64,000 nucleotides of DNA from Iphione sp. A-MEVVRFRX5. Taxonomy: Eukaryota. A program made the position numbers and the translations under genes. Positions 1 to 64,000 of the stretch are shown piece after piece. The DNA lies in assembly GCA_976226885.1 (NCBI GenBank), contig OZ320322.1:64852001-64916000 (forward strand). Direction: 5' to 3'. Under the pieces are notes generated by a model that was given only the letters and a program-made list of their open reading frames with translations, ran no database searches and had not been told where the DNA came from. Positions within the stretch are counted from its first letter, which is position 1, and every line of letters begins with the position of its first letter.

Positions 1-2890
1 GGATGGGAATCACAGAAATGGGCTTTCTAATGTAGCAACAATGTAGTGGTGTAATAGCAATACCTGCTTTGCATTGTAGAGCTGGATTGGTGGGATGAAG
101 TCTTCTCCACTTCTGGAATAAGATGAAGCTGTTGACAACAGCGACATCAACCATGTGGAAGAATAACGTCTTCCACCAACGAACCGTTTTCACTAGGCAG
201 TTGTAGGACTCAATAAGCTGATCCGCGAGGTCTTCACCTCCCATGTAACGGTTGTATTGAGCAATGCACAATGGAATCCTCACAAGCATTCTCTTGAAAT
301 TCCCTTCAGCATCTTTACCATTCCGCCTGACATATGCCTTGTCATGGCCTCGGTGACACATACTAACCATTGTGACAACCTTCTTGTCTACCCATTGCAG
401 GAACATTGCAGAGTTGTCCCGTATATACCGCATTTCACCATGTTGGGCTTTTGTTGCCCAAGCCTTGTCTTTCAGAGCCTGCACGAAAAATAGGATAAGC
501 AGAGGAAGGGGCATTATCACAAAAAGTTCAATACATTTGTCCAATAGCCATGAAATGAAGGGAAACTGTTGAGGTACATAATACAATGTAATCCACATGT
601 AAAAGGACACAGTACTTCCCTTTATGCATTTGAGCACAAATAGCAGGTGACACTTACTTTGGGGAAGTGGCGCCTCCAAGGTTGCATGGTCCCACACATT
701 GCAGTGTTCAAAGTGAGCAAATGTTCAGCAAGAACCATTGAGGAAAAGAAGTTATCACAGAACACAGTGTACCCCTGGTTCTTCAGTGGCTGGATGAGTG
801 AGACAACCACGTCGAATCCCAGACCGTTCTTGCTCTTGACAGTACTTTTTCCGGTGTAGACACTGTAACAATCAAATGCTCAGGATGACTTCATATGTTA
901 GGACATTACTGTTTGCAATTCATTCAATAATCTTCATCCATGTTAGAGATTGAATGCATCACAAAAATTGCCACTAACTCTGTAATAGGTTATTTTATTT
1001 TTTTATTTATACACTTACCTGAAATTGTATGTGTAGCCTGAATTCGAGTCACAGGCACACCAAAGTTTGTAGCCAAACTTTGTCAGCTTGTCCGGCATGT
1101 ACTGCCTGATTGGTAACCTCGCCTTTGATTTCAACATTCTCTCATCCACAGATACTGATGAATAAGGCTGATAGAAGAGCTGATTTGCTTCCCTGATATG
1201 ATCGAGAAGAGGGCATATTTTTGTCAGCTTATCATCAGCGACTTCGCGCCCCGGATGTGACACATGCAGCATAGCATTGATAGCCTTGAACCTATAATGT
1301 AACAAGAAGTTGATGTTATTCTTTTTTTTTTTCATTAGATGAGCCATTCAGTAATATTCATTTCAAAGGATATGTCAAAGAGGATGTATTGAGTAAGTTT
1401 TTAGTTTTTCTTTCCAGAAGGACTTTACTTCCAGCTGTTCAGTATTGTTCACGTGTTCAAATAAAATTTTCAATACATAAAAACATAGAGTCTGTACCTA
1501 TTTCTTGACAGAAAACGTCGTGCCCAGCCCCCTGAATATAGGGTTGCCTGGGACCAGTTCCTCTCCAAGTCTGGGCAACCAGCAAATCCCATAAATATGA
1601 GCAATGCAATCATATTTTGAATTTCTTGTATTCAGACTTCTTCCCAGGCTCCATCTAGGACCTTGCCATATGAGGGCTTATCCAATACATGTAACCAACC
1701 ATATGTGTTGGTGTTGTCGACAATCATCTGCAACAAATGATATAATTAAAAATCATGGATTCATGTGCATCAGATAACGTCAAGTTTACATTTCTGTAGC
1801 AAATTCAAACATCTACAAACAAAATATTTTTCCCAGAAATGTGGCATCACTAGTCTTAACAGTGTTGGTCAACCAATCAAATTAAGATCGTTTACCATGA
1901 TTCCATTTAATGCTCTAAACATTCTAAACATACTTGGAGAATCTCTTCATAAAAAAAAAACAGTTGGAAAAATCCACTGCTCTGGTGAACTTTGCCACGC
2001 CCATTCTTGTCAAACGATCCACCAGGTGGGGTCCTGGTACGCGTTGAGGACGAAAATTGACGGAAGACGGACCACAGTCGATGTCACTGTACGTCTTGAA
2101 ACTAACAAAATAACATATTTTGATATCAGAGCCATCATATACACAACAGGCATCATTATCTATCTTTATTTCCAAATTTAATTACTTCTGTGGCTGATAT
2201 AAGAGAATCAAAAGAGATCCACGATGCATTGCAGAGGATTACATAACACATGACGTCAATACTACGTCACCGTACTTTTACGTAAAAAATTCGGGCCGCT
2301 GGATATCATCATTTGGACATCAATTACAATAGGCAGGCAACATGGACATATTGGATTATCATCAATTATCAGTCAAACACAATTTACAGGCATGGAAGGC
2401 CATATTTTGCTACTGGGACCATTTTCTCACATCAAAAACTGTAATTACCGTAGCATGTCACCAGCACCACCATCACTGTCTCCTGCAGCAGCGGCTTGGA
2501 TTCCCAAGGATTGCAGGCAAGGAACAGTTTGATATCTCTTCATTCAACACTTCTTCCTCTTCTTCTGGCATCCCATCATTTCCAATTGAATCTATACGAT
2601 CTAATCCAAAGCCTGCTGCTATTAATTCCCTTGCTTTGGCAGCTGCACCTCGTACAGGACGTGCCATGACTTCGTAGTGCATAACGCTATCAGGTCTCCG
2701 TGATTTATCAAAATTTTTTATTTTAAAATGAATGAATCTTATTTTTTGCAATGTCAATGCATGTTACACACATAGACGTACACAAAGACATCCACTGATT
2801 ATATGTTTTAATTCATTTATTTCAATTCTCATGATGACGTAACTCATCATCCAGATCTGGATGATTTTCCCCTAGTCGGTCAGCAAAGAG
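1..2890 (-). mobile_element. piggyBac-family DNA transposon, decayed; 3' end lies outside the window
   Basis: Transposase motifs on the minus strand: SVDERM, DNFFSS, YNRYMGGEDLADQL, WWKTLFFHMVDVAVVNSF. TTAA at 2891-2894 is followed on the minus strand by CTCTTTGCTGACC, a plausible left end. The second TIR is not in the window. Confidence 0.85.
64..2667 (-). pseudogene. Intron-containing piggyBac transposase (PGBD-like) with disabling lesions
   Basis: Exons 2667-2449, 2101-1934, 1727-1498, 1291-1019, 862-658 and 478-~64, joined by GT-AG introns with matching phases (LR|FKTY, EILQ|MIVDNTN, SRNR|FKAI, YNFS|VYTG, HFPK|ALKD). There is an in-frame TGA (EEV*IQE), a frameshift in exon 1 and a 1-bp frameshift near 1970. 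Confidence 0.85.
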
Positions 2891-3110
2891 TTAATGATGC
2901 CAACAACTGTTCGAACTGGGGTTTCTAGTGATTTTATTCACCTGTCTTCTATAAAGTACAGAGAGAATTCAAAAACTGAATGATCGCCGTTTTCATGAAA
3001 ATAGTCCGGTTTGGGAATAATTCGGATTTTGAATAGTGGCCTAAGGCCACTGTCAATTTCAGTCAGTTAGGGGGCCCCCAGGCCCTACCTCAACGATAAA
3101 TCATATAATT

Positions 3111-3226
3111 TGTAGAGAAAGGAGCAGATCTGAGCTGGTGGTAAACAGGAAGTGCTTTATTGAACCTCTAAGTAAGGAGAGGTACAGAATTCAATATGGC
3201 AGCAGTAAACATCGCGATCGTCTACA
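3111..3226 (-). repeat. 3' LTR of the Gypsy element
   Basis: TGTAGA...TCTACA; matches 7997-8112 except one A/G; AATAAA on the minus strand. Confidence 0.97.
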
Positions 3227-3240
3227 TCTCCCTTTTTTTT
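3227..3240 (-). other. Polypurine tract
   Basis: AAAAAAAAGGGAGA on the minus strand, directly abutting the 3' LTR. Confidence 0.9.
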
Positions 3241-3512
3241 ATAAAAAACTTAAATGTTTACGAGAGTTCTTTTAAATTTCATAAAATCTGGAAAGAGTCT
3301 TTGAAGAGTCTTTTTTTTTTTCTCAAACTGAAGAAATGTCTGTAATGGACTTTACATGTGAATAATCTTTAAGCAACTATTGTTGAGAAGTGAAAGTGTG
3401 ATAATCAAAATAGTAAAATCAACTTGCATAATAAGGAAATCATTGCCATAGACTGTGGCTCATTCTTGTGATGTTACTGGCATTATTCTGGCCATTGTGT
3501 AACATCTTGTTG

Positions 3513-6500
3513 TTACTTCTTAACATAGTCTTTTGCCAAGTATGCTGGTGGTCTGGATGTGCGACCAGATCTCGTAACTGCTCTCGGCTTGCCTGAAGGG
3601 GTCTTGGTTGGACTAACAGACTCAGGCTGTGGACATACTGGAACAGGTGCCTGGTTCGTGACTGGCACAATCACTGGCTGTGGTGGTGCAGGGCTTGATT
3701 GGTGAGGTGTGTCAAGCCTTTCCTGAGTCTCCCTTAAGTGGTGACGGTTTCGTCGTAACAGCTGGTCATTGGCATCGACTATATAGGAGCGAGGACCAAC
3801 CTTTTCTTGTACTGTGCCTAGAGTCCAGGCAGACGATGTTTGCGGTTTCGCTTGGACTCGCACTGGTTGTCCGATTGTCAACTGTGGCAATGGCTTGCTG
3901 CTGCGGTCATAGCTGCGCTTGTTCTTCTGTTTCCTCTTAGCCAGCTTTTCAGGTACGGTGTTGACAATGTGAGGCATATACTTTGTTTCAGCTGCAGGTA
4001 GTAATGACCTTGTCCGTCTGGACATGAGTCGCTGTGCTGGACTGGAGTCCAGGTCTTGGGATGGTGTGTTGCGTTGTTCAAGCAGCATGATGTAGATGTC
4101 TGTCTTGTTCTTCTTCGCCCTTTTCATCAGATTTTTGGCAACTTTTACTGCTGCTTCGGCTCTGCCATTACCTTGTGGGTGATGTGGTGAGCTGGTGATG
4201 TGTTTGAACTCGTATTTCCTAGCGAACTCTGCAAACTCACTTGACGCATAGTTAGTTCCATTGTCGGTGATAAGAACTGATAGGATTCCATGTGTACTGA
4301 AGTTTCGCTTTAGGAACTTGATCACTGACTTCGATGTCATGTTCGGTAGCTCATCCACATCGATGAAGTCGTTGTAGTGGTCAACAGCCACGACATAGTG
4401 TCTTCCTTCGAGCTCGAAACAATCTGAGCTCAGAATCTGGTAGGGATAATTTGGAATTGGATGACTCATCATTGGTTCCTTCTGCTGATTCACGGCTGAC
4501 TCGCAACAGGTACTGCACTGCCCAACAGCATCTGTGACTTCAGCGTTCATCCTTGGCCAGTAGATGACACCACGGCAGTGACGAAGGGTTGCTTGAATCC
4601 CTTGGTGAGAGGCATGTGCCTTCTCAATCATCTCGGCTCGCATGTCTCGGGGAATGATCACCCTGGTACCACAGTACAGGAGTCCATCACTGCATGCAAG
4701 TTCATCTCGGTAAGGCCAGTATTCACGCACGGCCTCGGGAACGGCTTGTTTGTCATCAGGCCATCCAACGTTGATGACATTTGCTAACTGCTGTAGGACT
4801 ACATCCTTGGCTGTGTGGAGGCGGATCCTACTCAACCTTTCGCTGCTCACAGACACATCAAGTGAGCTGTCTGTGGTCTCCAACTCAGTGTAAATGGAGT
4901 CTTCAGTGCCCAACTGGTAGACTAGGCACTCTGTGTCGACATGCCCTGGTTGCAAGGGGAGAAAGGCCCTGCTCAGTGCATCAGAGACAAACATTTCTGG
5001 GCCCTTTTTGTAGCAGACTGTCGGGTCATACTTCTGTAGACGCAGTCTCATCCTCTGAAGGCGCTTTGAAGTTAAAATCGACTTCTTGAAGATCATCTCG
5101 AGGGGCTTGTGATCACTCAATACGGTGACGTGCTTTCCTAAGACATAATTGTCAAACTTCTCCAATGCAAAGCAGATAGCTAGGCATTCCTTCTCCAGCT
5201 GACAGTAATTCTGCTCGGTCTTCGACAATGCTCGGCTGGCAAAACACACGAGCTGACCTCCTTGCATCAGCACTGCACCCAGACCTACTGAGCTTGCGTC
5301 GCACTCAACAGTGACTGGTTGTGACACGTCGTAGTAGCGTAGAATGGGTGCTTCCGTGATCATCGTCTTCACTCTTTGAAAAGCTGTCTCGTGTTGCGGT
5401 AGCCACTTAAAGGGGCGGTCCTTGTCGCATAGACGTCGCAGAGGTTCGCAGACCTCTGATAACTTGTTGAGAAACTTGCCCAAGTAGTTGGTCATGCCGA
5501 GTAAGCGTTGTACAGCTTGTACATCTTCGGGCTGAGGCATCTCAACAATTGCACTGACTTTCTCAGGATTGGGAGAGAGACCTTTGCTGTCAATGACATG
5601 TCCCATGTATGCCACTGAGGTGAGCTTGAACTTTAGCTTCCTTTTGTTAAGCTTCAGGTTGCACGCTCTAGCTCTCTCAAGGAGTTTGATGAATGCAGCA
5701 TCATGTTGGCGAACGGCTTCTTCATAGGTGTCACCTGATCCATAGACGAGGATGTCATCGGCGATGACTTCAATGTTGTCGAGGCCCTCAAGTTTCTCGG
5801 TGAGTTGTCGGCCAAACTCTTCTGGGGCTGAACTGATGCCAAATGGCATGCGTAGCCATCGATACCTTCCTTGTGGAGTCCAAAAAGTAGTAAGATAACT
5901 AGACTCCTCATCAAGTTCGACTTGCAAAAATCCATCTTTCGCATCGGCCACACTGTACACTTGTGACTTTGCAAGGCGGAGCGCAACATCTTCAATGGTC
6001 CTCATCGGAAAGTGTGGTCTGCGTATTGCCTTATTCAGGTCTTTCGGGTCTATGCAGATTCTCAGCTTCCCAGGTTTCTTCACAGTCACCATGTTGCTGA
6101 TCCATCTGGTTGGCTCAGTCACTTTTGCGATGATCCCATCTTGTTCTAGTTGCTTGAGTTTCGACTTTAGCTCACTTTGTAGTGGAACTGGCACCCGTCT
6201 TGGTTGGTTCTGCACGCTGGGGATGGATGGATCTGTCTCAATGTGGTACGATCCAATTTTTCCAAGTCCCTCAAAGACGTCCTTGTAGTCATTAAAGACT
6301 TGTTCTTGTGTGAGCTCCTCTGAAGATACTGCATGGACAACCTCCTCTTTGTTGAAGTCGATCAGCTTCAACTTCTCACATGCATTACCGGACAAGAGTG
6401 TGCCTGGGCCATCTTTGATGATCTCAAAATGTAGCAATCTGCACTTGTTGCTAACTGTCGCATGTAGCCGGGCTGCTCCTAGGACATGTTCTGTGGTCCT

Positions 6501-7562
6501 GTTAAACATCCTCAGGCGGGTGGATGAGGGCAGCATTCGAGGTTCATCGCTCTGCATGACAGCACAATAGTCATGATACGTCATGATGTTGCACGTTGCT
6601 CCGGAATCCAGCTGGCATCGGATCGTGTGCTTCTCTCCATCAGGCTGTTCAAACACAAGGTTAGAAAAATACTGGTGCTTGTCCTTGTTGCGACCGGACA
6701 CAACAAAGATGGGTTCTTCATCGGAAGTCTCATCTTCATCTACACGGTGCACCTTCTTCCTTGAATATTTCTTCTTCTGACTTCGGTCAGTGATGTGGGA
6801 CTGGCCAGAACTCATACCTTGCTTTTTCTTCGACATGCAAACTTTGCCAAAATGATTCTTCCCTTGACACTTGTTGCAAGTTTTTCCAAATGCGGGACAA
6901 ACACTTCGGTCGTATGTATGCTCTCCACCGCAATACTTGCACGCTGTATTGGGCTTGCTCGACGCTTTGTCTGCTCTCTTCTTGCCTTTCTGTGCATAAT
7001 GCACTGAGGCATCCTCTTTCAGGCTGAGGGTCTGCAACTGCTTCGTCGCAATCTCGGTAGCTCGGCAGATCTCTGTCGCCGCGTCTAAAGTCAGGTCCTT
7101 GACCCGAAGGAGCTTCATCCTAACGTTGTTGTCACGAATGCCAATCACAACCCGATCACGTATCAGCTGTTCTTCAAGAGTGCCGTAATCGCAGGTATTC
7201 GCTAACTTACGCAACCTTGTGATGAAAGCGTCAACAGTTTCATCTGACTTTTGCGTAGCTGTGCCAAAAACATATCGCTCATAAACAGGATTCGCTTTGG
7301 GCTTAAAATACGCTTCGAGGGCATCGAGAGTTTGCTTTGGATTTTTTCGTTCCTCCTCCGAAATTGTCAAGTGTTCAAGGATCATGTTGCAATCCTTACC
7401 CATCACAGATAACAGCGTCGCTACTTGCACAGTGTTTGGTTTCTTGTCAAGTTCAGTTGCTATGCAGTAATTTTCGAAACTTTTCCGAAAATAATTCCAG
7501 TTCTCAGCTACATTTCCCTCGACTGACATCGCAGCGGGAACGGGAATACCGACCAGCGCCAT
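3513..7562 (-). CDS. Gag-Pol polyprotein (gag zinc knuckles, protease, RT, RNase H, integrase), 1349 aa
   Basis: CKYCGGEH...C and CNKCQGKNHFGKVC knuckles; protease LDSGA; RT ADAKDGF and IADDILVYG; RNase H CDASSVGLGAVL, EKECLA, SDHKPL; integrase HASH...CSTC, SSDCF, TDNG, NGRAE. Gypsy domain order. Confidence 0.97.
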   Translation of the reverse strand: MALVGIPVPAAMSVEGNVAENWNYFRKSFENYCIATELDKKPNTVQVATLLSVMGKDCNMILEHLTISEEERKNPKQTLDALEAYFKPKANPVYERYVFGTATQKSDETVDAFITRLRKLANTCDYGTLEEQLIRDRVVIGIRDNNVRMKLLRVKDLTLDAATEICRATEIATKQLQTLSLKEDASVHYAQKGKKRADKASSKPNTACKYCGGEHTYDRSVCPAFGKTCNKCQGKNHFGKVCMSKKKQGMSSGQSHITDRSQKKKYSRKKVHRVDEDETSDEEPIFVVSGRNKDKHQYFSNLVFEQPDGEKHTIRCQLDSGATCNIMTYHDYCAVMQSDEPRMLPSSTRLRMFNRTTEHVLGAARLHATVSNKCRLLHFEIIKDGPGTLLSGNACEKLKLIDFNKEEVVHAVSSEELTQEQVFNDYKDVFEGLGKIGSYHIETDPSIPSVQNQPRRVPVPLQSELKSKLKQLEQDGIIAKVTEPTRWISNMVTVKKPGKLRICIDPKDLNKAIRRPHFPMRTIEDVALRLAKSQVYSVADAKDGFLQVELDEESSYLTTFWTPQGRYRWLRMPFGISSAPEEFGRQLTEKLEGLDNIEVIADDILVYGSGDTYEEAVRQHDAAFIKLLERARACNLKLNKRKLKFKLTSVAYMGHVIDSKGLSPNPEKVSAIVEMPQPEDVQAVQRLLGMTNYLGKFLNKLSEVCEPLRRLCDKDRPFKWLPQHETAFQRVKTMITEAPILRYYDVSQPVTVECDASSVGLGAVLMQGGQLVCFASRALSKTEQNYCQLEKECLAICFALEKFDNYVLGKHVTVLSDHKPLEMIFKKSILTSKRLQRMRLRLQKYDPTVCYKKGPEMFVSDALSRAFLPLQPGHVDTECLVYQLGTEDSIYTELETTDSSLDVSVSSERLSRIRLHTAKDVVLQQLANVINVGWPDDKQAVPEAVREYWPYRDELACSDGLLYCGTRVIIPRDMRAEMIEKAHASHQGIQATLRHCRGVIYWPRMNAEVTDAVGQCSTCCESAVNQQKEPMMSHPIPNYPYQILSSDCFELEGRHYVVAVDHYNDFIDVDELPNMTSKSVIKFLKRNFSTHGILSVLITDNGTNYASSEFAEFARKYEFKHITSSPHHPQGNGRAEAAVKVAKNLMKRAKKNKTDIYIMLLEQRNTPSQDLDSSPAQRLMSRRTRSLLPAAETKYMPHIVNTVPEKLAKRKQKNKRSYDRSSKPLPQLTIGQPVRVQAKPQTSSAWTLGTVQEKVGPRSYIVDANDQLLRRNRHHLRETQERLDTPHQSSPAPPQPVIVPVTNQAPVPVCPQPESVSPTKTPSGKPRAVTRSGRTSRPPAYLAKDYVKK

Positions 7563-7983
7563 TGTAATTTTGACTTCCTTGTATTAGATGGAGACAGTTC
7601 TATTTACTCGAACGGTAAAATATACTAAACTGTCAGTGTGCAAAGAGACACATTCACTCTCCTATTCCTTCAAATATCCTATGTCTGTCTATCCTTTTTT
7701 GCTATACTTGTCACCAATATTACATTAAACTCAGTAAACTGTGGGTTTTCCAGTAATATTGTCAATTTCAGTGACTAGTTAGACAGTACAGTCCCTATGA
7801 GCACATGGTGTAGGCACAGACAAAGGAGCACATGGTGATGCTAACAGAGACTAACTTAAAATGTGTCCTTATTCAAAGTCTTTCAAGTTTCAAACTTTTA
7901 CAGGTTTATCTACACCTGTTCTCCTTTAAAATAATAATACTTTTAGGTGACTTAGCTGTTTGATGACTTTGTAGCATTAGTTT

Positions 7984-7996
7984 ACTTCTGACACCA
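7984..7996 (-). other. Primer-binding site, probably tRNA-Leu
   Basis: TGGTGTCAGAAGT directly after the 5' LTR; complementary to the ...ACTTCTGACACCA end recalled for eukaryotic tRNA-Leu(CAA). Confidence 0.8.
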
Positions 7997-8112
7997 TGTA
8001 GAGAAAGGAGCAGATCTGAGCTGGTGGTAAACAGGAAGTGCTTTATTGAACCTCTAAGTAAGGAGAGGTACAGAATTCAATATGGCGGCAGTAAACATCG
8101 CGATCGTCTACA
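7997..8112 (-). repeat. 5' LTR of the Gypsy element
   Basis: 116-bp direct repeat of 3111-3226. Confidence 0.97.
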
Positions 8113-9279
8113 TAATTAATGTGAAATACATGTATATTAAACCTGAAATAATGCTCATCAAACGGTAGCAAACACGGGGGAGAGCAACCGGGCCAGACGC
8201 AAGCCAACAGGTGTCGGCCGGGGTACAAGCCCATCAAATGGTGGTAGAGTATACCTTTGAGTTTAACAAACTTGGGGGAGAGCGACCAGGCTCGTTGTCA
8301 GCTCACTGAGGTGCGAGCTCATCAAACAGCAGCATAACCCTTTGATTTTAAAGAAAATCGGCGAAACTCAGCCAAATTCGTCCAAAAATGAGCAGAAATC
8401 GTCAAAGTTCATGCAAAAATCGGCAAAACTCAGCCAAATTCATCCAAAAATGGGCAAAAATCGTCCAAATTCGTTCGGATTTCGGATTGAATCATTCGGT
8501 TATATGTCTGAATAGAGAAAAATGTTTGTTTCCCAGAAATATTGGGACTAGTCTAGTTTAGCGGCCTACCCCCGAATTCAAGATGGTGGCCGTGACGTAC
8601 TCAAGGGGGTTTGGGGGCGAAGCCACTAGGTGAAGCCCCCAAAATTTAGAGAAATGAATAAGAAATTAGGGTTAGTGTTGGCTTTAAAAATCAAAAAAAG
8701 GGTTAGGGTTAGGGATAGTGTTAGCATTTTACCATTAAATGGATTTAAAATGAAGATAAAAGGCTGTTGTCATTGTCAACGTCATGAAAAAGGGGTTCCG
8801 GTTGCGCCTTCACGAAGACATGGCGGCCCAAAAGCTCGGCTAAAGAAAATCGGCCTCCTCGGCGGGTTAGAGGGCCTTTTTCCACTTTATTTGCTATGGA
8901 GATTCTAGTTAAATGACCATGGAATCCGAAATAGAGCCCACGAAGACCAGCCTCAACGCACACACAGCATAGATCGCAGCAATGTCCACCGACTTTTCAA
9001 CTTTCCCGCACCTGGGGTGCTGTTTCCGGTTCCAGGCCACGCCTGCGCACACAGATTTTATTGCATCACTTCCGCCCTGCTCGACATTTCTGAACCACGA
9101 GGAAGCTGCAGCCTAAACTCAAGATGTTGAGCACTCTACGCTCCTCCCGACAAACATGAGGAGATTCAAACTCGCGCCATCCGTCATCGAGGCCTAACTA
9201 CCCATCTGACCATGCTTATTCACTCCTCCAGGCTAGGCACTTTGATGACTTCGATGAAGACGAAGGAATTGACGAGCCG

Positions 9280-10785
9280 ATGGACTTCCAAGCTCAGACG
9301 CTGAAAAAAACGCGCGACCAGGCCACGCTTCCCAACTCTCCTGCCTCCTCTCAACAAGCCAAGAAAGCTCTTACCTTCAATGAAAACCCAAAGACTCCTG
9401 TGAAGCAAACCAAAAAGCCTAAACACCCAACTCCTCAAGGAACCCCGACACGCCCAGTACTGGACGATATCCCGGAACATGAAGCTGCCCCTCCGCAGGA
9501 TCCAGCCGCCAACAATGACCTGGCCGCCATTACCAACAAGATCTCAGTTCTCTGGCAAAAGTCGAGCGACCATGACGCAAGTATCAATAAGGTTTCTGCC
9601 TCTCTTGCCATATGTGAATCTAAAATTGATGTTTGCGAGGAATTCATTGATGAACATGACCGTCAAATCTTTAGCACCAACTGCGACTTACAATCTCTTA
9701 GCAAAAGAGTTGATGTTCACAGGGAGCTCGCTTTAACGCAGGAAAAATTTGATAGACGCCTGAACTTAATTTTTGATGGCCTGGAGGAAGACCAGGATGA
9801 ACAGGCTGACCACTTAAGAAAGCGTTTAGAGTGCCTATTTGCTGACGCCCTTAATTTAGCCCATATTAGACTAGATGTCACCCACAGATTGGGAAACCCA
9901 AGAGGCAGGACCAGAGCAACTATTGCACGTTTTCGTACACTTAGGGAAAGACACAAGGTCTGGTACAGACATTCTATGCTGAAGGATTATAGAAGGGAAA
10001 CTGTCTGGATCAGGGAAGACCTTCCCACTGAACATCACGACCGACTCGAGATCCTCAACCGTATTGCCTGCATAGCTAAGAGATCGGAGCAGTTTCCAAG
10101 TGTTCCAATCAAAAATTTCATGCTCTACTTGGGCAACGAACAATTCGACCACCAGAACTGGAATGACCTACCCCGATTCCTCAGACCCGCGACCCTCGCC
10201 ACTATAGAGACAAGGGACTCTTACGTTTTTGCCGGCCCGGAGCACCCCTTCTCTCTTGAACACCCGTACAACCTAATGATGACACATGGGAACTTCCAGT
10301 CAGTTCTACAGTATCTTGTTCTCACATACGCTATTGAGAAGAGGCAATCAGGAGTTGTCAACAAAGCCGTCCGTCCTGAAAGCCACAGGCAGTTATTCCA
10401 GCAGCTATACATTCTTCGCACTGCAGAACCAGATGACGATCTTGAAAGAGACATCCTTATCCCAGCCCTAGAGCACAGGTTCAAGTCGGACGTATCTACC
10501 CACAAGCGCCTTAGAATGACCGGTAAGAAGAGGATCGGCTGGGCGACGATCAACAGGAAGTGGGGAACGGGTCTCCCCTTCTCACATTCCGATGTTGCTG
10601 TCCCTTCCAGTTGGATTGGAGATAACTGGTACGGCCGCATTCTAATGGATCTTCGTGACAATCTTCCACTCGACAACCCTGCCGCTGAGGAGGTCCAGCC
10701 GCCCCCCCAGTCTTCAACCCAACCTACTCAACCGGCTCCACAGCCGGTAACTCCACCAGCTACGACACCGCAACCTTCACAGTAA
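9280..10785 (+). CDS. L1-type ORF1p (coiled coil + RRM/CTD) with a C-terminal NADAR/YbiA-like domain, 501 aa
   Basis: Heptad-rich region followed by L1 ORF1 motifs RRLNLIFDGLEE, HRLG, TIARF, WIREDL. The C-terminal ~150 aa follow the NADAR pattern (F.G...PFS, ALEHRF, L.MTG...I, WGTGL, W.GDNWYGRILMDLRDNL). The frame extends upstream to an ATG at 9124, interrupted by TGA at 9157. Confidence 0.85.
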   Translation: MDFQAQTLKKTRDQATLPNSPASSQQAKKALTFNENPKTPVKQTKKPKHPTPQGTPTRPVLDDIPEHEAAPPQDPAANNDLAAITNKISVLWQKSSDHDASINKVSASLAICESKIDVCEEFIDEHDRQIFSTNCDLQSLSKRVDVHRELALTQEKFDRRLNLIFDGLEEDQDEQADHLRKRLECLFADALNLAHIRLDVTHRLGNPRGRTRATIARFRTLRERHKVWYRHSMLKDYRRETVWIREDLPTEHHDRLEILNRIACIAKRSEQFPSVPIKNFMLYLGNEQFDHQNWNDLPRFLRPATLATIETRDSYVFAGPEHPFSLEHPYNLMMTHGNFQSVLQYLVLTYAIEKRQSGVVNKAVRPESHRQLFQQLYILRTAEPDDDLERDILIPALEHRFKSDVSTHKRLRMTGKKRIGWATINRKWGTGLPFSHSDVAVPSSWIGDNWYGRILMDLRDNLPLDNPAAEEVQPPPQSSTQPTQPAPQPVTPPATTPQPSQ

Positions 10786-22594: not shown

Positions 22595-25500
22595 GTAAGA
22601 GCTCCCCTTTATCTCACCTTACAGGAGACCCGGGCGGTCTGTCTGCCTCCGAACCACTGAGAGCTCCACTTTATCTCACCTCTCAGGAGACTAGTGTGGT
22701 CTGTCTACCTCTGAACCACTGGGAGCTCCCCTTTAATCTCACCTCTCAGGAGACCTGGGCGGTCTGACTGTCACCAAACCACTGAGAGCTCCCCTTTATC
22801 TCACCTCTCAGGAGACCCGTGCAGTCTCTCTGCTTCTGAACCAGTAGCAGACACTAGATGAACCTTTCTCCTAATTCTAGTGAAAGAATCATGATTTCCT
22901 GAAGAGAATGAAGCTGATTCGAAAAACTAAAATGAAAATCCCTAAACATTTGACTAAATGTCCTGTAATGGTTAAAACAAGGACCCGTCCGTCATGCTGT
23001 CGTCTTGAGTGGGTTATGAGTTGTGTTTTGGTGGAGGAGACTTGGTCTGTGCCCCAGGCAGGCCTGTCCCACAGCCGCCAGTCGGAGCAGCTCTACCAAC
23101 ATTGCATCTATTGACCGTCAGTCTAGATATTGTTGTAGTAATAACTTCATGTATTATTAATCTAGCTCTTTCATATTAGAAGAAGATTGTCCATTATCGG
23201 CATGTCTGCGGTATGGTTGAGGCGATCTACATGGTTACACCCTTCTTAACTGTCCTACGACCAATCAACCACCTCGATGGTGCAGGAAAGAAAACAGAAA
23301 AAAAATCATCGTGAAGAAAGTTTAGAAATTTGTTCTGCGAAGTTCACTAAACGGGAAATAACTTTGGAATAAACTACATGTAGTCCCTAGCTACTCTGAG
23401 TTGTCCATGTCCTGTAATTACCTCTCCTAATGACCTTGCATGCTACCACCTGTAACTCATCTACCTTCACCAAGTACCCCACATGCTACCCCCTGTAACT
23501 CATCTACCTTTACCAAGTACCCTGCACGCTACCACCTGTAACTCATCTACCTTTACCAAGTACCCGTCATGCTACCCCCTGTAACTCATCTTCCTTTTTT
23601 TTTTTTTTTTTAAACTTTTATTTTCCCTGGCGTAAAATACAGCCAGGCCATAACAACATAAAAATGATACATTTCATAATATTTAGAAACAATGTCACAA
23701 ATCTATTTTCTTTACATATATGTGTATCCCTCACTGTTAGTGGGATATCCAATAGAATCTTGATCCAATATTATATATCAAATATTAAATTGCAGTTTTC
23801 CAAATTTGAGAGAGTATGAGGTTGTTATATCACATATATAAATAATAGGTGTGTGTACGAATCTTATGTGAATTTATTATAATGTCGCTAAGTAAATTGG
23901 TAATCTCATTTGAACTATCCATTTTTATGGCACCATCCAATTCTCCTTCAACTTTTTATTCAGTAACATATATTTTAACCGATTCTTAAATTTTGTTGGT
24001 ATTAGTTGTTTAAGGTTTTTGTCGAGTGCTTTCCAGGTACTAATACTATGATAACTCGGGCTATATTTATATGTCATTGTCTGTGGTAGTGGTAAATTGA
24101 TTTGGGGGTTTCTGGTACGAGTTTGATTAACCGATTGCAATTTTAATAATGTTCTATAATTAAGCGTTAGAGTAAAATATTGATTACGCTCCTTTAGACC
24201 CATTATAGAGAATCTCTGTAATAAAAAGCTCACATCTGTAGTATAATCCCTTGTCGCTATTCTTAGAGCCTTGTCTAATTGTTTCTCTAGTCTTTTGAAT
24301 AAAGGACTCGTATAGTTTGATAGTAATGCAATCCCATAATCCAAAATCGGAATAAAAAAAGACTGAATTAATTGAATAGTTGCATTTATATTGCTTTTTA
24401 GCCTAACTTGTCTTAGTAAATTTAACATTGAATAAGTTCTATTTAGTTTATTTTCTAACTCTAGGTTGAAATTCAGCTTAGTATCCAATGTAATGCCTAA
24501 ATATTTGAAAGAAGATAATTGCTTTAGTTGTACACCGTTTAATACTAAATTTAAATTCACATCTTTGTATTTGTTTCTTGTTGTCGAGAACAACATTGTG
24601 ACTGTTTTGGCTACATTCACTACTATACCATTAATTTTGTACCACTCAGCTATTTGATCCAAGTCATTCTGTAACTTCTCCATTATTGTATTAGGGTTTT
24701 CTCCTTTGATAAACAGTACTGTATCATCTGCATACATAATGCTTTCACAACTCGTATAGTAGCTAATGCTGTCATTGATGAACACCAAGTACCCCACATG
24801 CTACCCCCTGTAACTCATCTACCTTTACCAAGTGCCCCACATGCTACCCCCTGTAACTCATAGACCTTCACCAAGTACCTGTCATGCTACCCCCTGTAAC
24901 TCATAGACCTTCACCAAGTATCAGTCATGCTACCCCCTGCAACTCATAGACCTTCACCAAGTACCCTGCATGCTACCCCCTGCAACTCATCTACCTTCAC
25001 CAAGTGCCCAACATGCTACCCCCTGTAACTCATAAACCTTCACCAAGTACCCGTCATGCTACCCCCTGTAACACATAAACCTTCACCAAGTACCCGTCAT
25101 GCTACCCCCTGTAACTCATAGACCTTTACCAAGTACCCCACACGCTACCCCCTGTAACTCATAGACCTTCACCAAGTATCAGTCATGCTACCCCCTGTAA
25201 CTCATCTACCTTTACCAAATACCCCACACGCTAGCACCTATAGCTCATCCAACTTTCTTATGTATCCCACATGCTACCATCTGCCAACTGCCAGCCCACC
25301 TACCACCCTGTTCCTCATCCCACCTACCACCCTCTCCCTCACCCCACCTACCACCCTCTCCCTCACCCCACCCACCACCCTCTCCCTCACCTCACCTACC
25401 ACCCTCTCCCACACCCCACCTACCACCCTTTCCCACCTTCTACCTTCCACCCTCTCCCTCACCCTACCTACCACCCTCTCCCTCACCCTACCTACCACCC

Positions 25501-28500
25501 TCTCCCTCACCCCACCTACCACCCTCTCTCTCACCCCACCCACCACCCTCTCCCTCACCCCACCTATGACCCTCTCCCTCACCCTACCTACCACCCTCTC
25601 CCTCACCTCACCTACCACCCTCTCCCACACCCCACCTACCACCCTTTCCCACCTTCTACCGTCCACCCTCTCCCTCACCCTACCTACCACCCTCTCCCTC
25701 ACCCCACCTACCACCCTCTCTCTCACCCCACCCACCACTCTCTCCCTCAGCCCTCTCCCTCACCCTACCTACCACCCTCTCCCTCACCCCACCTACCACC
25801 CTCTCCCTCACCCCACCTACCACCCTCTCTCTCACCCCACCTACCACCCTCTCCATCACCTACCACCCTCACCCTCACCCTGCCTACCACCCTTTCCCAC
25901 CTTCTACCTTCCACCCTCTCCCTCACCCCACCTACCACCCTCTCTCTCACCCCACCCACCACCCTCTCCCTCACCCTACCTACCACCCTCTCCCTAACCC
26001 TGCCTACCACCCTCTCCCTCACCCTACCTACCACCCTCTCCCTAACCCTGCCTACCACCCTCTCCCTCACCCCACCTTCCACCCTCTCCCACACCCCACC
26101 TACCACCCTCTCCCTCAGCCCTCTCCCTCACCCCATCTACCACCCTCTCCCTCACCCCACCTACCACCCTCTCCCTCACCCTACCTACCACCCTCTTCCT
26201 CACCCCACCTACCACCCTCTCCCACACCCCACCTACCACCCTCTCCCTCACCCCACCTACCACCCTCTCCATCACCCCACCCACCACCCTCTCTCTCACC
26301 CCACCCACCACTCTCTCCCTCAGCGCTCTCCCTCACCCTGCCTACCACCCTCTCCCTCACCCCACCCATCACCCTCTCCCACACCCCACCTACCAACCTC
26401 TCCCTCAACCCTCTCCCTCACCCCACCTACCACCCTCTCCCTCACCCCACCTACCAACCTCTCCCTCAACCCTCTCCCTCACTCCACCTACCACCCTCTC
26501 CCTCACCCCACCTACCACCCTCTCCCACACCCCACCAACCACCCTCTCTCTCACCCCACCCACCACTCTCTCCCTCAGCCCTCTCCCTCACCCTACCTAC
26601 CACCCTCTTCCTCACCCCACCTACCACCCTCTCCCTCACCCTACCTACCACCCTCTTCCTCACCCCACCTACCACCCTCTCCCTCACCCCACCTACCACC
26701 CTTTCCCACCTTCTATCTTCCACCCTCTCCCTCACCCTACCTACCACCCTCTCCCTAACCCCACCTACCACCCTCTCCCTCACCCCACCCATCACCCTCT
26801 CCCACACCCCACCTATCACCCTCTCCCTCACCCCACCTTCCACCCTCTCCCTCACCCCGCCTACCACCCTCTCCCTCACCCTGCCTACCACCCTCTCCCT
26901 CACCCCACCTACCACCCTTTCCCACCTTCTACCTTCCTCCCTCTCCGTCACCCTACCTACCACCCTTGCCCTCACAGATGATCACCTCATGGTCAGCCTC
27001 ACATCCCGCCTACCAGCTGCTGTTTCTGCGTTTGATGCCTCCAAGGAACCTCCAGTGTGTTGTGATAAACTGCAACCTAACTTCTTATTTCATTTACAGC
27101 GCTTTGTTAATGAAGATCATCTCAGCGTTCACAAGATGAAGCACGAAATGTCATTGACGCTCACTCCGGGAACGCGGTTGGCAGGCAGCCTTGTGGCTGG
27201 TAAGACTTGTGTGATCCTCTCTTTAGTACTGAGAACATGTCTAATAGATATTATTTTCACACTGCCTTATATTTATGCCTTGAACATGGACCGCCCCCAG
27301 ACATGACCAATTTTTTTTAGGACTGTTACTGTGATCTTTAATCTGTGATCTTTGTTGTTATTTATTCCAGCTGTTATTGGACTTTTTCCAGATGTTAACT
27401 ATTTATCCAGGACTTTTTATTGAAGTTGTTACCACTTTGTGATTCATCTACATAATTTATTATTACTATCAATTACCTCCACCAATCAACATTCATCCAA
27501 GACTTAACTGCAGAACTGTTCTGGTCTAGGCCCCTCCTGATTGGTTACCAAGTTAATAAACATAGCAACTGTTTAGTATAAAAGCCAGTTGATGACAACC
27601 GTTGCCTCACATGTTCACCTGATGAAGTGGTGGACACACCACGAAAGCTTGTGATTGTTAACATGTCTAACCATTATAAATAAAGCCAAGAACTGTTCAA
27701 TTTAGGGTTTCTAGTATCTTTATTCATCAGTTTTCACGTCTAACAGATGTACGAAGTTCTATGTAACTCATTATATTCAGTGATGCGGATTGTAGCTCAT
27801 ATATATCTTTCTATAGTATTTTACCAACAGCATCTCTTATCCAGGTATACTACCATGCAGTGCATTAAATGTAGGGAAATTACATGTAATGGATGTTTGA
27901 CACTAATCTGGAACCCACCTTCCTACCACAAGTTTTGGATTTATGTGACAGTAAGGTGTATAGAAGTGTTCATTTTTATGAAGACCTGGCTTAAGTGATG
28001 TCCCATTTTATGGCTTGAGGGCCCCTCTCAGGAATTCTGGTTGTACATTCAGCCTGTCTCTTATGTTGTGTGAGTATATATAAGCCCTTCTTGGGGATTC
28101 CACATGTACATACAAGCCCATCTCTTAGTTGGTGTCAGAGAATAGGAGCCCTTCTCACAGATTCCACATGTACAAACAAGCCCGTCTCTTACGTGGTGTC
28201 AGAGAATAGGAGCCCTTCTCACAGATTCCACATGTACAAACATGCCCGTCTCTTAGTTGGTGTCAGTAAATAGGAGCCCTTCTCACAGAATCCACATGTA
28301 CATACACGTCCATCTCTTAGTTGGTGTCAGTAAATAGGAGCCCTTCTCACAGAATCCACATGTACATACACACCCGTCTCTTATGTGGTGTCAGAGAATA
28401 GGAGCCCTTCTCACAGATTCCACATGTACATACACGCCCGTCTCTTATGTGATGTCAGCTGGTCCTTTGTTTTCTATTTTGGATATTGTAATGTGTGTGT

Positions 28501-31500
28501 AGGTCTAAGAGAGTGCTGCTGGTGAAAAGTCGAATAGATAACAAGAATAAAGAATCTGGTTCACTCCAAATACACCAAAACAGCTGTGCATGGGGTTATC
28601 TTTCTCGTAGGTGGAAGGAGAAAGGGTCTGTTTAATCAAGAAAACATGTTTACTTATATACTCCAGTGTTGTGCAATACCACACAGATTACATCACAGTA
28701 GCTACAAATAGATGCATTATCTAGACGTATGTTTAGTCTAGAGGAGATTGAGTAATACCAACCTCTGTTGCGCCATAAACAACAATAATACAGTTACCTC
28801 TACTACATAATACCTGTCTGCACAGTTTATTTTTGAAACAGATCCTCTGATACGGATCACCTGAGATGGATTGTCCTAAGCCAGATCACTCACAAAATGC
28901 ATACACACACAACGATAATAAACATATTATGCCTTATCTTTTTATACAAGAAAAAGGTTGATTTTTATGTATGTTCGCCCCAGTGTAATTGATCAAGGAA
29001 GATGAGAGTAGCGGGAATGGTTGGCTGAGGAGATGCTGAGAGAGGCAAAAATTCTTCACTTGTCAGCTAGAAGTCCCACAGTTATGAAATCACCAGTGTG
29101 CAGCAACCTTTAGTTAAACTTCACACGATAAAAGTTTTATCTCGGACTTAATGTGAATCTTTTCTTTTGTAATGGTAACACCTCTGTTATCAAAGTCTCT
29201 GACAAAAAAGGAAGGTTTACCTATACAGGCTGTCTCTTAGATTCGCGATATTCTCAAGCGCTTGCCAGTATGAGTAACTCAGTTTACATGAACATTACTC
29301 CAAACTTTGTTTTCTGTTCTCAGACTTCTCGGCTGACCAGACACCAACACCAACCAAGTTCCTGCGGAACTGTGAGGAGATTGGTCTGTTTAGTGAACTC
29401 AACTCCAACAAGAACCCGTTCGAGGATGCCTTCAAGAAAGCAGCACAGGACAACCTTGCCCACCCAACCAGTGACCCGACCACAGAGGTAGGCCCCCCAC
29501 CACTACTTACCCCCCATCTTGTTCTGGTGACCTAACCACAGGAGTAGGCCCCCCGCCACTACACACCCCCGTCTTGTACAGGTGACCCCACCACAGGGGT
29601 AGGCCCCCCGCCACTACTGACCCCAGTCTTGTTCTGGTGACCCAACCACAGGGGTAGGTCCCCCCGCCACTATGCACCCCCGTCTTGTACAGATGACCCA
29701 ACCACAGGGGTAGGCCCCCCCGCCACTACTCACCCCTGTCTTGTACTCGGGACCCAACCACAGGGGTAGGCCCCCCGCCACTACGCACCCCCATCTTGTA
29801 CTCGGGACCCAACCACAGGGGTAGGTCCCCCCGCCACTACGCACCCCCGTCTTGTACAGGTGACCCAACCACAGGGGTAGGCCCCCCCGCCACTACGCAC
29901 CCCCATCTTGTACTCGGGACCCAACCACAGGGGTAGGCCCCCCACCACTACGCACCCCCATCTTGTACAGGTGACCCCACCACAGGGGTAGGCTCCCCGC
30001 CACTACTGACCCCAGTCTTGTACGGGTGACCCAACCACAGGAGTAGACCACCCACCCCCAGGCAGGGAGGAGAGGAGGGGATGGGAGGGGAGGTTGGGGG
30101 TGGAGGGTTGTATTGCTGACTTAAGTGTCTTCATAAGGACGTGAGGGTTGCATTGTCTACAGCATGAGAGTGTCATCTTAAGACAGATTATGGTGGTATA
30201 CTCAATAACTTGAGTCAGTAAAAGCCAGTTTTGGATGTTTTACTCCCCTCCACTCACAGAAGGAATAGTCGCTCATGCATAAGATGTTAGACCCGTAAGC
30301 GGGGAAGTCTCTCATACATAGAAGCAGTGGGTGTAACCTGTCATACATAGAAGCATTTATTACATGAGCTGCTTGACAAGAGATTCCCTCTTTAGCTGAT
30401 ACTGTTGTCGGTTTGTTGCACCCACCAGAAGTAAGGAAATGGTGAAATGCTCTTCTTATTTGTCTCCCACAGCCCCTGTCTGCCATGGAGGGAGGGACGC
30501 TGCACACGCCAATCCCCCAGGTAAGTGTGTGTCCATGCATGTGTGGGTGTGGGTGTCGAGATGGAAGCATGTAAATAATTCATTAGGCAGTGGTCCCTGT
30601 CAGCAGCAGGGTACCAGGAGTAGTGGTTGAATGTTGATGCGACAAAGTTCGTCTGAAAGGTGATGCTCTGTAGCTATAGCTAAATAGGCTATAGCATGTC
30701 TTTCTAGGTTCATTATAAAGGATGTTATGTCTATGTGAAATATTACTGCCAACTCGCAGTAAGAAAGGAGTCCTTTTTATCATAAATGCACTGTAAACTC
30801 TGTCCTAGCTTCATTTTGACATTATTAAATGATGCACCATTCAGTTAGTTGGTGAGCTGTCTCATTGTCCCTTGTGTCCTCTGATTGGTGACACCAATCA
30901 GCCGTGGTTTACATGGGACCCAATCAGCCGTGGTTTACATGGGACCCAATCAGCCGCGGTTTACATGGGACCCAATCAGCCGCGGTTTACATGGGACCCA
31001 ATCAGCCGTGGTTTACATGGGACCCAATCAGCCGTGGTTTACATGGGACCCAATCAGCCGCGGTTTACATGGGACCCAATCAGCTGCGGTTTACATGGGA
31101 CCCAATCAGCCGTGGTTTACACGGGAACCCAATCAGCTGCGGTTTACTGGAGACCCAATAATCAGCCGCAGGTTACATGGGGAATACCCTGCTGTGTACG
31201 TGTGCGGACCCCACTAATGCTGTCTCTGTTCCATTACTAGCCTTTCACAGCGCAGCCCCAGCCTGAGTACATCCCCCTGCCCGGCCCGACCCCAGACTCA
31301 GGCTCCACCCTTCCATCAGCTCCCGCTGCCACAACTCCTGCTGCTGTTGCTGCAAACCCATCGCCTTCACAGCCGCCTGTCTCACCACTCAAGACGGACG
31401 GGGATGTGGCCATTGATCTGCGCATGCCGACTGCTGCCACACCACCACCACCATCAGCTGCAGTGAAAGTTACCCGTGGGGAGACCATGTCACCCGTAGA

Positions 31501-34500
31501 CATCGATGACACACCACCACCACCACCGCCACCACCACCACCTCCTCCTGCTGCTGCTGTGGCTGCAAGTGTCACCACACCAACCACACCACTGCTGGCA
31601 GGGATGGAGTCAGAAGACGACCTGTCAATCATTTCCAGCTCTAGTATGGGCCCCGCCTCCAGTGAAGGTGAGGGAGACGAGCAGGAGTCGGAAGCAGGAG
31701 ACAGAGAAGGCAAGGTGTGTGTGAAACTCGAGGAGAGTAAGGCTGCTACCAGCCTTGCCGATAGTGGACCACTCATGATGGTGACGTCACCATCTCAGGA
31801 AGTGGTGACGTCACCTAGCATGTCAGGACAAGTACTGACGTCACCAATAGGCTCCACTGCTAATATTACCATAGGGTGAGTATATTCCAGGAGAACACAT
31901 GAAATGTCCTCCGAAATTTTCTCTAATGTTGGCAGTTGCTATGATTGTTTGTGAAGGTGTATATGTACCAGTAATACAAGACACCCCTGACAGGAGATAG
32001 ATTAGTGATGTGTAACTCGCAGACCCAAGGTAGAGTAATAATGTAAGGCTCTGTGGCAAACAACTGGCATCAGGTGGTGCAGCGATATACAATACCATAA
32101 CACCATGTAGGGTAGTACAATGTAATGTAGAACTCCCTGACAGCAGGTAGAGTAGTGACGTAGGGCTCTGTGACAGCAGGTGGAGTAGTGACGGAGGACT
32201 CTGTGACAGCAGGTGGAGTAGTAGTGTAGGGCTCTGTGACAGCAGGTGGAGTAGTGACGTAGGACTCTGTGACAGCAGGTGGAGTAGTGACATAGGGCTC
32301 TGTGACAGCAGGTGGAGTAGTGACGGAGGACTCTGTGACAGCAGGTGGAGTAGTGATGTAGGGCTCAGTGACAGCAGGTGGAGTAGTGATGTAGGACTGT
32401 GACAGCAGGTAGAGTAGTGACGTAGGTTCTGTGACAGCAGGCAGAGTAGTGATGTAGGGCTCTGTGACAGCAGGTGGAGTAGTGACGTAGGGCTCTGTGA
32501 CAGCAGGCAGAGTAGTAGTGTAGGGCTCTGTGACAACAGGCGGAGTAGTGACGTAGGACTCTTTTGACAGCAGACATAGAGCTCCATGACAGCAGGCAGA
32601 GTAGTGACTATGTAGGACTCTGTGACAGCAGGTAGAGTAGTGATGTAGGACTCTGTGACAGCAGGCATAGTAGTGATGCAGTAGATTGATGTTTACAGAA
32701 GGGTATGGAGAGTAGCATGAGTTCAGATACAGCAAATCTGAAACAGGAATAATAACCCCAATCCTAACCTTCTCTCTGTTCTCCCAGGTCCTCTGTCGCA
32801 GCGACACTGCGGCCGCAGTATTTGATGCAGGTGATGCTACAGTTACCCAACGGTCAGACGGTACCTGTACAGATCCCCACCGCTGCTGTGGCCACACCGG
32901 CTCCCACAGCCGCAGCAGCAGCCCTCAGCTCAGCAGTGCCAGGAGTGCAGGTTCTGTCATCGCCCGTGTCGGAGACAGGCAGCCAGCCCGCCATCAGCAG
33001 CCCTCCCTCCGTCCTGTCAGGCACACACAGCACTGTCTCTCTAGGCTCAGTACCCGCAGCTGAAGTCTCCACCACCACCAACGTGGCCAGCACTGCCTCC
33101 GCTGCTACCAAACAGGTTAGGGGCCTCAGTCCATGGGTGGCCATAGAACCATGAGCTTTCTCCTCTACAATGGCAGCTTCCACATGCACGCTGTAGATAT
33201 TTGTTTTCTCAGTTATTTCTGTCTTTCTGAATGTGACGAAAATAATCATTAAGTCATCAAGTCTAAGTAGCAATACACTCTTCCAATGTGGTAAAGTAGT
33301 ATATGTCAACCTTCACCTTTGACCCCTCCAGAAGCTGAAGGCCACCATTACACAGAATGTGCAGCAGAGCGTCCTCCAGAACAACATGCGTGTCATGACA
33401 GAAGCCGTGGAGCGAGTGATCGCGGCACCTGCACAGAGGCCGCAGACGCTGCTCAAGACACCATCTAGTGGTGGAGTGCTCATCCAGCCACCCTCTCTCA
33501 TCTCCAGCCCAAACACTGTCCAGACGCAGGCGGCAGACACCTCCACGCCCTTCGGGTGAGAGTAACTCCTGGCTTTCCTGTGTGTCTTTATATTGCGCCC
33601 CTTCATTCCTTCCATTGTCACATTTCTGAGACATTTTCCTTGTTTTCAGGAGTAAAAGGGCAAGAAAATCAGTCGATGATGATCCCGATGAGAGACGCCG
33701 GAAATTCCTTGAAAGAAACAGGTTGGTAGACTATAAACATCAAGTCTGTCACTCATTCTGTTCAGTCAGGTTTGGTGGGTAGTTTCGGGTCCCCACTGCA
33801 CAGGGAAAACAGGGAAAATGGAAAAAAAATTTCCTGTCAGGGAAAACACAGGGAATTTGAAAATTTTGGCCAAGCACAGGGAAAACACAGGGAAAAAAAT
33901 TCTGAAAATCAGTAAAAAAAAAAAAATCATAGGTCTTTTTCCCTTTAAGATAAGGTCAACATCATTCGTGAGAAAATTATCCTTTCATAATTCAAAGCCC
34001 TGTCTTATAAAGTTGTACAGAAACCAACACAGGGAAAACTGCCATGGCACAGGGAAAACTCAAGGAAAACACAGGGAATTTAAAAATGAAATTTGAGTGG
34101 GGACCCTGTAAGTTTGTTATTATTATGAGTTGGCATCGTATTTCAGAAGGTTTGGGTGGATGGGTTACCATCTACCACCGTATCAGCGAGCATCTCACAC
34201 ATGTATGTTTGGTTCGCAGTGGGGACACCCTCACGTTGCATGTATGTTCATGTTCTCATGAAATTATTTAAAATTTCCCGATTTTTTACTGGCTTGTAGT
34301 TTACCAAGAAACGGAAACTTTTCTGCTTGAATTGCACCGATTATTTGAGTATTTTTATGCCAGATCTGTATTAGTCCTCTTGTCTGACTCCTGTGTAGAG
34401 CGGCTGCCGCCAGATGTCGCCACAAACGTAAACAGTGGATCACCAACCTTGAACGGAAGGCGGACGATATCAACGGTGTCAATGTCAAGCTGCAGGTAAG

Positions 34501-36738
34501 CCTCCCGGGGGAGAGATGGCCCTCGGTGGTGATGTTAAGGGTCAGAGAGGACCGTTACACTATCTCAGCGATAGGAAGGGGGCAGAACATGTCCCGGGAA
34601 CATGGCAGCCTCTCTGATGCCCGAGCCAGTTTCTCGGAGATGGGTTTGACAGAGCTGGTGTCAGCCTGTGAAAGTGTCAGTGAGAGGAGCTAGCATGGAC
34701 GTGAGCGCCTGCACATTGGTTAAGGTGGCTGCCCCAGTTAACAGGAGAGAATAGCATGGCGGCCATAGCCAGTAGAAGGAGAATTGGGTGAGAGGTGGTC
34801 GGTGGTGTGGCTGCAGTAGCTGGCCTGTAAGAGGGATGGGTTACCAAGTCAGTCCGAGGGGGTAACATGGCTGAAGAGTCAGTGGGAAGGTATGGCAGGT
34901 CTCATAGTAACCCCCATCGGGGTGAAGAAGGTCTCTACCGCAGAATTAGCCTGGTTAAGTCCATCCAGTTCGTAACAGGGCAGCCTACCTCTTGAACACA
35001 CATAATAATAAATGCATAGTATACACACAGCACACACTTAGTATACACACAGCATACACATAGTATACACATAGTATACACATAGCACACACTAAGTATA
35101 CACACAGCATACACATAGTATACACATAGCACACACTTAGTATACATACAGCACATACTTAGTATACACACAGCATACACATAGTATACACATAGTATAC
35201 ACATAGCACACACTAAGTATACACACAGCATACACATAGTATACACACAGCATAAACATAGTATACACATAGCACACACTTAGTATACATACAGCACATA
35301 CTTAGTATACACACAGCATACACATAGTATACACATGGCAGACACATAGTATACACACAGCGTACACACAGCACATACTTAGTATACACACAGCATACAC
35401 ATAGTATACATATAGCATACACATGGCAGACAGAGTATATACATGGCAGACACATAGTATACATATAGTAAATACAGTATACACATAGTATATGCAGAGT
35501 AAACTCATAGCATACACATAGTATACACATAGCATACACACAGTATGCACATAGCATACACATTGCATACACATAGTATACACACAGCATAAACATAGTA
35601 TACACATAGTATACACATAGCACACACTTAGTATACACACAGCATACACATAGCACACACTTAGTATACACACAGCATACACATAGTATACACATGGCAT
35701 ATGCATAGGATACACATAGTATACACCAAGCAGACACGTAGGAGCTGCTCTGGGGAAAAGAAGCTGATTTGAGGAAAAAGTGACAAGGAGTCTTGTTCTA
35801 GCAAGAGTGTATTACGTGTGTGAGGGAGGGAGGTATTGCCGAGGTGGCTGTGGTCCAGAAAGCTGCTGCATGCGACAGTTCCTGAACCATCCTCATGCTG
35901 AGGTCTATAAAGGGACTGAAAGATTGAGGTTGTAAGACAGAGATACATTAAAGTTAACTTACAAACATACATGGAGCTGTGGCTTCATGTGTAATATATC
36001 TACAAGTGAAGCAACTTCTCATCAGCTGTAGTGCTGATGGTATGTCGAACAAGTGAACGCTTTAGAGTTAACTTCTTCTAGATGGTGTATTATCTGCATT
36101 GACGGTAGCTAAGGGCCCGTAATTAGACACATCCAGGGTTCCCAGGGGTCACCATGGGTTGGTCCAGGCTCTCGTGATTCACGTTTCTTGTTTTGGTCTA
36201 GGCGGAGATCAACCAGCTGCGCGCGGAGGTGGCTCAGCTCAAGTCTCTGCTGCTGGCCCACAAAGACTGCCCCATCTTTGTCCAGCAGCGAAACTCGGGC
36301 CAAATCAACCTCGAGACAGGTGAGTGCCCGATAGGACCGTTCAATATGTTTCTAATGAAGTTTATCTGCCATTCACATGATTATGAACCTTTCATTCTAC
36401 AGAAAAGTGCCTTGTATAAAAGCTTATTGAAGCCCCTATAAAGCCTCTAGAAGGTTTCCTTGTCTCTGCCATTGAGTTTCCGTGCTGATCTTTCAGTGAG
36501 CATCCAGAAGGTGGAAGTTGGTGGTGAAGCTGACCCCTCCCAGGTGTCAGCACCTGCCAAGGTGACCACGCTGAGCCTCAGCACCGGCCCCCAGGCAGCA
36601 GCAACTCCTGCACAGCAGCCCACAGCCCTGGCCGCTAACACCGGTCTCTCAGCGCTGCCCTCCTCAGCTGCGCAGTTGGTCACCTCCACAATCATCAATG
36701 TCATCGACGACAAGAAGCTTATTCTGAAGCAGTCCTGA
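22544..36738 (+). CDS. ATF2: ATF2/ATF7/CREB5-family bZIP transcription factor, 11 coding exons, 692 aa
   Basis: join(22544-22594,27100-27199,29324-29487,30473-30520,31241-31875,32788-33115,33332-33555,33650-33721,34399-34495,36202-36319,36497-36738) = 2079 nt; all introns GT-AG with compatible phases. N-terminal C2H2 finger, DQTPTPT, LPNGQT, b[24 protein letters not shown], and LLLAHKDCP. Likely a single pro-orthologue of vertebrate ATF2/ATF7/CREB5. Confidence 0.95.
22599..22845. repeat. 62-bp minisatellite, 4 copies, starting just after the exon 1 donor
   Basis: GAGCTCC at 22599, 22661, 22723 and 22786. Confidence 0.85.
23430..25240. repeat. ~41-bp minisatellite split by a LINE fragment
   Basis: CATGCTACCCCCTGTAACTCATCTACCTTCACCAAGTACCC units at 23430-23594 and 24783-25240. 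Confidence 0.9.
23595..24782 (-). mobile_element. 5'-truncated CR1/L2-group LINE (RT C-terminus, 3' UTR, poly(A))
   Basis: ORF 23925-24797 with [24 protein letters not shown] and TWKALD...FKNRLK; AATAAA at 23617-23622 and an A17 tail at 23595-23611 on the minus strand. Confidence 0.9.
25290..26975. repeat. C-rich 24-bp minisatellite (CCTACCACCCTCTCCCTCACCCCA), ~1.7 kb
   Basis: About 70 degenerate tandem copies; source of several spurious ORFs. Confidence 0.95.
27100..27199 (+). CDS. ATF2: ATF2-family coding exon 2 ([21 protein letters not shown]...)
   Basis: Completes the C2H2 finger; TTTACAG acceptor and GTAAGA donor. Confidence 0.93.
27512..27698 (+). mobile_element. Penelope-like element pseudo-LTR/tail remnant
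   Basis: ATTGG at 27540, TATAAAA at 27577, hammerhead core at 27619-27650, AATAAA at 27679; AGAACTGTTC direct repeat at 27512-27521 and 27689-27698. Confidence 0.6.
27609..27666 (+). ncRNA. Type I hammerhead ribozyme with minimal helix III
   Basis: Stem I (ACATGT)TCAC / GTGA...(ACATGT); CUGAUGA+A; stem II GTGGTG-GACA-CACCAC; GAAA; palindromic AAGCTT in place of helix III. Confidence 0.75.
28085..28460. repeat. 64-bp minisatellite, ~6 copies
   Basis: ATAGGAGCCCTTCTCACAG recurs at 64-bp spacing. Confidence 0.9.
29324..29487 (+). CDS. ATF2: ATF2-family coding exon 3 ([26 protein letters not shown]...[10 protein letters not shown])
   Basis: Contains the MAPK-phosphorylated TPTP motif of the ATF2 family. 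Confidence 0.95.
29471..30050 (+). repeat. 55-bp minisatellite containing the exon 3 donor, ~11 copies
   Basis: The unit GTGACCC..CCACAG.G|GTAGGCCCCCC...CTTGTACAG begins inside exon 3. Confidence 0.92.
30473..30520 (+). CDS. ATF2: ATF2-family coding exon 4 ([16 protein letters not shown])
   Basis: CCCACAG acceptor, GTAAGT donor, phase 0-0. Confidence 0.8.
30881..31165. repeat. 26-bp minisatellite carrying CCAATCAG, 10 copies
   Basis: Unit CCAATCAGCCGTGGTTTACATGGGAC; CCAAT at 30894, 30920, 30946 ... 31102, 31129. Confidence 0.92.
31241..31875 (+). CDS. ATF2: ATF2-family coding exon 5 (Pro/Ser/Thr-rich, polyPro, three TSP repeats)
   Basis: Open from the TTACTAG acceptor to the GG|GTGAGT donor; phases match both neighbours. 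Confidence 0.85.
32130..32665. repeat. 33-bp minisatellite (GTAGTGACGTAGGGCTCTGTGACAGCAGGTGGA), ~16 copies
   Basis: Tandem array within the intron between exons 5 and 6. Confidence 0.92.
32788..33115 (+). CDS. ATF2: ATF2-family coding exon 6 (...[15 protein letters not shown]...ATKQ)
   Basis: LPNGQT motif conserved in ATF2/ATF7; canonical splice sites. Confidence 0.92.
33332..33555 (+). CDS. ATF2: ATF2-family coding exon 7 (KLKATITQN...TPF)
   Basis: K-LKA resembles KMRLKAAL of ATF2; canonical splice sites. Confidence 0.88.
33650..33721 (+). CDS. ATF2: ATF2-family coding exon 8 (bZIP basic region, [16 protein letters not shown])
   Basis: Signature basic region of the ATF2 family. Confidence 0.95.
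33786..34108. mobile_element. MITE with CAGGGTCCCCACT-type TIRs, copy 1
   Basis: Close match to 42247-42558; ends AGTGGGGACCCTG; internal CAGGGAAAA repeats. Confidence 0.85.
34399..34495 (+). CDS. ATF2: ATF2-family coding exon 9 ([32 protein letters not shown])
   Basis: End of the basic region and start of the zipper. Confidence 0.95.
35010..35725. repeat. Low-complexity (AGTATACACACAGCATACACAT)-type array
   Basis: Degenerate CA/TA-rich tandem repeat. Confidence 0.9.
36202..36319 (+). CDS. ATF2: ATF2-family coding exon 10 ([24 protein letters not shown]...)
   Basis: End of the zipper plus the HKDCP motif. Confidence 0.95.
36497..36738 (+). CDS. ATF2: ATF2-family coding exon 11 (terminal)
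   Basis: TTTCAG acceptor, phase 1; TGA at 36736-36738. Confidence 0.8.
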
Positions 36739-37699
36739 CCTGCAGGTGGCAACAGCCACAACTAGTACAGGTCATCACAGGTCCTGACCTGATGACCACA
36801 CAGCCACCACAAAAAACCGGCCTCCACCAACATTCCAGACCTACAGGCCACAACTAGTCTTGACCTGCAGGTCACAACTGCCACATATAATACTGGTACC
36901 TACCAGTCCTGACCCGCAGGCCTTGACAGTAAGAATGAGTACTAGCCATGAATACCTACACAGGGAAGTATCATAGCAGCTGCTGCAGAGCTGTAGACCG
37001 CGAGCATCCGTGCTTAGGTGAGGAGGATGCTACTTGTTGTAGACGAGGCCGGCTGTCCTCTAGTCCCTGTAAACCCTGTTGCTGCCAACATGGCAAGGAG
37101 TAGCCGACTCGCCTCTAACCCTGCATAAGCTTCGCTTTCTTCTCTTATTGCCCAGGAGGAGAGAAACTCTGCACCCACCCTATAAATACACTCTTAATGA
37201 ATATTCCTATATCTATATGAATATATATATATACTTGAATATATAGATATACAGTGTATATTTATACCCGATATTTATTTTTGTCCATAGATATGGAAGT
37301 GTCTGATGTTATGTGTGATAATACAGTAGACCTCCCCCTTTAGGACTTCGGTCCCAATCACCATTCTGTGGAGATCGACGTGTTTGACTCTACCGCCGTA
37401 GTGTGAGATCAAAGCCTTATTATTATAATGAAGATGGCTGAAGCTATTGATTTTGTGGTCTGAGGCCACTATTCTCTGGACCCTTTTTAAAAGGAAATTA
37501 CAAACAGAAAAGAAGAAATACAGACATTTATAAATAGAGCCACATAAATAAATGATCAACATAAAGCTGAAATCTTGAAAATTACTGCTAAATTCAGTGT
37601 GAGTAGTCTGAGAATGAAGTTTCCCTCAGTGAACTGATTGCATAGAACACATCTAGTGCTTTAACCAAGGTTTATCTGTATGTGTAATGCATGTAGTAG

Positions 37700-38450
37700 A
37701 CTGCCTCCAGTAGGACGTCAGGTCTGGTCACTGTTCCAGGGCGATAGACATGTATGACGTTATGTGTGATATGTACAGTAGACCACCTCCAGTACCAAGA
37801 CAGTCCCTGTCACCTCTCTTTTGAGATGGACGTGTATGATGTTATGTGTGAAGCATAGTAGAGACCACCTCCAGTACGACTTCAGTCCCAGTCACCACTC
37901 TGTGGAGATTGATATGTCTGACATCATGTGCAAAGCATAGACCACCTCCAGTACGACTTTGGTCCCAGTCACTGCTCTGTCAAGATAGACGTGTGATGTT
38001 ATCTGCAAAGCATAGTAGACCACCTACAGTATGACTTTCGTCTCAGTCACCGCTCTGTCAAGATGGACGTATGATGTTATGTGCGAAGCGTAGTAGACCA
38101 CCTCCAGTACGACTTTGGTCCCAGTCACTGTTCTGTCAAGATGGATGTATGATGTTATGTGCGAAGCATAGTAGACCAACTTCAGTATGATTTTGGTCCT
38201 GGTCACCACTCTATTGAGATGGATATGTATGACATCATGTGCAAAGCATAGTAGACCACCTACAATATGACTTTGGTCAGGGTCACCGCTCTGTTGAGAT
38301 GAACATGGATGACATCATGCACGAAGCATAGTAGACCACCTCCAGTACGACTGGTCATGACTGGTCCTGTTTATTCTCCTGTGGAGATAATATGTCGTTA
38401 TGTGTGATATGTAGAATGGACCTCATCCAGTATGATGTCTGTTCTGGTCA
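37700..38450. repeat. ~80-bp minisatellite
   Basis: GTAGACCACCTCCAGTACGAC recurs every 77-80 bp; a related copy lies near 37290. Confidence 0.85.
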
Positions 38451-38929
38451 CTGTGCGTCCATGTTGATTGATGTCACCCAAAAAAGTTGAAGGTACTCAC
38501 ATGCTGTGGTATAGACCTCAGCTCATCAGTGCATTACTTGATCGAGCAGACAGGCCGTGGCTCCTTGCCCCCAAGAGCGAAACTCCAGTTTGATGGGTAC
38601 TGAATGTTACAGTGGCCAGGGTTACGGCAGGCAAACACACAGGTGTTATCAGTGCAGAGAGATAGGGAACACTGCTGATCTTGGCAGTCATGCACAGCTC
38701 AGGGGATTCCTTGTCATGTGATGAGTGTGTTCCCCCTGGGCTTGCATATGTTTGCTAGGAGTGGGATGATCACCGGCTGCAGTCAGTCTGGGCAGAGGAT
38801 GATGGTAAGGCTGACGAGGGAAGTATGATTTGTGATCGGGTGTGTGGTTATCTTAATTCTGCATATTTGAGAAAAAGGCAGATACAGGTGTGCTTAGTCA
38901 GTGTCGCTAGTAGCGAGAAGTGTTAATGT

Positions 38930-39520
38930 ATCGGGGATAAGGAGATCCTTGTTGCATGAGTGTTGGTCGGGGCCGAGGAGATCCTTGTAGAATGAGTGTT
39001 GGTGGGGGATGAGGAGATCCTTGTAGAATGAGTGTTGGTGGGGGATGAGGAGATCCTTGTAGAATGAGTGTTGGTGGGAGATAAGGAGATCCTTGTTGCA
39101 TGAGTGTTGGTCGGGGCCGAGGAGATCCTTGTAGAATGAGTGTTGGTGGGAGATGAGATCCTTGTTGCATGAGTGTTGGTCGGGGCCGAGGAGATCCTTG
39201 TAGAATGAGTGTTGGTGGGAGATGAGATCCTTGTTGCATGAGTGTTGGTCGGGGCCGAGGAGATCCTTGTAGAATGAGTGTTGGTGGGGAATGAGGAGAT
39301 GCTCTTAAAGCAAGTGTTTGTGGAGGGTGAGGAGATTCTTGTAGAGTAAGTGTTGATGGGGGTGGGGAGATCCTTGTAAAGGGAGTGTTGGTTGGTGGGT
39401 GTTGAGGAGATCCTTATAGCATGAGTGGTCATGGGGGGGTGAGGAGATCCTTGTAGCGTGAGTGTGGATGGGCAGTGGGGTGATCCTCGTAGAGCAAGTG
39501 TTGGGGGGGGGGAGAGGAGG
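38930..39520. repeat. 36-bp minisatellite (GGAGATCCTTGTAGAATGAGTGTTGGTGGGGGATGA)
   Basis: GGAGATCC at 38941, 38977, 39013, 39049 and onward. Confidence 0.9.
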
Positions 39521-41274
39521 TCCTTGTAGAGAGAGTGTTGCTGGAGGGGGAGAGTGGGAAGGATGCTGGTCGGATCTAAGGGTAGTGCCACCCTCCAGCG
39601 TGCTGCTAGATGCTGACCGTCTGTCTCGATACAGAACTTGTACATATTTATAAGGAAAAATTATGTCATAGAAATGAGAATCAAGGCAGGCAGCTCAGGC
39701 TCTGGCAGGTCCGCGAGGCCCAGTCGTAACCTGAAGGAGGTGGAGAGGGGCATAAGCAGAAGGGCTATGTAAAAAGCGTTCTATAAATTCCTATTTATGC
39801 TAATGTTGAAGAGGATTTTGGCAACGATCTTGCTAACAACTGGTCTATGTCTTTTTTTCTGATCTAGAAAGGTGATTTTTCTTTGTGTAGTCAAGTGTAG
39901 ACATAGACGTTAAAGTGTGGAGTTGACTGCTCATCACCATATGGCACAGTGCCCGAATTCACATTGTATTCAGGTTGATATACAATATGTTGTTTATTGT
40001 TTAGCACAAGATAGGAACTCTATAACAGCAATTGCGGGTACGATGTCTATAGTTTACCCAGGATTGCACCTATGCCCGGGAGGACTGGTTAGTTTGTCTA
40101 TCCTTGTACAGTACAGAAACTACCTATAGTATACAACTAGACAAGATGGAGCCAGCCACCCATGTGTAATCGACAGAGCCAGCTGTCTACAGTGATCCCC
40201 CACCAATGAGTAAATGACAGAGCCAGCTGTCTACAGTGGTACCCCACCCATTGCAGCAAATTAGCCAATAACGTCACACCAGAGTAGCTGACCTTCCGTG
40301 TAGGTAATGTCCGGTTCAGTAGATGTAACCTCAAAGGGCAGACTGTCTGTCAGAATTGAATCTTCTGGGGTTTCTATATGCTAATGATCTGATGACAGCT
40401 GAAATGATTCTCCGATGCCCCTGAGGTTCCATATCCATTGCCTCTTGTTCTCTCTCTTCTTTGCCACTACCACCTCCCCTCGGCTCTGCGACATGCATAC
40501 TTTGCAGGCCAGACCTCTCCCGCTGCTGGCACCTTCACCTCCCCACCGCTGTGCGACATTGTGCCCATGCAACTCATCCTGTATTCATTGACAGAGCCAG
40601 CTTTCTACAGTGAAAAGTCGACCGAAGTCATCTGGTGAAGGTTGCTTTAGCAGCAGTAATGTCGTCTCTCAGTCTACATAGAACGCCGTCTACACAGAAA
40701 TATGTCCATAGCTTGTTTCTTTAGCTCACTTTCAGGTGGCGGACCAGAAAGACAAGTACATGGCAGAGCTAGGTGTGCATAGTGAAAAACTCAACGCAAA
40801 TGGCGGAGCTGGGTGGCTGTGCTCCAAGATGTACAATTCTTATGCTGGTTCCTCAAAGACCCACGATGTTAAGCAGGACTGCTGCAAGGCTTCTCCGTAT
40901 AGTGACTGTCGTGTATGCAGCCTATTTGTTAACTTAACATCTGCATCACAGGCACACCAGAAATGAACAGTATGCATAGAGTAGCTAATGACTAAGAAGA
41001 AGTAATTGTATAAATCAGTGGGTTCGTCGTTGAGACAAGGGAAGTGCACCACCCCTTTAAAAAGAGGGAAAGTGAATAAAACGCCATTTTAGTCTTTGTG
41101 AAAAACCTTCAGTTGCACTTTCAGATTTATATGTCAGCACTGGGACACTGCTGCAGTGCCACCTACCAAGCAGATTATTATTCGCATTGTGTGTAGACTC
41201 ATGCAGTTGTTGGTGTGTTAGCAGCATGAGGCGGTAGGGCCACATGCATTGTCGGTGTTCACATTTCAAGAGCA

Positions 41275-41585
41275 TCTAGCCCGAGGTGTATAAATAAATG
41301 AATGAAGTGTGTATTGGTTGAGACATGACTAGTCTACAGTCTCTTGTCCGAGAGGTACCTAGCCCGAGGTGAATACATAGATGAATGGAGTGTGTATTGG
41401 TTCAGACATGACTGGCCTACAGTCTCGTGTACAAGGGGTACCTAGCCCGAAGTGAATAACATAGATGAACGGAGTGTGTATTGTTTGAGACATGACTTAG
41501 CCTGAGGTGAATACATAGATGAATGGAGTGTGTATTGGTTGAGACATGACTGGCCTACAGTCTTGTGTACAAGGGGTACCTAGTA
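41275..41585. repeat. 83-bp minisatellite
   Basis: TAGCCCGA at ~41277, 41360 and 41443. Confidence 0.8.
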
Positions 41586-41984
41586 TTTAGAGACATGACT
41601 ACATGTACAGAAATGAGAGGAACTCATGGGAACCTCAGAGGTGGAGGAGTTTTAAGGACTCAGAACAAAGCCAAGCCAGACTGGACGGTGTGTCAGCTGC
41701 CTTGTGTTCTGAAGGTTTGCAAAATTGGTGAAATATTGATACCTCAAGCCTCAGAGGTTTATTGAAAGTCTGAAGAATGAGGTCTGTTGACAAAAACCAT
41801 ATTTGGCAAAATCTGTCATGGCTCTGACACCTGCTAAGCCTAGCTGGTACTAGCTGTAGGCTGTGGAATGAAGTATTGTTCTTTGGTGACAAGATGTTGC
41901 TTCCTGTGATCATGCTATGCATCACTCGAACGAGAATGATGTGTCCATGTGTGAGAAGCACCACTCATGAAAGAAGCAGGTGTT

Positions 41985-42720
41985 TGTATTCTAGGGTTAC
42001 GGGATGTGCCATGCTGTCAGGGAAAGATACCTCTGTGCAGTGTGGTCATGCACTGCAGCACTCATGAATGAAGGAATCCCTCGTACTCTAGCATTACAAA
42101 ATGGAAACTGTAAGGGAAAGATACCTCTGTACAGGGTGGTCATGCAATGTACCACTTGTGAAAGAAAGTGTTTGTACTCTTAGAGTTACGAGATGTACCA
42201 TGCTATCAGGGAATGGTACTTCTGTACAGGGTGGTCATGCAATGCACAGGGTCCCCACTGCACAGGAAAACAGGGAAAATGGCAAAAAAAATTCCCTGTC
42301 TGGGAAAACACAGGGAATTTGAAAATTTGGGCCAAACACAGGGAAAAAAATTCTGAAAATCAGTAAAAAAAAATCATAGATCTTTTTTCCTTAAATAAGA
42401 CAAGGTCAACATCATTAGTTAGAAAATTATCCATACATAATTCAAAGCCTTGTCTTATAAAGTTGTACAGAAACCAACACAGGGAAAACTGCCATGGAAC
42501 AGGGAAAACTCAGGAAAAACACAGGGAATTTAAAAATGAAATTTGAGTGGGGACCCTGAATGCACCACATGTGAATTAAGGAATCCCTCATACTCTAGGG
42601 TTACAAAATGTAAGGTGTAAGGGAAAGATACCTCTGTACAGGGTGGTCATGCAATGCACCACTTGTGAAAGAAAGTGTTTGTACTCTAGAGTTATGAGAT
42701 GCACCATGTGTAAGGGAAAC
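41985..42720. repeat. ~90-97-bp minisatellite interrupted by a MITE
   Basis: CTCTAG...GGTCATGCAATG units on both sides of 42247-42558. Confidence 0.8.
42247..42558. mobile_element. MITE with CAGGGTCCCCACT TIRs, copy 2, 6-bp TSD AATGCA
   Basis: TIR CAGGGTCCCCACT / AGTGGGGACCCTG; AATGCA on both sides; the empty site GTCATGCAATGCACCAC is present in a sister repeat unit near 42647-42663. Confidence 0.9.
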
Positions 42721-42859
42721 AGGTCTTTCTACTCTGTGGTCTTAAAGTGCACCATGGATAACCAGAAGATACATCATTATTCCATGGTCAAGAATGTGTA
42801 GGAGGCGAACCTAATTTGTGCTCTGTGGTCATGTTAAGAGGAGAGCATGTCTGCTGTCA

Positions 42860-43185
42860 GTGGTCATGAGGAGAAGGGTAGCCCTGCTCTGCCTGGTCAT
42901 GAGAAGGGTAGCCTTGTTCTGCCTGGTCATGAGGAGAAGGGTAGCCTTGTTCTGCCTGGTCATGAGGAGAAGGGTAGCCCTGCTCTGCCTGGTCATGAGA
43001 AGGGTAACCTTGTTCTGCCTGGTCATGAGGAGAAGGGTAGCCTGCTCTGCCTGGTCATGAGAAGGGTAGCCTTGTTCTGCCTGGTCATGAGGAGAAGGGT
43101 AGCCCTGCTCTGCCTGGTCATGAGAAGGGTAGCCTTGTTCTGCCTGGTCATAAGGAGAAGGGAGCCCTGCTCTTCCTGGTCATGA
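42860..43185. repeat. 30/33-bp minisatellite (GGTCATGAGGAGAAGGGTAGCCCTGCTCTGCCT)
   Basis: About 10 tandem copies. Confidence 0.9.
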
Positions 43186-43828
43186 GACATGCTACTTATT
43201 ATACTGGTCTTATTGGGGTTTACTTTCTCTGTTGCATGCTGTGAAATATTTTCTTGAAATGTAGAAAATAGGATTCAGATATGTAAATTTTCAGGAATAC
43301 CCATATGTGTTTGTCATATATATACATATATATATGTATATATTTATACATTGTACATGTGTTTATATATGCTATTGACTCTCACTTAGGGTATCAAGTT
43401 TGGGACTCGAGGAATATGGTGGCCTGCGCAGTCTCGTGGTCCTGGCCAACCTCTTCTGTTTCCTTGCAGTTTTTGTCATATACTTTCCTTGAAGGTCTCC
43501 CGCCCATCACCCTCATGTTGTTTAAACTCCTCTCCCTCCATCACTTGTAACGCCTATCATTCTTGTTACATCTTGTTTTACTTTATTGTTTGGTGGAGAC
43601 ACCATTGAGCACTTGGAGGTCTGATGGCTGTTAACCTGTATACCATGTATTAACAGGTGCTTCATGTTTTACTGATGATGTGTGTATATAGATTTATATG
43701 TATATATGTGTTTTGTTACCATTACTCTTTCATTGTAGCAGCCATCCATAGAAGCCCCATGTAGTAGACAGCTCAATTAGCTCCTCATAAGGTCCCCCCC
43801 CGCCTTGCACCTTCTGCTGCTTGCCTTC

Positions 43829-43829
43829 T

Positions 43830-43881
<52 letters not shown>

Positions 43882-44075
43882 GGGAGAGAGGAGAGAGATA
43901 CGGAGAGAGGAGACAGATACAGAGAGAGAGCAGAGAGAGAAAGATGGAGAGAGGGGGAAAGAGAGGAGAGAGAGAGAAAAGAAAGAGGAGGGAGAGATAC
44001 CGAGAGAGGAGGGAGAGAGAGGAGAGAGAGGAAGGACAAAGAAAGAGGAGAGAAGGATAGAGGGAGAGAGAGATT
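43829..44075. repeat. (GA)n microsatellite and purine-rich tract
   Basis: Pure (GA)n followed by degenerate GA-rich sequence. Confidence 0.95.
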
Positions 44076-45179
44076 TTTTAGCCATATTGAAATGGGTTGA
44101 TGCTTGTGAACACAATGCGGGAAGAGAGGAAGGGTTTAAGGCAGATGGGACAAGAAAAATGGCATCCGATCATCAATGCAAGGATGTTTGCTTGTGAGAA
44201 ACTAGGTCATACTCTTAATTTCTCAGTTATCGTCTTTGAAATATGTGGAAATTGAAAAATTCAGATAGGTTTACTGAAAGAATAATGCTTAGGTTTCTGA
44301 GAACATGTTATTACCTTTATTTTTATATTAGATATGTTTGTTTTATCAGTGGAATATGAATTTTACTTTATATTTGCCTGTGATAAGTGTTGGGTAGCAA
44401 TCCCTTGATTTTTTTCATTTTCTGTAGAATCAGTCAACTGTATTCTATGATTGTGGAAACTTTTATAAACTTCTGATACATTTTCATAGTATTTTGTGTG
44501 ATTTTGTAGTTTTTGCCCCATTTTCTCTATAGTTAGCATGGCTGGGAAACCATTGTGTATAAATCAAAAATATTTGCAGCAAACCTGTTTCCTAACCTTT
44601 CCAGAAATGGTAGTTTAGCAAATTTCTTGATGTTACTTTTCACATACCAGTATCGCTAATCATAACACTGCATTGCGTCTCAATGATATTGCATTGCCTA
44701 TGCCATGGGTTGCATTTTTACCAGCACACTATTCATTGTCGGGGTTCCCGTAGGCGTATGCATGAGTAGGATATGAGGAAGTGGTTAGTTTCAGGCAATG
44801 AAAGAATTGTGTTAGGGGTGTGCCTTTGACAAAATCTGCACATTTATTCAACTAGTTTGCCATAAATTCAGTTTCCAAATTATGAATTCCCCACAAACAG
44901 TTCATGCATTGACACAGCTTGTCAATGAGCAGCACACGCATGCACACATGCAAGTCAGATATGGAAACCCGCTCTTTCCCTACACGTGCCCTGTCAGTAT
45001 GATGAGCTGAGACCCACTGGGGCTTGTCACTCACCGTGCCGCCCTCTTGGGTGCAGTTGTTCCTACTCAACAGCGAAACTATATGTGGTATCATCAGTAA
45101 ACCAAAATGGCCGATGGTTGAATGTGGTTGTCTCCACACATATGTGATGTCAGTAAGCAATAATGGCAGGTGACCCCAT

Positions 45180-45540
45180 AGTCATCTCCGTGTGTATATG
45201 AGATGTTGGTCTGTGGTGACAGCGGGTGATTCAGTGGTCATCTCTGTGTGTTTATGAGATGGTCTGTGGTGACAGCGGGGGACTCTGTGACCATATCTGT
45301 GTATATGAGATGTCGGTCGGTGGTGACAGCGGGTGACTCGGTGGTCATCTCTGTGTGTTAATGAGATGGTCTGTGGTGACAGCGGGGGACTCTGTGACCA
45401 TCTCTGTGTGTATATGAGATGCCAGTCTGTGGTGACAGCGGGGGACTCTGTGACCATCTCTGTGTGTATATGAGATGCCAGTCTGTGGTGACAGCGGGGG
45501 ACTCTGTGACCATCTCTGTGTGTATATGAGATGTCAGTCA
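45180..45540. repeat. ~55-bp minisatellite
   Basis: GTGGTGACAGCGGG...CTCTGTG units, 6-7 copies. Confidence 0.85.
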
Positions 45541-45639
45541 GCAGCACGGTTGAGAAAAACTCCCCAAAATTATATATACACTGAAAATAACATCTCAGTG
45601 TGATAGTTGAAAGAATCCTTGGAATTTTAAAGATCACAC

Positions 45640-46500
45640 ACAGTCAATTCTCCTGATTCTGGACACCTTCTGTTCTTCCCCAAATTGTCTACATTGTAGA
45701 CGTGTCCAGTTTGCAGATGTGTTAGTAGGATATGAGATGGGGGTCCTAAAAGTACTGAATTTGACTAGTAAAAGTCCTAAGAGTGCTGAATTTGATGAGT
45801 TAAAGTCCAAAAAGTGCTGAATTTGACGAGTTTATGGCCCAAAAGAGCTGAATTTGATGAGTAAAAGTCCAAAAATGTCCCAACAGTGCTGAATTTGACA
45901 AGTACAGTGTGACATCCTCTCTCAGACACATCTACAATGTGGACGCATCCCCAATGCGGACGATTTGGAAAAGAACCAAATTGTTTCCTATAGTTAAGCA
46001 TTGTAAGAGGACGTCTTTAATCAGAACAGCTCATTTGATCAATCACCCCCCCTACGGACACTGTTGTTGTGTGAATTTGAGGCAGCAGAGAGATCTGGAG
46101 TGTTTTCAAATGAGGGTTCCCTGGGGTGGGGTTCCCCAGCACTACCATTTTTGCCGGACATTCTCAAACGGTAAGGTTTCAAGCCTCTGTATGTGTTGTA
46201 GCGCGAATTGGGTTGGATTTCAAGCCTCTGAAGTAAAATTAGGACAAGCAGGCCATCATATAAAACCCTCAGACCCTCAGAGGTGTTTAGGACTTTTACT
46301 CGTCAAATTTAGTGCTTTTGGGACTCTTTCTCATCAAATTGAGTGCTTTTAGGACTCTTACCCATTAAATTCAGCACCAGTAGGACTTTAGCTCACACAC
46401 ATCTCATCTACTACTATCTATAATCAGGAGACTTCTGAAATGCGGACGATTTGAGGCAGAACCACGGGTGTCCGTAATCGGGACGTGCGATCAGCTGTCA
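45640..46500. mobile_element. Nested non-autonomous TIR-element remnants
   Basis: ~28-bp GTGCTGAATTTGA subterminal repeats at 45750-45900, with inverted counterparts at 46290-46390. Ends are uncertain. Confidence 0.4.
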
Positions 46501-47189
46501 TGTTACTCTCCTGTTTAAGTAGATTTGTACCACTTGACTGTAATTGATACTGGGTATGAACTGTTCATTGAGTGTAGCAGCCTGCGCTTCCGGTTTCTGC
46601 TTATGAAATGCCAGCTGGATTTTTCGGGACAACCGGCCTCCATTCACCAAACTCTCTAGAAGAGAATTTTCTTCATACACAAATGCATTCTACACCAACC
46701 AGTTCGAGTCAGTTTTTATTTTATTTGACTGTGGATAACAAGGCCTGACTAGATCATAAGATCCAAAACTATGGGCAAAACCAAAAATGAAAGAAAATAG
46801 AATGGAAAAATGGGTTTTGTCTGGAAAAATCCTGCGTGTGACTGATGTCAGTATATGTGATCCACTTCCTGCTTAGGACTGATGTCGGTATATGTGGGCC
46901 GCTTCCTGTGTATGACTGATGTCAGTATATGTGGGCCGCTTCCTGTGTATGACTGATGCCAGTAGTGACAGCAGGTGACTGTGGTCCGCTTCTGCGTATG
47001 TCAGTATACTGGGACTCCATTTTGTTTCCACCTCATATATTTGGGTGGTGGTGAGAAGAACTTGCTGAACTGTCTTCTTATTTCAGCTGCCTGTCAAGGC
47101 CCTGACCTCAGGTCAAGGTCATGACATCAGCTTGTGTGGTCGTGTGTTGGGCCAGCCATTGCTGTCCTTGTCATCTCATAACATTCTCA

Positions 47190-47565
47190 TCACATACTCA
47201 CCCACATGTACCTGTAGATAGAGCTTATCCGCTCTCACTGCCTCATTCATGTGGTCGCATGTCATCTCTCTCATCATGTTCTCACCCACATGTACCTGGA
47301 GATAGAGCTTATCCGCTCTCACTGCCTCGTTCATGTGGTCGCATGTCATCTCTCTCATCATGTACTCACCCAAATGTACCTGTAGGCAGAGCTTGCCTGC
47401 TCTCACTGCCTCGTTCATGTGGTCGCATGTCATCTCTCTCATCATGTTCTCACCCACATGTACCTGGAGATAGAGCTTATCTGCTCTCACTGCCTCATTC
47501 ATGTGGTCGCATGTCATCTCTCTCATCATGTAATCACCGATGCGTACCTGTAGGCAGAGCTTACC
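47190..47565. repeat. 84-bp minisatellite, ~5 copies
   Basis: CTCACCC..ATGTACC at 47197, 47281, 47365 and 47449. Confidence 0.9.
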
Positions 47566-48006
47566 CACTTCTCATGTGCTTTCGACCCGAGGGTGTTTTT
47601 GTTCTTATGTTTTAATTTGTTTTGATTTCCTACGCAAATGCAGTAATTGTTCATATTGCATCGACTTCACTGGTTTTTATCGTGTACAGGCATTTTCCTT
47701 ATCTTTTATACCCCATGTTGTTGTAAGTTTTGACAAATGCCAAGCAACAAAGTGACAAATAACGAGATTATTGCAGCCGATGGTAATGGGATGTGTGACG
47801 CAGCGCCACGTAGCGGAGGAGGTCGACTCACAAGGAGATGTTTCATGGTGGTTGTCAGCTAAAACCCCTCCCTACGATACCCGCCTGCTAGAAGGGTGAC
47901 GCGTGAGGCGGGTGCATTGACTGTGCCGTGTGATGGGAGAACATGCTGCTCTCAAGGGTGAAATGAAGGTCATAGTGAAGCCACCAAGTGTAGGGGGCGA
48001 CACCGG

Positions 48007-48146
48007 NNNNNNNNNNNNNNNNNNNNNNNNNNNNNNNNNNNNNNNNNNNNNNNNNNNNNNNNNNNNNNNNNNNNNNNNNNNNNNNNNNNNNNNNNNNNNN
48101 NNNNNNNNNNNNNNNNNNNNNNNNNNNNNNNNNNNNNNNNNNNNNN
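48007..48146. other. Assembly gap (140 N)
   Basis: Run of N. Confidence 1.
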
Positions 48147-48499
48147 GTCCCATTTGATTTCACTTCCTATCCCCCACCTTGCATGTGTTCCGTCCGGTGA
48201 CACAGTCCTGTGTGTGTCTCGCATTGTGCCCATCACAACCTTCGTTCCGTTACCGATGTACCCGACCTCGTCGTCTCTGCAGGATGTGTTATGTACAGAT
48301 TGAGGTATGACATCAAAGCATCTGAATGCTATATGTCTGTGGACCTGTAGGTACAAAGTGGCACACACAAGAAACCCCGTTAAGCAGCTCTCTGTGTCTG
48401 CTTCTACTTCCTGAATGGGTGTCTTCTAGGAGGAGGCGAGGGATGAGATACGGCCTCTCCTAGCATCCCGCAAGTAGCTGCCCGCCATGGCTGCAGCAT

Positions 48500-49360
48500 T
48501 TTGCTATTGTTGGTTACCACTGGTTTATGTTCTGAATGTGTTACAAGCAGTAATCACGAATGTCACTTCCACAGTTATACTTCTGGTAGGCCTACCTATC
48601 ATGTGACGTCTGAGATGTGGTGGTATGGTCTGTAACTTGCGGGTTGGTAACTTTTGAAGGATGGACACGTTTGTATTGTTAGTAACCGCTGGTTTAACAT
48701 TCTGGATGTGTTACAAGCAGTAATCACGAATGTCACTTCCACAGTTATACTTCTGGTAGGCCTACCTATCATGTGACGTCTGAGATGTGGCGGTATGGTC
48801 TGTAACTTGCGGGTTGGTAACCTTTGAAGGATGGACACGTTTGTATTGTTAGTAACCGCTGGTTTAACATTCTGGATGTGTTACAAGCAGTAATCACGAA
48901 TGTCACTTGCACAGTTATACTTCTGGTAGGCCTACCTATCATGCGACATCCTAGATGTGGCGGTATGGTCTGTAACTTGTGGGTTGGTAACCTTTGAAGG
49001 ATGGACATGTTTGTATTGTTAGTAACCGCTGGTTTAACATTCTGGATGTGTTACAAGCAGTAATCACGAATGTCACTTCCCCAGTTATACTTCTGGTAGG
49101 CCTACCTATCATGTGACATCCTAGATGTGGCGGTATGGTCTGTAACTTGTGGGTTGGTAACCTTTGAAGGATGGACACGTTGGTATTGTTAGTAACTGCT
49201 GGTTTAACATCTGGATGTGTTACAAGCAGTAATCACGAATGTCACTTCCACAGTTATACTTCTGGTAGGCCTATCATGTGACGTCCTAGATGTGGCGGTA
49301 TGGTCTGTAGCTTGCGGGTTGGTAACCTTTGAAGGATGGACATGTTGGTATTGTTAGTAA
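48500..49360. repeat. 170-bp tandem repeat, ~5 copies
   Basis: TGTTACAAGCAGTAATCACG at 48539, 48709, 48879, 49049 and ~49218. Confidence 0.92.
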
Positions 49361-50239
49361 ATTTTTTTTTATGTTTTGCTTGTTTTTAAGGTTGCTATAG
49401 AGAAGGAGCTGTTGTTGTACGTGGCATATTGGAGTAGTCTTGTCGTGGACCTAGGTTGCTGCACGGGTTTACCAGGCGTTATATGGCGTTTATTTTTGTA
49501 CGACTGGACTGCGAGGCGGCGAGTGTCAGCTGCTGCTGCTGCTGCAGCTCTGCCCACTTGACTTGATTGGTTCACCCACGCTGTTATCCGTTTCCCCCCT
49601 CAGATCCCAAAGTGCGAAAAATAAATCAGTAATGACATGAAGCCGTCTTCTTGTGTGAACTGTCCGAGCCAGCCACTCTATGCCGAGAGCAGACGACATC
49701 CAGCGTCTTAGTTATTGATTACCACACGAAAAAACTGTTCTTTTTTAAATTTATTTATATACACAATGTATACAGATAGAAATGCATTCGAGTACCATTC
49801 GACACTGAGAGAATAAGATGCAAATAAATAGGTCGTCACAACTGAACACAAGGGTTCCTCCTCCTCGTCATGGGCTGCTGGGACCTGGCGCCTGGCAGCA
49901 CAAAACCTTCCAATGTTTACTCACAATTTAAGGTTAATCTTCGTCACAATAACAACAGCGAAAATATCATAACCACGAGCCAGTCCGTCGCCGCCCGTCC
50001 GTGTGTGCCCTGCTTGCTCCAGGTGCTCCCTTGTTACCAGACTTTGTTTCCCTTTCATTTCATGCACATATACATCCAATGACGAGAGGCGAACTCCTGG
50101 ACATTTGGCAGCAAGCTTCGTATTTCCAAGCAGTACAGTTTTATCATGGAGCATATTTATGAGTACCATGCACCATGTAAACCCAGTGAGAAGTGGCCAG
50201 CCTAGGGGCGCGCAAATGACACCGAAACAGGCCACTCCC

Positions 50240-51010
50240 TGACATGGCCGACCTCAGTGTGTGATCATACAGCCGACAACATGGCCGACCTCAGTGTGTG
50301 ATCATACAGCAGACGACATGCTCGACCTCAGTGTGTGATCATACAGCTGATGACATGGCGGACCTCAGTGTGTGATCATACAGCTGACAAAATGGCTGAC
50401 CTCAGTGTGTAATCATACAGCCGATGGCCGACCTCAGTGTGTGTGATCATATTTAGCCGATGACATGCCCGACCTCAGTGTGTGATCATACAGCAGATGA
50501 CATGCCCGACCTCAGTGTGTGATCATACAGCTGACAAAATGGCTGACCTCAGTGTGTAATCATACAGCCGATGGCCAACCTCAGTGTGTGTGATCATACA
50601 GCCGATGACATGGCCGACCTCAGTGTGTGATCATACAGCCGATGACATGGCCAGCCTCAGTGTGTAATCATACAGCCGATGGCCAACCTCAGTGTGTGAT
50701 CATACAGCAGACGACATGCCTGACCTCAGTGTGTGATCATACAGCCGACAACATGCCCGACCTCAGTGTGTGATCATACAGCTGATGACATGCCCGACCT
50801 TAGTGTGTGTGATCATACAGCTGACAAAATGGCTGACCTCAGAGTGTAATCATACAGCCGATGGCCGACCTCAGTGTGTGTGATCGTATTTAGCCGATAA
50901 CATGGCCGACCTCAGTGTGTGATCATACAGCTGATTACATGGTCTACCTCAGTGTGTGATCATACAGCAGATGACATGGCTGACCTCAGTGTGTGATCAT
51001 ACAACTGATA
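50240..51010. repeat. 37-bp minisatellite (GACATGGCCGACCTCAGTGTGTGATCATACAGCCGAT), ~20 copies
   Basis: Contiguous tandem units with no unique spacers. Confidence 0.93.
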
Positions 51011-52779
51011 ACCTGAGAATGTGGCCGGCTGCTACCTGTACTGGGTAGTCGGGGCTGGATGTGATTTGTACAAGCATCAGGTGCCCTGTCCTAATTGCTA
51101 CCTGTACTGGGTACTCGAGGCTAGATGTAGTTTGTACAATTAGCAGATGCCCCATTCTAAGCACTACCTGTTGTATGTAATGAAGGTCACGTGGTCTCTC
51201 CAGGGCCTCCTAGTGACTCCCCGAAGGAACACATCACAGCACTGGGTTAGACGGCTGTAGACACTCCCACCCATCACCACCAGTCAAGGCCATGTCACCC
51301 AGGGACTCCGCAGATGACCTCTCATTACCCTACAGGGTAAAGCAGCCGTATGAACACTCCAGTCAAGGCCATGCCACAACACACTGACGTCATCTACGTC
51401 TCTGACGTGGCTGGACCAGAATGTCCGCCCACTCGACGAATAGAGGAAGCACATCTCTAAATATACCAAACAGCAGACATCAGGTCTTAACAAAAGCGGC
51501 TATTCCCAGCATTCTTCACAACGCGTTTCACTTCCACCAGATCACAACGTCAAATCTGTCTGGAGAACAAACTGTAACTACCAACCAAAGGACACGCACT
51601 ATAGAAATCATCTCTATATGACTATAATGGAACAATGGCAGTTTCAAAAGCAAAACGTTTGTCATAAACATGCAACGAAGGCCAAAGCGTCAACCAAGTA
51701 CAAACCTAGTCCGCTAGAAAGATAGGGGGGGGGGGCACCATCCCAATCGCCTCTCAACTCTTTACACCTGTTATAGAGGATTCCCCTGTGGTAAACAATG
51801 ACTCGTATCTCTGCGTTGTTCTGTTCAACCCTTACCTCGTGGGGGGGGCGGGGGCGGGGGGGGGGGGGGGTTAACCACATTCCCGCCTGTTTGATTGTTG
51901 CTTACTTTATTGTGTATCCGTTACTCAAACTACGTCTTTCGACGTTTGGACTGCTGTCGTCATGATTGGCACTTTTCTTTCTGTGATAATCTTTACACAT
52001 ACACGGTTTCGGTGAGACGTTGCTAAAGAAAACAACTTAATTACTACCCCTGTCACCCCATCTTCCTCAGGAAACAAGCAGTTAGCAATGAAGTCCTACT
52101 TCACCAATCTGCTCTCCTTTAAAGAAAGGAGAAATTTGCTGAAAGGTCGACGAGAGTCCTGTTTCGTGATAAGGTTGGGTGACGAGGTGTCAGGGACCAG
52201 GTAGACTGGTCGCTTCATCACACGACCAGCAGACAGATTACAATCCTTACAATCATGTCGTTTCCTTCACTCACATAGACTGGTCGCTTCATCACACGAC
52301 CAGCAGACAGATTACAATCCTTACAATCACATCGTTTCCTTCACTCACATTCACTTAGATCACAACCAATAATGAAGACTCTTCACCATCCCAGAATCCC
52401 ATCACATCCAGACTTGCTTAAACCCTACGTCTGAACAGGTTTGTTAACTGTCAGTGAATGAGAGGAGCGTGACCAGTACACCATCAACTGGTCCCCTATG
52501 TGCAAAGTTCGGTGGGACAGCTGGACCAGAAGTATAGGATGATAGAAGATGACTCCTGTAAGACTACACAGGTGTTTGGGGACAGCCTTGGTCTCATGTA
52601 TATGAAGCCGATACATCCTGTCCCCGGAAACGTAGTCCATTATACGAGAACTGTCAGTGGTGGGAATAGATTACGGTACAAGTCTCAAGGACAGCGCTAC
52701 TAGAAAGTCAGTTAAGCAGTATTGTCAGTTATGTGGGCATCAGTTACGGAGAGACCACTGGATGGGAGTTAACACCACA

Positions 52780-53190
52780 ATACACACCAGTGGGGGGGAC
52801 TTTCCAGACCGTGTACACGGTACTGTAAGTCAGGCACATGACATTCTGTACCACAGCACACACCAGTGGGGAGACACCCCAGGCCGCGTACACGGTACTG
52901 TAAGTCAGGTACATGACAGTCTGTACCACAGCACACACCAGTGGTGAGACACCCCAGGCCGCGTACACGGTACTGTAAGTCAGGTACATGACAGTCAGTA
53001 CCACAGCACACACCAGTGGGGAGACACCCCAGGCTGCATACACGGTACTGTAAGTCAGGTACATGACAGTCTGTACCAGAGCGCACACCAGTGGGGTGAC
53101 ACCCCAGGCTGCATACACGATACTGTAAGTCAGGTACACGACAGTCTGTACCAGAGCGCACACCAGTGGGGAGACACCCCAGGCCACGTA
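52780..53190. repeat. 75-bp minisatellite
   Basis: CACCAGTGG recurs at 75-bp spacing. Confidence 0.9.
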
Positions 53191-53754
53191 CACAAGTGTC
53201 TGTGTTATATGCAGTAGTAAGTGGCACGCTATCAGTGTACAGTCATCAATGCAGCACTTTTGGAGATAGAGATGCAGAGAGACACGGAGACGGACAGAAG
53301 GAGAGATGGAGATCTTAGAACAGACAATAACAGAGAGGGAGGCATACATAGCAAAGTGTTACAGTAAAAGTCGCTGTCAAGTATAATTTGACAGAGTGCT
53401 GTCAACTCGTAAGATGTACCCAACCTCACATTCGGATGTTTCTGCCAGCCTCGTCTGCTGACTGCCAATGTAGACACATTCAATGGACACTTCTCGAGGC
53501 TGTCCGGACCCCAGAGTCCATGTACAAGTACTGTGTGAATCGTAAGACTGTCACATACATTAACTATAAAACTGACAAAATCACGCTTCTTGTTCCTCTT
53601 AATTCAAGCAGACTTCACTTATTTATATTACAATTACATATGTATAATCTGAGAGAGAGGTAGAGATTTTGTGAAATAATTTGAATCTGTATAAATTACA
53701 CTTCTGCCCTTGCAGGGCCCAAGTCTCTGGGTACACACTATTACCATGATACAG

Positions 53755-54095
53755 CCACCCATTCGTCACCTCTCGTTACCCATAACCCTCAATTCACCAT
53801 CTCTCATTAACCATTCTCCCTCAATTCACCGCCTCTCATTACCCCTTCCCTTTAATTCACCACCTCTCATTACTTAACCCTTCAATTCACCTCTTATTTC
53901 CTGTCCCTCCCAATTCACCGCCTCTCATTACCTGTGACCCTCTCATTACCCACCCTCCTCAATTCACCCTCTCATTACCCATTCCCCCTCAATGTACCAC
54001 CTCTCATTACCCATTCCCCCTCAATGTACCACCTCTTATTACCTCTCCCCTCAATTCACCGCCTCTCATTACCAGTGACCCTCTCATTACCTGTC
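53755..54095. repeat. Pyrimidine-rich ~30-bp degenerate repeat
   Basis: TCAATTCACC.CCTCTCATTACC units. Confidence 0.8.
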
Positions 54096-55738
54096 TGCTG
54101 CAATTCATTCCATCTCATTGTCACTGTTGGAAATAATTGTTAATATACACCAGTGGTTGCAGCATGTTTCCCAAATATACTTCTCTGTATCTATTTGTTC
54201 ATCTTTTCCCATCTGTCCGCCTGTTTCTATCTGTCCACTGTTTTTTATGTGTCCACATCTATCTCACTTCAATATTTAGTCTCTTCATTCACTCTCTTTA
54301 GATGCTAGAATACCTTTCTGTTATTACTACCCAGCTTGCGCTGTCCTGTCGCCCTGAACGACCACACGGTGCTCCTTGTACAGAGACTACTGGGGTAGAC
54401 TACTGACTCTTCATGAAGTGCACACATCAGCTGAAGTCAATGGACACCAGTTCTGACTGAGTGCAGATCTAAGTAGCACAGCTTTAAATCACAGATTCAG
54501 ACTTTAAAGAAGACAAAAGAATAGACTAGAAAAGACTAAAGCAACAAGTGAAGCAGCTAACACGGTAACATCGAGTCAGGAGAGGAGTCCTGACAATCAG
54601 ATCAAGTCTTCTTGGTGGGTGGCACTGGCTCGCAGCCAACATGGCGGGTGTAGTCCGAGGTGTCTGGATGGCACGTGACTACGAGAGTCTAGCAGTCAGC
54701 CAATGAGACAGTGTGACCTGTTCATGCCTCTGTTGCAGCTACTGGATGCAGCACTCAGCAAGAAGCTGCAGTCATATCATGTAGAATGTCGTTTCCCGGT
54801 AGACGCCTTGGGCGACCTTATCAGGGGTCAGAAAGAATGGCCCTGTTTCTGGGATAGAATACCTTACTTCAGAGTACACTTTAAGACAATGCACACCGCT
54901 TCTTCAGGATCTATGAAGGACATCTGTTAACCTTACAGTGGCATGTACCGTATGAATATCAAGCAACAAATTGGATTGTTCATTTCGATGAACCAGCCAT
55001 GCAGACAAGACTAGAAATACATAATATATTACATGCTAGAACTGGACACATGTCCCCTGCATTTGTGACCTCACATCTACAACGCCTAGACACAGACGGC
55101 CTTGACCTTGCAGACCTTAAGCCCTAGATATGGTTGTGCGGTCATCATGTGATGCAGAGACGCGCAGCCGAACTTGATGATATACTTCCCATCCCAGATC
55201 CAGGAAGTAACAACTGTACATGGACTTGCGGTCTCCATGACGACCTTCTCGGAGTCAGACGCTGGTTATTCTTCTGTTCTTCTCACTCACTGGGAGCACA
55301 ATAGGGATTTCTCCTCCATGCCGAATCCATACTTAACAAGGGCCCTGTACTCACTTACATACCCTACTTCTGTGGTGTTTTGCCCTCAGGTCTGTTGAAT
55401 AAGTCTTTATATATGAAACTAGATGTAGAATAATCAGAAATGACCTCTCAGGTCATCTGTGAACCTTGAGCGTTCGTCTTAACGACCTTGACCTCACATA
55501 TTGTGGAGGACTGACCATGTCTACATTGAAAAATGACCTCCAAATGAACATTCTTAAGTCACTCAGTGAAAGGTCATGGCCAACCTAACAAAGTTTATAA
55601 TATAAACAACCTCGCGGCAGCCATTATCACAAGGCTTAACACTGAACTGACCCGGCAGTGACCTTTGACGCCTGCCTGGGTCTCCAAGGTGGCATACTCC
55701 GTAGATGACAAGGTTCTACTGAGAGTGGCAGTATGTCC

Positions 55739-56273
55739 TCACTGTGTGGCCACGGGCTGCTCGAGGCTGGCCGCCACCAGCGAGGAGGGTGCTGCGGCTG
55801 CTGCCAACACCTGTGACAACTGTGACGACTGGATGGCACTGACTGGAACTGGCACCTGCTGGAAGTTGGCCACGTGACCGCCAGGTGAGAGACTGCTGAG
55901 AGAGACGGGTACCTGCACCTGCTGGGTGTAGGGCTGCTGCTGCTGGGGCTGTGAGGACTGTTGCTGTGGCTGAGCTGGGCTAAGTGTTGTCTGCGCTAGT
56001 GTGGTCACCACTGCCTGTGTCGACTGCTGGGTCAACTGGGACAGAACACTGTGTGGTACAGCGGATGCCACTGTTGTCTGCGCATGTGCAGTGGCATGTG
56101 CCTGAGCTGCATGGACCTGAGCAGCGACCGCTGCAAGGTTGGCACGCTGTAGATGCTGGTGGGTGACCGCAGTGACGAGGTCAGCCTGAGCGTGGTGGCT
56201 GAGCGTGTGGTTACGGAGCCCCTGGGCTGTTTTATAACTCTTTCCACACTTACACTTGAATGCCTTTTTCACC
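55739..56273 (-). CDS. JAZF1: JAZF1 exon 6 (third zinc finger plus Q/A-rich tail)
   Basis: FKCKCGKSYKTAQGLRNH; TTGCAG acceptor. Confidence 0.92.
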
Positions 56274-56546
56274 CTGCAAGGACATAGCCAATAAAAGACT
56301 AATCAACACATAGCATATTGAGTAGTAAACATGTAATGAGGACGGGGGGCGGCTACAGAGCCATGGCAACCTCCATTCCACTACACAGCTGTCTAAACAT
56401 ACGTACTCATCTTCAGGTAAAGGCACTCTGCTCTGAAGACCTCTGCTGCACTCTTAGACTCCTCCATCCCATCCACTTTATATGTTCCCCACTTTTCTTG
56501 CTCTGAATGACCCAATAAAATATGTATTCTCTCTGCCTTCTTCGTC

Positions 56547-56617
<71 letters not shown>

Positions 56618-59600
56618 GCTACACTCTCTACCACACATCTGCTTTCTTGCCCACCCTCTCTCCCGGTCTCTACCTGGCGTCCTTCCGGTGGCCATGTTTG
56701 GCGTGGTACTTGATGCCGTTCACGTTCTTGTAGCGTTTCTTACATCCGGGCACAGGACATGCAAATGGTTTCTCACCATCGCCATCTTTGTTGTTCATCA
56801 TACTGTTAAAAGTAAAAAGCATTTTAATTACATCCTGACAAGCAAGGCTCGTCACTAAGATTAAGTTCAATCTATGATGCATAGAATGATAAACACCAGA
56901 CTTCTACAAACATGACGGACGTCGCCTCGGAGCATCTGGGCCACAATAAACATCCGGTTTAAATAATGAAAGACCTTACATTTATGAATGACTAAAGTGA
57001 TTGTGTGCATTATTAAGTGATCAGAAGGAGCCTTGGTGACCTGATTAGAGTAAGCCAGACGGAGGGCCACAGCAGTGTGCATAGTCGGCCTGAATTAATA
57101 GTTATGTGTTGAAATTAGGGAGGGAACAGTCTAATACAACACCTCTCCCAGCTTATTGCTGGCATCTAAATACAGCTCTCCTTAAACGCAACCAATTCCA
57201 AACTCTCTACCTCGGAGCTTTGAGGTAGATTCCGACAAACAACCCGGCTGTGTTAAAGTAACTTACAAAAATATTCATTTTACATTCAGAATCGCATATA
57301 AATACAACAATTTTGATCAAGTTGGATTTCAATTTCCAAACAGGTCTCTCCACTGGCAATAAGGCACTGAATAAAGTGGTGTGAGCATGTCGATGTCATT
57401 CTGACCTGAGGAGTACGTTATACTGATAGAACTGACGACTCTGATATGAGCATGTTGTCATTCTGACCTGAGGAGTATGTTATACTGATAGAATTGACGA
57501 CTCTGATATGAGCATGTTGATGTCATTCTGACCTGAGGAGTATGTTATACTGATAGAACTGACGACTCTGATATGAGCATGTTGGTGTCATTCTGACCTG
57601 AGGATAAGCTCCGATGTGAACTCCTCCTGGGCCGTCCATGAGTCGTCACTGTCCTCGTCTTCACTACCCACCTCATCCTCGTCAAACTCACTCCCTACAG
57701 CGAAAAGTCTCAAATCATATACAAGGTCGAAGGTCAACAAAACACACACACGGTCAAACATGGGGCACTGGTTCACAAGCAGCTTTTGGCAAAACAATTT
57801 CATGTTCTCGACCCTGAGTTGGTTATTTAAAAGGAGACTTAGCTGAACTAAGGAAGAGACCAAGTAGAGTGGTCAGGGTGACCCCCATCGGTGAGGAGGT
57901 CAAACACTATACAGTGCTCGTGATATCATTAATCAATGAGAGAATGATTAAAAGGCTGATACAGGGTAATTTCCTGTGGAGTCTATTTATTATCTGCATC
58001 ATATAAGTGAGAAATATGATATATATATTTTGAACACGGAATCAATGATGGAGATATGAGGAAACACGTGAGCAGATATGTATGCAGATATGAAATGGAG
58101 TTTATAAGGAGATGTATGAGGAGGAGATATGTACGGAAACATATGAGGATATATCTAAGGAGACATATAAGGAGATACACTGGGAGATATGTATGCAGAT
58201 ATGAGATGGAGTTTATAAGGAGATGTATGAGGAGGAGATATGTACGGAAACATATGAGGATATATCTAAGGAGACATATAAGGAGATACACTGGGAGATA
58301 TGTATGCAGATATGAGATGGAGTTTATAAGGAGATGTATGAGGAGGAGATATATACAGAAACATATGAGGATATATCTAAGGAGATGTATAAGGAGATAC
58401 ACTGGGAGATATGTATGCAGATATGAGATGGAGTTTATAAGGAGATGTAGGAGGAGGAGATATATACAGAAACATATGAGGATATATCTAAGGAGACATA
58501 TAAGGAGTTGTACTGGGAGATATGTATGGAGATATATGAGAGGATGTTATCTTTTAAATGAGTGAAATCTGTTCCATGTTGTGCTGTCATAGACACTATA
58601 GCATATACATGTACACGGATACTGCTTCCATGAGCACCCACGGGACGTCGTGAGTCACTCGGAGCAACTCGCACCTGTTGGGGTGGTGCTCCTGAGGCTG
58701 GAGGCTGGGCTCTGCGCTCGTTTCATCTTTTTAATGAGCTCAGCATTCTCCTTCTTGGCTGCATCTGTGAAGAATCTGGAATATTCAAAACGACAAGTTG
58801 TATGTCTAGCTACACTCTCTATACGTGTAGCTGACAGCAGGGCTGGAGCAGCATATCTTCCCATACCTGAACACAACTCGAATATCACACTTGAAATTAC
58901 CTGGGAATCTCTAGCTCCTATCTACGGTTGTAGATGTGCACGATATCTGTTGCTCCTTTCTGTAATTGCACATGTAGTAATGTGTGGGATATCTCTAGTT
59001 CCTTCCTATGGTTACTTGTAGTTGTGTGGTATATTTGTAGTTCCTGTCTGTAGTTAGATAAGCTGTGTAGGATAGATCTCTTCTCCCGTGTGTACATAGT
59101 CGATATATATATTAGTTTTAACTGTTAAGGCTATCCCAAGTTACTACCGTAGACCGTCAATAGAGCTACCAATGTTTCACCTAAAATATCTACCGAGCAT
59201 ATGAGAAAGAGAGATAGAGAGATAGGNNNNNNNNNNNNNNNNNNNNNNNNNNNNNNNNNNNNNNNNNNNNNNNNNNNNNNNNNNNNNNNNNNNNNNNNNN
59301 NNNNNNNNNNNNNNNNNNNNNNNNNNNNNNNNNNNNNNNNNNNNNNNNNNNNNNNNNNNNNNNNCCTAACTTTGTATCTTTCATTTAGAAGCTTCTACCA
59401 GAAGTCTCTCCCTGGTATTCACAGAAGGGCGACCACTCACCGTAGAACATAGCTGAGGGCCAGTGACGGCGGCTGCTGCAGTTCCTGCTTCTCCAGGAGG
59501 CGCGGGTCAGAATCTGAATCAGACACATATCGACGAATGAGATGCTTCGCTGGGGAAGGATGATGAGCACAGTCAGCACAGAGGCTGAATGAAGAGACCT

Positions 59601-62507
59601 GTACAATGTAATCATCTGAACGTGGCATAGGTTGCCAGCAGGAGGTAAAACTCAAGCGCCGGCATGGCTGCTAGACTCCTCACAGGGGGGCAAACTCAAC
59701 AATCATCAGCTTCTCTGCTTTTAGCTGGAAATACAGAAGTCCACAGACACCAGTCAACAACAACCCCCTCCCCTGCACAATGCACGCTAGCCAACAGACA
59801 CCAGTCAACACCCATCGCTTCTTTACTGAATGTACAAACTGCCTGATCGGATGTAACTTGCAGAAAATTCTGACCTATGGACCCATTACATCTGGCGAGA
59901 GCCTAAGGCCCGATCGTGCCTCAAGGATCCCTACACACCACTCAAATTCTATCCATGTAAACTAATGAACATCAGTGGGTACAGCCTTATTTTTGTAGGA
60001 TGTATCACATCAGGGGGATCCCAAACCCACTTTAAAAAAGTCAACAAAGTAGTAGTAAGCTGTCTCCACTCTACATGCACCACATCTCTACATGCACCAC
60101 ACCTCTACATACACCACACCTCTACATATACCAGACCTCCACATGCACCACACCTCTACATGCACCACACCTCTACACACACCACAACTCTACATGCACC
60201 ACACCTCTACATACACCACACCTCTACATGCACCACACCTCTACACACACCACAACTCTACATATACCACACCTCTACATGCACCACACCTCTACATGCA
60301 CCACACCTCTACACACACCACAACTCTACATGCACCACACCTCTACATGCACCATACCTCTACATGTGGCATACCTCTACATACACCACATCTCTACATA
60401 CACCACACCTCTACATGCACCACACCTCTACATGCACCACACCTCTACATGCACCACACCTCTACATGCACCACACCTCTACATACACCACACCTCTACA
60501 TACACCACACCTCTACATATACCAGACCTCCACACACATCACACCTCTACATGTACCATATCTCCACATGCACCACACCTCTACATGCACCACACCTCTA
60601 CATGCACCATATCTCTAAATACACCATACCTCTCCATACACCATACCTCTACATACTCCACACCTCTACACGCACCACACCAATACACACATCACACCTC
60701 TACATGGACCATATCTCTGCATACACCACACCTCCACATATACCACATCTCTACATACACCACATCTCCACACACATCACACCTCTACATATACCACATC
60801 TCTACATACACCACACCTCTACATACACCATATCTCTACATGCACCAAACCTCTACATACACCACACCTCTACATGCACCATATCTCTACATGCACCAAA
60901 CCTCTACATACACCACATCTCTACATACACCACACCTCTACATGCACCACACCTCTACATGTACCATATCTCTACATGCACCACACCTCTACATACACCA
61001 CACCTCTACATACACCACACCTCTACATGCACCACACCTCTACATGTACCATATCTCTACATGCACCACACCTCTACATACACCATACCTCTACATGCGG
61101 CATACCTCTACATGCACCATATCTCTACACACACCACACCTACACACACACCACACCTACACACACACCACACCTCTACATACTCCACACCTCTACATGC
61201 ACCACACCTCTATATACACCACACCTCTACACACACCACACCTACACACACACCACACCTCTACATACACCACACGTCTGTGTGGAAAAATTCCTGTATG
61301 CATGGAAAGCCGGCCTTACGGCCCAGGGCTGCTTTTGGCCCACAGACCCGGACCACAGACCCAGGTCCATGGAAAGCACTCAGGCAGAATGCCTAAGATC
61401 ATTTATTTCTGTACCTCCGCTGCCCTGTTCTGGAGACCATTTCCAGATGCATGGAAAGCCAACCTAATAGCCCACTCGGACATTCCCGCAAGGGTCCACA
61501 ATAAGGATAACTGGGCCTTAGTGGCATCCTATGGAGAGAGAATGAGCTCAGGATATGTAACAGGGCGCCCAAGTATGAGTGTAATATTTGACATACAGAA
61601 ATATGTTAATATTTGTACTCACGATATGTTCATATCTTCTCTTTTTCGATATGTCTATGATAATCCATCAAGTGTATGAGTTGCGATGTCGCTAGTTACA
61701 AAAGTGATATATTACTAGTTTATGAATACACGAAGCAAAATTCATTTGAGCACTAGGCCTACGAGTTTAACTATAATATAAAGTCGATCGAGTTTTCTTA
61801 GTCTATTATTTGTCAGCATTTCAGCCTCAACGAAAGTATTAAGAAAAGATATACCATTCAAGAAAGTGTTATTACAAAAAAAAAGTATTATAACTAAAAA
61901 TTATAGCCAGGTTAACTGTTCCATTCCCTACAAAGCCGATGTGCCATCAGTAGTAATTAGTTAACTTATACATTAGAATGCTTGGTGACTGTGAGTGTGA
62001 GGCTCGACTCTACTACACACTACCAGCTCTAGACTAGACTATATAGACCACAGACTGAGTCACTCGCTGGCTCAGGTGTTTAACAGCTCTCTACTTTAGA
62101 GTTACGCACGTAAAACCACACGCGCTAAACGGCCGAGCCCGAGCCAAGCAAAACCTCAGTCACATCGACTTCAGAGCAGCAGACAATACTTGGAAGGACC
62201 TCTTCACCTAACATGGTCCTTCTATACCTGTAGTACACAAGCTCCTCTGCTTGCAGGGTGCCTGGGCCAGTGACGTCACAGGCGTCACTGTCTGCCTGTC
62301 AAGTCCCACTAAATGTAAACATGGAGCTGTCATGTTCTTCACAGCCAGACAGCTCGTTCAATGTACACAGCAGCGTCAGATAACAGATGATCCATAAAAG
62401 TACACACCTATATGTGTCTCCTCGATGTGTTGAATTAGCTCTCCAAGGGTGGTAAAAGTGAGTCCGCAGCCATTAAATTTACAGTTGTTCAGCAAGAACA
62501 CCGCCAT
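55739..62507 (-). CDS. JAZF1: JAZF1 (juxtaposed with another zinc finger 1), 6 exons, 344 aa
   Basis: complement join(62507-62408,59513-59441,58775-58675,57694-57598,56802-56674,56273-55739) = 1035 nt; GT-AG introns with compatible phases. Motifs CKFNGCGLTF...HIEETH, DPRLLEKQELQQP, DSDDSWT, EKPFACPVPGCKKRYKNVNGIKYHAK, FKCKCGKSYKTAQGLR. Confidence 0.96.
56568..56613. repeat. (CT)n microsatellite
   Basis: Pure dinucleotide run in a JAZF1 intron. Confidence 0.95.
56674..56802 (-). CDS. JAZF1: JAZF1 exon 5 (second zinc finger)
   Basis: EKPFACPVPGCKKRYKNVNGIKYHAKHGH. Confidence 0.96.
57382..57604 (-). repeat. 65-bp minisatellite containing the JAZF1 exon 4 donor, 4 copies
   Basis: CTCAG|GTCAGAATGAC on the minus strand, with GT at 57597, 57532, 57467 and 57405. 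Confidence 0.9.
57598..57694 (-). CDS. JAZF1: JAZF1 exon 4 (acidic, GSEFDEDE...DSDDSWT)
   Basis: Matches GSEYDEEE...SDSDESWT of JAZF1. Confidence 0.93.
58050..58545. repeat. 111-bp minisatellite, ~4.5 copies
   Basis: GATATGTATGCAGATATG at 58075, 58186 and 58297. Confidence 0.9.
58675..58775 (-). CDS. JAZF1: JAZF1 exon 3 (RFFTDAAKKE...LRSTTPT)
   Basis: Matches RFMTDAARRE and FRSSTPT of JAZF1. Confidence 0.92.
59227..59364. other. Assembly gap (138 N)
   Basis: Run of N within JAZF1 intron 2. Confidence 1.
59441..59513 (-). CDS. JAZF1: JAZF1 exon 2 (DSDPRLLEKQELQQPPSLALSYVLR)
   Basis: Matches DTDPRVLEKQELQQPTYVALSY. Confidence 0.95.
60070..61275. repeat. 18-bp minisatellite (CTCTACATGCACCACACC), ~65 copies
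   Basis: 1.2-kb tandem array in JAZF1 intron 1. Confidence 0.95.
62271..62278. promoter_or_regulatory. Full CRE palindrome TGACGTCA in JAZF1 intron 1
   Basis: Exact 8-mer, ~130 bp from exon 1; function untested. Confidence 0.35.
62408..62507 (-). CDS. JAZF1: JAZF1 exon 1 (first zinc finger)
   Basis: MAVFLLNNCKFNGCGLTFTTLGELIQHIEETHI; CAAATGG start context; G|GTGTGT donor. Confidence 0.95.
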
Positions 62508-62791
62508 TTGCAATGCCCATCCAGCGATCGCGAGCAGGCGGCACGCCCGGGGCGACATGCCGCCTGCCGGAGGCTGACCGCTGCACTCCAAACGGCTGGA
62601 TGGGACACAATGTCAATGTACGCAGATTAGAAAGTAAACCAACGTCTTTTGCTGGAGGAGAGCAATTCGGTGACCCTTAGAAATCTATTGAGAATAAAAT
62701 ATTTGAAAATGAACCCTTTTCAACTTTTGTCGCAATCCATCTGATTCAAGAACGTTTAATGGTATAGTGAAGTTTTGTTGTATTGATGCTT

Positions 62792-64000
62792 CAGGCCCGT
62801 AGCCAAGGGGGTATCGGGGGTATCGGACGATACCCCCCCCCCCCAAAAAAAAGAAGATCCATTAGTTCTACTCAGAGAAAAATACATGCAAAGCCTGGTG
62901 AACGGAAGTGAGCAAATGTGAGTAAAGTGCAAGGAAATATGAGGAAATATGTTGATTGCTTACCAGGAGTCCCACCTCTCTAGGCCTATATATCATGAGA
63001 AAGAGGAGAGAGAGAGAGAGAGAGGGAGGGAGAGGGGGGCAGAAAGAGAGAGGAAGGAAGACCTTTCTAGCCAAGAGTTCCACTTCTCTAGCAAAGAGTT
63101 CCACTTCTCTAGTTTGAGAACAGTGTCATGGCTGGCGGGAATTTTTTACCTATCTTCAAGGACCAACAAGATGGCTATGCCACCTCAGTCACAGGGTGGC
63201 CTGATCAGCTAGATTTCCCCACATGGATAAGCCCCCCCAACCTGTCATGAGTTGGGTAGGGCCCTGAGGACGATCGTTTGTACCGTTTTCGTCCCCATCA
63301 CCTGTCTGCATCGTCTCCATTCACGCCACCTTCAGGGAACATGATCGCTGCCACCTGACTACTGCACGTGGTGGGGGGGGGGGGGCTGAAACCCAACACT
63401 TGATTGGCGGGGCACTCAGTCACTACACACTCTACACAGCCCCAACAAGACTTGATCAAGTCGTTCAGTTTCTTCCAAGTTTCTCTGCACAGTATCGAAA
63501 GAAGAAAATTAGGACACTGTAACACAGTTTGGATAAAGGTGATGATGTGTCATTAGAAAAGATGTTCTTAAAAGGGCAAAAATACTAAATATTGTATAGT
63601 GTACAGATAGAAATACTGAAGTAAAGCCTTATTATGAAGTACCAAGGTGGCGGAGAGCAACATATTTGTGTCTGGCAGGATTTGTGTTCTTTGTATCAGT
63701 GTTAAGCGGAACTAGTCCTATAAAATAGTGTAAAGCCATTGTATTTCGTATCAAGTCACTTTGTGAACAACGAAGATGTTATTAGTGATCCTTTATGAGA
63801 CCTTGGATGCTGGGTGCTTGTGATGTCATGATACCTAAGTCATAAGGACCTATTGCAGGCCCGTAGCCAGGGCATTTTGTGGGGGGTATCGGACGATACC
63901 CCCAATACTACACAGGTGGAACTAATTTGTTAAAATCCATATAGGGATCTATAGTAATCAATCTCTTTGGGGGGTATCGTCCGATACCCCCGATACCCCC
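62792..64000. mobile_element. Non-autonomous TIR element upstream of JAZF1 (right end runs off the window)
   Basis: 62807-62838 is the reverse complement of 63969-64000 (GGGGGTATCGGGGGTATCGGACGATACCCCCC). It starts CAGGCCCGTAGCC, and a second such start lies at ~63857. Confidence 0.65.

What the first reader, a model, noticed from the sequence alone, without database searches (positions are those of the whole stretch)
10200..10680. NADAR/YbiA-like domain fused to the C-terminus of an L1 ORF1 protein, with apparent loss of catalytic residues
Seen: after the coiled coil and RRM/CTD, ORF1p continues VFAGPEHPFSLEHP...FQSVLQYL...ALEHRFKS...LRMTGKKRIGWATINRKWGTGLP...WIGDNWYGRILMDLRDNL. Established: the NADAR family (E. 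coli YbiA, DUF1768) has the pattern F...FSNF...SEHYFQAQK...ALRAKF...LLATG...LVEAS..D..WG.G...G.N.LG.LLMELR..L and comprises N-glycosidases, including enzymes that remove ADP-ribose from guanine in DNA. Known accessory ORF1 domains include esterase, PHD and CCHC; I do not recall NADAR being described there. Inference: structural residues are kept but the polar ones are replaced (EH->LQ, K->Y, E->W, D->N), suggesting a pseudo-enzyme reused for nucleic-acid or ADP-ribose binding, possibly a decoy against host PARP/ART defence.
Basis: partly seen in the sequence, partly recalled or inferred. Interest (0 to 1): 0.85.

Follow-up and report, generated by a model that had tools for sequence, protein, structure and literature searches.

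The report
LINE ORF1 with dead NADAR domain
A nearly intact jumping gene (an L1-type LINE) encodes an RNA-packaging protein that really does end in a NADAR-fold domain. The fusion is shared by a very large LINE family and was mentioned once in a 2025 paper, but this lineage has lost the residues that bind and cut ADP-ribose, so it is an interesting variant and not a new kind of system.

Summary
ORF1 (9280-10785, 501 aa, intact) is made of a disordered N-terminus, a coiled coil, an RRM and a CTD as in human L1 ORF1p, then a NADAR-fold domain (residues 312-462, nt 10213-10665) and a Pro/Gln-rich tail. An APE/RT ORF2 with two frame breaks follows.

- **Fusion:** it is not private to this copy. 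An exhaustive search found 1318 protein clusters, and most cover RRM-CTD plus NADAR in one stretch. All 76 aligned relatives pass Pfam NADAR.
- **Active site:** 126 of about 150 relatives keep the full polar signature N-E-K/R-K-Q-E. The window has L-L-Y-R-S-W. The equivalents of the Phytophthora NADAR residues E43, K50, K75, W89 and E125 are all lost.
- **Timing of the loss:** the window keeps 16/16 invariant RRM-CTD columns, so the loss arose in a living lineage and not by decay of this copy. Its NADAR branch is 2.8 times faster than its RRM-CTD branch.
"pseudo-enzyme" is supported. "ADP-ribose binder or decoy" is not, because the ADP-ribose contacts are gone too.
- **Prior art:** Genome Biol 2025;26:320 mentions ORF1-NADAR in oyster Tx1 LINEs. 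This scan has noted the same fusion many times on other DNA of this genome, including dead-NADAR lineages.
- **Not testable here:** selection on the dead domain, because no sister copies could be reached.

The parts
9280..10785 (+). ORF1, 501 codons plus stop, uninterrupted
   Evidence: the only copy in the window
9280..9594 (+). ORF1p N-terminal region (residues 1-105), poorly conserved and Pro/Gln/Thr-rich, probably disordered
   Evidence: no conserved columns in A1; no Pfam hit; disorder is inferred from composition
9598..9753 (+). coiled-coil helix (residues 107-158)
   Evidence: AF2 helix 2-53 of model m6de80c9e6316; aligned to the coiled coil of human L1 ORF1p 2yko/2ykp
9757..10017 (+). 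L1 ORF1p-type RRM (residues 160-246)
   Evidence: profile A3 vs 2yko/2ykp 3.4e-10 and 2w7a 5e-7; Foldseek TM 0.70-0.73; the window keeps 16/16 invariant RRM-CTD columns
10018..10194 (+). L1 ORF1p-type C-terminal domain (CTD, residues 247-305)
10213..10665 (+). NADAR (YbiA-like) fold domain, residues 312-462, with the active-site signature replaced (L326, L343, Y350, F373, R400, S403, W421; the conserved Trp equivalent to W89 is deleted)
10666..10782 (+). Pro/Gln/Thr-rich C-terminal tail (residues 463-501); most relatives lack it and end within a few residues of the NADAR domain
   Evidence: hit coordinates against protein lengths
11037..11420 (+). ORF2 piece 1: N-terminal part of the apurinic-type endonuclease
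   Evidence: Pfam Exo_endo_phos 7.7e-8; tblastn to the ORF2 of L001
11452..13083 (+). ORF2 piece 2 (other frame): rest of the endonuclease plus the first part of the reverse transcriptase. The first frame break lies between 11417 and 11452
13034..14824 (+). ORF2 piece 3 (third frame): rest of the RT (YADD kept) and the C-terminal zinc-binding region. The second frame break lies in a run of C at about 13066-13072

Best explanation
The window holds a nearly full-length L1-superfamily (L1/Tx1-type) LINE.

**Architecture.** Its ORF1 protein has the classic L1 ORF1p core: a trimerising coiled coil, an RRM and a CTD. This core packages the element's RNA. A C-terminal NADAR-fold domain follows it.

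**The family.** The fusion is ancestral to a very large LINE family. In most members the NADAR active site is intact. By analogy with characterised NADARs, the domain there probably acts as an N-glycosidase that removes ADP-ribose from guanine or cytosine bases of the element's RNA or cDNA. This step is inferred.

**The window's lineage.** This is a long branch nested inside that family. Here the catalytic Glu, the phosphate-binding Lys, the YbiA-type Glu and further ADP-ribose contacts were replaced, mostly by hydrophobic or aromatic residues (L, Y, F, W). Fold-determining residues were kept.

**Conclusion.** The domain is most likely catalytically dead and unable to bind ADP-ribose in the canonical way. 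It most likely survives as a folded, non-enzymatic appendage of the ORF1p trimer. It could serve as an extra nucleic-acid or protein contact in the RNP, or it could be slowly on its way out.

**Shown:** the architecture, the fold, family membership by homology, loss of the active-site residues, and that the loss is derived and lineage-level.

**Inferred:** inactivity, and any remaining function.
For: **Architecture**
- ORFs and Pfam.
- The L1 ORF1p core by profile (3.4e-10) and by fold (TM 0.73).
- The NADAR fold by Pfam (E 1e-7), by family profile against 8bau (4e-30) and by Foldseek (TM 0.75, with no other fold matched).

**Family**
- 1318 clusters at E<=1e-3 and 451 at <=1e-10, mostly spanning query residues 150-462 in one stretch.
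- 77/77 aligned members hit Pfam NADAR.
- The sister locus L001 has ORF1-NADAR followed by an APE/RT ORF2.

**Active site**
- 126 of about 150 relatives have the complete signature N-E-K/R-K-Q-E. About 20 lack one residue. The window lacks all six.
- These columns map onto the ligand contacts of 8BAU through the profile alignment and the paper.

**The loss is derived and lineage-level**
- The window is sister to P0001, which has an intact signature (support 0.87). It sits inside an 87-tip clade (support 0.98).
- It keeps 16/16 invariant RRM-CTD columns but only 13/20 invariant NADAR columns (Fisher p=0.011).
- Its NADAR terminal branch is 2.38 substitutions per site against 0.85 for RRM-CTD. 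The ratio is 2.8, against a family median of 1.0.
- ORF2 has only two frame breaks and keeps YADD.

**Some constraint remains**
- The C-terminal third of the domain (W428 to L462) keeps 8 of 10 conserved columns.
- The 160-codon domain is open. A neutral substitution-only simulation at 35% amino-acid change leaves 6% of sequences stop-free.
Against: - No second copy of this sub-lineage could be reached. Nothing came from the sequencing-run look-ups, the metagenome scan, the rest of the window or the protein library, whose best hit is 27-31% identical. Purifying selection on the dead domain is therefore not measured here.
- The open-frame argument is weak (p about 0.06).
- The AlphaFold model is driven by the family alignment, so it does not prove that this diverged sequence still folds.
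- The enrichment of losses at known ADP-ribose contacts, compared with other conserved NADAR columns, is not significant on its own (p=0.22).
- Inactivity is inferred from residues and not assayed. E88A in E. coli C7 NADAR had only a minor effect in vitro (PMC11543638).
Confidence: 0.75

Rival explanations
1. Functionless relic. After catalysis was lost, the NADAR domain has no role in this lineage. It is only slowly eroding, and the retained residues reflect too little time rather than selection.
For: - The NADAR branch is about three times faster than the RRM-CTD branch and is the longest of 145 tips.
- 7 of 20 invariant columns are lost.
- Losses are not significantly concentrated on known ligand contacts (p=0.22).
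- A stop codon here would still leave a canonical L1 ORF1p, so the domain may be dispensable.
Against: - Because a truncation would be tolerated, an unselected 160-codon tail should have been cut by stops or indels over a branch of more than 2 substitutions per site, yet it is open.
- Retention follows family conservation: 65% of columns conserved at >=90% are kept, against 36% of columns conserved at 70-90%.
- Unchecked notes from this scan report conserved dead-NADAR lineages elsewhere in this genome.
Confidence: 0.3
2. Rewired enzyme. The pocket was rebuilt with new polar residues (H322, E327/H328, E398/H399, R400), and the domain still catalyses a reaction, perhaps on a different substrate.
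For: - The window has His at two positions next to the active-site motifs where the family has Ser (65/76) and Ala (57/76).
- NADAR subfamilies are known to swap the catalytic acid: Asp in BC4488 and DarT1-associated NADARs, His in phage NADARs (PMC11543638).
Against: - Three acidic or basic key residues are replaced by L, Y and W, and the pyrophosphate contacts K75 and W89 are lost.
- No relative shares the new residues, so nothing shows that they are conserved.
- Model coordinates could not be inspected to see whether the new His and Glu residues cluster.
Confidence: 0.08
3. One reading: a dead NADAR kept as an ADP-ribose or ADP-ribosylated nucleic-acid binder, a reader or decoy against host PARP/ART defence.
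For: - The fold is retained.
- W428 (the W133 equivalent) and the WGxG motif are retained.
- Dead enzymes that keep binding are common in other families (general knowledge).
Against: - The residues that bind the ADP-ribose pyrophosphate and adenine in 8BAU (K50, K75, W89) are lost, not only the catalytic ones.
- The net charge of the domain (+1) is ordinary for the family (mean +1.0).
Confidence: 0.07
4. Private decay. The changes are post-insertion mutations of this one dead copy, whose master element had an intact NADAR.
For: ORF2 is broken in two places, so the copy is not mobile as it stands.
Against: - All 16 invariant RRM-CTD columns, the RT YADD and the rest of ORF2 are preserved. There are only two frame breaks in 3.8 kb, one of them in a homopolymer.
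- Seven hits on 20 invariant NADAR columns with none on 16 RRM-CTD columns is not what random decay gives (p=0.011).
Confidence: 0.03

Closest known systems
ORF1-NADAR proteins of Tx1-type LINEs (Crassostrea gigas Repbase families), mentioned in Genome Biol 2025;26:320 (PMC12477816)
   Same: An L1/Tx1-type LINE whose ORF1 protein carries a YbiA-family NADAR domain. The same architecture is seen in at least 1318 protein clusters and in locus L001, with an APE/RT ORF2 downstream.
   Different: The paper gives one sentence and a supplementary alignment, with no analysis of active sites. The window's lineage has lost the active-site signature that 126 of about 150 relatives keep. It is only 27-31% identical to the nearest library member.
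Phytophthora nicotianae NADAR (PDB 8BAU) and E. coli YbiA (PDB 2B3W): N-glycosidases, including ADP-ribosyl-guanine/cytosine hydrolases (PMC11543638, PMC12945103)
   Same: The same fold (TM 0.75 and 0.65). The family profile matches at 4e-30 and 1e-20. The FxxxxxxxSN, AKF and WGxG...GxNxLGxxLMxxR framework is shared.
   Different: The domain is fused behind an RNA-binding ORF1p instead of standing alone. In the window E43, K50, K75, W89 and E125 (P. nicotianae numbering) are L, Y, F, deleted and W.
Human LINE-1 ORF1p (PDB 2YKO/2YKP/2YKQ, 2W7A, 2LDY)
   Same: Coiled coil, RRM and CTD in the same order (profile E 3.4e-10, TM 0.70-0.73), encoded upstream of an APE/RT ORF2.
   Different: Human ORF1p ends after the CTD. 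Here a 150-residue NADAR domain and a Pro/Gln-rich tail follow. Pfam Transposase_22 does not detect the window protein.
Other accessory domains in LINE ORF1 proteins (esterase in CR1/L2-type, PHD and CCHC in the Jockey superfamily; PMC3905857, PMC4120745)
   Same: An enzyme-like or binding module added to the RNA-packaging ORF1 protein of a non-LTR retrotransposon.
   Different: A different fold and chemistry. NADAR is not part of the published ORF1 type classification in those papers (titles and abstracts listed; full texts not read).
Gypsy LTR retrotransposons of Ectocarpus with an N-terminal NADAR in Pol (PMC12477816)
   Same: An independent capture of a YbiA-family NADAR domain by a retrotransposon.
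   Different: An LTR element with the domain in Pol, in a brown alga. It was probably acquired from bacteria and is described as highly conserved.

Membership tests
NADAR superfamily (Pfam PF08719, YbiA-like) | Significant match to the family profile | tested here: met
   The window alone scores E 1.7e-7 to 8.5e-8 but 32-33 bits, just under the 35.1-bit gathering score. Its homologues (phmmer E down to 1.8e-35) all pass, 77/77 with a best E of 1.9e-43. The domain profile hits 8bau at 4e-30 and 2b3w at 1e-20.
NADAR superfamily (Pfam PF08719, YbiA-like) | YbiA-like alpha-helical core fold with flanking small beta sheets | tested here: met
   AF2 model with pLDDT 93.6. Foldseek against the PDB finds only 8bau (TM 0.75, E 2e-8) and 2b3w (TM 0.65). 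Caveat: the model rests on the family alignment.
NADAR superfamily (Pfam PF08719, YbiA-like) | Conserved Glu that coordinates the distal ribose (E43 in P. nicotianae, E88 in E. coli C7) | tested here: not met
   The window has L343. The family has E in 74/76.
NADAR superfamily (Pfam PF08719, YbiA-like) | Essential phosphate-binding Lys (K50 in P. nicotianae, K95 in E. coli C7; Arg tolerated in vitro) | tested here: not met
   The window has Y350. The family has K or R in 73/76.
NADAR superfamily (Pfam PF08719, YbiA-like) | YbiA-subfamily Glu (E125 in P. nicotianae) in the G-E-A-S motif | tested here: not met
   The window has W421. The family has E in 73/76.
NADAR superfamily (Pfam PF08719, YbiA-like) | N-glycosidase or ADP-ribosyl-base hydrolase activity | not testable with these tools
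   Needs an enzyme assay. The residue pattern predicts no canonical activity.
L1-type ORF1p (type II ORF1: coiled coil + RRM + CTD) | Coiled coil, RRM and CTD in this order | tested here: met
   Profile A3 against 2yko/2ykp at 3.4e-10, plus 2ldy and 2w7a. AF2 pLDDT 96.7 and Foldseek TM 0.70-0.73 to the human ORF1p trimer chains.
L1-type ORF1p (type II ORF1: coiled coil + RRM + CTD) | Match to Pfam Transposase_22 (PF02994) | tested here: not met
   No hit at E<=1 for the window. Only 1 of 77 family members hits it. The model is too mammal-centred to decide membership.
L1-type ORF1p (type II ORF1: coiled coil + RRM + CTD) | Encoded just upstream of an APE + RT ORF2 on the same strand | tested here: met
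   ORF2 starts 250 nt downstream and has Exo_endo_phos, RVT_1 and zf-RVT. The layout is the same in L001.
Tx1 clade of the L1 superfamily | RT phylogeny placing the element with Tx1, and target-specific insertion | not tested
   No reference RT set was at hand. The only hints are that the published ORF1-NADAR cases are Tx1 and that this copy lies inside a TIR-bounded repeat.

The most novel reading that the evidence does not exclude
A LINE lineage has turned an ancestral ADP-ribose-removing NADAR enzyme on its ORF1 protein into a selected, non-catalytic module. The pocket is refilled with Leu, Tyr, Phe and Trp. The module would have a new job in RNP assembly, nucleic-acid handling or interference with a host factor. 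This would be a natural enzyme/pseudo-enzyme pair within one retrotransposon family, and it could be used to work out what NADAR does for LINEs.
Probability: 0.35. Interest if true: 0.6.

Novelty: new variant of a known kind. Interest (0 to 1): 0.45.

Why it matters
ORF1-NADAR LINEs form a very large family (at least 1318 clusters at 50% identity). In the literature I could search they have one sentence and no experiment. NADAR enzymes are now known to strip ADP-ribose from G and C in DNA and RNA. Their conserved presence on a retrotransposon's RNA-coating protein therefore suggests that ADP-ribosylation of nucleic acids matters for LINE biology in invertebrates.

A lineage that lost the chemistry but kept the fold is a natural control. 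Comparing it with catalytically intact sisters could show whether the domain's benefit is enzymatic.

There is also a practical point. The "metazoan NADARs" counted as host genes in NADAR surveys (PMC11125620) may partly be LINE ORF1 proteins. This is my inference from the size of the family.

Tried and rejected
1. The search for homologous proteins with the whole ORF1 found nothing. This was a limit of the word index and not absence, because exhaustive phmmer then found 1318 clusters.
2. Two look-ups for sequencing runs, one with ORF1 and one with a 10-kb stretch beside the element, listed none. I could therefore not lay reads, and I got no expression data and no view of paralogous copies.
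3. A metagenome contig scan with window-specific peptides found no relative.
4. tblastn and a family-HMM search of the six-frame translation found no second ORF1-NADAR copy in the window. dN/dS could therefore not be computed.
5. The search of earlier findings by sequence was blank.
6. I looked for the third (SGNH esterase) ORF that the scan notes report for related LINEs. It is absent here: the ORF1-ORF2 spacer is 250 nt and holds no ORF of 80 aa or more.
7. Private decay of this copy is rejected on the 16/16 against 13/20 contrast.
8. A Fisher test of polar against non-polar invariant columns was only suggestive (p=0.06). The test of known ADP-ribose contacts against other conserved columns was not significant (p=0.22). 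I do not claim that the active site was specifically targeted.
9. The model coordinates are not readable from scripts, so I could not check whether the new His and Glu residues cluster in the pocket.
Full report
**1. What is there**

The + strand carries an uninterrupted ORF of 501 codons at 9280-10785. 250 nt further on come three overlapping ORF pieces: 11037-11420, about 11452-13083, and 13034-14824. Pfam finds an apurinic-type endonuclease, a reverse transcriptase and a C-terminal zinc-binding region in those pieces. This is a two-ORF, APE-type LINE.

ORF2 is broken by two frame changes and has no other stops.
- One lies between 11417 and 11452.
- The other lies in a run of C at about 13066-13072. 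Real slippage and assembly error are both common at such a place.

It is the only copy in the window.

**2. The ORF1 core is L1-type**

Pfam Transposase_22 does not see it. A profile of residues 106-305 with 89 relatives (A3) hits the human LINE-1 ORF1p structures:
- 2yko/2ykp at E 3.4e-10
- 2ldy at 1.3e-7
- 2w7a at 5.3e-7

The AlphaFold model (pLDDT 96.7) shows a 52-residue helix followed by an RRM and a CTD. It superposes on the human ORF1p trimer chains with TM 0.70-0.73.

**3. The C-terminal domain is NADAR**

The window protein alone matches PF08719 at E 1.7e-7 (8.5e-8 for the domain alone). The score is 32-33 bits, just under the gathering score of 35.1.

An exhaustive phmmer search of 1.84 billion representatives with residues 1-470 gave 1318 clusters at E<=1e-3 and 451 at <=1e-10. 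The best is 1.8e-35. Nearly all cover query residues about 150-462 in a single stretch, so they share RRM-CTD plus NADAR.

Further support:
- All 77 members of alignment A1 hit Pfam NADAR, the best at 1.9e-43.
- A profile of the domain (A2) hits the two solved YbiA-like structures: 8bau at 4e-30 and 2b3w at 1e-20.
- The model of residues 306-467 (pLDDT 93.6) matches only those two entries in the PDB, at TM 0.75 and 0.65. The next hit has E>2.
- The nearest relative's contig (L001) shows ORF1-NADAR followed by an APE/RT ORF2.

The domain is real and the fusion is old and widespread.

**4. The active site**

The profile alignment to 8bau and the residue roles in Schuller et al. 2023 (PMC11543638) let me map the family columns. 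Chain numbering is the paper's numbering plus 2.

| P. nicotianae residue | Role | LINE family | Window |
|---|---|---|---|
| E43 | distal ribose | E in 74/76 | L343 |
| K50 | phosphate and adenine; essential | K or R in 73/76 | Y350 |
| K75 | near the pyrophosphate | K, about 80% | F373 |
| W89 | pyrophosphate | W, 99% | deleted |
| E125 | YbiA-type catalytic Glu | E in 73/76 | W421 |
| D130 | water-mediated contact | D or N | N425 |
| W133 | pyrophosphate | W, 91% | W428, kept |

Three further near-invariant polar columns are also changed: N326L, K400R and Q403S.

Over about 150 relatives, 126 have the whole six-residue signature N-E-K/R-K-Q-E and about 20 miss one position. Only two others miss three or four: P0119, and P0124, which is a multi-NADAR protein. 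The window misses all six.

**5. Private decay or lineage?**

- The window keeps 16 of 16 RRM-CTD columns that are at least 90% conserved, but only 13 of 20 such NADAR columns (Fisher p=0.011).
- Its identity to relatives is ordinary in RRM-CTD (28%, against 30% among family pairs). It is low in NADAR (24% against 36%).
- In a maximum-likelihood tree the window is nested inside the family. It is sister to P0001/P0153, which have an intact signature (support 0.87), within an 87-tip clade (support 0.98). It has the longest terminal branch of 145 tips.
- With the topology fixed, that branch is 0.85 substitutions per site for RRM-CTD and 2.38 for NADAR. The ratio is 2.8, against a family median of 1.0.
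- ORF2 has only two frame breaks and keeps its motifs.

The changes therefore accumulated in a transposing lineage and not in this dead copy. The sister element is itself remote: 28% identity in ORF1 and 31% in ORF2. The branch is long, and nothing closer exists in the libraries I could reach.

**6. Is the dead domain still wanted?**

Here I can only argue indirectly.
- A stop in this C-terminal domain would leave a canonical ORF1p. Yet 160 codons stay open over a long branch. A substitution-only neutral simulation gives 6% stop-free sequences at 35% amino-acid change, and indels would lower this further.
- Retention follows family conservation: 65% of the columns conserved at >=90% are kept, against 36% of those conserved at 70-90%. 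The C-terminal WGxG...GxNxxGxxLxxxR framework is almost untouched.

Against this:
- The domain evolves about three times faster than the rest.
- The losses are not significantly concentrated on known ligand contacts (p=0.22).
- I could find no sister copies.

Unchecked notes of this scan say that other pieces of the same genome hold dead-NADAR lineages that are conserved (s1-317800, s1-349292, s1-349294, s1-320263). I treat these as leads only.

**7. Mechanism**

For the family, I infer that an intact NADAR on the RNA-coating protein probably removes ADP-ribose from G or C bases of the LINE RNA, cDNA or target DNA. This rests on three observations from the literature:
- Characterised NADARs from all four subfamilies remove ADP-ribose from G and C bases of DNA and RNA (PMC12945103).
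- ADP-ribosyltransferases that modify guanine in DNA include Pierisin-1 and CARP-1 as well as bacterial enzymes (table in PMC12945103).
- Pierisin-1 comes from the cabbage butterfly (PMC11209040, listed).

For the window's lineage, canonical catalysis and canonical ADP-ribose binding are both unlikely, because the acid, base and phosphate contacts are replaced by Leu, Tyr, Phe and Trp. The most likely state is a folded, non-enzymatic appendage of the ORF1p trimer, and a relic is the main alternative. The domain's net charge (+1) is ordinary for the family.

**8. Prior knowledge**

In the searchable literature only one paper links NADAR to LINE ORF1. This is the Ectocarpus transposon paper, Genome Biol 2025;26:320 (PMC12477816). 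[quoted passage not shown] It gives no active-site analysis and no dead variants.

The NADAR biochemistry papers list metazoan NADARs without mentioning transposons.

Within this scan the same fusion has been noted very often on other DNA of this genome: 235 notes mention NADAR. These include three-ORF relatives with a separate SGNH esterase gene, which this element lacks.

An ESM Atlas feature search points to eukaryotic, mostly annelid, NADAR clusters with a top score of 0.91. This is a lead only.

**9. Verdict**

The fusion is a known but barely described kind, and the catalytically dead state is a new variant of it. Interest is moderate. The family is large and untested, which makes it attractive. 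This particular copy adds a broken element of a diverged dead-NADAR lineage, and its selection status could not be measured here.

Noticed in passing
window 8548-8575 and 15990-16015: The LINE lies between two inverted copies of a motif of about 23 bases (gtctagtttagcggcctaccccc and its reverse complement). TTAGGG-like repeats sit just inside the left copy, at about 8690-8725. The element therefore appears to be nested in a TIR-bounded repeat, as first-reader note s1-317981 says. A-rich runs at 15933-15943 and 15972-15984 may mark the 3' end of the LINE.
   Followed up: partly
window 8001-8113 and 3115-3227: A 113-base stretch just upstream of the element recurs 4.9 kb away at 99% identity. 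It is probably another interspersed repeat.
   Followed up: no
window 13066-13072: The second ORF2 frame break sits in a homopolymer of C inside the conserved RT motif. It could be an assembly error and not a real mutation, in which case the copy would have a single break.
   Followed up: partly
window 10666-10782: The ORF1p of this element ends in a 39-residue Pro/Gln/Thr-rich tail after the NADAR domain. Most relatives stop within a few residues of the domain.
   Followed up: no
proteins P0028 (1075 aa) and P0124 (870 aa), ENA contigs of 12-13 kb: Two library proteins match the window's NADAR domain in 4-5 separate stretches, so they carry tandem NADAR domains. P0124's aligned copy also lacks most of the signature (N-Q-E-R-Q-C).
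   Followed up: no
L001:3069-3407: The sister element has an extra 112-aa ORF between ORF1-NADAR and ORF2. It has no Pfam hit and no counterpart in the window. It may relate to the third ORF reported in the scan notes for related LINEs.
   Followed up: partly
window 24001-28000 and 60001-62000: Very strong negative GC skew (-0.55 to -0.62) over several kilobases. This suggests strand-biased simple or satellite repeats.
   Followed up: no
literature (PMC11125620, PMC12945103): Surveys of 'metazoan NADARs' treat them as host genes. Given at least 1318 ORF1-NADAR clusters, some of those database entries may be LINE ORF1 proteins. This is an inference and was not checked.
   Followed up: no
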